The translations under genes and the position numbers were made by a program. The notes beneath the pieces were generated by a model. The model had not been told where the DNA came from, did no database searches, and saw only the letters and a program-made list of their open reading frames with translations. A stretch of DNA of 63,743 nt, the filler included, from Kipferlia bialata (Eukaryota), in NCBI GenBank assembly GCA_003568945.1. It is 3 parts of 3 records of this genome, joined end to end, with 100 filler letters (N's around TTAATTAATTAA, not from the genome) between each part and the next. Parts side by side here need not be neighbours in the genome. Positions count along the whole stretch, not along the records: positions 26,293 to 52,477 come from BDIP01000194.1; 2 more parts are not named here. The stretch is one strand, 5' to 3'. Shown piece after piece: positions 1 through 63,743 of this stretch (its first letter is position 1; every line of letters starts with the position of its first letter).

Positions 1-27074: not shown

Positions 27075-27328
27075 ATGGAGCCAGAGAACACCCACGACGT
27101 CTATGCGACGTTGCGGCACTGCGTGGAGCTTGCGCAGAAGGATGTACGTAGCAGTGTGTGCTAGAATGTGTGTGTGTCTTCACTATCTCCTTGTTTATGA
27201 GTGTCTCTCTGATACCCAGAAGATCAAGGCTGCCAACTCATGGTCCCTGCCCCTGACTGAGCTGCTGGATGGTATCCTGGAGGAGTCCAACTCCTCTCCC
27301 ATCCAGCAGTTCCAGATGGCCACCCAAG
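27075..27328 (+). CDS. NCAPH: Condensin I kleisin CAP-H/Brn1/Barren, first two exons (27075-27143, 27220-27328)
   Basis: YATLRHCVELAQKD|KIKAANSWSLPLTELL...FQMATQG matches the kleisin N-terminal pattern C..LA..NKI...N.W.L.L...FQ.A. Truncated at the poly-C run near 27357. Confidence 0.7.
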
Positions 27329-27359
27329 GTAATACACCCTCTCTCTCTCTGTAACCTCC

Positions 27360-27402
<43 letters not shown>

Positions 27403-27690
27403 AGGGGGCCCCCCCCCCCCCCCCCCCCCCATCTACCTTCGTATATATGATATTATATGCATAGAGTAGTGGTGCTGATCAGTCCCCTCCCTTCCCCTTG
27501 TCACTGGAGGCCACGGGAATACATTGTGTGAACATATACATGTACCTATACACGTACTCTCTCTGTTTCTCTCTCTTACACTCAGACCATTTGTGTCACT
27601 AGACTCACATAGTGTGGATAGGTTTTCTTCCCAATATTAACCTCCCCCCCTCCCCCCCTCTCTCTCCCTTCTCTCTCTACTTATCCTCAG

Positions 27691-28043
27691 ACCATCTATG
27701 TCACTGGAGGCCACGGGTATTGGTGACGCTGGTGAGGTGAGGGGTGGGGAGTGTATCAACCCTGTTGCTGGTGAGGATAGAGAGGGTGGGATAGGGAGAG
27801 AGGCTGTTGTCACTGGGGACGAGGCATCACCACCGGAGCCAGACGCAGTCGCAGGTATGCGTTGTACTCTCACACTCTCATTCATCTCATATTCTCTTTC
27901 ACTTCCCCTCTCTCTCATCTTCTGACACTGTCAATGTAGACCTTCCCTCCCGACTCTCAGTCTCTCTCTCTCTCTCCCTCCCCTCTCTCTCACATATATT
28001 TACTTTAGACACAGTGAATGTGGACCTTGCCATCCAGCAGACG

Positions 28044-28080
<37 letters not shown>

Positions 28081-30533
28081 ACTATAGACACAGCCAACGT
28101 TGACCTTGCCATCCAGCAGATGGTCGAGAGGCGTGTCTCCCTCCTTGTCATGTACACTGCACTCGGTACTGTCTTGTCCCTAGCAGTGGTAATTGGGGCA
28201 TTAGTAGGTACAGTACTTCATGAATATAGTAGTATATATATATATCTAGAGTGTCCCTCCTTATCATGTACACTGCACTGGGCACTTTCCTATCATTGGC
28301 TGTAGTAATAGGGGCACTAGTAGGTCTGACATGCAATATATAGGATTATATGAATAGACATATATATATTGACCCTCCCCCAGTTGCCGTTGAGTTGCCG
28401 TTTCCATGAGTACCATCCATGCATGTCTCTCTCTCTCTCTCTCTCTCTCCCCCTACCTATATACTCATCCCAGTTGTGGTTGCCCTGAGCACCATCTATG
28501 CCATCGCACCCCTCATAGTGGGGCTCATAGGTACTCTCTCCCCCGTTACATATGTCATACTTTATAGATACAACTATGAATTTATCGGCCTTTTCAATAG
28601 TGTCAGGACACCCTTATAGTGGGGCTCATAGGTATACATATTCTCTCTATCTCTCTCTCTCTCTCTCTTTCACTCTCTCTCTATCTCTCATCTCTTAGGT
28701 GTCTTGTCCTTCCGAGCCTTGAACAGACGTCTCCTCATGATCTCCCTCTATGCCGCTCTGGCAGTCACACTCTTCTGCTGCTATCTCGCGGTGTTCTACC
28801 TGGCACTGATAGTGGTCACACTGGCATCCAACGATGGCACTAGGTAAGGGTACTGTATATACTGTATATACTGTATATACTGTGCTACATATTCTATATA
28901 TACTATGTCAGTACATACTGAATACCTTGCACTCATTGTGGTCACACTGGCCTCTAACGATGGGACTAGGTATGTTTACCATTTATGCATTGCCTATACC
29001 ATACTATATATTACTCACGGTCACGCTAGCCTCTTATGACATGACTAGGTGTAATATATATATATATACTCCATTCCAACTGTCAGCGTGTTCATATCTG
29101 TACACATTACTATACTTGTCTATTAGTGTAAGCTGACACCCAGCCTAGAGCTCTCCTCCATAATGATTTGTACAATATTTACAGTCATAAATATACCTAT
29201 ACCATATATATGTATACGTATATGTACTGTATACCTTGCACTCATCGTGGTCACACTGGCCTCTAACGATGGTACTAGGTATAGTGTACTGTACACACAT
29301 ATATCAATAGTTTAGGTTAGTAGTATATAGTATGTTTGAATATATACTAACTATCAGCCTAGAGCTCTCCTCCATCATCGGTGTGGCCGTTGGGTTTGGA
29401 TCTATGGCACTCATGCTCTGTCAGCTACTGTTAACTCAGGTATATATGGGATTAAAGGGGATATATATACGATTATGGTATTAACATATCTGTATGCTAT
29501 GTATATATATGGAGCACTTGTTGGGTTTGGGTCCATGGCACTCATGCTGTGCCAATTACAATTGACACAGGTAGTATTTACACACGCATTGTGAGTTGAT
29601 TAAGAGTTGAGCATACATTTAGCTCTGTCACCTGTCAACACATCATTATGTACATATTGATATATGCATGTCTGCCCAATCTCTCTCTGTATGCTTACCC
29701 CTCAGATCACCATTGTCGCTCTGTACCCTGGTGCCACGAGACTGGTCCCACTCTCTAGGTATGTCATATGTGTATATATACATATATACTATGTATACTA
29801 CTTGTATAATACTCTCACTCTGTTGCCACCAGACTGGTCCCACTCTCAAGGTATGTCCCTCTCACACACACTATGTCTCTATCACTCACTCTTTGTGTCT
29901 GTCTGCTCTTTATCTATACCTTCTTATCTCAGATGCCCCAGAGCCATCACCCTCTGTGCTGCCCCACTCATCGTGCCACACAGTACGTGTATATAGGAAT
30001 ATGAACATTCATGTATTTTACTATATTCTATGTATATACTGCCCCAGACCCTAAAGCAGAGGACTGCCCCCGGGAGACTACCTATCTCTCTCTCTCTCCA
30101 GATATATGTTTGTATGTATGTAGTAGACTATACTACCCCCAGACCCCAAGGCCGAGGACTGCCCCCGTGAGACTGCCCTGGATGTACCCCTGGTACTCAC
30201 CTGTGAGAGGGAGAGGGAGAGAGAGTGGAGGAGTGGGTCCAGGTATTTGTTTTAGTGTTTTAGTATTTGTCTCTGTAATGGGTATTCTTATACGAGTGTA
30301 TACACATTTGTCTCACTAATCCCCCAGGGCCAGTGGCATGGGTGCATCTGCCAGGGCATAATCACTATATGTTTGTACATATTTTTAGTATATACATAGA
30401 GTGTATGTATACCAATCATTACAGTTATACCTTACCCCCCAGGGCCAGTGGCAGAGGTCAATCTGCCAGGGCACAGGAGACACGGCATAGGTACAGCGCT
30501 CTCATTCTATTCCTTCTTATCCTTACACAGCAC

Positions 30534-30572
<39 letters not shown>

Positions 30573-30929
30573 CCATAGCCCATACTCTGTCCCTTGGTGT
30601 TTCCTCATCACAGTTATAGAGAACTGACACCATACTATATAAATAGATCTATGAATGTGTACATATATACATATATAATGTAACCGATATACTATACTCA
30701 CCACAGTAGAGAACTGCCTGACACTATCCACCCTAGGGTGGGTGTGGGTAACACACAGACAGAGAGGGCAGAGACTGTGGAGAGAGAGGGAGAAGGGGAG
30801 GGAGAGAGAGAGGCAGAGGCAGAGCAGGCATCTGATAGTACCTCCAGTGAGTCTGAGAGTATATTCAGTCTGAATGCAGAGTCAGACACAGAGGTGAGTA
30901 TATATAATGTAATTGTAATTATATATAAG

Positions 30930-30960
<31 letters not shown>

Positions 30961-31454
30961 ACATACATATACGTATGTATTTGAGAGTGTGTTCAGTCTG
31001 AATGCAGAGTCAGACACAGAGGTATATATATATGTGTATATACATACTACTACAAATACTATCGGCTCTTTGCTTATGATCTTGATACCTAAGATGTATG
31101 TTTGGCCTCAATGCAGAGTCAGACCCGTTTCTTTCGATAATACCGTTAATTTTTTTAACCTACAGACCCAGAGATATCTCCTCCTCTCTCTGTTGAGTCT
31201 CTCTAGAACCTCAATTTTGTCTTTCCTCTCTCTATGGACCCTCTTTTCACTCTCCATAGACCCTCTTTTCACCCTCAGGCTGATGGAGAGGGAGGCAGGT
31301 CACCCACTGAGGCTGAGAGGAACACCCACGTGGTCACAGCTTGTCACATTGCTACTCGGTACGAATAGTCACAGTTATGTCTGTCTGCAATTCTCTCTCT
31401 CTCTCTCTCCCTCTACACCCTTATATCAGCATTCCCCCTGGTGAGTGTGTCCTG

Positions 31455-31490
<36 letters not shown>

Positions 31491-33551
31491 TACACCCTTA
31501 TTCCAGCATTCCCCCCGGTGAGCCTGTCCTGGGTCTTAGTGTGCAGGTGTCCAGGATAGTCCTCGAGGCAAGGTAAATACATATATATATACACACCTTC
31601 ATATATGTATATATATATATATGAATAATTCAACACATTCGAAGTGTGCAGGTGTCCAGGATAGTCCTCGAGTCAAGGTATATTTGTATATAGCCACATA
31701 CATTTATGCTCATATCTCTCTCTATATATATATGAGTAATTGAACTCGTAGTGTCTCCAGGTGTCCAGGATAGTCATTGACTCAAGGTATATACATATGT
31801 ATACACCTTTGTGTTCATATATAGAAGTATATGAAGTACCAATACATTCGAAGTGTTCAAATGTCCAGGATAGTCCTTGAGTCAAGGTATACATGTATAC
31901 ACTCACACACTCAATTTTTCACGTATGTAAATGTATATAAGTATAATGTCTATACATCCTATCGTAGTGTCCAGGATAGTGTTGGAGTCAAGGTGGGTCA
32001 GTATTTGTATGTATAGTCAAGGTGCTAACCCTTAAGGGAACAAGAGCGCCAGGCCGCCCTCTTTATCAGCATGGACCCAGTTGGCAAGGGGAGGATCACA
32101 CACAGGGACAGGAGGAAGGGGTGTATAGGTACAGTAGTATAGTGTATATATATAGTATACAGTGTATAGTATATATCATGGACCTAGTTGGCAAGGGGAG
32201 GATCACACACAGAGACAGGAGGAAGGGGTGTATAGGTATACTAGTATAGTATATATAGTATATATAGTATATAGTGTATAGTATATGTGGTATGGACCCA
32301 GTTGGCAAGGGGAGGATCACACACAGAGACAGGAGGAAGGGGTGCATAGGTATAGAGTATAAATAGAGTATAGTATTTATACTATATACTAGTATTACCT
32401 CTCTAACAGTAGGTGTTGCCCGTATGCCCAATGGATACTATGTGTGCTATAAATACTATATACTAAAAACTATAATATATATATATTATACACTATACGC
32501 TGCACTAACTCCAGGTGTTGCCCGTATGCCCAATGGAGAGAACTGGTCACCCATCGATGAGGAGCAGGAGTCTAGGTATATGATATAGATATTTAGTATA
32601 TACGTATATATACATGTATAGTGTAATAATGCTAGTGTACTTGTTCTATGTATACATTATGAACTGGTCACCCATCGATGAGTAGTCTAGGTGTATGATA
32701 TCATATGTATTCATATACAGAAGCATATATGTATACATTAGTGATCTGTCTACCGTTATTCCTTTCTCTATGCATGTGCTTGTGATTCTATCTATAACCA
32801 TACATGTCTTCTCACCCCAGACTGGCCAGGAACAGACTCAGGGGGGCACATCACGAGGTGGGTGGATGCAAGACGAACACATAGTCTTTTGTATCCATAT
32901 ACATTTGTGTATCACTATAAATTGTTAATATGCCTGCGCATACTTTTTGAATCTGTGACTGACCACTTAGGCCTATGAGCGCCGTCTGGCCAACCACGAC
33001 ATCGGCCCTGAGGTATGTACTCTCTCTCTCTCTCTCTCCTCCTCTAATTATATATATATATATATATATATCCCTTTACACCCTTAATGCACAGGCCTAT
33101 GGCAGCAGTGCCATCATGACTGCTGGTCTTTGCACCCCTGGGGCGTCATTTCGATATGCCTCGACCGTAGAGGTACCAATATATATATATATATAAATGC
33201 ACCATACTATATAGGTAATTATATCATGTTGACCCTCGTTGACTCTGTCTGACCACCTTAGAATGACGTTGCCGTTGACTGTGCCAGTCCTAATAGGTCA
33301 AGGGGGGAGAGCATGCCACCACCCAACACTAAGCAGGTATTGTTATATATATTAGTATAGATAAGATACATACATTCACACATATATGTATATATATATA
33401 TAGTTTTCTAGAGAGCATGCCACCACCCAACACAAAGCAGGTATACACACACTATATGTAAGCAGGTACTAAGATATATATATACCTGCGCACCATCATG
33501 TGTATATGTTCACAAATGACTGACTCCTAGGTCCGCATGCCCCGAGAGTAG
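27691..33551 (+). CDS. Hypothetical multi-pass membrane protein with long hydrophilic C-terminus (about 20 short exons)
   Basis: Exons encode hydrophobic segments (VSLLVMYTALGTVLSLAVVIGALV; IYAIAPLIVGLIG; LLMISLYAALAVTLFCCYLAVFYLALIVVTLA; IIGVAVGFGSMALMLCQLLLTQITIVALY), then a charged low-complexity region. Last exon VRMPRE-stop at 33551. Confidence 0.6.
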
Positions 33552-33552
33552 A

Positions 33553-33595
<43 letters not shown>

Positions 33596-33971
33596 TCCAT
33601 CCCCTCTGACTTATCCTGTACCCATATATAATTGAATAGACCCAGATCCCAGAGAATTTTACGCTATGAATACACAATGTACATATGTGAGTTAGTATCT
33701 TCTGCTTGCTATAGTACTTGAGAGTAGGTCTAGATGTCACAAATTCCTTATTGTATGAATGAGGGGAGATGCAGACAGAGAATACATTTGGTAGGTCAAG
33801 TTGCTGATGTGAGTGAATTCCAATCAGATAGTTTGTGACGAATCGAACAATAGTCTGTAATGGAATGGTTTGGGTCCAATCGGAGAGTTTGGTTTCAATA
33901 ATTGAAACATCTATTTAGAAGTGCAATTGCACCAAATCAAGATCCTTTACAACCCTTAGACCTCGTACGCT

Positions 33972-34393
33972 TGAACACCAAGCTCCCCGCTCAAGAACTG
34001 AGATTCCCGCTCGAACACCAAACTCCCCGCTCGGAGACAAAGCTACCCGCTCAAACACCAAACTCCCCCGCCTTGGAGACTAAACTCCCCGCGCGTAGAC
34101 TAAACTCCCCGCTTGAACACCAAACTCCCCGCTCTAAAACTAAACTTCCCGCGCGTAGACTTAACTTTCCGCGCGTAGACTTATCTCCCCGCTCGAGGTC
34201 CAAACTCCCCGCTCGGAGTCTAAACTCCCCGGGGCCCGGGGAGTATAGACTTTACTCCCCGCACGTAGACTTAACTTCCCGCTCGAACACCAAACTATTC
34301 GCTCGGAGACTAAACTTCCCGCTCGGAGACTAAACTTTCCCCTGGAACACCAAACTCCCAGCTCCCAGACTAAACTCTTCGCCTGGAGACTAA
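33972..34393. repeat. GC-rich minisatellite, ~20-nt unit AAACTCCCCGCTCG(GAGACT/AACACC), about 20 degenerate copies
   Basis: Visible tandem units such as AAACTCCCCGCTCGGAGAC, AAACTCCCCGCGCGTAGACT and AAACTTCCCGCTCGGAGACT. Confidence 0.9.
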
Positions 34394-35893
34394 GCCGTCC
34401 GATACTGTGCTCTCCGCTAGTACCCATGGTGTGGGTACACGAGCAGAGAGAGTTTTAGATATGTTGATGTTTTGCGGCTTATACGAGAAAGTTTGGTAAC
34501 GTAACAGAGAGTTTGTTTTCTTACAGACTTGACACTGAAGGAATTCGACAACATGCTTCTATTAAATAGTGACAAATGCATCTGTCACTTTGCTACTTGA
34601 ACGCTGTCCGATTGCCACGATTATCGTGGCCCACGATACATCGCTCCTGGAGGAAGACTCATACTATTAGCCGGTGCCGCTGAGCATGAGCACGTCCAAT
34701 GTTGATACATACAGTACCTACGATACAATATGTGTGAACTTGAAGTACAGGATGTACAAATTGTACAGTACAATATACTGTATTTAAATATCATACATGA
34801 TTTTATGAATATCAATCATTATTTATCGAATTACATACTCGTGCACAGTAATTGTTAGGACTCTAGCTATATGTGACATATAGCCTATATGTCACGTCGC
34901 TTCAAAACCTCTGGTTACTACTCGCAGTCGCCAGTAGCCCTGTGCATACCGATCAAGACACATCCAGTAACACACGTTGCGCAACCAGGCAAGTATCCCA
35001 CCATGAACACTTCGTGTGACACACGAGAATATACAGACACACCCACTGTATAGACAAAAACCGTCCTCTCTACGCCGTCTCCCCAAGTGGTGAATACAAC
35101 ATACCTCTCATTAGAGAGCACAACCATCTAATTTCCCTGCTCGTACTTACAACAGCCTCGGTAGGGGGGGGAGGGGGTACCTAGAAGTGTTGAGTCGGGG
35201 GAGAAAAATGGAGCGGTCCCACACTGAGCTCCAGTGGATTATTCTAAATCCACCTGGAAGTTAGGTCCCCGAACCGAAGTTGCATATCATATGGGGCTCG
35301 TGACGCACAACATGCACGACTACAGAACTCCAAAGGCTGTTTGTTAGACAGTACTAGGCGCCTTGTATCATATGTCATATATATACTAGCAGATCATTCA
35401 CATCATCTTCGTTTGAAGTGTCTGCCAGCATTATCCGTGCCTCTGCAGCCGTGCGTCTCGCTCGCCATTCTACTCGCCAGGTCATGGTTTCGAGGTCCAG
35501 ACAATCCCAACAGAAGTTAACTGGCCCGGCGCGTCTACAAAGAATGCACATTTGCCCCGATGAAGGGCTCTCTGGACCAACATAGATGACACACACACGC
35601 AGGTTCTGTGGAGTGTTGATGCCAAACCTTCGGGAGTATCCAAAACAGTGAGGACAATGTTGCCGTCCACATGTATCTCCATTAGAATCACCGTAGAGGT
35701 ATAGGTGAAGTCCAGGACACGGTGCCCTAATACTACAACTCGTCTGAAGTCTATTGGCACCGAGCGGCTAGTATTGAGTTCATTCACACCAATTACACTA
35801 GTAACATACTTGAGAAGCATGTATATATTGAATAAAGACTAAGCTTATAGTGAAGGCGGAGCTGAAAAGTCCAAAGAGAACATGATCCCTTCT

Positions 35894-38366
35894 TGCACGA
35901 CTTTTCCCACATACCGATAGTGCACGACTATTCCTGGACATCAACAGAGCACGACTGTTCCAACATATACCAATATTATAGATACTCTATTACTTCTGTA
36001 GGGTCACTGGACGTGATTGGACCATAGATACTGAAGTACTTGGGCTGGGGTGGGGGGGGCCAAAGCCTCTCAGCCTTCTCAGCCTCCAGTCTCACAGTCT
36101 CTCAGCCTCTGCTCTCACAGTCTCTGCTCTCACAGCTAACCATCTCTCAGTCTCAAGTCTCTCAGCCTCAAGCCTCTCAGCCTCTACCCTCTAAGCCTGC
36201 AGTCTCTCAGCCTTTACTATCTCGGCCTCAAGCCTCTCAGCCTCAGCTTTCTCGGCAGCAAGTCTCTCAGCCTCAGCCTTCTCAGCAGCAAGTCTCTCAG
36301 CCTGCTAGGGTCAGAAACAAGGGTCATCACAAATATGCACTACTATATTCTGGTTATAGGGGCAATACTATTATTGCCCCTATAAGTTATAGGGCCTATA
36401 ACCAGTATCAGTATCAGTGTCAGTATTGTTATTGTATGAGGGGGGGTCTACCTTAGTAGTATATAGTCTATAGTCTAGTGCACGACTTTTCCTGCACAAA
36501 TAATGAAAGTGCACTACTATTCTGGTTATAGGTAAGACATATGGGAATCTACCTCAGCTACAGCCCCCTTCTGAGTGGTCTCCTTGGACATGGCAGGGGC
36601 TGCGTCGGCCTATCAGTCAGGGGGGTATAATAAGATTGTTTTCCAGTGCACGACTTTTCCTGCACACAAATGGGAGCGTGTATACAAACCTCTGAGGCTG
36701 AGGGGAACACAGAATGGTCTAGCAAGGATGATCCATCACCACTGGGGGGATGGTATAGTGTCATGGATTCCTCAATATCAGTATCTTCCCTATATACAGG
36801 GGGCGAAGCACTGGATGAGCATTCCCAACCCAAAACCTCTTCAGGGAAGACAATGCACGCCTCTCCTCTGAGCTCCTGGGCTGGTACTACGTCGGCCTAT
36901 CTGTCGGCGGGGAGAGATAAAAGAGGATCATAAAAGAGGATCATACTGGCCTGTGTGTGTGTGTGATGTCAATACCTTCTCAGCAGCGACCATCTTTGCC
37001 TTTCTCTTGGCCTTCTTAACGACACAGGGTATGTCCAGTCAAACAGGCTGTCGTGTGTGCTGTTTGTGTATATGTGGGAAAGAGAGGTCAGTGAGATCGG
37101 CGACAAATCTTATTTACTTAAGGATTAATCTCCATTATTTTTGTTGACTCCTAACGACTATTGGTTTAGTGTATGTGAGAAAAGTCGTTCACTATTGTTG
37201 TGGAAATAGTCGTGCACTATTTGTATGTCGGAAGAGTTGTGCATTGTCTCTATCCTAAATGATACCAGTTAACAGATGCTGCTTCCCACTCTCCTGAATC
37301 CCCAGTGGCATCACCTTCCCAGTGCTAGTAGGATTCAAGGCCTGGTAGGGGCATTCCCCCTGTTCCTGTCCTGGACGGTATGTACTCGTGGAACGTGGGT
37401 AAATTGGGCCCTAGGTGCCTGCCCACACCCCCTGCCCCCACGGCCATCACGGGTCTGTTCTCTATGTTCTGGGACTGCCTGCTTGTCTGAAGGTACTGTT
37501 GCACCTGCTGTATACCCTGTTGCATCTGCTGTGGGGGGGCCTGGTACTGCTGGGGCATCTGCCCTTTCTGCATCCGCTGGGGGTGTGGATTGGGTTGTGC
37601 CTGGTGTTCCTGTCCCTGTCCCTGGGGGTAGGACATCCGCAGTGTCTGCTGGGGCCCATGGTCAGGGGCAGGGTGACCCAGGGTGGGTATGCACTATTAT
37701 TCTGTGAGAATAGTCGTGCACTACTGTGCGGGAAAAGTCGTGCACTATACAGCACCTGTGTACTGTGACATATACTCGAGCAGTGCATACGTACCTGAAA
37801 CGTCGTCCCCCACTCTGCGTCATGAGGTTCGTTCTCACCAGCTTGAAACCGGTTAAACACCGCAAGTGGGATGGGCTCCCCTGCGAACTGCCCAAGAGGA
37901 GCCCTGCGCGTTTCGGGAATGTACCACGTTGTCTGAATATCAGGGAAGGAAATCAACGAATATACTGGCCTGGAACTAATGCGGAGTACCTGTACCCTTC
38001 TATGTCGGCATCGCCTTCAAAGGCAAGAGGGAGAGCCAGGGTTTCGGACATTAAGAATGAAGGAGGTTCCACTAATCCCTTTAAGTCCCTCCCTAGGTCA
38101 GACGGGTCTACCATATTGTTTTCCCAGATATATCCCACGTGAATAGTATCTCCTCGGTGCTTATGATGGTTACTGATACTAGTGCAGCTGGTAAAGACGC
38201 TCTACAACGCAGCATTCTTTTGAATTTCGCCTTAATATATACTTGATATTGGTTTAGTAGGGTATGTGAGAAAAGTCGTGCACCATTTGTGTGTGCGAAA
38301 AGTCGTGCACACTTTTGTGTGTGAGAAAAGTCGTGCACCCTTTGTGTGTGGGTAAAGTCGTGCACC
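35894..38366. repeat. Dispersed motif GTGCACGACTWTT / AAWAGTCGTGCAC, about 14 copies, including four tandem ~27-nt units at 38265-38366
   Basis: Forward copies near 35894, 35920, 35948, 36478, 36509, 36646. Reverse copies near 37180, 37205, 37709, 37733, 38271, 38298, 38326, 38353. Confidence 0.85.
36060..36305 (-). pseudogene. Degenerate (K)AEAERLAAE coiled-coil repeat exon
   Basis: After the acceptor CTGACCCTAG the minus strand reads QAERLAAEKAEAERLAAEKAEAERLEAEIVKAERLQA-stop, and the repeat pattern continues past the stop. Confidence 0.4.
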
Positions 38367-38506
38367 GTATATATATGTACGCCACCGCGCGGCCCAACCC
38401 CCATTCCACTACTACCAAGCCTGCCCCAAGAGTTACCGGGATCTACTGGGGACAGACATATATAATTTGGTATAACAACTACTGACCACGGTTTCTGTTA
38501 CAGAGT

Positions 38507-39178
38507 TTATTCATAATCTTCTGTCGCCTCAGAATCTGGCTCCTTTGGGGGGAGAATAGCGGGGTGAAGAAGCTCCTCCACGGGGAGAACAACGGGGAGA
38601 AGACGCTTGGCTAACTCTCTCACGATAGACTCATCATTCAATATCATCCCCATTGTCATCGGAAAACCGTATCCCGGGAGTGGTGGGAACAACTCGTATG
38701 GATCTGTCCCCATGGCAGATGCGGGTCTCTTGGGAGGGGTTGGTACAACCTCGGCCTATCGGTTTGGAGGGGGGAGTAGTTTCATACCACTAACCAGAAT
38801 GTGTGTGTCATGTCAATACCTTCTCAGCAGCGACCCTTGACCGTTCCATGCGCCGGGCTACTTCTTTCTCCCATTCCCACTTCATCTTCGACCTACGAGT
38901 GAGTGAAGTATTTGGTATAGTCAGTCGTAGAACTCCAGCACTCTTACACCCAGAAGCGGTCACTACCTGTAGGCCAGTTGGGCCCTGACTTCCTGCTCAC
39001 TGTCTCTGCCTGCTGTGAAGGCCTCTGTGTCCCAGGGGTCGAGGGGCCAAAGTGGTAGCACGGGGATTGCAAGAGGAGCAGCTGCCTTCTGGTCTGAGTG
39101 TTCCGCAGTAGGATCACCCGGCCCTTCGTGGGAGGACTTGCATGCAGAGACAGAACCCATCTGAGCCTCAGATGGCAT
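38507..39178 (-). CDS. Hypothetical three-exon orphan protein
   Basis: MPSEAQMGS...EVRAQLAYR | SKMKWEWEKEVARRMERSRVAAEK | AEVVPTPPKRP...EATEDYE-stop, joined by short GT-AG introns. The true start may lie further upstream. Confidence 0.4.
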
Positions 39179-40041
39179 CTGAGGATGAGAGAAAGACATA
39201 AACACATTGAAGATGAGACACGTAATACTAAAACATAACACTTCCATGCAAAAGACACAAACAAGTTGTTTGCAACAACACTAACAATGGCCATCACCTT
39301 GCTTGGTCTCTGAAAACAGCTCTGCGTTCACACCCCAACAGTAGCTTCTTATTCTCCGGTTTCCGCTTTTGCACTAACTTGAACAATTTGAAAAGAGAAC
39401 AATGTTTATGATATTGAGAGTTGCTTAAGGTTGCTAAAGGTTGCTATCTGTGGGTTGACATTGCATTGGTCACTTGGGACTGGTTTACTCAAACTTGCAG
39501 AACACCTTCCATACCACATGAGCGGGGTGTCCTGTGGTCAGAGAGAGAGAGAGAGAGAGAGAGAGATTGAGAGGTCAGAAGGTAGAGGGTAACCTGAGGT
39601 GAGAGGATGAAAGACAGTGAGTACCGCACCCTTTCACTCATGTCCCTCAAGCTCCACTGCTAGGGAGAGACTGCTCCTTCAGTCTTCTGAGTAACTGTTT
39701 CACGAGTCCTGAGACATTAAACACTATAGAATGATCGGATTATACGTCCTGTCAATGAATACCACTCAATACTGAGTATCACATACACTCATATGTCAAT
39801 GGATATATCAATGTACAAGTATATATACATCAAATAGGATACCTAGGGGAAGTAGTGCTCAAGGACTAGCAGTATATCAGTCACTTCCAGACATTAGACA
39901 CTAGCAGCTATGCATACTATGACCTTGAGTATCATCAAAAGATATACAGTGTAATACACTGAGTGTATATCATATGCCCCCTAGCAGTATATCAGTCACT
40001 TCCACGAAACCCTCAAGCTTGAGTATCTCATCAAGTCATAC

Positions 40042-54795: not shown

Positions 54796-57707
54796 TCAGC
54801 GACGCTCTGCACATATAGCCTCCAGGGCCTCGCATATGGCCTGGGCCTCAGCGGGTGTCTGCGCCCCTATCACCCTCTGCAGCAATGTGGATGTCAGAGC
54901 ATGGCACCGGCTGATGGATGCCAGGTGCGGCTGGGGTGGGGGGGCTCTCTGTCGCTCTCCCTGGTTAGGAATGGAAGGTGGGGACGGGACCATAGGCTCA
55001 GCAAGAGTCACGTCACCCTTGCCACTGCCTCCGGGTGCCTCTCCACCAGACACCCCCCTGGCGACAAAGGCCACCTTAACCTGGGCAGAGGTATCTACAT
55101 GGCCAGGGGCCTGGGGCTGTGATGAGGGCTCCTGCTTAGGCTGCACATTGACTAGCGTGCCATCGTCAGCTGCCCGCAGCACACTCTCCCTGGCAAAGGA
55201 CCACCCAGGCTGACCCACCCTCAGGAAGAACGAACGGAGGCTGCCCCGGTACTGGGTCCAGTACCTGTGCAGACACGTGCTAGGGGTGAGAGGTAGAGAG
55301 AGTGTGAAAGAGTAAGTTAGGACCACACCCCATACCTGCTGTGTACGTTGTGCTGCACCGCTGTCTTGTCCTTGCCCACCCTCTTCTTCTGGTTGGAGAT
55401 GGACGTGATGTACGACTTGCCCCCCTCGTTCTTACGGACATGCAGCTCAGCCGCACACCCATGGGTGGCACACCGCAGGATGAACTTGGTGCCCCTGCCA
55501 CTGGGGTGGGGGGGGGAGTAGGGGCAAGGGTAATGTAGATTACTGTCACTGTGAATATAGAGGTCTGGAGTGACTATGAGAGACAGTTCGAGGGACACAG
55601 CGGGGTGGTCTTAGAAGAACGTACCCGTTAGCCCTACATACCCATGTCTGGGGTGTGTGGGAGTTGGCAGCAGCCACTAGCTCTTCCCTGTCGGTTAGTG
55701 ACACATTCACACCCATGGAAGATATAGAACACTGTGTGACAATGCTACTGCATGCTCTTTCGATATTGCAACATCAGCCAGTAACCACGATATCAATCCA
55801 TACCTTGAGTCGAACTTGTGTCTGAACAGGTGGGACGGAATGCCACTAAAGTTGGCACCCCTGGGTGTCAGAGACAGAGGGAGTTATATGTCAACAATAG
55901 AGACACACATACCACCGTACCTGTTAATCTTCTGTGCCGCCACTTCCACTATGGTCTGGATCAGCCTGGGTTAGGGGGGGAGAAGAGACTCCACATGCCA
56001 GAGTGTAGAGGTACAATAATCATGATCAACATACATACCTGTGCTGATCAGAGTCGTCGGTCTGGGTGAGGGGAGGGGAGGGTGCATACTCACCCAGCCC
56101 CACCTGGGAGGGCCGACGTGCAGAGGAGGCAGATACAGATGCAGATGCCGAGGCTGGTGGTACAGAGACTGAGTCTGACTGCACTGGTACCGATAGAGAG
56201 GCAGAGGCAGACACAGACACAGAGGTGTGTGCAGACTGGGATGGGTCAGTCACACCCTGGGCATCCCCTCCTTGCACTATGGCACCTGTAGTGGTAGTGG
56301 TAGGGTGGGCATTCTCCGGCCCAGGTGTGGACCTGCTCCCCCCCAGCACACTGTGCCCTGCCTTGGGTGTATCAATGACAGCACCAGAGACAGTGCCAGT
56401 GACACCAGAAGGAGAGGGGTCCCTGTGCCCTGCATGTCCTGATGGATGCATGGGTGTATCACCAGAGGATGTAGACGCCACTGCTATGGGGGGGAGTGAG
56501 GCACCACCTGCAGAGGGTAGGACAGCCCCACTCCCATCGACTTGGGATACACCCTGGGGTGGGGGTCTCTTGGCCCTTGGGGAGGGCGGGTACTGCTGTG
56601 TACCATGCACTGTCTCTCCATGTCCTACACTCCCATCAGAGTCCTGCCTTGCAAGTCCCATATCATGGGAGACAGAGATTGGAAGCACTCTCTCCCTATC
56701 CCTGTACTTGAGTGTGTCCTGGGCGGGTAGCGACCGAGACTCCACTCTATGTGGGGAGTGGTGTATGGTATGGGACGCAGGTGGGGGCAGGGGGACAGAT
56801 GCGGCAGAGGGTGTGTGGGCAGACACATCATGAGGGGACATCATGGAAGTAATGCCCGGATACCTGGCCATTCTCTCCCTCTCCCTCTCCCTCTCCCTCT
56901 CTCTGTCTCTCTCCCACGGCAGGTTGTGGGTGGGTATGGTGTGGTACGGCACAGGTCCTCCCCTGTACTCCTTTCCCCCGTGCAGTGGGGGCACCCTAGG
57001 CAGGGCCGCAGGGGACATAGGTACATGGGGGACAGAGGCAGACGGCAGGGCCTTGCGCACCTTGGTGGCTGGGGGGTCAGGCAGGGAGGAGGAGGAGGGG
57101 GGGGGGAGTACATGACGTGCCACCTAATCCCATACACAGCCATATATACATCCGCACCTCCGTCTCTGAGCAGCCTGACACAGTTGGGGCAACAGGGCGG
57201 GGTGAGGTGCACCCCAAACACATCGGTCAGGTCACTCACATCGGCGCAGCAGTGAGGGTGGAGCTGGCCAGCACACTGAGGGCAGAGAGAAAGAGAGACC
57301 ACAAAACAAGATAGGATTGACCTGGAACCAAAGTGTCCATATATATATATAGATATAGGACTCACCTGGGTGCATATGGCTGTTGCCTTCTCGTCTCCAT
57401 CCAGGCCGTCTAGAATACACACGGCACACCTGGGGGTTAGAGGGAGAGTACCAAGATATATAGAGCACATGGTTCCCACTCACCAGTCGTCACTCTGGAT
57501 GCTATACATCTCATCCTCGGGTGGGCCAAGGGCATGGTGGAGGCCAGGCAGGCGCTGTGCCCCTGCACTGATGCTATGCCGGGGGACACCGACCCTGGCC
57601 CCACCCCTGTCTAGGTCTGTATGGCCATGGGCAGATTGGGACCCATGCTCTGCTACGCTCTTGGGGGGCTGGCTCGCCTGAATCACACCGGGAGCCGGGT
57701 GATTCAT
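54796..57707 (-). CDS. PHD-finger protein with Pro/Ser-rich linker and WRKY/GCM1/FAR1-like zinc-finger domain
   Basis: Spliced exons give WCAVC...ICTQCAGQLHPHC...CCPNC (C4-H-C3 spacing). Later exons give FDSREELVAAAN...KFILRCATHGCAAELHVRK...YITSI...QHNVH (C-x4-C...H-x2-H). Confidence 0.55.
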
Positions 57708-57878
57708 GGGCCTCCCGTGGGTATCTCTCTCACGGGCACTATTATGGTTGTTGACTGGCCTGGAGTGCTATTCAAAGAGGGCGTTACACTAAGCTGGGAT
57801 CGTTGTTAGAAAATAGACATTAGATTAAGGCTGCTTGTGGCAACCTACAAAACATGCCTTTCCTTGCAAGTCGCACAC

Positions 57879-58687
57879 ATGACAGCCCTCCCGACCGATG
57901 CTTCTGATATGCTACAGACCCTGGCCTGCAGGGTATGGTTTATATATGTTCATGTTTGGGTATATGGTGCAGACTCTTGTATTACCGAGTATGGTGATAG
58001 GAAAAGGCATATATATACACACCTATTCTTACTAGTCACCGCACTGGGAGCATCATGGTACACTGTTGCCCTTCCCTTGTATATACCTATAGTACAATAG
58101 TCACTTTGGATGCCGGTTCTACTACGTGTTTTCTGACATTAAAGTGGTCACTCAAACTGGAACTGATGTACCAATGTATACAATGATAGATACAGCTTCT
58201 ATATACCTGTTTACATGTAGTATTTGAGCGTTAGGAGAGTGGGAGAGGTATACGGGTGTATGTATGTGCATGGATATGTGATATTGCAATACCATCGTTG
58301 TTTCCTCCCCACCCCAGGATGTGCTGAAGCAGCTGACCGAGGTCCATGGTGCCGACTCCCTTGTGTGGTCCATCTTCCTCAGGCTCCTCGAGATCCCAAG
58401 GTATGTACAAGGGTATATGTATATATATGAATATATATATATGTATATACGACATGTCCATCAGTGTGAGTTGTGGACGTCTCTCTGAGCCGCTCACGTT
58501 TGCATAGTTTGCATTCGTCCATTGTGCTCTCTTTCCCCCTACTCTACCCGTCAGTGTGGTCTAGTGTCACTTCAGCATCTGATCTATATTATGTAGCCAT
58601 CCCCCTCTATGATCTGATGCGTCAGGGCCTCTGGCAACCCGACCCAGATCATCCCTGGCATAGTGGCCATGATCAAGAGGATGACAG
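57879..58687 (+). CDS. Probable aminoacyl-histidine dipeptidase (PepD, M20C) N-terminal exons
   Basis: Exons 57879-57932, 58318-58400 and 58626-58687 splice in frame to ...LVWSIFLRLLEIPRASGNPTQI, resembling the PepD N-terminal W..F..I..IPR.SGN motif. Only a short part is visible. Confidence 0.5.
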
Positions 58688-58806
58688 GTGGGGGCAGGCG
58701 GTGGATGGGGTGTGTATAGTCAGTGTGTTGATGGGTGCATTGTGTATAACCCCCCCCCCCCCCCCCCCCCCTCCCCCCCCCCCCCCCCCCCCCCCCCTCC
58801 CCCTCC

Positions 58807-59621
58807 NNNNNNNNNNNNNNNNNNNNNNNNNNNNNNNNNNNNNNNNNNNNNNNNNNNNNNNNNNNNNNNNNNNNNNNNNNNNNNNNNNNNNNNNNNNNNN
58901 NNNNNNNNNNNNNNNNNNNNNNNNNNNNNNNNNNNNNNNNNNNNNNNNNNNNNNNNNNNNNNNNNNNNNNNNNNNNNNNNNNNNNNNNNNNNNNNNNNNN
59001 NNNNNNNNNNNNNNNNNNNNNNNNNNNNNNNNNNNNNNNNNNNNNNNNNNNNNNNNNNNNNNNNNNNNNNNNNNNNNNNNNNNNNNNNNNNNNNNNNNNN
59101 NNNNNNNNNNNNNNNNNNNNNNNNNNNNNNNNNNNNNNNNNNNNNNNNNNNNNNNNNNNNNNNNNNNNNNNNNNNNNNNNNNNNNNNNNNNNNNNNNNNN
59201 NNNNNNNNNNNNNNNNNNNNNNNNNNNNNNNNNNNNNNNNNNNNNNNNNNNNNNNNNNNNNNNNNNNNNNNNNNNNNNNNNNNNNNNNNNNNNNNNNNNN
59301 NNNNNNNNNNNNNNNNNNNNNNNNNNNNNNNNNNNNNNNNNNNNNNNNNNNNNNNNNNNNNNNNNNNNNNNNNNNNNNNNNNNNNNNNNNNNNNNNNNNN
59401 NNNNNNNNNNNNNNNNNNNNNNNNNNNNNNNNNNNNNNNNNNNNNNNNNNNNNNNNNNNNNNNNNNNNNNNNNNNNNNNNNNNNNNNNNNNNNNNNNNNN
59501 NNNNNNNNNNNNNNNNNNNNNNNNNNNNNNNNNNNNNNNNNNNNNNNNNNNNNNNNNNNNNNNNNNNNNNNNNNNNNNNNNNNNNNNNNNNNNNNNNNNN
59601 NNNNNNNNNNNNNNNNNNNNN
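58807..59621. other. Assembly gap (N run) flanked by C-runs
   Basis: Run of N. Confidence 0.99.
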
Positions 59622-59753
59622 CTCTCACTACAGGACATGGTATCCCCCCCCCCCCCCCCCCCACACACACAGACACACACTGATTTAGCCTTCCTGGTCC
59701 TCTCTTCGCTCTCTCTCTCTTTCCTCCCCCTCCTCTATCTCCCCCCACCCCAG

Positions 59754-60139
59754 GAGTGACACCTACATCATGCACCCAGCAGACAATGCCTCATCCATCA
59801 GCCTAAAGTGCACAGGTGTCACACAATATGCATCATATGTATAGTATTACTATACAACATACGTGTCGACATCCCTTCATGCCAGGTTCCACCCTCAGCA
59901 GTGACTATCTTGTTGCCTACACTGCCAACTGTGACAGCAGTGGATATCCAACAACGGTATGGCATATGAGTAGTATCATATCATTATCATATCTACACCC
60001 TTGTTGCTGCAGTATTCTCTCTCTCTTCTCTTCTCTCACATCAGTACACCGGCTCGCAGCAGGTCGCCTATGCCTCAGGCACCATTGGAATCGATGGGTA
60101 TGGTTGATACTGTCCATGTGTCTCTTGTATAGGTATATC

Positions 60140-60170
<31 letters not shown>

Positions 60171-63100
60171 ATCATATGTATACTAGAATGTATTCTGACC
60201 CAGGGAGTCTGACCTCCTCCTCCAAGCGTAAGCATACAAAGTACATAAGTATTTCTCTATATGTATTCATATGAGGAATATGTATACATAGTATGAGTCT
60301 ATGTAGTCTCATCTCAGGGAGTACAGTCTGACCTCCTCCTCCAAGGACTGTGTCTATGTCAAGTTCAGAAGCTCATACTCGAGGTAGACATTATATAGTA
60401 TGTATGTATATAAATACATGTATATATTGACTAATGCGAGGTATTATACTTAATGTCATATAGTATACGTATATAGACTATATGCACTGTGTCTCGGTCA
60501 AGTTCAGAAGCTCATACTCGAGGTATAGTACTGTATGTATCTTGTGTATTTACAGAGAGATACTAAAGAGTATATGTATAGTGTATATGTAAGTATCTCA
60601 AGTTCAGAAGCTAATACTCGAGGTAGATAGTATATTGCACTTGTATATTGTATATAATTATGTATTTATATAATAATGTATTTATACATAGACTAATGCA
60701 CAGCTACTCTGAGTACAGACAAACTACAGCTTACTTGTTGGGAGACTGCCCCCCCCCCCCCTTCCCTTATCTGACCCCAGCATGTATGGCTCCCACGGTG
60801 ACTTCCAGTGCGACTGGGCTGCAGGTATGAGTATCAGTATAGTATATTATAGTATTTATATATGGTATCTATATATCTATAGACTAATCTGCAGCTGGTG
60901 CCTTCACCCCCCAGACCACCCTGTCAGGCACCTTTGGACCAGAGGACTATGACATCAACAGGTACGTGACACGGCTGGTATAGATAGTGTGTGATATAGG
61001 TTTAGTACGGATAGTATTTGTGTACACAATGCATACATAATTATATAGGTATATATATAGATTCGAACCAGAGGACTATGACATCAACAAGTACGTGACA
61101 GATATATATACAATACATACACACATATGTCTATATCTATAGAGAGAGAGAGAGAGAGATTCGGACCAGAGGACTATGACATCAACAAGTACGTTTATAT
61201 ACGTGTATGTATATATGTGTGTGTTTATATATATGCACTAGCATTGTATGGAGAGACGGTATTATTATTTCTCCCTCACCTCAGGTACGAGAAGTATGTC
61301 GTGCACCCCGGTGACATGGCCTCGGCCAATGTGACATGCACCGGCAAGATGAACCAGAGCAGTGACGAGTTTGAGGTAATAGTCTCATACACACAGGAAT
61401 ATGAAATGATTCTCATTACACTTGAACGTATATGCATGACTTCGGGTACTTATACGTGTCCTAGAAGATGAACCAGAGCAGCGACGAGTTTGAGGTACAA
61501 ACAATGTATATGCGTCTATATAGGAAGTGTCTATCACTCTCACATATTACTATGTATCTATAAATAACTATATATATCTATGTAACTATATATATATCCA
61601 ACTCTGCCCCTCTCACTCCCAGCTCTACAAGGCCTCATGTGATAGCAGTCACGACACATCACAGGCCACTCTGGTGGTGTCAGCTGATAGGGAGATCAGG
61701 TATAATTCACATATGTGTTAGACATGTATATTCATATAGCCTACATATATGTGTATGATATTCACTACACTATACTCTCAAGTCAAAGGGAGATCAGGTA
61801 TAGAGAGTATACTATACACATGAGTGCAACTAGTAGAGTATCACACTACTATACACTAGTTTCTGTGCTGATAGGGAGATCAGGTATACAATTATGAGTG
61901 TACCTGAGGTCATATACTACACACTACACTACTCGACTACCCTCTGACTTCAGTATCGATGAGTCCCTAACCTTTGAGGGTTCCCTCAACTGCTTCTATG
62001 TCATATGGAGGACCAAGAACAACAGCTACAGAGACTACGGCAACCTACCCACCTGCACCTACCAGGCAAGGGACTCCAGTATTAGTATCAGTATATACAG
62101 ATATATAGATATATGTAGCTACTGATACTTCCAGGCGGTGGACTCCAATGGCAACACCAGTGACTCTGAAGACGACAACGGTGACGACGACGACACCAGT
62201 GACCCAATCGACCCTAGTGACATCAACCCAATGTTCCTGCTCGTAGGTACCTAATGTATCAACTGTATCTACTGTATATGGAATGCTACCCTCTCTCTGT
62301 TAGATAGAACATATATATACAGTACATATATACTTCTTGATCCACATATATAGATGGATCCGGTGTTCTTGGTGGCTGGTAGGAGCCATGGACTGTGTCC
62401 CAAGGTCCCAACAATCCCATATACACATTATATATACATTCGGGTGTGTGTATACTATTACTTTCTTCTATGGTTCCTGATAGCAAGTACGTACAAACAT
62501 CCAGATACATACACATATATACATGTTTATAGCACTTAACACGCCACATCACTCTTGTTTCTCATCCCAGGCGGTCTCCTCGTCCTGTGCATTCTCCTCA
62601 GCATATGCGTCTGTGTGTGTAACAAGCATGAGGAGGAGGAGGAGGAGGGGGAGGAGGAGGAGGAGGAGAGTGTACAGTGCGTGAGTCACTCCCCTAGTAT
62701 ACCTAGTATGCCTAGTATGCCTAGTATGCCTGGTGTCCAGACTGGGGTTACTGCCACTCAGCCATCTGGTGTGGCCATGTCACCAATGGGTAACATGTCA
62801 CAAGTGACAACAGGCATGGGTACAATGGGTGGGCAGGTGAGAACAATGTCCAGATACACAGGGTAGACATCTCTCTCACGCAGAGTATCCGCCTCAACCT
62901 GACCACAGTAAGACTTCTTCTCCAGCCTCTCTCACCCCTGTTATGTTGAACTCCTTCTCTCTCTCTCTCCCCCTCCTTTACCCCCAGTTGACCCCTGCCA
63001 TGTTATACTCTTTCTCTCTCTCTCTCTCTCCCCTCTCCTCCCTTACCCCCAGCTGACCCCTGCCATGCTGGACTCCATGTCCTCCCAGCAGCTCCAGATG

Positions 63101-63390
63101 CAGCTCTACATGCAACAGATGCAGATGCAGCAGGTAGAGTGACATATATATATAGAGAGAGAGAGAGAGAGATGCAGCAGATGCAAATGCAGCAGGTACA
63201 GTGACATATATTGTATATACACATTTGTATGGAGAGAGAGTGAAGTCTGATGCACCAGATGTACAGGATGTCCATGAACCAGGGCATGATACATCCAGTG
63301 CAGCAGTCTACGGGTGTTAGCAAGGTAGAGACAGCGGTAGAGGTAGAGGCGCAGCTGCCAGGAGGGGTGGAGGCAGTGGAGAGTGTGTAG
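59754..63390 (+). CDS. Type I membrane protein with two CUB-like extracellular modules, acidic stalk, TM helix and Met/Gln-rich tail (5' end missing)
   Basis: Two parallel modules: YIMHP...LKCTG...YTANCDSS...CVYVKFRS and SGTFGPEDYDINRYEKYVVHP...VTCTG...YKASCDSS...CFYVIWRT. TM segment GGLLVLCILLSICVCVC. Last exon ends VEAVESV-stop at 63390. Confidence 0.55.
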
Positions 63391-63743
63391 GCTCTCCACT
63401 ATACTAGACTCTAGCTGCTAGACTCTAGGCACCCCGATGGGTGAGGGAGCGAATTAGTCATCTAGGTAATCTCCCACATAACTCGAGGAACTGGAGTGCC
63501 ACTCCAGTATAGTATGTGTGGATGAACATCCCTCCGCTATCATGTTTTATAACTTAGTCAATAGAGAGGTTCGAATTGGGGTAAGACTGTGAATACGTCG
63601 AACTTTTCATTAAGTGTAGAGTTCTGAACTATGACCATGATACTCGGCCTAATATCATGATACTATTAGCTAATAGGGCAAGTATAGTCGATTTATTGGA
63701 GTGGACCCTTTTGCCAAAAAGGCAGAGTCCAACCCTAGTCGAT

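What the first reader, a model, noticed from the sequence alone, without database searches (positions are those of the whole stretch)
28797..29439. Interleaved echo order A, A', A'', B', A''', B gives a mechanistic clue
After exon A (ends 28843) come echoes A' (28923-28969) and A'' (about 29014-29048). Next is a start-of-exon-B echo with acceptor (CAG|CCTAGAGCTCTCCTCCAT, about 29141-29161), then another A echo (29232-29278, synonymous changes only), then the real exon B (29358). A whole [A end + intron + B start] unit therefore occurs twice with dissimilar intron bodies. This fits insertion of a homologous segment from a diverged allele better than simple slippage. B'...A''' also forms a pseudo-exon with both splice sites that must be skipped.
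Basis: partly seen in the sequence, partly recalled or inferred. Interest (0 to 1): 0.7.

Follow-up and report, generated by a model that had tools for sequence, protein, structure and literature searches.

The report
Introns stacked from other alleles' junctions
Two-thirds of the introns examined in this protist's DNA hold spliced-out copies of the neighbouring exon ends that differ from the working exons mostly at silent letters, so they likely came from diverged versions of the same gene during DNA repair rather than from simple stuttering.

Summary
The echo order A, A', A'', B', A''', B is real. It fills one 514-nt intron of a membrane-protein gene (record named Kipferlia bialata), and one spliced contig joins A straight to B. 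The pattern is window-wide: 66 of 102 modelled introns hold 117 such echoes, each adding about 105 nt, the length of a plain intron. In non-LRR genes echoes differ from exons five times more at silent than at amino-acid-changing sites (ratio 0.21; simulated ordinary duplication 0.56-0.66). Echoes differ from each other in the same way, and they keep splice signals while their intron flanks are barely alignable. Likely mechanism: break repair copying about 100 nt from a diverged allele, then end-joining. This intron is the only one of 12 mixed introns with an acceptor echo before a donor echo; its pseudo-exon is in frame and stop-free. No donor allele was observed. The scan noted similar echoes in a sea-urchin gene, where the silent bias was explained neutrally; that null fails here. 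No paper describing this was found.

The parts
27698..33551 (+). Host gene, 19 annotated coding exons, 516-aa protein P0001 with a hydrophobic block at about residues 69-194 and no Pfam family; probably lacks its true 5' exon in this window
   Evidence: (spliced contig has 111 letters upstream that are not in the window)
28699..28843 (+). Exon A (exon 4), working copy, donor GTAAGG
   Evidence: spliced contig matches with 0 other letters
28844..29357 (+). 514-nt GT-AG intron removed in one piece; holds all four echoes
   Evidence: joint 'skips 514, GT..AG'
28923..28969 (+). Donor echo A': last 47 nt of exon A plus GT, 6 synonymous differences
29014..29048 (+). Donor echo A'', older or more diverged (VTLASYDMT for VTLASNDGT), followed by GT
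29049..29143 (+). Complete intron core 1 (95 nt): GT ... branch motif CTGAC ... CAG
29144..29161 (+). Acceptor echo B': first 18 nt of exon B, identical
29144..29278 (+). Pseudo-exon B'-spacer-A''' with both splice sites: 135 nt, in frame, stop-free; spacer 23% GC against 58% in exons; skipped in the one spliced contig
29232..29278 (+). Donor echo A''': same outer breakpoint as A', 6 synonymous differences from A and 2 from A'
29279..29357 (+). Complete intron core 2 (79 nt): GT ... branch motif CTAAC ... CAG; its acceptor is the one used
29358..29439 (+). Exon B (exon 5), working copy
19168..19562 (+). Informative array in another gene: exon end plus three donor echoes. Two spacers are 61 of 63 identical, yet the exon differs from the matching echo at 4 of 55 letters, all at third positions in the modelled frame

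Best explanation
This intron is a stack of exon-intron junction pieces that likely came from diverged, working alleles of the same gene. Shown: the echoes, their silent-site bias, their kept splice signals with barely alignable intron flanks, the step of about 105 nt, the donor-then-acceptor order, and splicing from the outermost donor to the outermost acceptor. Inferred mechanism: a double-strand break near a junction is repaired when one end invades a homolog whose exon still pairs but whose intron does not. It copies about 30 nt of exon and about 70 nt of intron, and is then end-joined to the other broken end instead of re-annealing. Selection would keep only products that leave a whole exon and splice site on the outside, so the leftover lies inside the intron. 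Arrays with a shared breakpoint (A' and A''') would grow by unequal crossing-over between an echo and the exon end of another allele. The interleaved order here would arise when an acceptor-side event brought in about 200 nt of an allele whose intron already held a donor echo. This creates a pseudo-exon, likely tolerated because it is mostly skipped and keeps the frame.
For: Non-LRR echo against exon: 0-fold 57 of 1442, 4-fold 72 of 389, ratio 0.21, P=1e-6 against 0.5; one echo per family 0.22, P=9e-5. Stable at 0.17-0.23 under 4 strict settings. Simulated in-place copies through the same detector give 0.56-0.66. Echo against echo: 0.27 non-LRR and 0.36 overall, where 1 is expected. Echo-private changes are also silent-biased (shorter branch 0.42, P=0.011). 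For the 29 echoes at most 5% diverged (22 mismatches in 876 nt) the adjoining 35 intron letters are only 63% alike (null 54-57%); 1 of 79 flanks reaches 90%. Flanks are homologous but worn: 21 of 79 have p<0.05. GT kept in 47 of 50 and AG in 33 of 41 aligned ends; branch motif kept in 21 of 27 with the wobble letter changed in 14 of 21, background 41 of 757. Slope 104.8 nt per echo, r=0.83; plain introns median 103.5 nt. Array at 19168-19562: spacers 97% alike while the exon differs at 4 silent sites, so fast intron decay cannot explain that case. The exon-A search returned only P0001, so no paralogous donor was found (the tool calls a blank weak evidence). Context from PMC8516963 (passages): Fornicata examined lost Rad51A, have two Dmc1 paralogs, and metamonads lack Ku. 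PMC8682777 (abstract): Dmc1 tolerates mismatches. PMC7368036 (passages): invasion, extension and end-joining yield tandem duplications.
Against: No donor allele was seen. The DNA run shows no other letters on 26900-29720, so the roughly 20% silent diversity and the sex or ploidy that the model needs are inferred. The two LRR genes give 0.52, which fits ordinary duplication. Taken alone, non-LRR acceptor echoes (0.38, P=0.2), G4 (0.47) and G2 (P=0.065) do not reject 0.5. The shorter echo branch in non-LRR genes is not significant (6 against 4 changes, P=0.13). Lenient scoring (mismatch -1) gave 0.74-0.84, but it also hits 143 of 658 and 325 of 667 unrelated pairs. Flank identity does not track exon-part divergence (rho 0.05), although deeper alleles should have worse flanks. 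No sign of AT-rich microhomology at outer edges (0.457 against 0.445). Five of seven gene models are hand-made and unchecked against annotation. The presence of Pol theta in this species was not checked.
Confidence: 0.55

Rival explanations
1. Copy in place first, swap later. Each echo starts as an exact tandem duplication from the sister chromatid. Later allelic recombination (echo with another allele's exon end, or conversion of the exon) brings in silent differences and a foreign intron.
For: Needs only known steps. Shared outer boundaries in 17 of 55 echo pairs show arrays growing from one seed. The 19168-19562 array has near-identical spacers with a silent-diverged exon.
Against: Nearly every echo would need the second step: only 1 of 79 exon/echo flanks and 1 of 55 echo/echo flanks reach 90% identity.
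Confidence: 0.2
2. Echoes are under selection now. They are translated in minor isoforms or act as conserved splicing elements, staying frozen while the exon drifts at silent sites.
For: Low amino-acid divergence (4% of 0-fold sites). The one pseudo-exon is in frame and stop-free, about 0.29 x 1/3 by chance.
Against: Almost all echoes lack the partner splice site. 7 of 117 carry stop codons and some carry indels. Both echoes of a pair carry silent-biased private changes. The spliced contig matches the working exons with 0 other letters and skips 6 detected donor and acceptor echoes upstream plus this stack. There is no excess of branch motifs at donor-echo ends (5 against 4 of 47).
Confidence: 0.12
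3. Ordinary slippage or tandem duplication. The echo decays neutrally, only the exon is protected, and TA-rich intron bodies mutate several times faster.
For: Fits the LRR genes (0.52). Introns are microsatellite-rich. An earlier AI note explained a sea-urchin case this way (e1-9861148; unchecked).
Against: Predicts a ratio of 0.56-0.66 and at least 0.5 between echoes; observed 0.21 and 0.27. All six silent in A against A' has P about 0.01. Branch motifs survive beyond neutral expectation (P=0.002 or less under the two decay levels assumed).
Confidence: 0.08
4. Assembly artefact: haplotypes of a mixed or heterozygous culture were concatenated.
For: A string of allele pieces is what such an error would look like. 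The window has an apparent misjoin at the poly-C near 27350-27440. No listed DNA contig spans the finding's own intron.
Against: Single DNA contigs run through exon and echo without a difference (27443-27948, 28089-28410, 28464-28632), and no alternative letters appear. Run X1 holds 0.97 of 469 sampled words of 27000-31500. X1 may be the window's own source, so this tests assembly logic and is not an independent sample.
Confidence: 0.05

Closest known systems
Human F7 intron 7 37-bp VNTR spanning the exon 7 donor (PMC1557585, abstract read)
   Same: Copies of exon end plus donor lie behind the real donor and stay silent; the most upstream donor is used.
   Different: One locus of repeats with identical donor sites. 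Here two-thirds of introns carry echoes, acceptors are echoed too (the last one is used), flanks are barely alignable and differences are silent-biased.
Tandem duplication by strand invasion, extension and polymerase-theta end-joining in BRCA1-deficient C. elegans (PMC7368036, passages)
   Same: Proposed geometry: one extended break end is joined to the other end, leaving a head-to-tail copy.
   Different: There the template is the sister chromatid and most copies are about 10-20 kb. Here the unit is about 100 nt, the copies are not identical, and a diverged homolog is inferred as template.
Intron gain by tandem duplication of coding sequence with a proto-splice site (PMC2891723, abstract; 'Rogers model' is a recalled name, also in an AI note)
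   Same: Local duplication of exon sequence turns one copy into intron.
   Different: No new intron position arises here; existing introns lengthen. Only the pseudo-exon could become a new exon.
Sea-urchin exon echoes noted earlier by this scan (e1-7787398, e1-9861148; AI notes, not checked by me)
   Same: Dead copies of exon-intron junctions inside introns, with some silent bias.
   Different: There about one exon end in six, in one gene, explained by protection of the exon alone. That null is rejected here for non-LRR genes.

Membership tests
Ordinary tandem duplication of a splice junction (F7 IVS7 type) | Head-to-tail copies of exon end plus splice site inside the intron | tested here: met
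   117 echoes in 66 of 102 introns
Ordinary tandem duplication of a splice junction (F7 IVS7 type) | Intron part of the unit copied as faithfully as the exon part | tested here: not met
   Exon part 97.5% and flank 63% alike in the 29 closest echoes; 1 of 79 flanks at 90% or more
Ordinary tandem duplication of a splice junction (F7 IVS7 type) | Neutral decay of the copy (0-fold/4-fold ratio at least 0.5) | tested here: not met
   0.21 in non-LRR genes against 0.56-0.66 simulated; met in LRR genes, 0.52
Ordinary tandem duplication of a splice junction (F7 IVS7 type) | Outermost donor used, copies silent | tested here: met
   One spliced contig uses the outermost sites across five junctions
Invasion plus end-joining tandem duplication (TMEJ type) | Microhomology or templated insertion at the new junction | tested here: inconclusive
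   No AT excess at outer edges; true microhomology needs the donor sequence
Invasion plus end-joining tandem duplication (TMEJ type) | Dependence on polymerase theta and a recombinase | not testable with these tools
   No genome held; no genetics
Invasion plus end-joining tandem duplication (TMEJ type) | Sister chromatid as template (identical copy) | tested here: not met
   Silent-biased differences and worn flanks
Duplicated, alternatively spliced or mutually exclusive exons | Each copy has both splice sites | tested here: not met
   Only 1 acceptor-then-donor adjacency among 183 gaps
Duplicated, alternatively spliced or mutually exclusive exons | Inclusion seen in RNA | tested here: inconclusive
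   One low-depth contig (4.74) skips the pseudo-exon; contigs drop rare forms
Introner or transposon insertion with target-site duplication (features recalled) | Inserted bodies form a repeat family | tested here: not met
   Intron starts and ends from different introns are 54-57% alike at the median; only 35-nt ends compared, within this window
Recursive or nested splicing through AG|GT points | Branch motif before the echo's final AG more often than before exon ends | tested here: not met
   5 against 4 of 47

The most novel reading that the evidence does not exclude
Kipferlia's introns are a genome-wide archive of other alleles. A repair system without Rad51A and Ku that relies on mismatch-tolerant Dmc1 keeps pasting junction pieces of about 100 nt from strongly diverged homologs into most introns. 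One clonal genome then records past coding alleles, hidden sex and very high diversity, the spliceosome must pick outermost sites, and rare interleaved events such as this one are a route to new in-frame exons.
Probability: 0.4. Interest if true: 0.87.

Novelty: new variant of a known kind. Interest (0 to 1): 0.72.

Why it matters
If the window is typical, tens of thousands of introns are involved (the species' draft paper counts 124,912 introns; PMC5874029, passages). That would be an unnoticed main source of intron length. It would also give indirect evidence for recombination between very diverged lineages, readable from a single genome, and a natural test of what loss of Rad51A and Ku does to genome architecture. 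A short-intron protist with a reduced spliceosome (87 of 174 proteins; PMC6679479, passages) that ignores nearer, intact splice sites is a direct test case for exon definition. The near-absence of acceptor-then-donor order (11 of 12 sorted, 3.8 expected) fits that, although the copying geometry alone also predicts it.

Tried and rejected
No whole genome is held, so no genome-wide count was possible. The run search listed no holder on record as RNA; X2 is a guessed RNA run whose contigs skip GT-AG introns. Reads were laid on 26900-29720 only, so echoes downstream and in other genes are untested in RNA. No X2 contig lies on 28895-29274 and no listed X1 contig spans the finding's intron; the tool says such holes prove nothing. 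Two metagenome scans found no relative: 0 of 597 pattern matches for P0001 and 0 of 178 for the S19e exon. The homolog search with a lysine-rich exon of the 14.9-19.2 kb gene found nothing among 7995 scored. Atlas look-alikes for P0001 residues 55-225 were all under 0.9, so no family is named. Programmed DNA deletion between exon and echo: no such joint in the DNA contigs; the one X1 joint listed (29220 to 29491, ends TA..TC, side 20) joins TA-rich repeats and was set aside. RIP-like or AT-biased decay as the source of third-position bias: the 4-fold spectrum is mixed (C>T 16, C>G 12, G>C 8, T>A 7 of 72) and the bias holds for each of the four bases; an AT-biased simulation still gives 0.56-0.59. 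Recursive splicing is not supported. Echo age does not follow position (nearest 0.10, farthest 0.13, P=0.15). One of 118 hits (28636-28682, CT repeat) was dropped before all counts from then on. Literature: nine searches, among them Kipferlia+intron (33 papers, 25 listed) and Kipferlia+exon (16 papers, 14 listed), seen as listings; none showed this pattern. In PMC5874029 and PMC6679479 'duplicat' occurs 0 times in the main text. Supplements were not read, and most subscription journals are not searched.

Full report
Observation. All four echoes are at the stated places. A' (28923-28969) and A''' (29232-29278) each match the last 47 nt of exon A at 41 letters, and all six differences are synonymous in the frame YLALIVVTLASNDGT. 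They differ from each other at two letters, also synonymous. B' with its CAG is 21 of 21 identical to the start of exon B. A'' is more worn, with 20 of 30 letters matching A and two amino-acid changes. Two complete intron cores, each with GT, a CTNAC branch motif and CAG, lie at the same exon position (95 and 79 nt) and match at only 52 of 95 letters with many gaps.

Gene and splicing. Exon A translates identically to part of a 516-aa record that its source names hypothetical protein KIPB_001384 of Kipferlia bialata, the only hit among 34 candidates. That protein maps exactly onto 19 GT-AG exons at 27698-33551, with one 514-nt intron between A and B. One spliced contig of run X2 (depth 4.74) joins 28843 to 29358 and matches five working exons with no other letter. 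The main message therefore uses the first donor and the last acceptor. The protein has a hydrophobic block near residues 69-194 and no Pfam family.

Is it real DNA? Three contigs of run X1 each pass through an exon and its echoes without a difference, upstream of the finding, and X1 holds 0.97 of the sampled words of 27000-31500. No listed contig spans the finding's own intron, X1 may be the window's own source, and there are no long reads. I put an artefact at about 5%.

The pattern is window-wide. I used seven gene models with 102 introns (two acceptors adjusted). P0001's model comes from the record; the LRR model matched record P0002 in 23 of 23 exons; the other five are hand-made open chains. 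The regions 21-27 kb, 33.6-39.5 kb and 52.6-58.8 kb were not modelled, and the middle of the repeat list was cut from view. A codon-blind local aligner found 118 hits, of which one CT-repeat hit was dropped. The 117 echoes lie in 66 of 102 introns; the false-hit rate was 8 of 1254. Median echo length is 29 nt. Each echo adds 104.8 nt (r=0.83), close to the 103.5-nt median of echo-free introns, and spacers between like echoes are never under 29 nt.

Key test. If a junction is copied in place and only the exon stays protected, amino-acid-changing sites should differ about half as often as silent sites; simulation through the same detector gave 0.56-0.66. In the non-LRR genes the observed ratio is 0.21 (57 of 1442 against 72 of 389; P=1e-6 against 0.5), with a bootstrap over families of 0.13-0.36. 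Two dead copies should differ evenly, but the echo-against-echo ratio is 0.27 (26 of 417 against 26 of 114). Results that do not support this: the LRR genes give 0.52; acceptor echoes, G4 and G2 are not significant alone; lenient scoring gives 0.74-0.84 but hits 22-49% of unrelated pairs.

The intron side tells the same story. Beside the 29 echoes that are at most 5% diverged, the next 35 intron letters are 63% alike, against 54-57% for unrelated introns. Yet GT survives in 47 of 50 and AG in 33 of 41 aligned ends. The branch motif survives in 21 of 27 while its wobble letter has changed in 14 of 21. That is how two working versions of one intron differ, not how a dead copy decays. Fast slippage in TA-rich DNA could loosen flanks, so this point alone is not decisive. 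In the array at 19168-19562, however, two spacers are 61 of 63 identical while the exon differs from the matching echo at four silent letters.

What is special here. In 11 of 12 introns that hold both kinds, all donor echoes come before all acceptor echoes (3.8 expected by random order, P=5e-6). This intron is the exception. Its acceptor-then-donor pair makes a 135-nt pseudo-exon that is in frame and stop-free; shuffles of the spacer are stop-free in 29% of cases, so about 10% by chance together with the frame. The spacer is intron-like (23% GC) and the one spliced contig skips it. A' and A''' begin at the same letter and share upstream letters, and the spacers before A'' and A''' share an 11-letter match. 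I read these as allelic versions of one earlier echo, so the intron strings together three or four versions of the junction (inference).

Mechanism (inferred). One end of a break invades a homolog through the exon, the only part that still pairs. It copies about 100 nt across the splice site and is end-joined to the other end. Selection keeps products with an intact outer exon and splice site. The same geometry with a sister template is proposed for tandem duplications in C. elegans (PMC7368036, passages). PMC8516963 (passages) reports that the Fornicata examined lost Rad51A and have two Dmc1 paralogs and that metamonads lack Ku; PMC8682777 (abstract) reports that Dmc1 tolerates mismatches. 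The link to the echoes is my hypothesis. Unexplained: flank identity does not track exon divergence, no donor allele is visible, two metagenome scans found no relative, and edges show no AT excess.

Known kinds and novelty. It works like the F7 intron 7 repeat (PMC1557585, abstract) in that copied donors stay silent, but it fails that kind's features of faithful flanks and neutral decay. Nine literature searches showed no description for this organism (listings only, except passages of PMC5874029, PMC6679479, PMC8516963, PMC2812944, PMC3488318 and PMC7368036, the methods section of PMC5874029, and abstracts of PMC1557585, PMC8682777 and PMC2891723; no supplements read). The scan's earlier notes hold none for this genome and two on a sea-urchin gene.

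Verdict. Observation confirmed and first reading supported. Diverged-allele repair 0.55; copy in place then allelic swap 0.20; functional echoes 0.12; ordinary duplication 0.08; artefact 0.05. New variant of a known kind; interest 0.72.

Noticed in passing
window 27077-27440: Start of a condensin subunit 2 (Cnd2/CAP-H)-like gene (weak Pfam hit, E=0.033, below cut-off). Its spliced contig continues into sequence absent from the window, DNA contigs stop on either side of the poly-C, and P0001's contig has upstream letters absent from the window. Likely a misjoin or gap at the poly-C run.
   Followed up: partly
window 26193-26292 and 52478-52577: N runs around the 12-letter linker TTAATTAATTAA: the window is separate pieces joined artificially.
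   Followed up: yes
window 51795-52000, minus strand: Acceptor echoes before the first modelled exon of the LRR gene read LDLRMNTIT and LDLRKNTIT where the working exon reads LDLRTDTFT, so the echoes look closer to the usual LRR motif (motif recalled; read by eye).
   Followed up: no
window 40192-51795, minus strand: LRR gene whose 23 modelled exons are all phase 0 and mostly 26-30 codons; its introns hold up to five echoes each.
   Followed up: partly
window 13400-13900, minus strand: Ribosomal protein S19e gene (E=5.8e-42); by eye its introns are short and echo-free and the first appears to split the ATG. Highly expressed genes may lack echoes.
   Followed up: no
window 62065-62067: One modelled intron starts with GC instead of GT.
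   Followed up: no
window 14800-14870, 19630-19710, 5060-5150, 12085-12122: Further long poly-C or poly-T runs sit where gene models start or stop in mid-frame; they may be more assembly joins.
   Followed up: no
window 33960-34400: Degenerate tandem repeat of about 19 nt rich in AAACTCCCCGC downstream of the host gene (by eye).
   Followed up: no
window 35960-38400: Dispersed short motif GTGCACGACT(A/T)TT recurring in intergenic DNA on both strands, a possible promoter element (by eye).
   Followed up: no
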